From contig NC_135667.1 of assembly GCF_964188315.1 (NCBI RefSeq), positions 26,350,001-26,414,000 of the forward strand: DNA of 64,000 bases, read 5' to 3'. Origin of the DNA: Podarcis muralis (taxonomy: Eukaryota). Of this stretch, positions 1 to 64,000 are shown in pieces (position 1 is the stretch's first letter; each line of letters opens with the position of its first letter). The notes beneath the pieces are model-generated. The model had not been told where the DNA came from and did not search any database. It was given only the letters and a program-made list of their open reading frames with translations. The translations under genes and the position numbers were made by a program.

Positions 1-255
1 TTAAAAAATTCTTCCCCATATGAACAAGACACAGAAGCTATAGGTATAATTTGGAATTTTTATTATAAGATCACTGCTAAATCCTATTGATTCCAATCAA
101 GTTAAACACTGCAGTATGTGCCTTTGAATCATTCCCTGATCAGCTAGGCAGTCCTTGAACAGAGTTCCACATATAATCTATATAAAGAGATTTTGTATAG
201 TCAAACAATCATATCCTAAATTACAGTAATCAGTTCTTTATGTTCTCTTTCCAGG

Positions 256-1209
256 ATGCAGAACAGAAAAGAATACATTCTACAAAACAGTACAACACCA
301 GCTCAATTCATCCTCCTGGGTCTTTCTGATGATCCCAACCTGCAAAGTGCATTATTCTCCACTTTCCTGGTACTCTATATCCTCACTCTGGCAGGAAACC
401 TTCTCATCATTCTTCTGACATTGGCTGACCCTGCCCTCCACACCCCCATGTATTTCTTCCTAAGAAACCTGTCTTTTCTGGAGATCTGCTACACATCAGT
501 CAATGTCCCTAAGATGCTGGCAAACCTCCTTTCTGGAAATAAATCCATCTCATTCATCGGATGTGCTCTGCAGACCTACTTTATATTCTTCCTTGGTGGG
601 TCAGAATGTTTCCTTTTGGCCGCAATGGCCTATGATCGATATGTTGCCATATGTAAGCCCTTACACTACCACGTCCTGATGAGCCAAAAGGTTTATACTA
701 CTTTAGCTGTGGCATCTTGGTTAAGTGGGTTTCTGATGTCCTTTGGTCACACCACCATGATGTTTACTCTCTCCTATTGTGGCTCCAATGTGATTAACCA
801 CTTCTTTTGTGACATCCCTCCTTTGCTGAAATTGGCTTGTGGGGACACCTCAAGGGTTGAAATTGCAGTCTTTGTGGCGACTATGATCTTTGGGACTTTG
901 CCTTTTATCCTGATCTTGATGTCTTATGCTGGCATTATAACCACCATTTTGAAGATCTCATCCTCTGAAGGTCGGAAGAAAACCTTTTCCACCTGCTCTT
1001 CACATCTCATTGTGGTGACCTTCTTCTATGGTTCTGCTTGTATTACATATTTGAAGCCCAATTCCACTTACTCACCAAACACTGACAAATTTCTCTCCCT
1101 TTTCTATACTGTTATCGGTCCCATTTTGAACCCCCTCATATACAGCTTGAGGAATAAAGAGGTAAAGGGTGCCTTTAAAAGAATTTGGGATAGAAGACCC
1201 TTTCGGTGA
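256..1209 (+). CDS. Olfactory receptor, class II, OR10-like; array copy 1 (317 aa, intact)
   Basis: Single-exon ORF with GN, LHTPMYFFLRNLS, MAYDRYVAIC, HFFCD, STCSSH and PLIYSLRN motifs; N-glycosylation site NST; ATG follows acceptor-like TTCCAG|G. Confidence 0.97.
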   Translation: MQNRKEYILQNSTTPAQFILLGLSDDPNLQSALFSTFLVLYILTLAGNLLIILLTLADPALHTPMYFFLRNLSFLEICYTSVNVPKMLANLLSGNKSISFIGCALQTYFIFFLGGSECFLLAAMAYDRYVAICKPLHYHVLMSQKVYTTLAVASWLSGFLMSFGHTTMMFTLSYCGSNVINHFFCDIPPLLKLACGDTSRVEIAVFVATMIFGTLPFILILMSYAGIITTILKISSSEGRKKTFSTCSSHLIVVTFFYGSACITYLKPNSTYSPNTDKFLSLFYTVIGPILNPLIYSLRNKEVKGAFKRIWDRRPFR

Positions 1210-1689
1210 TAAAAATGAACTGACATATTGTGGGAGTTCCAAAGTAGGTAGGGACTTGTACCTACTAATTTCTGAAAGCATTAGCTTGGATCCATAATTT
1301 TTTATTAGAACTGTGGTCCCCTTAAAATTAATGGGATTAAGTTAATTATGCTTTAATATATGACCCTTGATTTAAATGGGAATTTAATTCATCTAACCTT
1401 GCCTTTATCTACTTAACAGTTCAAACAGTGGGATAATTTATAGTAAACAAATTTGTGTGAGGAAAGATTGTGGTTCCCTCCTAGTGAAATCTCCAAAAAT
1501 CCCCCAAAAGATATCTCAGTGAGGGTTGAGGATTCCTAACTAAACAATTTGTGTTGGGGAATGGATTGAAAACTATTGGAGGAAGTGGGAATAATCCTCG
1601 ATTAAGCTTGGAACCTAATATAACTTAATATGAAGGTCATTCTCTGACACAAAATTTCCTGTCCCTTCGTCCAATACCATCGGAGCCCA

Positions 1690-1790
1690 AGGGTAAATCA
1701 CATGCTTTGTTTGCACAAGGTACCATGTTCAGTCCAGGGAAAGATTTTCTTCCTGAAATTCTGGGAAACTTCTGCCAAACTGCATTCAGA
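1690..1790 (+). mobile_element. Degenerate Squam2-type tRNA-derived SINE fragment (present in each unit)
   Basis: Resembles ...GTAGAGCATCTGCTTTGCATGCAGAAGGTCCCAGGTTC...GGGCTGGGAAAGA...GAAACCCTGG; best-preserved copy near 23175-23270. Confidence 0.55.
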
Positions 1791-2317
1791 GGTGGGGTTT
1801 ATTGCATGAGTTTTTCCGTTCTGATGCTAGTGCTTCGGTCCCAATTTCTAACATCCCTTTTGCACTTCAATAGCAGCTGCATTCCAGAATTGTGGGTTTT
1901 TTAAAAAACAACAACAAAAACAACTACTTGCTTCTCCACCATGCTGCATTAGATTTTAAATGGCAGGAAAGAATTATATGCAGGGATACTGCGCACATTT
2001 TGTCACATGAACTCACAATGCAATAAACCGCTCTCTTTGGACTTCTCCAAGAATGCTTCTGTTCCAGAGGTGTTTCCATTTGTCTGAATCAGCCAGTACA
2101 AAGAACCACAAACCCACCTTTTTTTCCTCATTAATTTCCAAAATTTGCAGAGTCTAAATGAGCATTGATTGGCATTCCCCTGGCTCCTGACTGCCTTGTG
2201 ATAGTCTGCACAATGCCAGATATCATGCAAGACCTACTTGGATCAAACCTCTTGGAAGTGAACTGTTGCCATATAGCCCATTGTCTCTCAACATCCCTCA
2301 TTATAACTTGACCATCA

Positions 2318-2668
2318 CAGACCCTCCATGTTTTCCTTTTTTTTACAAGGACAGTCCTGTACTTACAGAAACTGTCTCAGTTTCTGATTTCATCCCAGAA
2401 TGCCCCACTTTTCGTTAGAATGTCCCTGTTTTCACAGGAGAAATTTTGGAGGTATGGAGTTAGGCAACCCCCGAGCCAATTAGATAAGTAACTATAGAGT
2501 CCTTAGAATATATCTGAAGATATCTGTATAGGGAAGTTTTTAAACATTTTATTCAGTTTTTATATATGTTGGAAGCCACCCAGAGTGGCTGGGGCAACTC
2601 ACTCATATGGCCAGGGGATTTATAATGATAGCAGCAGCAGTGCAACAGGAGCAGCAACAACACTAAAG

Positions 2669-2715
<47 letters not shown>

Positions 2716-2783
2716 TTATTATTATAATAATAATAGAAGAAGAAGATGTCCCTCTTTTCATTGGAGAAATATTGGAGGGTCTG
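2318..2783. mobile_element. Non-autonomous DNA transposon (MITE) with 11 bp TIR and internal microsatellite; one copy per unit
   Basis: Starts CAGACCCTCCA (2318), ends TGGAGGGTCTG (2783). Equivalent copies approx. 8612-9693, 14098-14563, 18982-19402, 23793-24213. No clean TSD. Confidence 0.6.
2670..2745. repeat. (AAT)n / (AGA)n microsatellite inside the MITE
   Basis: Direct read; source of the spurious poly-I/poly-L ORFs. Confidence 0.95.
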
Positions 2784-2854
2784 CAATCAGTGCTGATACT
2801 TTGCACAGAATGAGACCCAAAGGCTGCAGTAAGTAGCTGCAGTAAGATAGGTAC

Positions 2855-2920
2855 TACAGGAGGTTGAACCAGTTGACCCTCAGGGTCCCTTCCAAGTCTA
2901 CGATTCTACGATACTATGAT
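2855..2920 (+). mobile_element. CR1-type LINE 3' end remnant (in each unit; a second remnant near 5610-5670)
   Basis: GGTTGAACCAGTTGACCCTCAGGGTCCCTTCCAAGTCTACGATTCTACGATACTATGA matches the CR1 terminal hairpin and (ATTCTATG)n tail. Confidence 0.8.
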
Positions 2921-3524
2921 AGGCAGGTATGGGATAACCTGTGGGTGGATTTTTAATTCTTTTATCTTGTTGAAGCAACTTTCTGTCTTCCATTTGCCCT
3001 CTTACTTCCTGCTTAGCTCTTAATAAACTTCATCAAAATAACTGCATGGATTATCGTGTGTATTGTTGCCAGACCCAAAGGGAATTTTTCACTTGTGTGT
3101 CTACAACATTTTGGAGTCATGCTACATGTGTTAAGATTAGAGTCTGCAATGAGGAGAAAGCTACATTGGGGTCAGAGAAGATCCAGGAAGGCTAGGTGCT
3201 CTCTGTGTCTCCCCTCCTCATTACCTGCCTTGGATCCTCTGAAATCACCCATTTGGGGGCAGAGCATGTTAAGCAGGTGGAGGGGAAGCTTACTTGCTAG
3301 TTCTGGCTTAGCTGCCCTACACCCAGACTGACCACGGTGGAAGGAAGGGAACAAAGGTTCTCCCCACTCCTTCCACTGTACCTTTTGCCAACTTTGTTTT
3401 GTATGCCAAATGGTGGTAACTACAACTCATATTGGTGAAACCAAGCCTGGTCTCAGTCATTCAGGACAATCACCCCTGTAGCCCTTTCAAAGACTTAGAA
3501 TTCCCAATGTAGAATATGTAAATA

Positions 3525-3600
3525 TGTCTGTCTGTCTATCTATGTATCTATATCTTTCTATCTATATCTATCTATATCTATCTATCTATCTATCATCTAT
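3525..3600. repeat. (TCTG)/(TCTA)n microsatellite
   Basis: Direct read; the equivalent site in units 2-5 is an N-run. Confidence 0.95.
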
Positions 3601-3604
3601 CACA

Positions 3605-3966
3605 AGGACACGGGTGGTGCTGTGGTCCAAACCACTGAGCCTCTTGGGCTTGCCGATCTGAAGGCTGGCGTTTCGAATCCCTGTGATGGGATGAGCTCCC
3701 CTTGCTCTGTCCCAGATGCTGCCAACCTAGCAGTTCGAAAACATACCAGTTTGAGTAGATAAATAGGTACTGCTAGTGCAGGAAGGTAAACTGCGTGCTC
3801 TGGTTTCCATCTTGGTGCCCCTTGCACTAGAAGCAGTTTAGTCATACTGGCCACATGACCCAGAAAGCTATCAGTAGACAAATGCCAGCAAGAAAGCGAA
3901 ATGAGCGCCACAACCCCATAGGCACCTTTGACTGGACTTAACCATCCAGGGGTCCATTACCTTTTA
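3605..3966 (+). mobile_element. Sauria SINE (Squam1, lacertid-type), unique to unit 1
   Basis: tRNA-like head GGACACGGGTGGTGCTGTGGTCCAAACCACTGAGCC...TTCGAATCC, core GCCAACCTAGCAGTTCGAAA and BovB-like tail GACTGGACTTAACC...TTACCTTTTA. Confidence 0.9.
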
Positions 3967-4109
3967 NNNNNNNNNNNNNNNNNNNNNNNNNNNNNNNNNN
4001 NNNNNNNNNNNNNNNNNNNNNNNNNNNNNNNNNNNNNNNNNNNNNNNNNNNNNNNNNNNNNNNNNNNNNNNNNNNNNNNNNNNNNNNNNNNNNNNNNNNN
4101 NNNNNNNNN

Positions 4110-4573
4110 AGAGCTGACAGAGACTGGGAATGAGAACAGACAAAGAGAGATAAGGACACTGGAATGTGACCTGGAATGTGAGAGGAAGGAGGGCAGCCTA
4201 GCGGCATGGCTTCAGAGAACAGAGAGCAGGCAGCAGATAGCAATGGTAACCTGATCCCTGAGCATAGTGAGCAAGGAAAGGAGAGCCAGAGCCGAGATAC
4301 ACAAAATAGCAGTCTGAGCTCAGAAATAGAGGGAGGGAGGCCAGGAATAGCCAGCCCAAAAACTCGAAGGTGCGAAAAGGTCAGTGAGAGGAGGGGGAAA
4401 GAGCGAAAGTGAAAGGGCGTTTTCCCCTGTTGGAGGAAGAGGAAGGGGCAGAGTTTAGACTCGGCAACTGTGAACTTGGAGTCAGACACGGAGTGAAGGA
4501 GCTCCGGAGTGATTTATGTATTTGAGCAATAATCCTGAGATAATTACTACCAGTATCTCGCTTCTGTGAGAGA
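4110..4573 (+). mobile_element. LTR-like fragment (probably Gypsy-type), unique to unit 1, bounded by N-runs
   Basis: Purine-rich sequence absent from sister units; acidic-then-basic reading frame like the solo LTR at 45462-46095; termini hidden by Ns. Confidence 0.4.
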
Positions 4574-5754
4574 NNNNNNNNNNNNNNNNNNNNNNNNNNN
4601 NNNNNNNNNNNNNNNNNNNNNNNNNNNNNNNNNNNNNNNNNNNNNNNNNNNNNNNNNNNNNNNNNNNNNNNNNNNNNNNNNNNNNNNNNNNNNNNNNNNN
4701 NNNNNNNNNNNNNNNNNNNNNNNNNNNNNNNNNNNNNNNNNNNNNNNNNNNNNNNNNNNNNNNNNNTTTCTTGGGAGAAAAAGGATGTTAGTGGTCCAGC
4801 TTGATAGTAAGGTCAGTTCGAGATGGCCTGTTTATTAAGCATTCATACTGATTTCTTTCTACAAAGTTTGTGGCAAGGTCAGGCATCTTCCACACTTATC
4901 CTTTCTCCACACTTTCCAGACAGGGTTGAAAGTTTAAAGCTTCATTTCTGAATGCTTCCACATTACCTTCCCCAGAGCTTCCTTGTGAAAATCCACTCTT
5001 CAGAGTTGAATTGGAGCAAATGTAACACCTCAGAAAACCCGAATTGACATTTGCCCTGATTCTGCCTGGAAGAGTGGGTTTTCATGGTGAAAGCTCTGGT
5101 GTAGGGGAAAAATTCCCACAAGGATGCAGAGATTTAAATCTCGGACCTGTGCCCAGAAAATGATGGGGAAAAGGTTAGTATAGATAAACCCTTAGACAAC
5201 ATCAGGTATTTACTGAGCATTGATTCTTGTTTGTTGGCAGAAGGTTATACAACTTGGTCAAGAAAGTGTTTTCCCATTATATTTGTTGGCCTCAGTCTGC
5301 CTCAGGAGATAATCAAACCACTGGCAGAATTGAAGGGCCCTCCTGGACACAAGCCTGAGCAGTGTGTATGGATGTTCTGGGCTGCTCACATGACAAGACC
5401 CCTTTTTCAACTTCACAGATGTGGTCGAGAGGAAAACAGCAATACATTTGGCACCAGCTTAACTGCAGGAGTTGTCCCAAAAGACAGCTTATGGGAGCCA
5501 CAGATAACAGCTGAGTGGAGGGTGGGGACCAAAGGGGAACAAACTACACAAGAAGAATCATGTGTGTACCAACAGAGGCACTACCTGTCCCAAACCCATA
5601 TGCCCCATGCAAGGGGTTGGACTAGATGACCCTTGGGTCCCTTCCAACTCTACAATTCTATAATTCTATGTCTGCACAGCCATATGCCCCATAGAACAAA
5701 GGATGAGGGGCTTTAAAGTTAATATAATAGAAATATCACATTGGATAACTGAAT

Positions 5755-5830
5755 AGCTACATTAAAGAATCTGCATGATCAGTGAATTATTCATTGTGAT
5801 CTGTCTTGGAGCACAGCTCCCAGAGGGAAG
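5755..5830 (+). promoter_or_regulatory. Candidate OR promoter module (homeodomain-like CATTA/TAATG cores plus O/E (EBF)-like TCCCAGAGGG), repeated in every unit
   Basis: CTACATTAA(T/A)...TGAATTATTCATTG...CTCCCAGAGGGA ~150-220 nt upstream of the donor; equivalent copies near 11520-11595, 16400-16475, 21205-21280, 27505-27575. Confidence 0.45.
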
Positions 5831-5972
5831 AATCTGGCATAATAAAACTTAGTGAAGAGGCAAATACACTAAAAACAGCCTAAGATCACTACCTTCTATA
5901 ACTGTGCCTGAGAAATCTCTAGTGCAGCTAGGGTGTCAGGACAGAGAGCTGGGTGTGACCTTCCAGGGTTCA

Positions 5973-6287
5973 GTAAGTACCAGATTGTTTTCTTTTGAAG
6001 CCTTTGACATGTTTCACTCTGAAGGAATACAATTTGTACATTCTTTCTCGTGAATGATACTAAATAATTTCTTGGACAAAGTTTATTTTTCAAGTTTAAT
6101 GCCTTTTAATGATGTTACTTAGGAACAATCCTACCAAAGGTTACACTTGCTATGTTTAATAAAGAAAATGATTATTATACAGCCTGGCAGTCATTGAACA
6201 GAGTCCATATATAATCTATATAAAAAGATTTTGTATAGTCAAACAATCATATCCTAAATTTATCAGTTATTTGTGTTCTTTTTCCAG
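5973..6287 (+). other. Predicted 5'-UTR intron of OR copy 2 (315 nt)
   Basis: Consensus donor TCA|GTAAGT at 5973 and pyrimidine-rich acceptor TTCTTTTTCCAG|G one base before the ATG; both conserved at the equivalent position in every unit. Confidence 0.75.
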
Positions 6288-6288
6288 G

Positions 6289-7242
6289 ATGAAGAACAGA
6301 AAAGAACACATTCTACAAAACAGTACAGCACCAGCTAAATTCATCCTCTTGGGTCTTTCTGATGATCCCAACCTGCAAAGTTCATTGTTCTCCGCTTTCC
6401 TGGTACTCTATATCATCACTCTGGCAGGAAACCTTCCCATCATTCTTCTGACGTTGGCTGACCCTGCCCTCCACACCCCCATGTATTTCTTCCTAAGAAA
6501 CCTGTCTTTTCTGGAGATCTGCTACACATCGGTGAATGTCCCTAAGATGCTGGCAAACCTCCTTTCTGGAAATAAATCCATCTCATTCATTGGATGTGCT
6601 CTGCAGACCTACTTTATATTCTTCCTTGGTGGGTCAGAATGTTTCCTCTTAGCCTCAATGGCCTATGATCGATATGTTGCCATTTGTAAGCCCTTACACT
6701 ACCACGTCCTGATGAGCCAAAAAGTTTCTATTACTTTAGCTGTGGCATCTTGGCTAAGTGGGTTTCTGATGTCCTTTGGACTCACCAGCATGGTGTTTAC
6801 TGTCTCCTATTGTGGCTCCAATGTGATCAACCACTTCTTTTGTGACATCCCTCCTTTACTGAAATTGGCTTGTGGGGACACCTCAGGGGTTGAGATTTCA
6901 GTCTTTGTGGCGACTATGATTTTTGTGACTTTTCCTTTTATCCTGATCTTAATGTCTTATGCTGGCATCATTATAACCATTTTGAAGATCTCGTCCTCTG
7001 AAAGTCAGAAGAAGACCTTCTCCACCTGCTCTTCACACCTCATTGTGGTGACCTTGTTCTATGGTTCTGCTTGTATTACTTATTTGAAGCCCAATTCCAC
7101 TTACTCACCAAACACTGGTAAATTTCTCTCCCTTTTCTATACTGTTATTGGTCCCATTTTGAACCCTCTCATATACAGCTTGAGGAATAAAGAGGTAAAA
7201 CATGCCTTTAAAAGATTCTGGGATAGAAAGCCTTTTGGGTGA
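6289..7242 (+). CDS. Olfactory receptor, OR10-like; array copy 2 (317 aa, intact ORF)
   Basis: 954 nt like the sister copies when started at the ATG after TTCCAG|G (6289); the ORF-track start at 6271 is intronic. All OR motifs present; L50P in TM1. Confidence 0.95.
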   Translation: MKNRKEHILQNSTAPAKFILLGLSDDPNLQSSLFSAFLVLYIITLAGNLPIILLTLADPALHTPMYFFLRNLSFLEICYTSVNVPKMLANLLSGNKSISFIGCALQTYFIFFLGGSECFLLASMAYDRYVAICKPLHYHVLMSQKVSITLAVASWLSGFLMSFGLTSMVFTVSYCGSNVINHFFCDIPPLLKLACGDTSGVEISVFVATMIFVTFPFILILMSYAGIIITILKISSSESQKKTFSTCSSHLIVVTLFYGSACITYLKPNSTYSPNTGKFLSLFYTVIGPILNPLIYSLRNKEVKHAFKRFWDRKPFG

Positions 7243-7615
7243 TAAAAATGAACTGACATAACTGTATTGTGGGTGTTCCAAAACAGGTAGGGACTTGTAC
7301 CTACGAATTTCTGAAAGCATTAGCTTGGATATGGAATGATTTAGTTGAACTCTAGTCCCCTTAAAATTAATGGGATTAAGTTATTTATGCTTTAATATAT
7401 GTCCCTTGATTTAAATTGGTATTTAATTCATATAGCCTTGCCTCTATCTACCTAACAACTCAAACAGTGGGATAATTTACAGTAGATAAATTTGTGTGAG
7501 GAAAGATTCTCATTCCCTTCTGGTGAAATCACCAGAAATCCCCCAAAAGATATCTCAGCGAGAGGTGAGGATTTCTCTTAAACAATTTGTGTTGGGGAAG
7601 GATGGAAAACTATTG

Positions 7616-7907
7616 GGGGATTTACGGACAATTTGAAAAGTAATAGTGAACAACAGACGACGTTTGTAGGGTTGCAAGAAATTTTGTGAGGAGTATTATT
7701 AGAAGTATTGTAAAAATGGACAAGGGGGAGGATGATTTGTTAAGAGATGTAAAGGCAATATAAAGTTAAGAAATGCATAAGAAGTGGTTAAAATGGTAAA
7801 TCATCACAGGTGCTGATGGAAGTCTAAAAAGATTGTATAAGTGATACATTTTGTGGTACACTTTGTAATTTATATGTTAAAATTAATAAAAAATATTATT
7901 AAAAAAA
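7616..7907 (+). mobile_element. 5'-truncated L1-type LINE (ORF2 end plus 3'UTR and A tail), unique to unit 2
   Basis: TSD GGAAAACTATTG at 7604-7615 and 7908-7919; AATAAA and A7 tail; FTDNLKSNSEQQTTFVGLQEIL* resembles an L1 ORF2 end; empty site in unit 3 (~13339). Confidence 0.8.
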
Positions 7908-9017
7908 GGAAAACTATTGAGGAAGTGGGAATCATCCTCGATTAAGCTTGGAACCTAATATAACAATACCTCCGTCAGAATGTTTCCTGTCCCTTCATCC
8001 ATTCCCATCGCAGCCCAAGGGTAGATCACATGCTTTGTATGCAAAAGGTCCCATGTTCAGTCCAGGCAGGGCTGAGAAGGAATTGTCCTAAAACTCTGGG
8101 GAACTTCTGCCAAGCTGCATTCAGATGTGGGGTTTATTGCATGTGTTTTTCCGGTTATGAAGCTAGTGATTCTGTCCCAATTTCTAACATCCCTTTTGCA
8201 CTTCAATAGCTGCTGTGTTCCAGAACTGTGGGTTTTTGTTTTTTTAAAAAAATGCTATTCTACCATGCTGCACTAGATTTTAAATGGCAGGAAAGAATTA
8301 TATGCAGGGATACTGCCCACATTTTGTCACATGAACTAAAATGCGATAATTTCCTCTCTTTGGACTTTCCTAGCATGCTTCTGTTCCAGAGGTGTTTTCA
8401 TTTGTCTGAATCAGCTAGTACAAAGAACCCCAAACCTGCATTAATTTCCAAAATTTGCATTGATTGGCATTCCCCTGGCTACTGACTGCCTTGTGATTGT
8501 CTGGGCAGTGCCAGATACCATGCAAAACCTACTTGGATAAAACCTTTTGGAAGTGAACTGTTGCCATATAGCCCATTGTCTCTCAACATCCCTCATATTA
8601 CTTGACCATCATAGACCCTCCACATTTCCCTTTTGTACAGGGATAGTCCAGGATTTACTGAAGCTGTCTCAGTTTCTGATTTGATCCCAGAATGTTCCAC
8701 TTTTCCTTAGGATGTCCCTATTTTCATTGGAGAAATGTTGGAGGGATGGAGTTAGGCCATCCCCGAGCCAATTAGATTAGTAACTATAGAGCCTTTAGAA
8801 GATATCTGAATGTTGTCCTGTATAGGGAATTTTAAAAACTTTTTATTCAGTTTTTATATATGTTGGAAGCCACCCAGAGTGGCTGGGGCAACCCAGTCAT
8901 ATGCGCAGGCGATTTATAATGATAGCAGCAGCAGCAACAACAACACTAATGATAATAATAATAATAAATAATAATAATAATAATAGAAGAAGATGTCCCT
9001 CTTTTCATTGGAGAAAT

Positions 9018-9675
9018 GGCAAATGGCAGAAAACCATGGCTAAAAAAGCCACCTCTATAGGTCTGTCACCCCCCCCCCAACTGTATTTCCTGGGTTATGA
9101 AGGCACCCACAAGATGTTAAAGCAAAGATTATGGGATAATGTACGTAGTGACTTGCGATCTCGATCAAACGCAGTCTGTAGTCCTCTGGCAGTAGGAGTA
9201 CAATATGGATATGTCTTTAAATTAACATCTTACATTAAAAACATGACAGTACCAAACTATCGAAGGCTTTTCACCAAAGCCAGACTAAATGTCTTTCCTT
9301 CTGCAGTGTTGGATGGCAGGTTGAGAGGAATTCCCTACCAGGACAGACTTTGCTCGTGTCCTCAAGACATTGATTCCATAAATCATATTCTGTTGCATTG
9401 TGCGAAGTATGAGCAGGCCAGGGCTGAACTGATACTACCCTTATTGGTACCTTTCCCGGGAAAATCAGAGGCTCACTATGTCAGGTTCCTATTGGAAGAC
9501 CGGACGATTGCTAGAACATTAGCAGTGGCAAAGTTTTTATCGGTGGTTGCAAGAACAAATGAACCCTATATTCTGAACAAAATGCTTGTTTAACCTGGAG
9601 GTAGGCTTTATGAATTATGTATTGCTTTGGAATTATTTGTTGGGTCTGTGGACCGTAATAAAGATTGATGATGAT
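9018..9675 (+). mobile_element. 5'-truncated non-LTR retrotransposon with C-terminal CCHC finger (RTE-X-like), unique to unit 2
   Basis: TSD GAAAT at 9013-9017 and 9676-9680; open frame to 9593 with RRLFTKARL...GR...RLCSC...HILLHC..Y...R; AATAAA then (GAT)n tail. Confidence 0.75.
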
Positions 9676-11731
9676 GAAATATTGGAGGGTCTGCAATCAA
9701 TGCTGCTACTTTGCACAGAATGAGACCCAAAGGCTGATTGTAAATAGCTGCAGTAAGATAGGTCCTGCAGGAGGTTGAACCAGTTGACCCTCAGGGTCCC
9801 TTCCAACTCTACGATTCTACGATACTATTATAGGAATGCATGGGATAACCTGTGGGTGGATTTTTTATTCTTTTATCTTGTTGAATTAACTTTCTATCTT
9901 CCATTTGCCCTCTTATTTGCCCTCTTACTTTCTGCTTAGCTCTTAATAAACTTTATCACAATAACTGTCTCGATTATCGTGTGTATTGCTGCCAGACCCA
10001 AAGGGAATTTTTCACTTATGTTTCTACAACATTTTAGAGTTATGCTACATGTGATGAGATTGGAGTCTGCCAAAGAGGAGAAAGCTAAATTGGGGTCAGA
10101 GAAGATCCAGGAAGGCTAGGTGCCCTCTGTGTCTCCCCTCCTCATTACCTGCCTTGGACCCTCTGAAATCACCCATTTGGGGGCAGAGCATGTTAAGGAG
10201 GTGGAGGGGGAGGAGATTACTTGCTAGTTCTGGCTTAACTGGCCTACACCCAGACTGACAGCGGTGGAAAGAAAGGGACAAAGATTCTCCCCACTCCTTC
10301 CACTGTACCTTTTACCACTGTACTTTGTATGGCACATGCTGCCAACTACAGCTTTTATTGGTGAAACCAAGCCTAGTCTTAGTCATTCATGAAAATCACC
10401 CCTGTAGCCCTTTCAANNNNNNNNNNNNNNNNNNNNNNNNNNNNNNNNNNNNNNNNNNNNNNNNNNNNNNNNNNNNNNNNNNNNNNNNNNNNNNNNNNNN
10501 NNNNNNNNNNNNNNNNNNNNNNNNNNNNNNNNNNNNNNNNNNNNNNNNNNNNNNNNNNNNNNNNNNNNNNNNNNNNNNNNNNNNNNNNNNNNNNNNNNNN
10601 NNNNNNNNNNNNNNNNNNGTTGGGGGGAAAAAGAATTTTACTGGTCCAACTTGCTACTAAAGTCAGTCCTAATCTACCTGTTTATTGAGTATTCATACAG
10701 ATTTCTTTGTACAGTTTGTCGCAAAGTTATGCATCATCCACACTTACCTTTTCTCCACACTTTCCAGACATTGTCTGCAATTTAAATCTTCTTTTCTGAA
10801 TGCTTCCACACCAACACCTCCAGAGCTTTCGCGTAAAAAAACTCTCTTTAAAGTTGAATTGGAGCAAATGTCAAACCTCAGAAAACCCGAATTGACATTT
10901 GCTCTGATTCTGCCTGGAAGAGTGGGTTTTGGGGTGGGGGTGGTGGGGAGAGACCAAGGACACAATCTCAGATTTGTGTTTGGAAAATGATGGGGAACTG
11001 AGCATTAATTCTTGTTTGTTTGCAGGAGGTTATACAATGTGATCAAGGAAGTGTTTTTGCAATACAGTATATTTCTTGGCATCAGTCTGTCTCAGAGGAC
11101 AATCAAACCACTGAATTGGCAGAAATGAATGGATATTCTGGCCTGCCCAGATGACAAGACCCCCTTCTCAACCTCACTGATGTAGTCGAGATGAAACAGC
11201 AATACATTTGGCACCAGCTGAACTGCAGGAGTTGTCCCAGAAGACAGCTTCTGGGAGCCACAGGTAACAGCTGAGTGGAGGGTGGGGACCAAAGGGGAAC
11301 AAACTACCCCAGAAGAATCATGTCTGTACCAACAGAGGTACTAGCCCTCCCCAAACACCGCATACACCCCATGCAGGGGGTTGGAGTTGATGACCCTTAC
11401 ATCATTTCCAACTCTACAATTCTATAATTCCATGTCTGCACAGCCATATGCCCCACACAACAAAGGATGAAGGGCTTTAAAGTTATTTTAAAAGAAATAT
11501 CACAGTGGATAACTGAATAGCTACATTAAAGAATCTGCCTGCTCAGTGAATTATTCATTGTGATCTGTCTTGGAGCACAGCTCCCAGAGGGAAGAATCTG
11601 GCAGAATAAAACATGGTGAAGAGGCAAATACACTGAAAGCAGTGTATACCTTCTATGACTGTGGCTGAGAAATCTCTAGTGCGACTAGGGCGTCGGGAAC
11701 AGAGAGCTGGGTGTGACCTTCTGGGGCTTCA

Positions 11732-12048
11732 GTAAGTACCAGATTGTTTTCTTTTGAAGCCTTTGACATATTTCACTTTGAAGGAACACATTTTGTACAT
11801 TCTTTCTCATGAATGATACCTAATAATTTCTTGGACAATGTTTATTTTTCAAGTCTGATGCCTTTTAATAATGTTATTTAGGAACAATTCTACCAAAGGT
11901 TAGCACTTGCTATGTTTAATAAAGAAAATGATTATTGTACAGCCTGGCAGTCATTGAACAGAGTTCCACATATAATCTATATAAAAAGATTGTGTACAGC
12001 CGAACAATCTTACTCTAACTTCATTAGTTCTTTATGTTCTCCTTCCAG
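11732..12048 (+). other. Predicted 5'-UTR intron of OR copy 3 (317 nt)
   Basis: GTAAGT donor at 11732, CCTTCCAG acceptor ending 12048. Confidence 0.75.
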
Positions 12049-12049
12049 G

Positions 12050-13003
12050 ATGCAGAACAGAAAAGAATACATTCTACAAAACAGTACAGCACCAGCTAAA
12101 TTCATCCTCCTGGGTCTTTCTGATGATCCAAACCTGCAAAGTACATTGTTCTCCGCTTTCCTGGTACTCTATATCATCACTCTGGCAGGAAACCTTCTCA
12201 TCATTCTTCTGACGTTGGCTGACCCTGCCCTCCACACCCCCATGTATTTCTTCCTAAGAAACCTGTCTTTTCTGGAGATCTGCTACACATCAGTCAATAT
12301 CCCTAAGATGCTGTCAAACCTCCTTTCTGGAAATAAATCCATCTCCTTCATCGGATGTGCTCTGCAGACCTACTTTGATTTCTTCTTTGGTGGGTCAGAA
12401 TGTTTCCTCTTAGCCTCAATGGCCTATGATCGATATGTTGCCATTTGTAAGCCCTTACACTACCACATCCTGATGAGCCAAAAAGTTTCTATTACTTTAG
12501 CTGTGACATCTTGGCTAAGTGGGTTTCTGATGTCCTTTGGACACACCAGCATGGTGTTTACTGTCTCCTACTGTGGCTCCAATGTGATCAACCACTTCTT
12601 TTGTGACATCCCTCCTTTGCTGAAATTGGCTTGTGGGGACACCTCAAGGGTTGAAATTGCAGTCTTTGTGGTGGCTATGATTTTTGTGACTTTGCCTTTT
12701 ATTCTGATCTTGATGTCTTATGCTGGCATTATAACAACCATTTTGAAGATCTCATCCTCTGAAGGTCGGAAGAAGACCTTCTCCACCTGCTCTTCACACC
12801 TCATTGTGGTGACCTTGTTCTATGGTTCTGCTTGTATTACATATTTGAAGCCCAATTCCACTTACTCACCAAACACTGGCAAATTTCTCTCCCTTTTCTA
12901 TACTATTATCGGTCCCATTTTGAACCCCCTCATATACAGCTTGAGGAATAAAGAGGTAAAACATGCCTTTAAAAGAATCTGGAGTAGAAAGCCTTTTGGC
13001 TGA
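12050..13003 (+). CDS. Olfactory receptor, OR10-like; array copy 3 (317 aa, carries D110)
   Basis: 954 nt from the ATG after TTCCAG|G at 12050; OR motifs intact. Confidence 0.96.
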   Translation: MQNRKEYILQNSTAPAKFILLGLSDDPNLQSTLFSAFLVLYIITLAGNLLIILLTLADPALHTPMYFFLRNLSFLEICYTSVNIPKMLSNLLSGNKSISFIGCALQTYFDFFFGGSECFLLASMAYDRYVAICKPLHYHILMSQKVSITLAVTSWLSGFLMSFGHTSMVFTVSYCGSNVINHFFCDIPPLLKLACGDTSRVEIAVFVVAMIFVTLPFILILMSYAGIITTILKISSSEGRKKTFSTCSSHLIVVTLFYGSACITYLKPNSTYSPNTGKFLSLFYTIIGPILNPLIYSLRNKEVKHAFKRIWSRKPFG

Positions 13004-16000
13004 CATAACTGACATATCTGTATTGTGGGAGTTAAAAACAGGTAGGGACTTGTACCTACTAATTTCTGAAAGCATTAGCTTGGATCCAGAATGATTTAGT
13101 CGAACTGTAGTCCCCTTAAAATTAATGGGATTAAGTTAATTATGCTTGAATATATGTCCCTTGATTTAAATTGGTATTTAATTCATATAGCCTTGCCTCT
13201 ATCTACCTAACAACTCAAACAGTGGGATAATTTATAGTAAATAATTTTCTGTGAGGAAAGATTCTCGTTCCCTCCTAGTGAAATCACCAGAAATCCCTGA
13301 AATGATATCTCTGCGAGAGTTGAGGATTTCTCTTAAACAATTTGTGTGGGGAATAGATGGAAAACTATTGGGGGAAGTAGGAATCATCCTCGATTAAGCT
13401 TAGAACCTAATATAACAATATCTCTGTCAGAATGTTTCCTGTCCCTTCATCCATTAACATCGGAGCCCAAGGGTAGATCGCATGCTTTGTATGCAAAAGG
13501 TCCCATGTTCAGTCCAAGCAGGGCTGAGAAACAATTTTCCTAAAACTCTGGGGAATTTATGCCAAGCTACATTCAGATGTGGGGTTTATTGCATGTGTTT
13601 TGCCGGTTATGAAACTAGTGCTTCTGTCCCAAATTCTAACATCCCCTTTGCACTTCAATAGCTGCTGCATTCCAGAACTGTGGGTTGTTGTTTTTTTTTT
13701 AAAAAAAAAATGCTATTCCATCATGCTGCACTAGATTTTAAATGGCAGGAAAGAATTATATGCAGGAATACTGCCCACATTTTGTCACATGAACTCAAAT
13801 GCAATAATTCGCTCTCTTTGGACTTCTCCTAGCATGCTTCTGTTCCAGAGGCGTTTCCATTTGTCTGAATCAGCTAGTATAAAGAACCCCAAACCCACCT
13901 TTTTTCTGCATTAATTTCCAAAATTTGCAGAGTCTAAATTAGCACTGATTGACATTCCCCTTGCTACTGACTGCCTTGTGATTGTCTGGACAATGCCAGA
14001 TATCATTCAATTCCTACCTGGATCAAAACTCTTAGAAATGAACTGTTGTCATATAGCCCATTGTCTCTCAACATCCCTCATATTACTTGACCATCATATA
14101 CCCTCGACATTTCCCTTTTTTACAGGGATACTCCTGGATTTGCTGAAGCTGTCTCAGTTTCTGAATCGATCCCAGAATGTCCCGCTTTTCCTTAGGATGA
14201 CCCTATTTTCATTGGAGAAATGTTGGAGCTATGGAGTTAGGCAACCCCCGAGCCAATAAGAAAGTAACTATAGATAAGTAACTCTAGAACCATTAGAAGA
14301 TATCTGAAGGTTGCCCTGTATATGGGAGATTTTAAACATTTTATTCAGTTTTTATATATGTTGGAAGCCACCCACAGTGGCTGGGGCAACTCAGTCGTAT
14401 GGGNNNNNNNNNNNNNNNNNNNNNNNNNNNNNNNNNNNNNNNNNNNNNNNNNNNNNNNNNNNNNNNNNNNNNNNNNNNNNNNNNNNNNNNNNNNNNNNNN
14501 NNNNNNNNNNNNNNNNNNNNNNNNNNNNNNNNNNNNNNNCATTGGAGAATTACTGGAGGGTCTGCAATCAATGCTGCTACTTTGCACAGAATGAGACCCA
14601 AAGGCTGATTGTAAGTAGCTGCAGTAAGATAGGTACTACAGGAGGTTGAACCAGTTGACCCTCAGGGTCCCTTCCAACTCTACGATTCTAAGATACTATG
14701 ATTGGCAGGTATGGGATAACCTGTGGGTGGATTTTTTATTCTTTTATCTTGTTGAAGCAACTTTCTGTCTTCCATTTGCCCTCCTACTATCTGCTTAGCT
14801 CTTAATAAACTTCATCAAAATAACTGTCTCGATTATCGTGTGTATTGCTGCCAGACCCAAAGGGAATTTTTCACTTATGTTTCTACAACATTTTAGAGTT
14901 ATGCTACATGTGATGAGATTGGAGTCTGCCAAAGAGGAGAAAGCTAAATTGGGGTCAGAGAAGATCCAGGAAGGCTAGGTGCCCTCTGTGTCTCCCCTCC
15001 TCATTACCTGCCTTGGACCCTCTGAAATCACCCATTTGGGGGCAGAGCATGTTAAGGAGGTGGAGGGGGAGGAGATTACTTGCTAGTTCTGGCTTAACTG
15101 GCCTACACCCAGACTGACAGCGGTGGAAAGAAAGGGACAAAGCTTCTCCCCACTCCTACCACTGTACCTTTTACCACTGTACTCTGTATGCCACATGCTG
15201 CCAACAACAACTTTTATTGGTGAAACCAAGCCTAGTCTCAGTCATTCATGAAAATGACCCCTGTAGCCCTTTNNNNNNNNNNNNNNNNNNNNNNNNNNNN
15301 NNNNNNNNNNNNNNNNNNNNNNNNNNNNNNNNNNNNNNNNNNNNNNNNNNNNNNNNNNNNNNNNNNNNNNNNNNNNNNNNNNNNNNNNNNNNNNNNNNNN
15401 NNNNNNNNNNNNNNNNNNNNNNNNNNNNTATCAGCTATCTATCAGCTATCTATCTATCTATCATTATCTATCATCAAAAACATTTCTCTGTTGGGGGAAA
15501 AATAATTTTAGTGGTCCAACTTGCTAGTAAAGTCAGTTCTAATTTACCTGTTTATTGAGCATTCATACAATTTCTTTGTACAGTTTGTGGCAAGGTTATG
15601 CATCATCCACACTTACCTTTTCTCCACACTTTCCATACATAGACTGCAATTTAAAGCTTCTTTTCTGAATGCTTCCACACCACCACCTCCAGAGCTTTCT
15701 CATAAAAACACACTCTTTTAAGTTGAATTGGAGTAAATGTCAAACCTCAGAAAACCCGAATTGACATTTGCTCTGATTCTGCCTGGAAGAGTGGGTTTTC
15801 ATGGAGAAAGCTCTGGCATGTTGGGTGGGAGGGGGAGAGACCAAGGACACATTCTCGGATTTGTGACTGGGAAATGATGGGGAACTGAGCATTAATTCTT
15901 GTATGTTTGCAGGTGGTTATTCAATGTGGTCAAGAAAGTGTTTTCCCATTACAGTACATTTGTTGGAATCAGTCTCAGAGGACAATCAAACCACTGAATT

Positions 16001-16613
16001 GGCAGAAATGAATGGATGTTCTGGGCTACCCAGATGACAAGACCCCCTTCTCAACCTCACTGATGTAGTCGAGATGAAACAGCAATACATTTGACACCAG
16101 CTTAACTGCAGGAGTTGTCCCAAAAGACAGCTTCTGGGAGCCACAGGTGACAGCTGAGTGGAGGGTGGGGACCAAAGGGGACCAAACTACCCAAAAAGAA
16201 TCATGTGTGTACCAACACAGGTACTACCCCTCCCCAAATACCCCATACAGCCCATGCAGGGGTTGGACTACATGACCCTTGGGTCCCTTCCAACTCTACA
16301 GTTCTATAACTCTATGTCTGCACAGCCATATGCCCCAGAGAACAAAGAATGAAGCGCTTTAAAGTTATCTTAAAAGAAATATCACAATGGATAACTGAAT
16401 AGCTACATTAATGCGTCTGCCTGCTCAGTGAGTTATTCATTGTGATCTGTCTTGGAGCACAGCTCCCAGAGGGAAGAATCTGGCAGAATAAAACAATGGT
16501 GAAGAGGCAAATACACTGAAAGCAGCGTAGACCTTCTATAACTGTGGCTGAGAAATCTCTAGTGCAACTAGGGCATCAGGAACAGAGAGCTGGGTGTGAC
16601 CTTCCAGTATTCA

Positions 16614-16934
16614 GTAAGTACCAGATTGTTTTCTTTTGAAGCCTTTGACATGTTTAACTCTGAAGGAACACACTTTGTACATTTCTTCTCATGAATGATA
16701 CTAAATTATTTCTTGGACAATGTTTATTTTTCAAGTCTGATGCCTTTTAATGTTTAATGTTATTTAGGAACAATTCTACCAAAGGTTAGCACTTGCTATG
16801 TTCAGTAAAGAAAATGATTATTATACAGCTTGGCAGTCATTAAACAGAGTTCCACATATAATCTATTTAAAAAGATTGTGTATAGCTGAACAATCTTACT
16901 CAAACTTCATCAGTTCTTTATGTTCTCTTTCCAG
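16614..16934 (+). other. Predicted 5'-UTR intron of OR copy 4 (321 nt)
   Basis: GTAAGT donor at 16614, TTTCCAG acceptor ending 16934. Confidence 0.75.
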
Positions 16935-16935
16935 G

Positions 16936-17889
16936 ATGCAGAACAGAAAAGAATACATTCTACAAAACAGGACAGCTCCAGCTAAATTCATCCTCCTGGG
17001 TCTTTCTGATGATCCAAACCTGCAAAGTGCATTGTTCTCCGCTTTCCTGGTACTCTATATCATCACTCTGGCAGGAAACCTTCTCATCATTCTTCTGACG
17101 TTGGCTGACCCTGCCCTCCACACCCCCATGTATTTCTTCCTAAGAAACCTGTCTTTTCTGGAGATCTGCTACACATCAGTGAATGTCCCTAAGATGCTGG
17201 CAAACCTCCTTTCTGGAAATAAATCCATCTCATTCATTGGATGTGCTCTGCAGACCTACTTTGTATTCTTCCTTGGTGGGTCAGAATGTTTCCTCTTGGC
17301 TTCAATGGCCTATGATCGATATGTTGCCATTTGTAAGCCCTTACACTACCACATCCTGATGAGCCAAAAAGTTTCTATTACTTTAGCTGTGACATCTTGG
17401 CTAAGTGGGTTTCTGATGTCCTTTGGACACACCAGCATGGTGTTTACTGTCTCCTACTGTGGCTCCAATGTGATCAACCACTTCTTTTGTGACATCCCTC
17501 CTTTGCTGAAATTGGCTTGTGGGGACACCTCAAGGGTTGAAATTGCAGTCTTTGTGGTGGCTATGATTTTTGTGACTTTGCCTTTTATTCTGATCTTGAT
17601 GTCTTATGCTGGCATTATAACAACCATTTTGAAGATCTCATCCTCTGAAGGTCGGAAGAAGACCTTCTCCACCTGCTCTTCACACCTGATTGTGGTGACC
17701 TTGTTCTATGGTTCTGCTTGTATTACATATTTGAAGCCCAATTCCACTTACTCACCAAACACTGACAAATATCTATCACTCTTCTATACTGTTATCGGAC
17801 CCATTTTGAACCCCCTCATATACAGCTTGAGGAATAAAGAGGTAAAACATTCATTTAAAAGAATTTGGGATAGAAGACCTTTTGGGTGA
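16936..17889 (+). CDS. Olfactory receptor, OR10-like; array copy 4 (317 aa)
   Basis: 954 nt from the ATG after TTCCAG|G; OR motifs intact. Confidence 0.96.
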   Translation: MQNRKEYILQNRTAPAKFILLGLSDDPNLQSALFSAFLVLYIITLAGNLLIILLTLADPALHTPMYFFLRNLSFLEICYTSVNVPKMLANLLSGNKSISFIGCALQTYFVFFLGGSECFLLASMAYDRYVAICKPLHYHILMSQKVSITLAVTSWLSGFLMSFGHTSMVFTVSYCGSNVINHFFCDIPPLLKLACGDTSRVEIAVFVVAMIFVTLPFILILMSYAGIITTILKISSSEGRKKTFSTCSSHLIVVTLFYGSACITYLKPNSTYSPNTDKYLSLFYTVIGPILNPLIYSLRNKEVKHSFKRIWDRRPFG

Positions 17890-19313
17890 TAAAAATTAAC
17901 TGACGTATTGTGGGAGTTCCAAAACAGGTATGGACCTGTACCTACTAATTTCTGAATGCATTAGCTTGGATCCAGAATGATTTAGGAGAACTGTGGTCCC
18001 CTTAAAATTAATGGGATTAAGTTAATTGTGATTTAATATATGACCCTTGATTTAAATGGCAATTTTTGTCATCTAACCTTGCCTTTATATACCTAACAGC
18101 TCAAACAGTTGGATTATTTATAGTAAATAAATTTGTGGAAGGAAAGATTGTGGTTCCCTCCTAGTGAAATCACCAGAAATCACCCAAAAGATATCTCTGT
18201 GAGGGTTGAGGATTCCTCCTAAACAATTTGTGTTGGGGAATGGAAGGAAAACTATTGGGGGAAGTGGGAATCATTCTCGATTAAGCATGGAACCTAATAT
18301 AAATTGATATGAAAGTCATTCTCTGACAGAAAGTTTCCTGTCTCTTCATCCAATACCATCGGAGCCGAAGAGTAAATCGTATGCTTTGTATGCAAAAGGT
18401 CCCATGTTCAGTCCAGGCAGGGCTGGTGAAGATTTTTTCCTGAAACTCTGGGGAGCTTCTGCCAAGCTGCATTCAGATGTGGGGTTCACTGCATGTGTTT
18501 TTCTGATTATGTTGCTAGTGCTTCTGTCCCAATTTAGAACATTCCTTTTGCACTGCAATAGCACCTGCATTCCAGAACTGTGGTTTTTTTGTTTTATGTT
18601 TTTTTTTAAAAAAAAATACGTTCCCACCATGCTGCACTAGATTTTAAATGGCAAGAAATAATTATATGAAGGGTTACAATCACATTTTGTCACATGTTCT
18701 CACAATGCAATAATTAGCATGCTTCTGTTCCAGAGGTGTTTCCATTTGTCTGAATCAGCCAGTACAAAGAACCACAAACCCACCTTTTTCCTGCATTAAC
18801 TTACAAAATTTGCAGAGACTAAATTAGCACTGATTGACATTCCCCTGGCTACTGACTGCCTTGTGATTGTCTTTAAAATGCCTGATATCATGCAAGACCT
18901 ACCAGGATCAAACCTCTTGGAAGTGAACTGTTGCCATATAGCCTATGTCTCTCAACATCCGTCATATTACTTAACCATCATGGACCCTCCACACTTCCCT
19001 TTTTTAAGATTTACAGAAGCTGTCTCAGTTTCTGATTCAATCCCAGAATGTCCCACTTTTTCTTAGGATGTCCCTATTTTCGCTTGCGAAATATTGGGGG
19101 TATGGAGTTAGGCAACCCCCGAGCCAATGAGATAAGTAACTATAGAGCCTTTAGAAGATATCTGAAGGTTGCCCTGTATAGGGAAGTTTTTATTCAGTTT
19201 TTATATATTTTTACATTTTATTCAGGTTTTATATATGTTGGAAGCTACCCAGAGCGGCTGGGGCAACCCAGTCATATGGGCAGGGGATTTATAATGATAG
19301 CAGCAGCAGCAGC

Positions 19314-19344
<31 letters not shown>

Positions 19345-21419
19345 CTAAGAAAAAATAATAGAAGATGTCCCTCTTTTCAATGGATAGATATTGGAGGGTC
19401 TGCAATCAATGCTGCTACTTTGCACAGAATGAAACCAAAAGGCTGATTGTAAATAGCTGCAGTAAGATAGGTACTACAGGAGGTTGAACCAGTTGACCCT
19501 CAGGGTCCCTTCCAACTCTAAGATTCTACGATACTATGATAGGCAGGCATGGGATAACCTGTGGGTGGATTTTTTATTCTTTAATCTTGTTGAAGCAACT
19601 TTCTGTCTTCCATTTGCCCTCTTACTTTCCTCTTAGCTCTTAATAAACTTCATCCAAATAACTGTCTGGATTGTTGTGTGTATTGTTGCCAGACCCAAAG
19701 GGAATTTTTCACTTGTATGTCTACAACATTTTGGAGTCGTGCTACATGTGATGAGATGAGATTGGAGTCTGCCATGGAGGAGAAAGCTACATTGGGGTCA
19801 GAGAAGATCCAGGAAGGCTAGGTGCTCTCTCTGTCTCTCCTTCTCATTACCTGCCTTGGATCCTCTGAAACCACCCATTTAGGGGCAGAGCATGTTAAGC
19901 ATTTGGGGGGAGGACTTACTTGCTAGTTTTGGCTTAACTGGCCTACACCCAGACTGACAGCGGTGGAAAGAAAGGGACAAAGGATCTCCCCACTCCTACC
20001 ACTGTACCTTTTACCACTGTACTCTGTATGCCACATGCTGCCAACTACAGCTTTTATTGGTGAAACCAAGCCTAGTCTCAGTCATTCATGAAAATCACCC
20101 CTGTAGCCATTTCNNNNNNNNNNNNNNNNNNNNNNNNNNNNNNNNNNNNNNNNNNNNNNNNNNNNNNNNNNNNNNNNNNNNNNNNNNNNNNNNNNNNNNN
20201 NNNNNNNNNNNNNNNNNNNNNNNNNNNNNNNNNNNNNNNNNNNNNNNNNNNNNNNNNNNNNNNNNNNNNNNNNNNNNNNCACATTTCTTTCTTGGGGGGA
20301 AAAAAGAATTTTAGTGGTCCAGCTTGCTAGTAAAGTCAGTTCTAAATTACCTGTTTATTGAGTATTCATACAGATTTCTTTGTACGTTTTGTGGCAAGGT
20401 AAAGCATCATCCACATTTACCTTTTCTCCACGCTTTCCAGACATTGTCTGAAATTTATAGCTTCTTTTCTGAATGCATCCACACCAACACCTCCAGAGCT
20501 TTCTCGTAAAAACACACTCTTTAATATTGAATTGGAGCAAATGTCAAACCTCAGAAAACCCAAATTGACATTTGCTCTGATTCTGCTTGGAAGAGTGGGT
20601 TTTCATGGAGAAAGTTCTTGCTTGCTGGGTGCCGAGTGGGGTGGGGGGGAGAGACCAAGGACACAATCTTGGATTTGTGACTGGAAAATGATGGGGAACT
20701 CAGCATGAATTCTTGTTTGTTTGCAGCAGGTTATACAATATGGTCAAGAAAGTGTTTACCCATTACAGTATATTTGTTGGCATCAGTTTCTCTCAGAGAA
20801 CAATTAAACCACTGAACTGGCAAAAATGAATGGATGTTCTGGGCTGCCCCCCCTTCTCAACCTCACTGATGTGGTTGAGAGGAAAACAGCAATACATTTG
20901 GCACCAGCTTAACTGCAGGAGTTGTCCCAGAAGACTGCTTCTGGGAGCCACAGGTGACAGCTGAGTGGAGGGTGGGGACCAAAGGGAAACAAACTACCCA
21001 AGAAGAATCATGTGTGTACCAACAGAGGTATTACCCCTCTCCAACCCATACACCCTATGCTGGGGGTTGGATACTTGATGACCCTTACGTCATTTCGAAC
21101 TATACAATTCTATAATTCCATGTCTGCAAAGCCATATGCCCCACACAACAAAGGATGAAGGGCTTTAAAGTTATTTTAAAAGAAATATCACAATGGATAA
21201 CTGAATACCTACATTAATGCATCTGCCTGATCAGTGAGTTACTCATTGTGATCTGTCTTGGAGCACAGCTCCCAGAGGGAAGAATCTGGCAGAATAAAAC
21301 ATGGTGAAGAGGCAAATACACTGAAAGCAGTGTATACCTTCTATAACTGTGCCTGAGAAATCTCTAGTGCAACTAGGGTGTCAGGAACAGAGATCTGGCT
21401 GTGACCTTCCAGGGCTTCA

Positions 21420-21736
21420 GTAAGTACCAGATTATTTTCTTTTGAAGACTTTGGCATGTTTCACTCTGAAGGAACACACTTTGTACATTTCTTCTCATGA
21501 ATGATACTAAATAATTTCTTCGACAATGTTTATTTTTCAAGTCTGATGCCTTTTAATAATGTTATTTAGGAACAATTCTACCAAAGGTTAGCACTTGCTA
21601 TGTTTAATAAAGAAAATGATTATTATACAGCCTGGCAGTCATTGAGCAGAGTTCCACATATAATCTATATAAAAAGATTGTGTATAGCCGAACAATCTTA
21701 CTCTAACTTCATTAGTTCTTTATGTTCTCTTTCCAG
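21420..21736 (+). other. Predicted 5'-UTR intron of OR copy 5 (317 nt)
   Basis: GTAAGT donor at 21420, TTTCCAG acceptor ending 21736. Confidence 0.75.
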
Positions 21737-21737
21737 G

Positions 21738-22691
21738 ATGCAGAACAGAAAAGAATACATTCTACAAAACAGTACAGCACCAGCTAAATCCATCCTCCTG
21801 GGTCTTTCTGATGATCCAAACCTGCAAAGTTCATTGTTCTCCGCTTTCCTGGTACTCTATATCATCACTCTGGCAGGAAACCTTCTCATCATTCTTCTGA
21901 CGTTGGCTGATCCTGCCCTGCACACCCCCATGTATTTCTTCCTAAGAAACCTGTCTTTTCTGGAGATCTGCTACACATCGGTGAATGTCCCTAAGATGCT
22001 GGCAAACCTCCTCTCTGGAAATAAATCCATCTCCTTCATTGGATGTGCTCTGCAGACCTACTTTGTATTCTTCCTTGGTGGGTCAGAATGTTTCCTTTTG
22101 GCCGCAATGGCCTATGATCGATATGTTGCCATTTGTAAGCCCTTACACTACCACTTCCTGATGAGCCAAAAAGTTTATACTACTTTAGCTGTGGTGTGTT
22201 GGTTAAGTGGGTTTCTGATGTCCTTTGGTCACACTAGCATGTTATTTACTGTCTCCTACTGTGGCTCCAATGTGATCAGCCACTTCTTTTGTGACATCCC
22301 TCCTTTGCTGAAATTGGCTTGTGGGGACACTTCTAGGGTTGAAATTGGACTCTTTGTGGGGGCTATGATTTTTGGGACTTTGCCTTTTATCCTGATCTTG
22401 ATGTCTTACGCTGGCATTATAACCACTATTTTGAAGATCTCATCCTCTGAAGGTCGGATGAAGACCTTTTCCACCTGCTCTTCACACCTGATTGTGGTGA
22501 CCTTGTTCTATGGTTCTGCTTGTATTACATATTTGAAGCCCAATTCCACTTACTCACCAAACACTGACAAATTTCTCTCCCTTTTCTATACTGTTATAGG
22601 TCCCATTTTGAACCCCCTCATATACAACCTGAGGAATAAAGAGGTAAAACATTCATTTAGAAGAATCTGGGGTAGAAGACCTTTTGGGTGA
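21738..22691 (+). CDS. Olfactory receptor, OR10-like; array copy 5 (317 aa, intact ORF)
   Basis: 954 nt from the ATG after TTCCAG|G; OR motifs present with some changes (F18S, N181S, K241M, S297N). Confidence 0.95.
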   Translation: MQNRKEYILQNSTAPAKSILLGLSDDPNLQSSLFSAFLVLYIITLAGNLLIILLTLADPALHTPMYFFLRNLSFLEICYTSVNVPKMLANLLSGNKSISFIGCALQTYFVFFLGGSECFLLAAMAYDRYVAICKPLHYHFLMSQKVYTTLAVVCWLSGFLMSFGHTSMLFTVSYCGSNVISHFFCDIPPLLKLACGDTSRVEIGLFVGAMIFGTLPFILILMSYAGIITTILKISSSEGRMKTFSTCSSHLIVVTLFYGSACITYLKPNSTYSPNTDKFLSLFYTVIGPILNPLIYNLRNKEVKHSFRRIWGRRPFG

Positions 22692-24104
22692 TAAAAATGA
22701 ACTGACGTATTGTGGGAGTTCCAAAATAGGTATGGACCTGTACCTACTAATTTCTGAATGCATTAGCTTGGATCCAGAATGATTTAGGAGAACTGTGGTC
22801 CCCTTAAAATTAATGGGATTACGTTAATTTTGAGTTAATATATGACCCTTGATTTAATTGGTGATTTTTGTCATCTAACCTTGCCTTTATCTACTTAACA
22901 GCTCAAACAGTTGGATAATTTATAGTAAATAAATTTGTGGAAGGAAAGATTGTGGTTCCCTCCTAGTGAAATCACCAGAAATCCCCCAAAAGATATCTCT
23001 GCGAGGGTTGAGGATTCCTAACTAAACAATTTGTATTGGGGAATGGATGGAAAACTCTTTGGGGAAGTGGGAATCATCCTCGATTAAGCTTGGAACCTAA
23101 TATAACTTAATACGAAAGTCATTCTCTGAAAGAAAGTTTCCTGTCCCTTCATCCAATACCATCAGAGCCGAAGTGTAAATCTCATGCTTTGTATGCAGAA
23201 GGTCCCATGTTTAGTTCAGGCAGGGCTGGGAAAGATTTTTTCTTGAAACTCTGGGGAACTTCTGCCAAGCTGCATTCAGATGTGGGGCTTATTGCATGTG
23301 TTTTTCTGATTATGATGCTAGTGCTTCTGTCCCAATTTCTAACATTCCTTTTGTACTTCAATAGCTGCTGCATTCCAGAACTGTTGTTTTTTGGGGGGTT
23401 TTAAAAATTATTTTCCACCATGCTGCACTAGATTTTAAATTGTAGGAAAGAATTATATGAAGGGATACTCTCACCTTTTGTCGCATGTACTTACAATGTT
23501 ATAATTCCTTTTCTTTGGACATCTCCTAGCATGCTTCTGTTCCAAATTGTTTTCATTTGTCTGAATCAGCTAGTACAAAGAACCACAAGCACACCATTTT
23601 TTCTGCATTAATTTCCTAAATTTGCAGAGACTAAATTATCACTGATTGGCATTCCCCTGGCTACTGACTGCCTTGTGATTGTCTGGACAGTGCCAGATAT
23701 CATGCAAGACCTACCTGTATCAAACCTCTTCGAAGTGAACTGCTGCCATATAGCCCATTGTCTCTCAACATCCCTCATATTACTTGACCATCATGAACCA
23801 TCCACATTTCCCTTTTTTACAGGGATAGTCCTGGATTTACTGAAGCTGTCTCAGTTTCTGATTCGATCCCAGAATGTCCCACTTTTTCTTAGGATGTCCC
23901 TATTTTCACTGGAGAAAGGTTGTGTGTATGGAGTTAGGCAACCCCTGAGCCAATTACACAAGTAACTATAGAACCTTTAGAAGATATCTGAAGTTATCTG
24001 TATAGGGAAGTTTTAAAACATTTTATTCAGTTTTTATATATGTTGGAAGCTACCCAGAGCGGCTGGGGCAACCCAGTCATATGGGCAGCGGATTTATAAT
24101 GATA

Positions 24105-24135
<31 letters not shown>

Positions 24136-35325: not shown

Positions 35326-35861
35326 TATATCTAAAAGAAAGATTATCATGGTCGCAATTAGCTATGGTCCAACACAGGTTTAGAGATACCATGAGGCTGC
35401 CATCTCCTGTAGCAGCCTACTTGAGAGTAAGCCCCATTCAGTGGAACATGCTTCTGAGTAGACCTGTTCCAGTTTGCTCTATAAATGCCCATTATTTTCT
35501 GTTGGATGGTGGCCACCATCTACATACTGACATATAATACCAACATTATAATGATTTACTGTTACCGGAACAATTTCCACCCCCAGTTCAAAGTCCTATG
35601 CATTTAAATATTTATTATTTAAGCATTTAAAGCTCTGAATGCTTTGGTAGCTGGATAGCTAAAGGACCCACCTTTATTCACAGGTATTTCTCTGTGTGCT
35701 TCAGTCTTCAGAGGACTCTCTGCTCTAAATTTCACCTCCATATGAGATGCTGCTGTTGACCATGAGGAAGGGGGCCATCTTGTTGATGATGTCCAGGCTT
35801 TGGAATGGCCTCTTATCTTTAGATGTCAGCCAAAAATTATATTGTTTAGACATACTTTTCA

Positions 35862-36095
35862 CAGACCCTCCAAGTGTCCCTATTTTCCAGGGACAGTCCT
35901 GGATTTACAGTAGCTGTCCCGGTTTCTGCTTCGATCCCAGAATGTCCCACTTTTTCTTAGGATGTCCCTATTTTCATTGGAAAAATATTGGAGGGTATGG
36001 AGTTATCTGACCCCCAAGGCATCTGAAGGCAAAACTGTATAAAGAAGTTGTTTAATTCTTAATGTTTAATTGTATTTTTGTATATGTTGGAAGCC
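35862..36095. mobile_element. Another copy of the CAGACCCTCCAA MITE family
   Basis: Homologous to 2318-2580; internal TTGGAGGGTATG (~35989-36000) is an imperfect right TIR. Confidence 0.7.
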
Positions 36096-38295
36096 ATAAA
36101 GGGGTGCTGCTGTGGACATAGCCTGGATGTGATTGTTTAGCCAAAGCTGTACTAATCTTTATATTCCCTCTGACCAATACAAATGCCATTCATTCAAATG
36201 CAAAGGAAATACAATGCAAATGTGAGGGCGTCATTAATTACATATCACTTGAGGATTGAAAACAAGAATAGCAAATACTGAATGTATTCTCTAACCTGAT
36301 TTCTCTTCCAGTCATCGGATAATTAAATGAACATCAGAAACTTTCAATTATTATTTTTAATCAGAATTTTCCAAAAGCCGTAGTTCTCACTGACATTCTG
36401 AGACCCAATGATAAGTAATCTATGGCTAATTAGCCATTACTTGCCATTCCTCTCCTTAAAGCATCAGTGTCATAGAAATACAGCAACTGGTACCTGTAGC
36501 CCATAAACATTCCTGATTCCATACATGGAAATTGGTACACTTTAGACTATGTAGTTCTCATTTTTTAGCACAGTATTTTAACTCTAATATTCATCTAGCC
36601 TCAAGTTGTGCGTTTCTTTAAAATGGATTACTATGGGTCTTATTTCTTTCCCTCTTCCCTCCACTTTCCATTGCTGTGTTGAATATTAAAGAGTATAAAT
36701 TACTGTTAATCCATGCTCTTAGAAGATAGTGTCCCTGCCAAACAGCAATGTTTTTTTTGATGCATGTGAAACAGAGAAAGCAAATGCTTTATATAAAATA
36801 ATGTCCCTTGCTTGGGATTTGTTTAGCACATGAATAATACACACAGGGATAACTTGTAAGGATTTGCTGGGAGGAGATTCACATGAGACATACAACTCTG
36901 CCCTGAATTTCTTTGGAAATCACAGTACAATTATTTTGGTGTGTCCTGAGGATTTAAGGTTACTTGTGATTCAAGACGATATCTGCACATCCATCCATTT
37001 ACATATGCTGAAGTAGCAATGAATATTCGGTCTCTCCCAATTATTACCTGCAGGTTAACAATTTTGCATGGAGTTCTCTTAGGTGTCCTAAGGAACACTT
37101 GTAGGTTTGGGTCCTAAGAAACACTTGTAGGTTTGGGTGTTGTCAGGGACTGGGCAGAGGAGGAATGGTGGAGACTGCCTCCCCAGCCTGACCCTTCCAG
37201 AGAAGAAGACAGTTCAGAATTACAACCACATTGAACATTCATAGCTTCCCTCAAAAATTCCTGGAAACTGTACTTTGTCAAGGATGCTGAGAGTTACTAG
37301 GAAACCCCCTTTCTCCCACAGAGCTGCAAACATTGAGGGGTTTATTTTTAAATCATTCTGCCATTCTGCTTCATGGAGCCTTGGAAACAATTTCCAGGCC
37401 CTTGTGAAGCACTGGAAGTCATGTCCCAAGATCTTGTGGGACCTCAGAGGTGGCGTCCGTGGTCTCGCGGGGCCTCCAAGTGACTTTCAGGACCTTATGA
37501 ACCACCAGAAGTTGCATCTGAGGTCTTGCGGGGCCTTGGGGGTGGTGTCCAAGGCCTCAGACGTTGAGTACAAGGCTTTGTGGGGCCTCGGACATGACTT
37601 CCGGTGCTCCCAGGCACTGATGTGGCATGTGTGCCGTAACATGATGTCATCACATCACATTATGTCGTGCGCGCCGCTGGTCACCCACAACCTAGGGCCC
37701 AAGTCGGTGCCCCTGCTCAGTACTCTTAACAAATTAGGTATAGTTGCCATAATTCTTTCAGTGAAACCATGCCTACTTAAAGTGCTTTACATGTATAGTG
37801 CTGATGGGACCTAAGAGTGCTTTAAATTTATGGTGTGAATGTGATATTAAAATACACGCATTCATATCCACAATTGAATGTGGAGCTAAATTGCAAAAAG
37901 CCACCACAATTAACTAGTTGTTTATACTGAAAATCCTAGGAGAATTACACTTAGAATTCCTCTGGTGCAACTGTAGGAGATTTAGGTTGAATCTTTATGG
38001 TGGAGCAGAACAAAAGCAGTGTTATGCTTTTAGCTGGTGTTATCCGAGTAGTCTAAGGACAGCTTAGAAAGGTAAAGTTATCCTCAAAAAAGCGAAAGTT
38101 GGGTTTATTAAAGATGGATCAGAGCCATGTTATGAACCGTGTTCTGCAAGGTAAAACTGTAACGCATTGGTGTATGTTCTTTTAAGAATTCCAGTGGAAT
38201 AATATTCTTGCACATACTCAGCAGAGTTGAAGCATGGAACAACCACCATTAGGGACTGTGAGCCGATAGTGAGAAAGGGGTTTTATTTTACTCAG

Positions 38296-38397
38296 AGCAA
38301 GCCCTGAAATTCTTTGAAGTGGGGCTTCTAAATTTCATTTTTGTTGTGGAGTTATTGGCACTGGCAATCATTTTAAGAAGACTGCTGAGGAACTAAG
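38296..38397 (+). other. Candidate non-coding 5' exon of the OR at 39433
   Basis: Acceptor TTTTATTTTACTCAG| and consensus donor AAG|GTGAGT at 38398. Confidence 0.4.
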
Positions 38398-39404
38398 GTG
38401 AGTGAATAGATAATTTCCCCCTTTGTGGCCAGTAAGACAAAGCTTCAAAAAAGAGGTTTTGGTACTGAGAGTAGCAGCCTAAGATAGAATACTGTTATTG
38501 TTTGATGTTTGAGAGTTATAAGCTATATGTCTCTGTATCATTCCTTTCTTTCCAGTCCCTCCAGAGACCCTGGGGGAGGAAGGCACCTGGCAAATCCACA
38601 CTGTGATCAACTCCCGCGTGGAAACCAATGTCCCCACTGTTGAAGGATGTGTGGGTCCAGAATTGGCCTCCACAGTCATCGTTAAAACCATGTTTATGGA
38701 AGACAAACTTACTCGGCTATGAGTGATTGCCAAAGAAAGAAAAAGAGCCATGGCTTCAGGCAGTGTTACAGACAGGGATCATTCCTGGCCCTTGCTGGAG
38801 ATGCTGGGAAAAAGAAATAACTGAGGAGCACATCCAAAGAAGTGAGATTTGGTCCTGGAATTTTAAAGCAAGACATGTAAGAAAGAAGATGAGGGAGATA
38901 GGTTTAGTTATAGAGTGAAGGCATAGGCTGACCTGGAAAACATTTGCACAAGTTGTCAAAGATCAATCTACTCAACTAAAATGTGTTTGTGTGTGCGTCA
39001 GAGAGAACGGGAGACAGAGAAGCATCCAGTACCCTTATGATATTTTTTAAAGTGTGCATTTAAAAACAAACTTGTGATTGTTGTTTCATTTTGACTTAGT
39101 ACCCACCCCTCACTCCAAGGTCATAGGGCCAAATCACAACAGTTAAAGATTAAAAAACAGTCGCTCACTTGAGTTTTCTTTTTCGTGTGTGTACTGTGTG
39201 CATGCAATTATTTGTGTGCAGAACTGACTGAGTACAAATGGACAAAGGTGGCTGAATAGGCCTACAGACTTAAGCCCCAGTAAAATGCCACTGATGTAAT
39301 TAATCTCCAATTCCTTCATTTTCTTACTATTGTTTACATAATGCAGAACCCCTCCTTACAGGGACAGAAATGTCAAGAAATGTTGTTGTTGTTTTTCTCT
39401 TCAG

Positions 39405-39422
39405 ATGAGAGCACTCTGGTGA
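39405..39422 (+). promoter_or_regulatory. Candidate upstream ORF (MRALW*) directly after the splice acceptor
   Basis: TTTTTCTCTTCAG|ATG AGA GCA CTC TGG TGA, then 10 nt to the OR ATG. Confidence 0.55.
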
Positions 39423-39432
39423 TACCATAAGA

Positions 39433-40359
39433 ATGAATGCAACTTCCACCAGCTATTTCACGTTCCTTGGATTTCCCAGCCATTTGGAGGTGCAGATTCC
39501 CATGCTTCTTCTACTTTCGGCTGTCTACGTGGTCACTGTAACTGGGAACTCTTTCATCATTGCCATCACTTGTGCAGACACAAGCCTTCATTCCCCGATG
39601 TATTTTTTTCTGAGAGTGCTATCGCTCCTGGAGATTTGCTACACCACTGTCACCCTCCCCAAGATGCTGCATGACCTTGTTTCAAGAGACAAGTCCATCT
39701 CATTCAGTGGCTGTGCTCTCCAGATGTATTTTCTTTTATTCCTAGGAACAGTAGAGTGCTTCCTCTTGGCTGTGATGTCTTACGACCGGTACCTTGCAAT
39801 ATGCCTCCCCTTGCACTATATGGTTTTGATGTCCAAAGGTGTTTGTGTACGCCTAACTTTCGCTTCATGGCTGTGTGGCATTCTTCTTCCGCTGGTGAAT
39901 ACAAGCTGGGCATTCAGCTTGCCATACTGTGGCTCTAACGAGATCAACCATTTCTTCTGTGACTTCCCACCAGTTTTGAAGCTAGCCTGTGCTGATACAT
40001 CTCTGAATGAAGCAGTGATGCTAGTGAGCAGTTTGATCATCACTCTGATACCTTTCGTCTTCATACTCATATCCTATGCCTGCATCCTTGGCACCATATT
40101 AAGGGTGCCTTCAGCTACAGGTAGGCAGAAGTTGTTCTCCACCTGTTCTTCACACCTCATCATGGTGACACTTTTCTACGGCACAGCCAGCTTTATGTAC
40201 TTGCAGCCCAAATCCAGTTATTCTTTAGAACGAGATAAATTCCTCTCCCTTTTTTACACTGTTATAACACCCATGCTAAACCCCATCATTTATACCTTGA
40301 GGAACACAGAGGTGAAAAAGGCAGTGAAGAGAATGACAAAGAGGAAAATATTGTTCTGA
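39433..40359 (+). CDS. Olfactory receptor, OR10-like, 308 aa, intact
   Basis: LHSPMYFFL, MSYDRYLAIC, HFFCD, STCSSH and NPIIYTLRN motifs; N-terminal NAT sequon. Confidence 0.97.
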   Translation: MNATSTSYFTFLGFPSHLEVQIPMLLLLSAVYVVTVTGNSFIIAITCADTSLHSPMYFFLRVLSLLEICYTTVTLPKMLHDLVSRDKSISFSGCALQMYFLLFLGTVECFLLAVMSYDRYLAICLPLHYMVLMSKGVCVRLTFASWLCGILLPLVNTSWAFSLPYCGSNEINHFFCDFPPVLKLACADTSLNEAVMLVSSLIITLIPFVFILISYACILGTILRVPSATGRQKLFSTCSSHLIMVTLFYGTASFMYLQPKSSYSLERDKFLSLFYTVITPMLNPIIYTLRNTEVKKAVKRMTKRKILF

Positions 40360-40469
40360 TTTTTATTTTTAGTGACTGCTGTGTACTTATTAATCACCCT
40401 AAATTTGGGATCTTCTTAAAGTTGTAAGCTTTGTTGTATATACTACATTGGTATATCATGCAATGAAAA

Positions 40470-40570
40470 TCATAAATGCATAGAATTGTAGATTTGGAAG
40501 GGAACCTGTGGGCATCTAGTCTGACCCCTTCCGCAGTGCAGGAATCTCAACACATAGTCCTCATCCAGCC
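40470..40570 (-). mobile_element. CR1-type 3' end fragment
   Basis: CATAGAATTGTAGATTTGGAAGGGAACC...ATCTAGTCTGACCCC is the reverse complement of a CR1 terminus. Confidence 0.7.
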
Positions 40571-41226
40571 TGAAATCATACCAGACCCTAGGGAAAGGGG
40601 GGGGGGTACACACAGCTACTTTGTATTCAGTGAGCTTAAGCATGGGTGGCAGCACCCTAGATTGTGACTGTGAGCACAAGGGTACACCCAAAGAAAGCAA
40701 AGCCTTCCTAATAAAATACGGTAATGAGAAACTTCAAGGAACAAAGCTCTACTATTTGTGTTGGCTAAGAGCAATGGATACTGGATTTTATAATGATTGT
40801 ATTTTTCTTGAACTTATTACCCATCCTTCACCCAAAGGTCTCAGGAGAGAAAGAGAGATTTTTTACTATGGTCTGTCTTACACACCTAAAACGTTGACTG
40901 GCTTTAAATTAACCTCAAAGTAAAAATAATTCTGCATTCCCCCCCCCCCTCAACTCTGTCACTGACAGAAAACTTGATTCTGTGTATGAATATATCGAGC
41001 TGCCTTACACTAGGTCAGGTGATTTGTCCATCTCGTCTAGTGTACTCTAATACAGGAGTAGCTAATGTGGAATCCTCTTAATGAAGTTTGACTAAAATTC
41101 CCATCATCCTGGACCACTAGCATCATGAGCTGAGGTTGATGAAGCAAAGGGGGTTGGTTACCCCTGGTCTTATCTGACTAGCAGTGGGTTTGTGAGTTTT
41201 CAGGAAGAGACCCTTTCTATCATCTG

Positions 41227-41790
41227 TGTAGGAATGAAAAATCACAGGAGACGAGAGAGGCAGGTGCAACATGAGGCGTCTGATCAGGGCGGACCCTGGG
41301 AGCCTCTTTTATTGAATATTACAAACATTGCCACAGGTGTGCTTGTCGCTGATTGGTTGATACATACATACACAAAGAAACTTGTTGCTGATTGGTTAAC
41401 ATAAGCATAAGGCGGGAATTACATGTGAGAAATGGGGGTTACGTATGATCATTTATTATCGGTGGATTAAAGGCTGGGAATCGAAGCTAGAACTAGACAG
41501 GCATGAAGCCTCCTAATTAAATTGTAATGATGGATCATGGCATGAAACAATATAACAATCAAGTTCTGTAGATGTGGTCAGCTAGGCATGAAGAGCGGGT
41601 CATGTTGTTTTCCATGAGCTTAGGATGACTGAACAAGGAAAAGAATGTCCTGGTGTTTAGAACAGATCTGTACAGTGTGTGCAAAAGCAGGGAAAAGATT
41701 ATAAGCAAGACTTCCCAGAATGCAAGAGAAAAGGGGTGCAAGGCTTCCCCAAAATGCAGCAGGTATGGGCAGAAGGAAAACTTCCCTTTA
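41227..41790 (-). mobile_element. ERV 3' LTR
   Basis: No mismatch to the 5' LTR found by eye; on the minus strand GC box (41411), CCAAT (41391, 41352), AATAAA (41308); ends TACA. Confidence 0.95.
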
Positions 41791-41809
41791 TCTCCCCCTT
41801 TCTTTTCTT
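41791..41809 (-). promoter_or_regulatory. Polypurine tract
   Basis: AAGAAAAGAAAGGGGGAGA on the minus strand, abutting the 3' LTR. Confidence 0.92.
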
Positions 41810-41975
41810 GTTTGCGAGGCATTCTGGGTAAATAAGGCAAAAATATTTCAGGATTAGTGGTGTGCCAGCAAATGCCCAAAATAAGTTTGCCAGGGTCGAT
41901 GGGACAGAAATATTTCGGGATACGTGGTTTGCCAGCGCATGCCCACAATAAGCCCGTCCACATCTCACCTTAGGT

Positions 41976-42949
41976 TTACTGTTGGTGTTGCCATTTCGCA
42001 AAGTAGGCAGCAAGGAGTTTATTAGGTGGTTGAGGGGGAGAGAGAAGCCGGGAGAAAAGACTTATGAGGCCAGGAACGCATTGGAGGAAGCAACATAACA
42101 AAATTAAGATGCATATAATGACAAGGGCATATTGAAAGAGATTACGAAGCCAAGTAAGATTAGGTAGCCATGCAGTAAGCCACTGGGTGAAGGAACCCCA
42201 GAGGCCAGAAAGTCCAACATCTTGTGTAATGTGGTGTGTAAGATTTTGCAAATGAGAAATCTGGCTTTGAATAGCTTTAGAATTGTCAGTAATATTAAAA
42301 CAACACATGTTGTCCACTTGTTCACTGCCGTAGTGATGAAACATGAACAAATAATCGATAGCACGATTTTGTAAAAGTCCATTATATAGTCCACTCTGTT
42401 CTTTATTCAAAAGGTGAAGAACTTGTGAAGTAAAATTCAGGGCTTTTCCTGCAGAATAAGCTAAAGAATTAATGTTCATACGATTCCGTACAGCCAATCC
42501 AGGGACTTCTAAGAGACTCCTAAGAGAGAAACAGCTAAAAAGATATATTCAGACCTACTGAGAAAAGAAACAAAAGCATCACAATCGTTAGTCAATTTTT
42601 CAGAGCGGCGATATCGAGGGCGGGATAAATGATGCTTCTTGGGTAAAATGATGGACAAACGGCTTAAACAGCAAGGTGTTCCATGGCTGATGTTTGCTGG
42701 AATGTAATTAAATGTATAGCCAGGACACGACCAGAACCAGCCTGCAGGCAGCTCAGTGTATTTATATACATAGGAAATATTTACATAATCAGAGCAGTTA
42801 AAGGTATCTCTGCCCATTTTCACACAATTGGTTTTTGTACAATTTACCATACGTGCACAAGTAACATTAAATGAAGCCACGTATGGGGTCAGCAAATCAA
42901 TGGTCAAAGGTGGGCGTAAAGATGAATAAAACCAAGTATCATTTTGCAA
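41976..42949 (-). pseudogene. env: Retroviral env remnant (C-terminal SU, furin site RYRR, TM with ISD, CX6CC region and membrane anchor)
   Basis: LPAGWFWSCPGYTFNYIP..GTPCCLSRL; RPRYRR|S (42605-42616); LLQNRAIDYL; GSEQVDNMCCFNITD; hydrophobic anchor. Split by an 11 bp tandem duplication (42504-42525). Confidence 0.92.
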
Positions 42950-42955
42950 ATCAGG

Positions 42956-42973
42956 ATCACGTCGGGGTCACCA
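42956..42973 (-). promoter_or_regulatory. Primer binding site complementary to tRNA-Trp
   Basis: TGGTGACCCCGACGTGAT, 18/18 complement to the 3' end of vertebrate tRNA-Trp, 2 nt from the 5' LTR. Confidence 0.93.
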
Positions 42974-42975
42974 GA

Positions 42976-43539
42976 TGTAGGAATGAAAAATCACAGGAGA
43001 CGAGAGAGGCAGGTGCAACATGAGGCGTCTGATCAGGGCGGACCCTGGGAGCCTCTTTTATTGAATATTACAAACATTGCCACAGGTGTGCTTGTCGCTG
43101 ATTGGTTGATACATACATACACAAAGAAACTTGTTGCTGATTGGTTAACATAAGCATAAGGCGGGAATTACATGTGAGAAATGGGGGTTACGTATGATCA
43201 TTTATTATCGGTGGATTAAAGGCTGGGAATCGAAGCTAGAACTAGACAGGCATGAAGCCTCCTAATTAAATTGTAATGATGGATCATGGCATGAAACAAT
43301 ATAACAATCAAGTTCTGTAGATGTGGTCAGCTAGGCATGAAGAGCGGGTCATGTTGTTTTCCATGAGCTTAGGATGACTGAACAAGGAAAAGAATGTCCT
43401 GGTGTTTAGAACAGATCTGTACAGTGTGTGCAAAAGCAGGGAAAAGATTATAAGCAAGACTTCCCAGAATGCAAGAGAAAAGGGGTGCAAGGCTTCCCCA
43501 AAATGCAGCAGGTATGGGCAGAAGGAAAACTTCCCTTTA
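42976..43539 (-). mobile_element. ERV 5' LTR
   Basis: Direct repeat of 41227-41790, followed by the PBS on the minus strand. Confidence 0.95.
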
Positions 43540-43759
43540 CATCTGCTCCATGATCCTTCTGACTGGAGAAGTGAGGGATTGAACCAGGGACTGTTTTCAT
43601 GCAACTTACTTACTTACTTGCTTACTTACTTAGCATATTGTTATATAACACCCACAATCTCTACAGAAGTGTGATATTCCAGGGAACTCCCTGTAATCTC
43701 GCACTGTTGTAGAGATTGGGGGTGACGTGTAACACAGGATCTGTGTTTCCTTTTGGAAA

Positions 43760-45015
43760 TGCTGCCTTGAGAACGGCAAGGAGTGATGCCCAGTGGATGT
43801 GTCAATAACTATTGGCTGAAGTTGTGTCAACTCGTTCAACTTGCTGCTGACAGCAGCAACATTTGCAAAATGTATGAAGGCACGAAGACAGCATTAGAAG
43901 AGCTGGACGTCCACAAGAGGATCACGTCCTTCCACGAAAATATGTCTGGCACATCCAGTGTGATGGTTCATCCTCGGATGCTTTCCCTATAAAGAGTGGT
44001 GAAACAGAGCTGTGTTCTTGTCCCAACTCTCTTTGGCATAGTCTTCTCCTTGTTGTTCTCATATGCTTTCAGCTTCACTGAAGACAGTCTGTATTTCCAT
44101 TCCATCCCATTTAAGGAGCGATGGGGTCTGTTCAACCTGGCATGTCTCTGCACCAAGACCGGCAAACTCTAAAGAAGCTCTACAGAGACTCATTGACCAT
44201 TTTGCCCAAACCTGCATGGAATTTGTCCTCTCTGACAAAGAACAACAACCTAGGTAAGGACATCGTCACCAGTACTCCAGGCAGATGGTAGACGATTTTG
44301 TCTACTTGCCTTCCAGAATAACCACCAACTTTCCCATTGATGCTGTGTATTGGCAAGTGTATTGGCAATACAGCAATACCTCGCCTCTCCAAAAGGGTAT
44401 GGGAGAATATGATGCTAACGCCCAATACAAAGGTGAAATACAAAGGCCTGCATGTTGAGCACACTGCATTATGGAAGTGAATCATAGGCAACTTCAACCA
44501 GCAGTGGCACCTCAATATACATGGTGTCAGGAAGATTTTGGGCATCACATGGCAGGAGAGAGTCTTAAACAAAGATATGCTCTCCCCACCCAGCATTCCC
44601 AGCATGTTTGCACTTCTGTCTCAGTGACATTTGCACTATTGGTCTTGTCCACAGAATGGAAGATGGCATGATCCCTAAGGACATGCTCTACAGGGAGCTT
44701 GCTTCAGATACGAGACCTGTTGGAAGACCAATTGTGCATTACAAAGATGTCTGCAAAGATGACATGAATGCTGGCAGCACTAACCCTGCCATGTGGGAAT
44801 CCTTTGCAGATGGTCACTGTGCCTGGAAACAGTCAGGTCGTGGATCCACAGAAGTGACCAAAGGAGGAATGAAGGCTGGGAGGGGCGCAGAAAGAAAAAG
44901 TGGCATGGTGCACTTGCAGCAGCAAAACCAGACGCCTTAATTTGTCCCATCTGCAATAGAATATGTCTCCCTCATATTGGTCAATGATCTCTACAGTCAC
45001 AGTATGCACTGTAAC
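43760..45015 (+). mobile_element. Degenerate RTE-clade LINE
   Basis: Frameshifted RT/C-terminal motifs: FHENMSG..., K(Q)SCVLVPTLFGIVFSLL, RMEDGMIPKDMLYRELASDTRPVGRP, ICPICNRICLPHIG. Confidence 0.8.
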
Positions 45016-45461
45016 TCTCCAATGGTTTAACTTTAGCCAACACTGGCTATTTAATGAGCAGTGATTCTGTTTTGTTTGCAGGGAGCATAGTTGATGTTGC
45101 ATCAAAACGTCTGCTATCTCACACAATTCTCGATCACTTCCATTATTGCAAAAACTCTAATCTTTTATGGGCATTTGTTTGCACAAAACCTCCCAAACAA
45201 TTATAATGATCGCTCACACTTCATAATGTCGGTGCCCTTTGTGGGATTGTGCATGGGACTACAGTTCCCAGGGAGCTTAGTGGTAAAAGGGGGCTGGCTT
45301 ACTTCTCAGTGTTATTATCTAGAGGCTTATGCACAGCCTCAGTAATCAAGTTTCTTGCTGGGAAGTGGGGCCAATCCCATTTATAAATAGGGGGTGGAGT
45401 GGACAATAGCCAGGCAGTCGGCTCTGGAGATTCACTGTGCTGGTCCCGGGGGGAAGGTTAC

Positions 45462-46095
45462 TGTTACCGTAGTCAAAGTTCAGTCCTGAGTCACTAGCCT
45501 GGAAATAGTTCACAAGGTGCGAGGCGAGGTCCGAAGCAGGGAGCCGGGCGGGGACAGGAACACTCGAAGATCAGGAGCAGGAGGCTGGGCGGGGAACAGG
45601 AACGCTGGAAGGTCAGAAGCAGGAAGCCGGGCGGGGAACAGGAACACTGGAAGAACAGGACTGGATGCTGGCCGAAACAGCTCTTCAATGATGACGTTGC
45701 TCCCGCAACCTGGGACTGGGCTGACTGGCCTTTATCTTCTCTGAGGCCAGGGGCGGTCCCGGCCCCCAGGAGCCCCGCCTCTCCTGGCCTTAAGGCGAGC
45801 ACTCCTTCTGGGAGAAACCAGTTCCCTTCGCCTCTCTGCCCTAAGCCTCTGCAGTTCAGGAGAGGCTGAAGGGTTACTGGGCCCGGGGGGAGACTCACCT
45901 GTAGGCACTGAGTCCTCAACCACCTCTGGAGCCAGAATGGATTCACCTGGTGCCTGCTCCTGAGGATCCGGCACAGGTGCAGGCTCCTCAGAATCAAGGC
46001 CCTGCCCCAGTTCAGCCGGCCCTGGAGGCGGGGACTCCTGTGCCGGCTGGGATTCCTCCGGTTCACTCTCAGAATCGGAATCCCAGGCCATCACA
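45462..46095 (-). mobile_element. Gypsy-like solo LTR (634 bp)
   Basis: Minus strand TGTG...TAACA termini; GATAAAGG TATA-like element; three ~41 bp internal repeats with GGGCGG (45546-45655); no clean TSD. Confidence 0.7.
45732..46091 (-). CDS. LTR-embedded ORF, 119 aa, acidic/Pro-rich with a basic C-terminus (function unknown)
   Basis: MAWDSDSESEPEES...PELQRLRAERRRELVSPRRSARLKARR...; ATG at LTR position 5; no internal stops. Confidence 0.4.
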   Translation of the reverse strand: MAWDSDSESEPEESQPAQESPPPGPAELGQGLDSEEPAPVPDPQEQAPGESILAPEVVEDSVPTGESPPGPSNPSASPELQRLRAERRRELVSPRRSARLKARRGGAPGGRDRPWPQRR

Positions 46096-47517
46096 TTCAC
46101 CCTCTCTACCATACCTTTGTTTAATGTTTCTTGTTTGGAGGTTAACTTTTTCTTCCTGTCTAGCAGGCGCTGCTACAGTCTATGGCTGGTTGCTGTTGAA
46201 GGACAGGAATAAATTTTCCTGCATTGGCAGGTTTTGTCTTCCCCGTAGCAATTTGTCGCAACTTTGGCAGTTATGGCCTTGGGTGGAATCCTTTAGTCTT
46301 TTCTTCCCTATATCGGGGGGGGGGGGCGTGAAGTAGTGACTCACCCCCCTGCATCAGTGATTCCAGGGTCCCCTCTTAAAGGGGTTATATATATGGGTGT
46401 CACCGGCCATACACTGAAAGGTCATCAGTGAACTACCCTGCATGTGGGGATATGGGCTGGGCTGCCTGCTACACTTATGTCTCGCAGAATACCCCCATAT
46501 CCCATTTTCCCTGATGTGCCCCAGTTTCCCCCAGCTGGGGGGCTGTGAGGGATACATGCCCAAGGCCTAAGCCAAGGTCTTCCTACATTTGGAAATTTAA
46601 TAAAGTTGTGGCCTAACTTCAATTCCATATAAAGTTTACAGAGTCATTATTACTTCCTTATGATCGCTGGGGGCTGGGGCTGTTGCCACCTGGTCACACA
46701 ATGATGTCCATTCAATAACTGGCATAGTTTGCTCCCTTTTATTTTCATCCCATTGTCTCCAATGAGAAGGAGACTTCCTTTAAAATCCTCCACTAAATAT
46801 CAGGAAAGGTGCTTTCATTTTCATCTTTGCAGCAAGAGTCCAGAAGGATATTGGATAAGGTAAACAGGCTCCACCCTTTCCCTCATACTTGGACTGTAAC
46901 CTAAGAAAGTCAACATTTTCAGAAGAGTTTGCTGCTAATGTTTTGTTTCACCCCACACTAATCATTGTAGAATGTCAAGCTCGCTAATCGTATTTGGTGA
47001 AATGCTCCCCACCCCCTTCGCTACTCACAAATAGTATGAATAACTTCAAGATACCCTTTTCCCCTCAACCCTACTTTGATGATCAGAAATGGAATTTTTG
47101 CAGGACCTCAAACACAATACTTTCTAAAGAAGTTATTTTACTATGAGCCATGGTTTGGTGCATAATGGCGTGTTATCGAGTGATGTGTACAGGTGCACAT
47201 CTTGCTTTATGTTTGAGAATCATTACGTTAGGGCACGCATCCCAAATATTGTTGTGCTGTCATTGTTCTTTCACAAGATATTGAAGATCCAGAATTCCTC
47301 AGATTTTGTATCTGAATGTAAAGTGTGCATGTGCGTTCATCTTTCAGTCAACCCTTAGGCTGGTTTGCTTAATGTGTGCCAGTTACTGTGGGTTTCAATA
47401 CTGAAGGAAGTGCTTGCAGGTTTCAGCCAAGGGAGCTTCGTGTATTTTTTAATGGAAAGACAAAACATTTATTTATTTAGACTGAAATCCTATTTTTAAA
47501 AAATATATGGGAATAAA

Positions 47518-47670
47518 TCATAGACTCCAAGAACTACAGAGTTAGAAAGGACCATGAGAGTCATCCAGTTCAACCCCTTGCAATGTAGGAATCTTTTGCC
47601 TGATGTGGGACTTGAACCTGCCACAATCCTGAGATTAAGAGTCTCATGCTCTACCAACATAACTATGCAC
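47518..47670 (-). mobile_element. tRNA-Lys(CTT)-derived SINE with CR1 3' tail, degenerate
   Basis: 47598-47670 matches the reverse complement of tRNA-Lys (CCTGAGATTAAGAGTCTCATGCTCTACC); 47518-47590 is a CR1 terminus. Confidence 0.75.
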
Positions 47671-48031
47671 AGGACTCTAAAGTCTGTTGACTCTAACGAG
47701 TTCTACTTCTAAGCAGATATGTATGGTAAAATTGCAAAGGGTTACAGCTGAAGAATGGCTGCATGGAAAGCACAGAACATTGCTGTTTTACAGTGACACT
47801 GAAAATTTAAGCACATTGAACTTAATACATTATAATTTGATTCACCTTAGAGGTGGGAATCGCTTTCTCTGTCAAGAGTGACATTTCTTCAGGGGTAATC
47901 TGTCATAGCCCCCCCCCCCCATATGTTGGAGCCCCCACTTGTTTCTGGAATCTTCTCCTTCAATATCTGTAATCTCTCCTTGCCATTGAAATGTATTTGG
48001 TGTAAGAAAGCAATGCTACTATTTTGTAGTA

Positions 48032-48961
48032 TCACATTTTTCTACCCAGCAATTTTCTCAGGGACACTTTCACTTCCCTGTTTCTCAGGCTATATATGAT
48101 TGGGTTACACATAGGAACTAAAATGGTATAGAACAAGGAAAGCAACTTATTAATGTCTTCTGTCTCCTTTGACCTAGGACTCAAATATACAATAGTTGCT
48201 GAGCCATAAAAGAGAGATACGACAATAAGGTGTGAGGAGCAAGTGGAGAACACTTTCTTCCGACCGTCTGCTGAAGGCATCTTCAGAATAGCAGAAATTA
48301 TTTTCACATAAGAAGCAAAGATAAGGGAAAAAGGGATGATCAAGAAAACTACGGCAGCTGCAAACACAATTAACTGGTTAACATTGGTGTCAGCGCAGGC
48401 CAGATCAAGCAGTGGGGGTACATCACAGAATAAGTTATTAATTTCATGAGAGTCACAAAAGGGCAAGGTGAACACTAGATATATTTGCCCTGCATGTATG
48501 GACATGTTGACAACCAATGATCCAGTGATGAGTACCAAACAGAATTGCTTGTTCATGATGAGCATATAATGCAAGGGGTTACATATGGCTACATATCGGT
48601 CATAAGCCATGGCAGTCAATAGGAAACACTCTGTGCCTCCTAGTATAAGTAGGAAGTAGATCTGGGTAGCACAGCCAATGAATGAAATGTTGCTCTTTTC
48701 TGCCACTACATTGGCCGCCATATTCGGCACAGTGACTGAGGTGTAGCAGATCTCCAGGAAAGACAGGTTCCTCAAAAAGAAATACATAGGAGTGTGAAGG
48801 GCAGGGTCGGATATTGTAACATAAATGATTAGTCCATTTCCAATTAGAATGCCTGAATATGTGATCAGGAACACAGAAAAGAGCAAACCTTGGAGATCTG
48901 GGAGATTTGAGTATCCAAGGAGAATGAAGTCAGAAAACGCAGTGTGATTATCTCGTGCCAT
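48032..48961 (-). CDS. Olfactory receptor, OR10AG-like, 309 aa, intact
   Basis: LHTPMYFFLRNLS, MAYDRYVAIC, STCSSH and NPIIYSLRN motifs; acceptor CTCTTCAG| 17 nt upstream of the ATG. Confidence 0.96.
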   Translation of the reverse strand: MARDNHTAFSDFILLGYSNLPDLQGLLFSVFLITYSGILIGNGLIIYVTISDPALHTPMYFFLRNLSFLEICYTSVTVPNMAANVVAEKSNISFIGCATQIYFLLILGGTECFLLTAMAYDRYVAICNPLHYMLIMNKQFCLVLITGSLVVNMSIHAGQIYLVFTLPFCDSHEINNLFCDVPPLLDLACADTNVNQLIVFAAAVVFLIIPFSLIFASYVKIISAILKMPSADGRKKVFSTCSSHLIVVSLFYGSATIVYLSPRSKETEDINKLLSLFYTILVPMCNPIIYSLRNREVKVSLRKLLGRKM

Positions 48962-50299
48962 ATTTGGATCCCTTTAGTCTGAAGAGATGAGAATGACAGA
49001 AAAAAGAATCAGTCAGCCCAAACAGAATTGTTTTACAGTTCCCTTTATCAAAACCTCAGCTACTACAAAGTCCATATTAATCATTTTTGATTAATATGAT
49101 TTATCAATCATTGTGTCATGTAAGCCCAGAAACAAAATTCATGCCCACACTCAAGTATTTGCTGAAGTGGCCATTCTCTGCATCCTGACATAGGTGCATG
49201 CTAGGCTAACCCGCAGTGGTAAAAATGCTTCTTTCTGTAAGCCCCAGTTGTTCATTCCATCTTCCCTATTTTTAGCTCTCATCCCCATGCCACATGAAAA
49301 TAATTTTGTTCCTGGTGGCTTTCCATTAAGTTTAGGACATTCGGCTGATTGTGTTTTAGTTACCTGCCATGCTTTTGTGGCTGTTGGTATGGTTGAATGT
49401 ATTTAACTGCTTTACTGTTGATTGTTTTACTGTGTCTTGAATGTTATTAGTTCATCTCAGGACTGTGTTGCTAAGTAGAAAGTTTAGCTATAAAGCATCT
49501 GAATAAATAATCCTGTACTAGGAATTCTGACATATCATGCTTTATCTGATTATTTGATCACAAAACTGAGGATTTTTTTATGCTGAGGTCTTGTAAGCTT
49601 CATGGGTTGTGCAGATTCAATCTTTCTATGTGTACATTCTGTACATTGGCTTCCACACAATCCCATTTTATCAGTCTTGGGAATCCATATTCTAACACAG
49701 AAAAAAGTTCCATTCTCCAGAACAGAACAAAATTTCACATAGACAGGGCTAAGATAAATTGCTCAATTATGAGTTTACAAAATGAACATTATTAATATTG
49801 CATTCCTCTTTATATAATTAAATATTTCAAATATTTATTTTAATTGGCATTTGACCCAAGAACAGAATATATGCCTTAGATTATTCATTGCTATTCTGTC
49901 ACTTGCCATCCAAAACAGTGTCTGGAGGTCTGTAGATGCTGTACAGATTTATTCATTTTTCTTTTGTTCCCACTGTCACTCCTACACTACTTTCCGATTT
50001 CTTCTTCTCTTGTGCATGCAAGTATTTCCTGCACCCTTAAAAATAAAAGGGGCAACATGCAACAATAAATGTTACAAGACCAGCCTTAGGTCACAATCCA
50101 AACTTCAGATGCTTCTTGGTTGGGCTTTACATGATGGCAGGGATTAATGGAGCCACGGCTGCATCTGCAGCCCTGACAAGAGTTGCTGTAGGAGTTGGAT
50201 CCAAACTGGGCCTGTGTCAGGGGCTGGTCTGAATTGGAAGATGGGGGAATGCAATTGCAGGAAGATCAGCTTCTAACAGGAGGGAACATATTCGCTCCC

Positions 50300-50848
50300 A
50301 CTGCTTATGCTGTCCACCACATTGCTATGGCATTGCTACATATATTTCCTAAGGAAGTATGGTTTAGAAATATCTAAATAACTGAAGTGGCAGCCTGGAT
50401 GGAGGTAGCTAAAAATTCGAAATTAGAGAAAGTGTAAACAATTGATGCTTGGTCAAATAGATAAAACAATAGCAAAGAAATTGTTTTTTACACTGAAACT
50501 AGTCAAAGGAAAATCTAAGCTACTGGACTTTCATGTGGTCTGGCGTCCACTTAGGGCTTATATCCCAATGTGTGAACAACAGCTGAATATGTCACAAGCT
50601 TTCCTTCAACTATGGAATGAACCATGATGTTTCCTTGCTTGCTTTGACATATAAAAGACTCAATTTTCTACCCATATCCAGATTGGTAAAATAGACAAGA
50701 GAAGTATAATTACACTAAGTGATTCATTTAGAATGAGGGAACAGTGGCAGGGTGTTTCTTATCCCTGTTTGTATTATTCTGCTGTTCTTTCTACCCCAAT
50801 CTATGTATTTTAGAAATATTTTTTATAATAAAGTCAAAATAAATAAAC
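50300..50848 (+). mobile_element. Highly degenerate L1/Tx1-type 3' fragment
   Basis: TLKLVKGKSKLLDFHVVWRPLRAYI resembles an L1 ORF2 end; A-rich terminus near 50820-50848. Confidence 0.4.
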
Positions 50849-51599
50849 CATCATGACAACTAGTTTTTGAATCAACTGCTTCAATCTGCTGAACTGGCAT
50901 TGTTACAGGTGTTACAAAATACAAATTGTTTTAACTACTTTTAAAAAGGGAATATCATGCTTTTGGCTATGTTCGGTCTTAGTTATAGTTCTGGTTTAAT
51001 TCTGAACTGGATGTTTCTTTCTTTTAATATTTGCTGGAAGACTGTTTTATTAATTTGTTTCTGATTGTGTGGCATATTGGCGTTCTATGGAAGATGCCTT
51101 AAGAGAGTCTTTTCACTTAAGGGAAGCATATAAATGTTTTAAATAGATAGATAAATAAATATTTAGTTCTGTGAGCTCTATGCCCAGAGAAATGTGCATA
51201 CGTTTGGAAGCTTGAAGAACACAACAGAAGGAATCTACTTGTCTATAAGTTATGTGAAATGGAAAAGAAAAGAAAGACTCAGAGTGATTGAAAACACTTC
51301 TGAAACCCTGATGCAAATATACAGTTAAGCAGAACAAAAGTATCATCTTACCTGTGTTGTGAGTAAAGAGTTTCATTTCAACATTTTATTTCCTTGAGGG
51401 TCCATAAGAATGCATCATTTTGCTCAAAGAGAAAAGCAACTCATTCTGAATGTACATTTTACAAACCAACCATTTAGATATTTTAAATACATTTGACAGT
51501 TATGTTAATCCAAAGGGATAAGTTTGAGAAAGACACTTAAAAATGATATGCAATTATATATTTGTATACATACACATATTTAGAAATGCAATTGTGGGT

Positions 51600-51990
51600 G
51601 TTATCTAGGGAAATTGTCTCAACTGTAATGGACTTTCATTAGAAAACGTCTAATTAAATTTTGGCAATAGGAAGCGGTTTCTTTAGGTAACTTTTCCTGA
51701 AAACTCTAACTCTGATGTGAGAAATCTAGGAGCCTTGATATAGGTTACCCGGAAGTAAGGGTACACATACGTTTGTAATCATGTCAATTTTCAAAGCAAA
51801 TTAAATAGCCTTAAAAGAAATGTGCTTCACCTATTCAAACACCCTCCCATCAACTTCCCATGGGAATAATTCCAGGAGAAAGAGAGAGGCAGACAATGAC
51901 CACCTCAGAGCTTCTTCCAGCTAAACTACCCTCCCTCAACAACACACAGGACCATGTACCATCAACTGTCCAGTGAGAATTATTCCAGGA
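51600..51990. promoter_or_regulatory. Cluster of homeodomain (Lhx2-type) and O/E (EBF) sites; candidate promoter or enhancer for the OR at 48961
   Basis: TTCATTAG (51635, =CTAATGAA), CTAATTA (51650), palindromic TCCCATGGGA (51856-51865) abutting ATAATT, AATTATTCCAGGAG (~51975); minus-strand donor CAG|GTAAGA at 51351. Confidence 0.5.
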
Positions 51991-52064
51991 GGCAAAAGGC
52001 CACCCCAGAGACTGCTTCAGTGGAACTTCCTTCTTTCCCCCTCACAGGTCTATTTCTATAAAAT

Positions 52065-52290
52065 GTCAAAATGAGAGTACCCCTAAACATTTTTTATATA
52101 TATAGAAAAAAGCACTGAGTAAATCCATCCATCAATCTCCCACAAATGTCTCCATGAAGGAGGTGTTTGGTGAGAATGAGAGTCAAAATGAGAGTACCCC
52201 TAAACATTTTTTATATATATAGAAAAAAGCACTGAGTAAATCCATCCATCAATCTCCCACAAATGTCTCCATGAAGGAGGTGTTTGGTGA
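52065..52290. repeat. Perfect 109 bp direct duplication with 8 bp spacer
   Basis: 52065-52173 equals 52182-52290; spacer GAATGAGA. Confidence 0.95.
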
Positions 52291-52636
52291 ACCATCACAG
52301 GAGATGAATGATAAAACTGAAAGGGCCCTTTCTGCCCACATCAAACTCTGTTTTATTGCAATTCCTCTTTATATTTTAATCAGCAACAATTTTATTTGTT
52401 ATTGTTCTTTGCTGCTTTAGGAACCCTTGGTGGAAAGACAAGCCATTGAGTTGTGTAGCTTACTGAGAAACAATGGGTATGGAAAGGTCACAAATCATAT
52501 TGCCAGAAGCAGGGAAGTGGTAGAGGCATTGCAAGGGATAGGGGAGTGAAAAACAGTTGCTAAAGTGCCCAACAAGTTTAATTGTTGGCTGTCACTTTTG
52601 GGGGGAAGGGAGGGAAGAAGAAGTATAAATTTCAGG

Positions 52637-52772
52637 TAGGATTGCCATATTTTGAGGAGCAAAAAAGAGGACACATTTGCCGACTTCAACTTTTAACTAT
52701 GGATCGCTATGACGACTCTACCCATGAAAAAGAGGATGTGGCCTGGAAAAAAGAGGACATATGGCAACCCTA
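52637..52772. mobile_element. 136 bp MITE with TAGGGTTGCCATAT-type TIRs (hAT-like)
   Basis: TAGGATTGCCATAT ... ATATGGCAACCCTA (13/14 inverted match); TSD not recognisable. Confidence 0.75.
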
Positions 52773-52920
52773 ATCTTCCTTATTATCAGCTGAAAAAAAT
52801 ATACCATTATGGCTTTCTAAAATTTAGGATGCTATTATGCCGCCCCAGATGATGAAAATTTTATTTTCTGAAACTGTTTTGGCGACAACAAAATATTTTT
52901 AGTACATTCAAAACATTGTA

Positions 52921-53850
52921 TCACATTTTTTTCCTCAGCAATTTCATCAGGGAAGCCTTCACTTCCCTGTTTCTCAGGCTATATATGATTGGGTTAAACA
53001 TAGGAACTAAAATGGTATACAACAAGGAAAGCGACTTATTAATGTCTTCTGTCTCCTTTGACCTAGGACTCAAATATACAATAGTTGCTGAGCCATAAAA
53101 GAGAGATACCACAATGATGTGTGAGGAACAAGTAGAAAACACTTTCTTCCGACTTTCCGCTGAAGGCATCTTCAGAATAGCAGAGATTATTTTGACATAA
53201 GAGGCAAGGATAAGGAAAAAGGGCATGATTACCAAAAGCATGGCAGCTACAAACACACTTGTTTTATTAATGTTGGTATCAGCACAGGCTAACTCAAGCA
53301 ATGGGGGGATATCGCAGAATAAACTGTTGATTTCACGAGAGTCACAAAAGGGCAGAATGAACACTAGATAGGTCTGTCCTACGTGTATTGGCATATTGAC
53401 AGCCAATGCTCCAGCAATGAGACCTAAACAGAATTGTTTGCTCATGATGAGTTTATAATGTAAAGGGTTACAGATGGCCACATATCGGTCGTAAGCCATG
53501 GCAGCGAGAAGCAAGCACTCAGTGCCTCCTAGTAAAAGCAAGAAATAGATCTGGGCAGCACAGCCATAGAATGAAATGCCCTTGTTTTCCACAATGAAAT
53601 TGACCAGCATCTTTGGAAGGGTGACTGAGGTGTAGCAGATCTCCAGAAAAGACAGGTTCTTCAAGAAGAAATACATAGGGGTGTGAAGGGCAAGGTCAGT
53701 TTCAGTAATGCAGATGATTAGTCCATTTCCTATCAGAATTTCTGTATAGATGAATAGGAACACCAGAAAGAGCAAACCTTGGAGATCTGGGAGATCTGAG
53801 TATCCAAGGAGAATGAAGTCAGAAAATGCAGTGTGATTTTCTTGTGCCAT
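52921..53850 (-). CDS. Olfactory receptor, OR10AG-like, 309 aa, intact; paralogue of 48032-48961
   Basis: Start MAQENHT after acceptor CTCTTTAG|ACCAAAT; same 930 nt length as its paralogue; OR motifs intact. Confidence 0.96.
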   Translation of the reverse strand: MAQENHTAFSDFILLGYSDLPDLQGLLFLVFLFIYTEILIGNGLIICITETDLALHTPMYFFLKNLSFLEICYTSVTLPKMLVNFIVENKGISFYGCAAQIYFLLLLGGTECLLLAAMAYDRYVAICNPLHYKLIMSKQFCLGLIAGALAVNMPIHVGQTYLVFILPFCDSREINSLFCDIPPLLELACADTNINKTSVFVAAMLLVIMPFFLILASYVKIISAILKMPSAESRKKVFSTCSSHIIVVSLFYGSATIVYLSPRSKETEDINKSLSLLYTILVPMFNPIIYSLRNREVKASLMKLLRKKM

Positions 53851-54612
53851 ATTTGGTCTAAAGAGATAGTCATGACAGAGAAGACACATTAACCAGTGCA
53901 AGCAAAATTTCTATATACTTCCCCTACTCACATATTGTTTTCTTCAAAGCTGCCAGCATAGGGATGCAGAACCTGTGGCTCTTCAGATGTTGTTGTACTC
54001 CAGGTCCTATCAGCACGAACCACTATGAGCAAATGTCAAGGAAGATGGGAACTGGAGTTCAACAGCATCAAGAGTGTGTGTGTGTGCAGCTTTCCCATTC
54101 CTTTGCTAGAGTGTTCAGACTTATTTATTATTTTATGATGTAGGCCTATATAGAAAATCCATGCCCACACCCTAAAATCTGGTGTAGAGGCTCTTCTCCC
54201 CATCCTAATGTAAGTGGGTGCTGGATTGTTTTGGAGCCATGAGCAGAACTTCTGTAGCTACTCCCTGGTTTTTCAACTGCTCCTCGCTGCTGCCCTATAT
54301 ATTTTTTACTTTCTACTACCTGGCTAAGTGAAGAGAATGCAGTTTAGGTTGGCTTTTCATTAGGTTTGGCATTTTATGCTGATTCTGTTTTAGTTATCTG
54401 CTTGGCTGTTTATGTTTTGGGGAATTTAACTGATCCGTTTATCATTGTTTTACTGTATGTCTGAATTTTGTTACCCACCTTGATCACCATGGTGGTAAGA
54501 GGCTTTTCTGTAGCCCAATAATGAATGTTGGAAACATTATGCTTTTATCTGTTAGTGGTCATACCTAGGGGTTGGCTAGGCTGGCCACTGCCAAGGGCGC
54601 AGTTCTGGTGTG

Positions 54613-54792
54613 CAGTGGCGTAGCGTGGGTTGTCAGCACCCGGGGCAAGGCAAGTAATTTGCGCCCCCTAACCCGTGGATTTGCGCCCCCTAACTCGTGG
54701 ATTTGCGCCCCCTAACCCGTGGATTTGCCCTAACCCCAGATGTTGCGCCCGGTGCGGCCGGCCCCCCCTGCACCCCCCATGCTACGCCACTG
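54613..54792. mobile_element. hAT MITE (180 bp) with an internal 22 bp tandem repeat
   Basis: TIR CAGTGGCGTAGCGTGGG / CCCATGCTACGCCACTG (16/17); perfect 8 bp TSD CTGGTGTG at 54605-54612 and 54793-54800. Confidence 0.92.
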
Positions 54793-54817
54793 CTGGTGTG
54801 TGTGCCAAAATCAAAGT

Positions 54818-55000
54818 ATCACAGAACTATAGAATTATAAAAGTCGGGAGTGACCTTGGAAGTAACCTTGGAGGTCATTTGTTTCAACCTTCTGCTCAGT
54901 GCAGGAGGTACAATGTAGAATGCACAATGAAGGATACAAGTGCAGAATCCCTGAGAGATGGTTGCCCAGCCTCTGTTTAAAATGATGACAAAGCTAGGTG
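54818..55000 (-). mobile_element. CR1-type 3' fragment
   Basis: ATCACAGAACTATAGAAT...GGAGGTCATTTGTTTCAACCTTCTGCTCAGTGCAGGA...GATGGTTGCCCAGCCTCTGTTTAAA. Confidence 0.65.
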
Positions 55001-55924
55001 AAAATGAAATACATGAGCAAAGACCCAAGAATGCAGATGAGGGAGATGAGGGGCACCAGGAACCACATCCGAGTTCTTTAACCTGAGAGTCTGGAGAGGC
55101 AAAGTTCAATCCAGTATTGGAAATGGAGCAGGGAAGGAAATGTTATTGTAGCTACAAGAACAGCTTTGACCCTTTTAGAAATATTCCAGACCCTCTCCCT
55201 GAATGTTTAATTTTAATTTGTAAAATCATGTCTGTGGCCTTTTACTTTTGGATATTTAAGGGAAAGCATGTGGACAGGCAATTACTCCTTAAGAAATTAA
55301 CTTATTCCTCCCTTCAGGTGTACTGGCCAATGCATGCAAAATGTTCAGGTGGCCACTCACAAAGTTGCTGACCAGACCTGCCTTGCTTCAACAAGGTGGT
55401 GGACTCATGTGGCTTCACATCATATCCCAGGAGCATAAGCACTTACATATATACTTTGTAAAAAGCTATTTTCCTCCCCCCAAAAGTGATCTAGTGAAAT
55501 TACTTTAAACTTGTTAAACTACATGGATGTTTTGTTCAAAGCTTACTTGTTCCGTCTCTCTTGAGTCTCCAATCTCCACTGGCCCGTCTCACCATAAGCA
55601 TTTCCTGTTACAGACTACCCAGGAAGGATCAAAGGTAGCTCTGCTCAAATTGAAGGGAGCAGAAAGTTAGTCAGAGTCGGGGCTTTCCTACTCTGGAGTG
55701 GAAGGGAGGCAAGAGAGCAAACAGAGAATCAGTTTATCTTTGTTCTCATTATATTCACGTTTACTTGATCAGATGGGAGGTGCCAATTAGAAGCAGAAGG
55801 GAGCATATCTCTGTTGATTACATCACCTCTTTCTGTGCTATGCAATCACCACATCATGCACCAATGTCTACCTAGTCAAAAACTCAATGACATTCTTTCT
55901 AGAATGCTAGTTACTGTATGATTC

Positions 55925-56112
55925 ACTTACATACGAACATATGAAACTGCATCACACCATATTGGAACATTGGGCCCTTTAGCTCACTACAGCCTACACA
56001 GACTGGCTGTCCAGGGTCTCACATAGGAGTCTTTCCCCAGGCCTACCTGGAGATGCTGTGGTTTGAACCTCGGAGCTTTGGCCTGCATAGCATGGGCACT
56101 GAGAAACAGTCC
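55925..56112 (-). mobile_element. Squam2-type SINE, near full length, degenerate
   Basis: ACATATGAAACTGC...GGAGTCTTTCCCCAGGCCTACCTGGAGATGCTGTGGTTTGAACCTCGGA...CACTGAG is the reverse complement of Squam2. Confidence 0.7.
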
Positions 56113-56954
56113 TTAACCAGCATAGTCTAATATTGCAGACTAGGTTCTACCGTGGGAACATAGCCAGCCCTACTCACTCTCTCACACACATGTGTGTGTG
56201 TGCGCATGCACATGAGGGAGAGGTGGACATAGTCTCTGCTTCACAAGATGATCCATGCAAATCAACTGAGAAGGAAGATCTATTGCCTGCACTCCATTCA
56301 TCAAATGATTTTACTACCACCACCACCAAATGGATGGAGTCTTGGGAGACATTTAACAAAATAATGTTTGAGCACCCCAAATGTGCATTACAACCTCTGG
56401 ACTATAGAATCATAGTAAAGGAAGTGATTCCCCCAAGTGTTGCTGTTTACAAAGAATTGTGTGGTATGGCACTCTAAGGTCTTCCCTGATCTTCATTCAC
56501 ACAATCAACCACTGTATCATTAAGAACAGCTCTGTGACCGCCTGAAAGTGGTCATAATGTGCAGTGACTTCCTGGGGATGTGTATGAGGGGGGCGGGGGG
56601 AGCGGTGGCAATGGCTGCTGACATGTACCCAGATATATTTCCCCCTCTCCATACAAGGACACTGTATACACAGTGATGCATCCATCCCAAACTGTGATAT
56701 CCCATCCCCTCATGTAATCAAAGAAAATAACTCTTTCTTTTTTATTATACATATTTATTCACATTGTGATTTTAAATTATTGCAAGCTGCCCTTGTATAG
56801 AAACAAAACGGGTGGGCTAGTAATCTGTATGTAAATCAGGTATGGCTATCTCGTGGCCCATATTTGGCCACAGGAGGTTTTCATGACCCACAGAGACTAA
56901 ACCTCCCCCCCCCCCCAATTCTGCATACTTTACAGCAGCCACTAAAGCAGCTGT

Positions 56955-57198
56955 GAAGAGTTTGGATTTGATATCCCGCTTTATCACTACACGAAGGAGT
57001 CTCAAAGCTGCTAACATTCTCCTTTCCCTTCCTCCCCCACAACAAACACTCTGTGAGGTGAGTGGGGCTGAGAGACTTTAAAGAAGTGTGACTAGCCCAA
57101 GATCACCCAGCAGCTGCATGTGGAGGAGCGGAGAAGCGAACCCGGTTCCCCAGATTATGAGTCCACCGCTCTTAACCACTACACTACACTGGCTCTCT
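56955..57198 (-). mobile_element. Squam3-type SINE, full length
   Basis: Reverse complement of the element at 29903; ends AAATCCAAACTCTTC. Confidence 0.88.
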
Positions 57199-58732
57199 GT
57201 AGCGGATTTAGGGGAGTGGAACCAGTTCTACTGCATTGTGCGCCAAGCCTAGGGGGCACCACAGACTGTTGTAACTATGTTGAAGTGAAGTGAGCAGAAC
57301 AGAAGGCGAGAGGTGCAAGAGGGGCGGGACCAAATTTTAACTTCACACAGGGTGCCACTGAATTTGAAAGACCAAAGTCCGCCCTTGACAGCAGCAGGTC
57401 AAGCACTTTTTGCAGAACAAGCATTGTCATTTTTAACTTCCACATTGTTTCTGAGAACCCTTGAGTGTCTTGCTGCTATTTGGGGGTGATTTTCCCCAAG
57501 ATCCTTTGGGTTATTTCCCTCCAAAATCAGTGTGCATGACCCTCAATGGCACTGTTTATTTTCATGTTCAAAGGCCTCCCATTGCCCTTTGTGAACTCTC
57601 ATTGTTTGTCTTCAGGCACTAACAAAGCTCCATGGTTAGGTGTGGTGCTTCAGCTGTCAAAGAGAGGTGCACTTAAACATGAGATACCAAATGCATTATG
57701 CATCACTGGAGTGTTCTTTGGACAAAGCAAAATATTGTATCCTGCAGGTGACGCCAACTGAAACACACTTAGTAGTGAGCAAAGTGCTCTGTGATATAAT
57801 TGAGGATCAGTGTTAGAGGAAATGAATGCAGAGGGGAAATGAGAGTTATTAAGGATGTGGAAAGGCAATGTAAATGGATTGAGTTGACTTCCACATTGAG
57901 TGGGCTTCTGGATTTCTCAGGAATGCTCCTTGCTTTTAAGTAAGAGTAGCTGAAACATAAATTGTTGTCTTTTTTCCCTTCCCCTCCCCCCTTTTTGAGT
58001 GCTTGTCTTTTCTATAGCTGCGTGCCCCTGTATGTCCATTTGTGTGTGAGAGAGGGCTTTTGCTTTTCCTGCACTCCCCCCTTGGAAATTGTTCCAATCT
58101 TTGACATTCCTCCATTTCAAGAAAGTCCAGGCGCTGTGCAGGTGGAAAGGGCAGGCAAGACAGTGATGGCAAAGAGCAAGCCCACTAGACACAGCAAGCA
58201 ATTAATTCCAGCTAGTCATAGGTTTGAGTTTTGTTTGTGTCTGAAGGCAATTTCTGTTCTCCTTAATGGATGGAGAATGGTAAAAGGGGGGATTTTTTGT
58301 TACACCACTGCAAACCCCTCAAAAACACTACTTGCTTACCACAAGATTTGTAGGGCTGACACATCAGAACTGTGCTAATGATTGACAGGCCATTACCTCT
58401 TCCAGAGCACCATGGGGATTTCTAGTTCTTTGAGAAGAAATGAAATTTCTAGCAGAAAAGTTCTCTGTGTCTTTCTCACCAAATTGCAGTTCATGTGATT
58501 CTTTATGGAAGTCATGACAGAACACACTTTGTTATTTTGTCTAGTCATTCATCCACCTGTTCCACTCAGCCTCAATCAGCATAGCTAATGGTCATAGATA
58601 GTGGCAGTTATTCAATATCTGAAGGGTCGTAGTTTCTTAACCAATGTCTAAGGAAATGATAGAAAGCATTAAAACAAATATTGCATTTACAATGTCTAAC
58701 TGTTAGAAGGAACAAAATTACAAACCACCTCA

Positions 58733-59447
58733 TCAATGTTCATGCTTGATATGCAAGATATGTCTTAGCCTGCCTATTATCGTTTTAAGGACTCCTTTCA
58801 CTTCCTTATTTATCAGGCTATAGATAATAGGGTTTAACATTGGGGTCACCACTGCATAGAGAAGGGTCATTAATTTATTATTCCTACTTCCCATTTCCAT
58901 AGAACACAGAGACCACCATCAGGTGGGACGAGCAAGTGGAGAATGCTTTGCTCCTGCCCTCGGCAGAAGGCATTGCGAGAATAGCAGAAATTATATGAAT
59001 ATATGAAATAAGGATCAGCAAGAAAAGGAACAACACCACAAAAGTAGCAACCACCAAAAGTTCAATCTCATTTCCAGAGGTGCCCCCACAGGCCAGCTTG
59101 ATTAACGGCACAATGTCACAGAAGAAGTGGTCAATTGTGTTGGAGTGACAGAAAGTTAACCTGAGCATCAACATGGCCTGTATGAAAGCTATGATGGTCC
59201 CACCAAACCATGAACCAGCTACTAGTCCTATACACACCCTCTGGCTCATCATTAGGAAGTAACGCAAGGGGTGACATATTGCTACATAGTGATCATATGC
59301 CATGGCTGTCAAAAGGAAGGACTCAGCAGTTCCTGAAAGAGCAAAGAAGTACATCTGCAGAAGGCATCCAGGGTAGGAGATGCTTCTGGTGTCCAACATA
59401 AAGTTAGCCAACATCTTGGGCACAGTGACTGAAGTGTAGCAGACCTG
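58733..59447 (-). pseudogene. OR pseudogene (5'-truncated, DRY>DHY, ~35 bp frameshifting deletion in TM6/ECL3)
   Basis: Begins at VCYTSVTVPKML next to an L2 tail; MAYDHY; premature stop after FYGNGK; TM7 [18 protein letters not shown] resumes in another frame with ancestral stop at 58733-58735. Confidence 0.93.
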
Positions 59448-59449
59448 TT

Positions 59450-60895
59450 TACTTTTTTATTTTATTTATTAAATTTGTATACTGCCCTTCATCCAAAGAT
59501 CTCAGGGTGGTTCACAGCATAAAAATACAGACTAAACTACAAAGTATATAATAAAAAGAAGAGCAAAAACAAAGCAAAATAATGCCCCCTTTCCCAAACA
59601 CATTTAAAAGGACATAGACTGTTAATCAGCCCAAGATCTGATGGAAGAGAAACATTTTTGCTTGGTGCCTAAAGATGCATAATAAAGGTGCCAGCTGAAC
59701 CTCCCGGGGGAGAGTGTTCCACAATGACCGCTCCCCGCTTAAAACGCCCTTTGCGTGGACGCGCACAGCCCCTAGATCTGGAGTGGCTCCAACAGCATAG
59801 GCTTGGCTTTGCCTTCCCTCAGGTGGGATACCTGGAGGTCTCTGCCTACCTCAGTCAGTTGTCGAATCCCACCTGAGGGAAGCGTTGCCAAGGAGACCAG
59901 GCCAGGTAGGGGAGGGATTACCTGCCCACACAATAGAGGGAGGATCTTACCTGGGAATCCTCACTTGGCTCCAGAGCTTCTCCCACCCTACCCACCCTCA
60001 GTTAATGTCTTATTTTGCAGGTTAACTTTTCTTCACAGGTTTTGCAGGTTAACTTTTCTTCACAGGTTTGCGGGCGCTGCTACGTTAAGGTCGCTGTTAA
60101 AGGGCCGGAAAGGAATTTCCCTGCATTGGCAGGTTTCGCCTTTCCCGTAGCAAAACGTCACAACTTTGGCGGTATCAGGCCTTGGGCGGAATCCTTTAGT
60201 CCATCTTCCTCTTTGCGGCGGCGATACCAGGGTTCCCCATTAAAGGGGTTTCTGAAGGGAGACTTTGACCGTACGCCGAAAGGTCGTCATTGCTCTCCCC
60301 TGCGGCGGCGGCGTAACGGAGGCGGCTATCTCTGCTTGAACATATGTTCTCCAGAGTCGGCCCATCCCCCACACACACACTGGATAACCCTGATGCTCCC
60401 TAGGTCCCTGGCTGGGGACTGGGGAGGGAGAACGCCCAATGCCTGAGTCAAGGTCTACCCACATTTGAAATTTAATAAAGTTGTGGCCAATTTAATCCCA
60501 TAGCACGTTGTCTTGAGTCGTTATTCCACATGACGGGGGGACCGCTCGGGATCTGGGGACTCTGCCTGTCCACGCAAATGAGGGGCCACTGCAGAAAAGG
60601 TCCATTCTCGTGCTGTCATTCTCTGGACCTAAAATGGAGCGGGCACATGGAGAAGGGCTTCAGATGATGACTGGGTTGGTTTACATGAGAGACGGTCTGT
60701 GAGGTCTTGCAGTTCTGAGCCATTAAGGCTTTATGGGTCTAAACCAGCACTTTGAATTGGACCCCAAAACTAAATGGCAGCCACTGTAGTTAGGGCAGGA
60801 TTGGTGTACTATGCTCAAACCATGTTGCTCCAGTGAGCAACCAGGTTACTGAATTCTGCACCAACTGAAGTTCCCATACCATCCTCAGAAACAGT
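59450..60895 (-). mobile_element. L2 LINE 3' portion, interrupted by a nested LTR-like element
   Basis: (TAAA)n tail and GATCTTTGGATGAAGGGCAGTATACAAAT terminus on the minus strand; L2 sequence resumes at 60577. Confidence 0.8.
59728..60576 (+). mobile_element. Unclassified LTR-like element nested in L2
   Basis: Candidate 5 bp TSD AATGA (59723-59727, 60577-60581); homologous to 46140-46630; AATAAAGTTGTGGCC; internal 27 bp tandem duplication (60013-60066). Confidence 0.6.
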
Positions 60896-61236
60896 CCAGT
60901 GAAGCTGTTGTAGCAAGAGAGTTATATATTTCATTTAGAGCACACTCCAGGTAAAGCAAATCAAGTTTATGTCTCATTAATTTACCGGTAAATGACGTAA
61001 CAAAACAAAACAAAAAAACAAGGACCAGTGTAACTTTCTTGCTGAAATCAATTTTTATATTTTAAAAACTTTATCCACCTGGATTCTGTCATTGTTTTCA
61101 GTGTTATTTTGTTTGTTTGTTTGTTTCCTCCTTTCCTTTCCTTTTACAATGTGTATAATTCTGTATACATACAGATACTAATGACCTGCAATACTTAGGT
61201 ATGACATAGAATAGTAAAGAAAAGGTAGAATTAACT

Positions 61237-62181
61237 TTACAATCTAGAAAAAATATTTTTTCTGACCATCAGCCTCTTCAGATAATCTTTCACTTCTTTG
61301 TTCCTGAGGCTATAGATTAAAGGGTTCATCATAGGGCACACAACAGTGTAAAAAAATGAGAGCACTCTGCCAGTTTCCATTGAATAATCAGATTTAGGTC
61401 TTAAGTATGCTAAAACTCCAGCTCCATAGAACAGAGTTACCATTGTGATGTGAGAAGAACAAGTGGAGAAGGCTTTGCTTCTGCTGGTGGCAGAGGACAT
61501 CTTCATGATAATAAGGAGGATATGGGTGTAGGAGATGAGAATAAGCATAAAGGGTAGCATTATGAAGACTACAGTGACAGTGAACATTATGATTTCATTC
61601 TTAAAAGTGTCTGAACAGGCAAGACTCAGAAGTGGTGGAAGGTCACAGAAGAAGTGGTTGATCCTGTTGGGCCCACAGAAAGGTAGAGTGAATATGAATG
61701 TTACTGGTACCAAAACCACCAGCACTCCAATGAGCCAGCAGGTCACAGAAATCTTCAGACAAATGGTCTTGTTCATAATGACTGTGTAATGCAAAGGGTG
61801 ACATATCGCCACGTAGCGATCATACGCCATGGCAGCCAACAAGCAACATTCTGCTATTCCAAGGGAACCAAAGAAATACATTTGTGTGGCACAGCCAATG
61901 AATGAGATGCTCATGTCTTTTGACAGAAGATTTGAGAGCCATTTGGGGATTATTGTCGAGGTGTAACCAATCTCCAAGAAAGATAAATTCCGAAGGAAGA
62001 AATACATGGGGGAATGAAGAGCAGAATTGGTTAAAGTAGCAACGATGATGAAAGTGTTTCCCATCAAGATCATAAGGTACAAAGTCAGCACCAGAAGGAA
62101 TAGGATGATCTTTATAGAATGTACATCAGTTAACGGCTCAAAAATGAATTGAGACACAGACGACTGGTTCCTACCATCCAT
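61237..62181 (-). CDS. Olfactory receptor, OR10-like, 314 aa, intact
   Basis: NQS sequon, LHSPMYFFLRNLS, MAYDRYVAIC, HFFCD, KAFSTCSSH and NPLIYSLRN motifs. Confidence 0.96.
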   Translation of the reverse strand: MDGRNQSSVSQFIFEPLTDVHSIKIILFLLVLTLYLMILMGNTFIIVATLTNSALHSPMYFFLRNLSFLEIGYTSTIIPKWLSNLLSKDMSISFIGCATQMYFFGSLGIAECCLLAAMAYDRYVAICHPLHYTVIMNKTICLKISVTCWLIGVLVVLVPVTFIFTLPFCGPNRINHFFCDLPPLLSLACSDTFKNEIIMFTVTVVFIMLPFMLILISYTHILLIIMKMSSATSRSKAFSTCSSHITMVTLFYGAGVLAYLRPKSDYSMETGRVLSFFYTVVCPMMNPLIYSLRNKEVKDYLKRLMVRKNIFSRL

Positions 62182-63499
62182 GTTGATAGTTCAAAGCATT
62201 ATCATCAAGATATTTTCCCTCATTGCAGAAAAACTCTTTTTCCCCCACAGCAGGTTGCATCTAATTTAAATAAGAAAAAAATGTAAATAAATAGTACCCA
62301 AATGCATGTTGATAGTGAATAATGACAGTAAACATTGTGCCTGCAGCAGCACTTGGGAGGGGGGCTGAAAAATGAAGCAAAGTTAGGTGTTTGAGGGCAC
62401 TTTATTCCTCTTCAAATTGAAGTCTGATGCCAATAAAGTCAGATCAGGTCTCCCGCAAAGTCTCACACCACTTTGCTGTTTTGTTGTTTCTGTTTTATTT
62501 TGCTCCTTTTAGCTCTTTTCCCCTATGGCCGTGGGCTTTGGCAAAAAGAAAGCTGTCCAAAACATTGTCTGCAGAGCACCAAACGGTTCTGGATGATATT
62601 GTTGTTAAAGCAGAGCAGCAGGATTTTATTAGAAAGCTAAATGCTTCATTTTTAAGAATAATATAAAAAAGAGTCCATTCCTCTGTTTGAAAGGGCTAGG
62701 TATAGGAATTCTCAAGAGTTTTGCAGCACAGGCAATATTCGGTGTAAGCTCACCTTACCAGTCCTAATGGAAGACTTTCTTTCACTCCAGACACAGACAA
62801 GCACAAGAAAGCTAACCTGGTCATGTGAAGCAGCTAATGTTTTAGAAATGTGCAAGCAAGAATACATACCACTTGGTGCTGCCTAATTATTTTAAGCTAA
62901 GAAGAACAAGCTACAAACCCCTGCTCCCCATTTAGAAAATATGAAAGTAATGTGATTTTGGGAGTTTCAATTGAATCACCATTATTTACATTTCTTGATT
63001 GCTTTTAGCCATGACAAGTCAAAAGAATTTACAATATTTTAGGCAAAAAAAAAACCAATGCATACTGTCGCATGCTACCCCAATCTCTGAAAGGTGCGAG
63101 ATTCCAGGAGTTTGAGGCACTTGCCCAGGATTCGGTTTCCTTGGAATGAGGGACAGCAGTGACGGTGGTGGCTGCATGATATATGGTTTACACATATATA
63201 AAACCTGAGCCTAAGCACCCCAGAAGGTTGTGCTTCTCCCATATTCACAGCCTTGGGATCAAACAGGAAACAAACATGGCTCTCACTCTCTGGCTTTTGT
63301 CTGCTTCTAGTCCAGCTCATACACACTCAACTGCCCTGGTTTTTGTTTTTCCTCACTACCAGCCAGGTACTCTTCTAGCACAAAGTCACTTCATTTGTTA
63401 TACTAATGACCATACTTGTGGCCATTAACTCAACAAGAATATTGCTTGGCTGATTCAACAGTGCAATTCTCCATTGGATTTTTAACACTTGCAGGTCCC

Positions 63500-63770
63500 A
63501 GGACCCCAGAAATTAGAAGGGACTCAGGCACAACAATACATACATTAAAACCAGCATGTGTCATGTGCCTCATGTCCATAACTCTCCCAGGAAGGCTCAC
63601 CTGGCTATTTAAATAATCTATGGCATTTTAAATGGGGGATATTTTTTGTTTGATGCTATGGTATATATTTTGTGTTCTTATATTGTAAATTACCCTATGA
63701 TCCTCAGATGAAGGACGGTATAGAATTTTGATAAATAATAATAAATAAATACATAAATACATAAATAACC
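63500..63770 (+). mobile_element. L2 3' end with (TAAA)n tail
   Basis: TGTAAATTACCCTATGATCCTCAGATGAAGGACGGTATAGAATTTTGATAAATAATAATAAATAAAT; same family as 59450. Confidence 0.7.
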
Positions 63771-64000
63771 AATATTAGTTATTTCACTACCTGACATCAT
63801 GATGATTAGAAAATACTTACCACAGTGTAAATCCACCAAGAGTGATTAGGCAGAGGAGTGAAGGACAAAACGCTCACAGTTCAGCCAAATGTGTTCTGAA
63901 GCAGAAACCACTATGTATTCTAGTGTCAGAAATGCTGGCTATTTCCAGGAACTATGTAGATGTGCATTCCATCTCAGAAATACATAATCCATATAATTTA

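Follow-up and report, generated by a model that had tools for sequence, protein, structure and literature searches.

A deleted provirus of Podarcis muralis, probably from a class II retrovirus family that pairs a beta-like core with an alpha-type envelope

ASLV and EAV-HP have a tRNA-Trp primer-binding site (PBS) and a transmembrane (TM) architecture like those of the lizard family described here, and the 6-bp target-site duplication (TSD) of ASLV is also that of the family. However, the lizard family has a different pol clade and matrix type, a dUTPase and a separate pro frame, its U3 starts with TA and not TG, and the frame step before pol is +1 and not -1. Betaretroviruses (MMTV, MPMV, HERV-K HML-2) resemble it in Gag_p10, two zinc knuckles, a dUTPase-protease and a Rec-like env leader, and provide the closest PDB matches to its integrase and Gag. 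They are primed by tRNA-Lys where the family has a tRNA-Trp primer, and the family differs further in falling outside the mammalian beta clade, in its alpha-type env and in having no second -1 site; a Pfam search found no G-patch in it. The G GGA AAC gag-pro site of the family is also that of MPMV, according to PMC12789967.

PyERV of Python molurus, like the lizard family, joins a beta-like gag-pro-pol to a non-beta env, as set out in PMC3758190. Its envelope is of murine gamma type by description, whereas that of the lizard family is of alpha type. A dUTPase ahead of PR is given for PyERV in PMC2238898, while PMC1224870 found none, and PyERV-similar ERVs have been reported in other squamates and turtles (PMC6001957). 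According to Jern et al. 2005, the layout is -1/-1 in the intermediate beta-like group found in chicken and reptiles, in contrast to the +1 pro/pol step of the lizard family. Amongst envelopes, Mab3, Mab4 and their CHIRalphaEnv relatives share with the lizard env an internal cysteine-flanked fusion peptide, CX6CC and the HR1 glycan site, and Env-Mab4 is its neighbour in the TM tree. However, the lizard env has a long Rec/Rem-like leader, unlike Mab3/Mab4-type elements, and the pols linked to the reptile alpha-type envelope elements of PMC13568524 are gammaretroviral or ERV-L, whereas the lizard pol is class II.

The window, a 64,000-nt stretch of the P. muralis genome (contig NC_135667.1), contains at 41227-43539 on the minus strand a 2.3-kb provirus with identical LTRs, a 6-bp TSD, a tRNA-Trp PBS and a broken env remnant (Table 1). 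It is a deleted, non-coding copy consisting of LTR, PBS, env remnant, polypurine tract (PPT) and LTR, and is a dead fragment; the leader, gag, pro, pol and 5' env are missing, amounting to ~5.3 kb relative to the family copy L050. The PBS reads TGGTGACCCCGACGTGAT and occupies 42973-42956, 2 nt beyond the 5' LTR, and the PPT ends GGGGGAGA at 41791, as quoted in an earlier, sequence-only reading of this DNA, whose CATCTG repeats were likewise recovered on both flanks. Two CCAAT boxes and two AATAAA motifs are found in the 5' LTR, as sequence motifs only. The env remnant has no signal peptide; it retains a furin site, RYRR, at 42605-42616 and an ISD-like stretch with degenerate CX6CC (42276-42374), its frame is broken inside the fusion peptide, and two conserved cysteines, one in the fusion peptide and the first of CX6CC, are changed. 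Both TM strings of the earlier reading are present but lie in two different frames, and the ASLV strings set beside them occur in record L105. The TM part of the remnant is 91% identical in amino acids to the open env of L050. Contigs of run X1, possibly made from the sample that was used for the assembly, extend across both junctions peculiar to this copy, ruling out an assembly artefact at either.

Table 1. Parts of the window provirus and their positions within the 64,000-nt window
Feature	Position	Strand	Remark
TSD, left copy CATCTG	41221..41226	.	6 bp, the family rule
3' LTR, 564 bp, TA...CA ends, identical to 5' LTR	41227..41790	-	
Polypurine tract plus the 2 nt preceding the LTR	41791..41809	-	same in 38/39 relatives examined
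3' untranslated region with 48-nt imperfect direct repeat, 40/48 identical	41838..41952	-	
TM part of env remnant: HR1 bearing an N-x-T site, ISD-like stretch, membrane helix, short tail	41976..42518	-	
env remnant: C-terminal SU, furin site, TM start; frame differs from remaining env	42509..42955	-	
PBS, 18 nt, tRNA-Trp type	42956..42973	-	env sequence directly after
5' LTR, 564 bp, TA start in place of TG	42976..43539	-	
TSD, right copy CATCTG	43540..43545	.	

We regard it as very probable that this copy, likely inserted very recently, belongs to a multi-copy lacertid class II family in which the longer copies combine a gag of beta-like type with a dUTPase-protease, a pol of the reptile clade and an env of ASLV/Mab4 type. 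The core genes are best seen in L050, where Gag_p10, Gag_p24, two zinc knuckles, a dUTPase ahead of RVP (E 1e-10), RVT_1, RNase_H and rve were identified, and pro occupies a frame separate from gag. Its integrase reached 226 bits with 7usf compared with 150 for RSV IN, and its Gag 165 with 8c9m compared with 28 for 5a9e, 7usf being MMTV, 8c9m HERV-K and 5a9e RSV. These domains, together with the pol and TM trees, uphold the suggestion that a class II backbone carries an ASLV-type env.

The PBS of the window copy is indeed that of ASLV: the same 18-mer serves as PBS in 9/9 IMG/VR matches, ASLV-type genomes among them, and its first 15 nt, on the tRNA side, are found at the 3' end of four host tRNA-Trp genes. 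Across the family, however, only 11 of 63 PBSs match tRNA-Trp perfectly and 52 are imperfect. Nine of the 11 come from a sister subfamily whose leader is normal. The remaining two, in the window copy and in L072, are the sole perfect PBSs associated with this LTR type, and each runs into non-leader DNA; a perfect 18-nt PBS is thus atypical for the window subfamily. No variant tRNA fitting the commonest imperfect PBS was found as such: of 21 matches, the 17 examined were listed family PBSs, and controls gave equally many. Host tRNA-Trp would likely prime reverse transcription, and the 18-nt plus-strand copy of it would terminate in a mismatch at most family PBSs, because most pair over 16 nt or less. 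In the window copy, the plus-strand end likely landed inside env rather than at the PBS. Such an aberrant transfer, which would give rise to both the perfect PBS and the deletion, is the origin we favour with fair confidence on the evidence of two cases, the window copy and L072; PMC12657518 describes HIV proviruses in which sequence copied from a tRNA marks the junction of a deletion. Alternatively, a chance microhomology deletion may have made the junction, which can also be read as 2-3 nt of microhomology plus small changes. Copies lacking pol likely spread using the RT and IN of pol-bearing copies, and integrase of the family supplied in trans likely inserted the window copy very recently.

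At the gag-pro boundary the family shifts by -1 with G GGA AAC, where an ordinary frameshift would likely yield Gag-Pro. In contrast, all family copies that were read have pol shifted by +1 with respect to pro, with its AUG overlapping the pro stop. This spacing is identical in 63/63 genome matches (0-4 nt permitted), although many of these are segmental duplicates on contig C20, so that far fewer lineages are independent. Pol is out of reach for one further -1 shift. RT has been under purifying selection (dN/dS 0.02-0.26 over 45 pairs of 10 copies, dS up to 0.76), with a dN/dS of ~0.05 at dS 0.5-0.7 between lineages that have the junction in common, and constraint on the tail of the protease is confined to the pro frame. 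A distant lizard lineage, L224 (RT 56-60% identical), has AUG-2nt-stop in +1, and the same motif is present in L221 and L225; pro/pol is -1 in the MMTV-like L101, in ASLV and in a third lizard family. The +1 frame, the selection on RT and the recurrence of the geometry in a distant lineage together argue that Pol is probably not produced by the usual second -1 frameshift. No recoding signal is demonstrated at the junction, because synonymous sites are not clearly more conserved (2/11 variable versus ~40% elsewhere), no UGGGA reinitiation motif occurs within 200 nt upstream and no strong splice acceptor for pol could be singled out. Moreover, no slippery heptamer was found at the junction, and RNA structure after it was inconsistent across 4 copies.

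How Pol might be made instead can be approached from the constancy of its AUG. The codon before the pro stop and the stop itself differ between two lineages, whereas AUG and spacing do not; a variant with a changed Asn codon still keeps the AUG; and the three closest database relatives start Met-x-(K/R/D) at the RT start, although gene callers favour Met. Against this, a third residue compatible with AUG-2nt-stop occurs in only 4/12 reptile-clade Pol records (8/48 outside the clade). We hold with about even confidence that Pol starts at its own AUG, by stop-restart or from a spliced mRNA. Stop-restart translation is known for the AUG-2nt-stop of caliciviruses and for ORF2 of non-LTR retrotransposons, whose overlap of AUG and upstream stop resembles that of lizard pol, but the lizard family differs from these systems in having no upstream UGGGA and is known here from sequence. 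Foamy viruses, which are class III, splice pol and make RT apart from Gag; stop-restart, if true, would mean a Gag-independent Pol in an orthoretrovirus.

The strongest competitor is a +1 shift at or just before the pro stop, resembling the shifty stop that sets the +1 frameshift precedent of antizyme, which would produce Gag-Pro-Pol and make the AUG a by-product of a conserved Asn codon. We consider this a serious possibility, if somewhat short of probable. It would preserve the usual packaging of Pol via Gag (PMC12789967), the end of protease coincides exactly with the start of RT, and the pro stop, lost in 8/24 pol-deleted copies, is kept in all pol-bearing copies seen. Against it stand the three observations on the AUG given above. 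Other routes to Pol, an inherited lesion included, are improbable on the sequences compared. By the lesion account, which we rate as quite improbable, Pol was never produced by these copies, and a different class II family mobilised them; such a family, with open pol frames, is present in the genome, 36/39 young copies examined lack pol, neither a slippery heptamer nor a reinitiation motif was found, and Jern et al. recorded +1 in 27% of the pro/pol boundaries of degraded beta ERVs. However, the low RT dN/dS between lineages that all have the junction, the 63 matches without any other spacing and the same geometry, in different sequence, in the distant lineage all tell against a lesion, as does a Podarcis lilfordi record (P0002) whose translation upstream of the Met follows this pol frame. 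The routes listed in PMC12789967 for genes with a common gag start are splicing, readthrough and -1 frameshifting, and the frameshift cases given in that review do not include a +1 pro/pol junction that is conserved and under purifying selection.

In the commonest subfamily, to which the window copy belongs, LTRs start with TA and not TG, yet lie in exact 6-bp TSDs. The LTR start TAAAGGG directly follows a 6-bp duplication in 14/18 two-LTR copies and in 11/12 solo LTRs with the U5 end located (5 further solo LTRs had no located end). By pattern matching, 152 LTR starts are TA and 34 TG; related subfamilies have TG...CA termini. A 4-bp TSD followed by a TG start, conceivable from the window copy alone, is ruled out by these tallies. 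Because TA-ended copies sit in exact 6-bp TSDs, the family integrase evidently accepts a U3 end reading TA; no changes of the integrase core tied to this end were evident, save a few subfamily-linked residues. TSDs of 6 bp are also found in betaretroviruses, and their use as an alpharetroviral hallmark in the sequence-only reading does not discriminate. The terminal CA is described in PMC2857682 as highly conserved, with mutation of CA lowering coordinated integration. No description of TA...CA ERV ends or of this lizard family was found in the literature searched, Repbase and Dfam lying outside that search. By virtue of its TA-ended U3 and exact 6-bp duplications, this natural family offers a ready test of how strictly integrase recognises ends.

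With regard to ancestry, a reptile class II pol clade comprising the family and Pols from Thamnophis, Naja and Natator was recovered with support of 100/99 (starred) in a 32-row tree, and the reptile clade holding the lizard pol with 100/95 (starred) in a 38-row tree. Once avian intermediates were included, ASLV and EAV-HP fell within a separate class II clade of birds (99/99, starred). All trees used LG+G4, without a mixture model, and the deep order of the reptile, avian and mammalian groups received 90/85, unstarred. Under dense sampling, the AU test rejects a union of the reptile clade with ASLV/EAV-HP (p=6e-6). AU tests also reject a union of the query with alpharetroviruses (p=4e-5) and of the reptile clade with mammalian betaretroviruses (p=0.008), placing the family outside the mammalian beta clade. 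The relationship to alpharetroviruses that had been proposed for the squamate lineage is consequently not supported in the sense of pol. PyERV is outside these trees; its Pol, printed in the supplement of PMC1224870, has many motifs in common with the lizard Pol by eye. A true non-avian alpharetrovirus, or a direct sister, would have inherited Trp PBS, 6-bp TSD and env jointly from an ancestor common with ASLV, a reading now largely refuted and very improbable. The identical 18-nt PBS within the same layout of CA, 2 nt and PBS speaks for it, as do the ASLV-type TM, RT scores that are alike against ASLV and L101 (213-215 bits) and a sparser 19-row tree in which the union was not rejected (p=0.23). 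However, denser sampling rejects that union, the family encodes a dUTPase and a matrix of Gag_p10 type and keeps pro in a frame apart from gag where ASLV has PR inside Gag, and its TM is rejected as sister to that of ASLV. Moreover, the PBS is labile, because another family of the same reptile clade has a different one.

The envelope has its own history. In PDB, the TM of the window copy is matched best by that of ASLV (E 9e-9), and the open env of L050 has the internal Cys-flanked fusion peptide and CX6CC of an avian gamma-type TM. The closest proteins to env come from Podarcis (88%), Mauremys (62% and 53%) and Mabuya (Mab4, 39%). In a TM tree of 34 rows, from which 5 without an anchor had been dropped, the lizard env joins turtle envs (99/95, starred) apart from gamma, delta and D-type envs (100/99, starred) and is neither beta-type nor D-type (mammalian gamma). 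A 12-row group with Mab4 and reptile AREs has 91/92, unstarred, and the AU test rejects the lizard TM as sister to ASLV (p=2e-40). The turtle envs share both leader and TM clade with the lizard env, and HERV-K_REC gave a weak match, below the cut-off (E 7e-4), in the env leader of the lizard and three Mauremys envs. The ancestor likely kept a beta-type core and a Rec/Rem-like env leader and acquired an alpha-type SU/TM. Alpha-type envelopes are ubiquitous in reptiles, with 14 Podarcis loci in Table J (Harding et al. 2026, PMC13568524), so that the earlier view of them as avian is out of date; no sequence match for this lizard family was found in the supplements of that paper examined. None of RT class, TSD length and TM type contradicts the sequence-only reading, but the env part was already catalogued at genus level. 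Two features of the family that are absent from that reading are the TA end and the +1 pro/pol junction. The ASLV package of class II core, tRNA-Trp primer and alpha-type env would have been assembled a second time, in a reptile lineage not ancestral to alpharetroviruses, and PBS and env are therefore unfit for calling alpharetroviruses outside birds. Taken together, and only tentatively, the sequences may describe a reptile class II branch, active recently in wall lizards, that dropped the second -1 shift and initiates Pol by stop-restart at an AUG of its own, which overlaps the stop codon of protease, carries a class II core, alpha-type env and tRNA-Trp primer outside birds, and spread with a TA end at normal integration fidelity.

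The description of the lineage as recently active was well founded. The two LTRs of the window copy have 0 differences over 564/564 positions, and among 16 scored LTR pairs of the family, one mis-paired row being excluded, 5 are identical and 10 lie within 2 substitutions. One contig of run X13 departs from the window sequence exactly at 43540, like an empty site, seen on one side only. The window copy is likely very young, and its insertion is probably young and not fixed. It is highly improbable that the copy serves as a co-opted env (receptor blocker or syncytin-like) or regulates the open olfactory receptor gene behind which it lies, at 0.86 kb. Although open genes have been retained among Mab4-like and bat alpha-type envs (PMC13568524), this env is frameshifted, without signal peptide and short of the two cysteines, in an insertion that is young. 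A metagenome scan returned 2 loci, both unrelated; no RNA dataset among the indexed runs was recorded as a carrier, and 75 reads in ~12% of one RNA run match the family, but not the window locus.

The CATCTG repeats, primer-binding site (PBS), polypurine tract (PPT) and ASLV-type TM that the sequence-only reading reported are all present in the window copy, whose features are listed in the table. The PBS runs directly into the last third of SU, followed by a furin site and a TM whose top PDB match is that of ASLV (E 9e-9). The env of this copy is dead, because it has no signal peptide, is frameshifted within the fusion peptide and carries altered residues at one fusion-peptide cysteine and at the first CX6CC cysteine. 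Contigs from sequencing run X1, which may be the source sample of the assembly, span the junctions of PBS with env and of LTR with flank. The insertion falls in an olfactory receptor (OR) cluster (220-62190), 0.86 kb behind an open OR gene. LINE-like fragments and a stretch of 42-bp repeats were also seen (25554-26717 on the minus strand, 44180-44940 and 45497-46336), and two frames near 44.2-44.9 kb gave no Pfam match. ASLV has direct-repeat export elements, and a 48-nt imperfect direct repeat separating the env stop and the PPT (41838-41952) resembles these in position; any export role is putative.

Features of the window copy and of the neighbouring OR frames
Feature	Position or size	Strand	Remarks
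Provirus	41227-43539	-	two LTRs, PBS, env remnant, PPT
LTRs	564 bp each	-	0 differences between them
TSD			CATCTG on either flank
PBS	18 nt	-	2 bases past 5' LTR
Internal sequence	1185 bp	-	
PPT		-	ends GGGGGAGA
Six near-identical OR frames	220, 6172, 11882, 16768, 21570, 28195	+	
OR frame	39409-40359	+	Pfam 7tm_4, sole frame checked
Several OR frames	34360, 48035, 52924, 58887, 61240	-	

Taken alone, the window copy can also be read as having a 4-bp target-site duplication (TSD) and an LTR starting TG. Relatives were sampled as 39 ten-kb stretches around the best matches (40 of 99 candidates scored). Both ends could be placed in 18 two-LTR copies (window copy included, one tandem pair left out): 14 had an exact 6-bp TSD, one had 6 bp with a mismatch, one had 5 bp and two had none. 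The 14 include two duplicates of a single insertion and one copy that starts CA. TA-type solo LTRs had an exact 6-bp TSD in 11/12 cases with the U5 end found (first 30 of 152 matches; five further LTRs had no located U5 end). The TSD is therefore 6 bp, as first claimed, and the LTR begins TA, ruling out the 4-bp alternative. Moreover, the PPT and its spacing are identical between TA- and TG-type copies, and TA is therefore a substitution at the second LTR base. A search for LTR-start patterns, which leaves out sister subfamilies with other U3 starts, gave 152 TA and 34 TG matches, the latter mostly duplicates on a single contig, C20. Comparison of the integrase core between TA and TG copies revealed no standout change.

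The family backbone was read from L050, a relative that encodes, in order, a Gag_p10 matrix, capsid, two zinc knuckles, dUTPase, protease, RT, RNase H, integrase and env (520 codons). Podarcis lilfordi records share 94% (RT) and 88% (env) identity with the family, which marks the host as a lacertid lizard. Integrase and Gag scored better against beta-type structures than against those of RSV, and RT by itself was equidistant between ASLV and the MMTV-like L101. In pol trees the family fell inside a snake-lizard-turtle class II clade (support 100/99 and 100/95). With 19 rows, its union with alpharetroviruses was not rejected (p = 0.23) and that with mammalian betaretroviruses was (p = 0.008). 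Once avian intermediates were added, ASLV and EAV-HP nested in an avian clade (support 99/99) and their union with the reptile clade was rejected (p = 6e-6), so that a squamate lineage related to alpharetroviruses, one of the two origins proposed, is not supported for pol. All trees used LG+G4 and do not settle how the reptile, avian and mammalian groups branched; apart from L110 and L101, the reference labels are identities we presume. The genome holds a second class II group from this reptile clade (L119, L120, L121, L128, L222, L223). Its PBS, TGGTGCCCCGTGTGA, differs, its pro/pol site is a canonical -1 one, and the TM tree places its long-branched env on the non-gamma side.

In the TM tree (34 rows; 5 dropped), the family env joined two Mauremys envs (support 99/95), near those of Mab4 (the Mabuya alpha-type env), Elgaria, Crotalus and rabbit (91/92) and apart from gamma, delta and D-type envs (support 100/99); a direct link to ASLV was rejected. 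A long env leader, with a weak, sub-threshold match to HERV-K Rec, is common to the lizard env and three Mauremys envs. We infer from these sequences that a beta-like core probably retained its own env leader and acquired an alpha-type SU/TM. Rabbit (P0126, 47%) and naked mole-rat (P0133, 40%) envs also fell near the family env, in agreement with the mammalian alpha-like envs in the part of Harding et al. 2026 (PMC13568524) used here.

The L050 layout and the pol and TM trees thus bear out the other proposal, a class II backbone with an ASLV-type env: the family is a reptile ERV of class II that carries an alpha-type env, and it does not belong to the alpharetroviruses. Both env type and pol clade are already known in reptiles. 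The same part of Harding et al. reports alpharetrovirus pol from birds only and alpha-like envs as ubiquitous in reptiles (14 Podarcis loci in Table J), the linked pols there being gamma-type or ERV-L, whereas the pol here is class II. In the sections consulted, Xu et al. 2018 (PMC6001957) record beta-related ERVs from turtles and from squamates, pythons among them; Henzy and Johnson 2013 (PMC3758190) set out what defines the avian gamma-type TM and present PyERV as pairing a beta pol with an env of murine gamma type; and Jern et al. 2005 (PMC1224870) consider PBS and env unreliable markers. Our literature search found no description of an alpha-type env combined with a reptile class II pol.

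More noteworthy than the hallmarks first noted are the TA end and the pro/pol junction. The gag-pro junction is G GGA AAC in 11/11 copies read, and all family copies read have pol in +1 relative to pro, unlike the -1/-1 reptile intermediate group in the consulted section of Jern et al.; pro/pol is -1 in L101, ASLV and a third lizard family (L119-L121). A genome scan with a pattern that tolerates 0-4 free bases gave 63 matches with identical spacing, many of them duplicates; the pattern takes in only copies that keep the pro stop. RT starts at an invariant AUG two bases ahead of the pro stop. RT dN/dS was 0.02-0.26 (45 pairs, 10 copies; about 0.05 at dS 0.5-0.7) and the protease tail shows constraint in the pro frame; therefore Pol was functional while the junction was +1. 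Initiation of Pol at its own AUG has, in our judgement, an even chance and a +1 shift is only slightly less likely; some other route is improbable. Two copies have the pol frame closed six codons upstream of the AUG, so any shift would be confined to a few codons. Several results speak against a simple signal: synonymous variation at the junction showed no clear drop, a UGGGA motif was not found, no structure recurred consistently among the copies compared, and in a third-residue check 8/12 Pol records of the reptile clade depart from the AUG-2nt-stop geometry. L224 (6990-8500, minus strand) shares this geometry but differs in the flanking codons and in the stop; with L221 and L225 it represents a third, degraded class II lineage, and it groups with a turtle Pol (support 96/91, 108-column piece).

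The tRNA side of the window PBS matches four host tRNA-Trp genes, and the sharing of this PBS with ASLV held up, the identical 18-mer serving in 9/9 IMG/VR matches. Among them, L110 encodes an integrase nearly identical to that of RSV in PDB, and the ASLV-type L105 contains the TM strings earlier quoted for ASLV. Across copies the tRNA-Trp type stood but a perfect match did not: 52/63 PBSs depart from tRNA-Trp, mostly ending at 16 nt or carrying a 1-2 nt insertion. Nine perfect PBSs all belong to a sister subfamily with a normal leader downstream. The remaining two, in the window copy and L072, lie behind this LTR type and are followed by env and by non-viral DNA, respectively. The latter locus (L127:4290-4925, also L188) has a TG-type LTR without a clean 6-bp TSD and resembles a plus-strand strong-stop product that became integrated; L185 is an LTR with a truncated PBS.

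Plus-strand synthesis extends 18 nt into the primer tRNA. With a 16-nt PBS, this copied end would not pair fully and could anneal at another site, which would yield a perfect PBS and a deletion at once. The window copy probably arose by such a mis-transfer, which would resemble the delayed second-strand transfer of HIV. A microhomology deletion is the alternative, but the env of six relatives does not provide the last PBS bases without extra changes. The absence of LTR differences bounds divergence at 0.53%, making the insertion younger than about 1-3 million years at an assumed neutral rate of 1-3e-9 per site per year. A 747-nt contig from run X13 tracks the right flank up to exactly 43540 and then diverges from the window, the pattern expected of an empty site. 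Among the matches listed for run X2, none covered either junction.

Lastly, pol was present in 3/39 relatives, most others sharing one of two recurrent internal deletions. These two pol-less types make up most fetched copies (L031-L069), several with identical LTRs, and seem to be non-autonomous subfamilies that spread recently. An inverted LTR pair flanking an env remnant (L041:7157-9735) is likely an aberrant reverse-transcription product. Contig C20 of G000 (30.4 Mb) holds 54/62 of the listed RT matches, many of them segmental duplicates, and, given lacertid ZW biology, is possibly the W chromosome serving as an ERV refuge.
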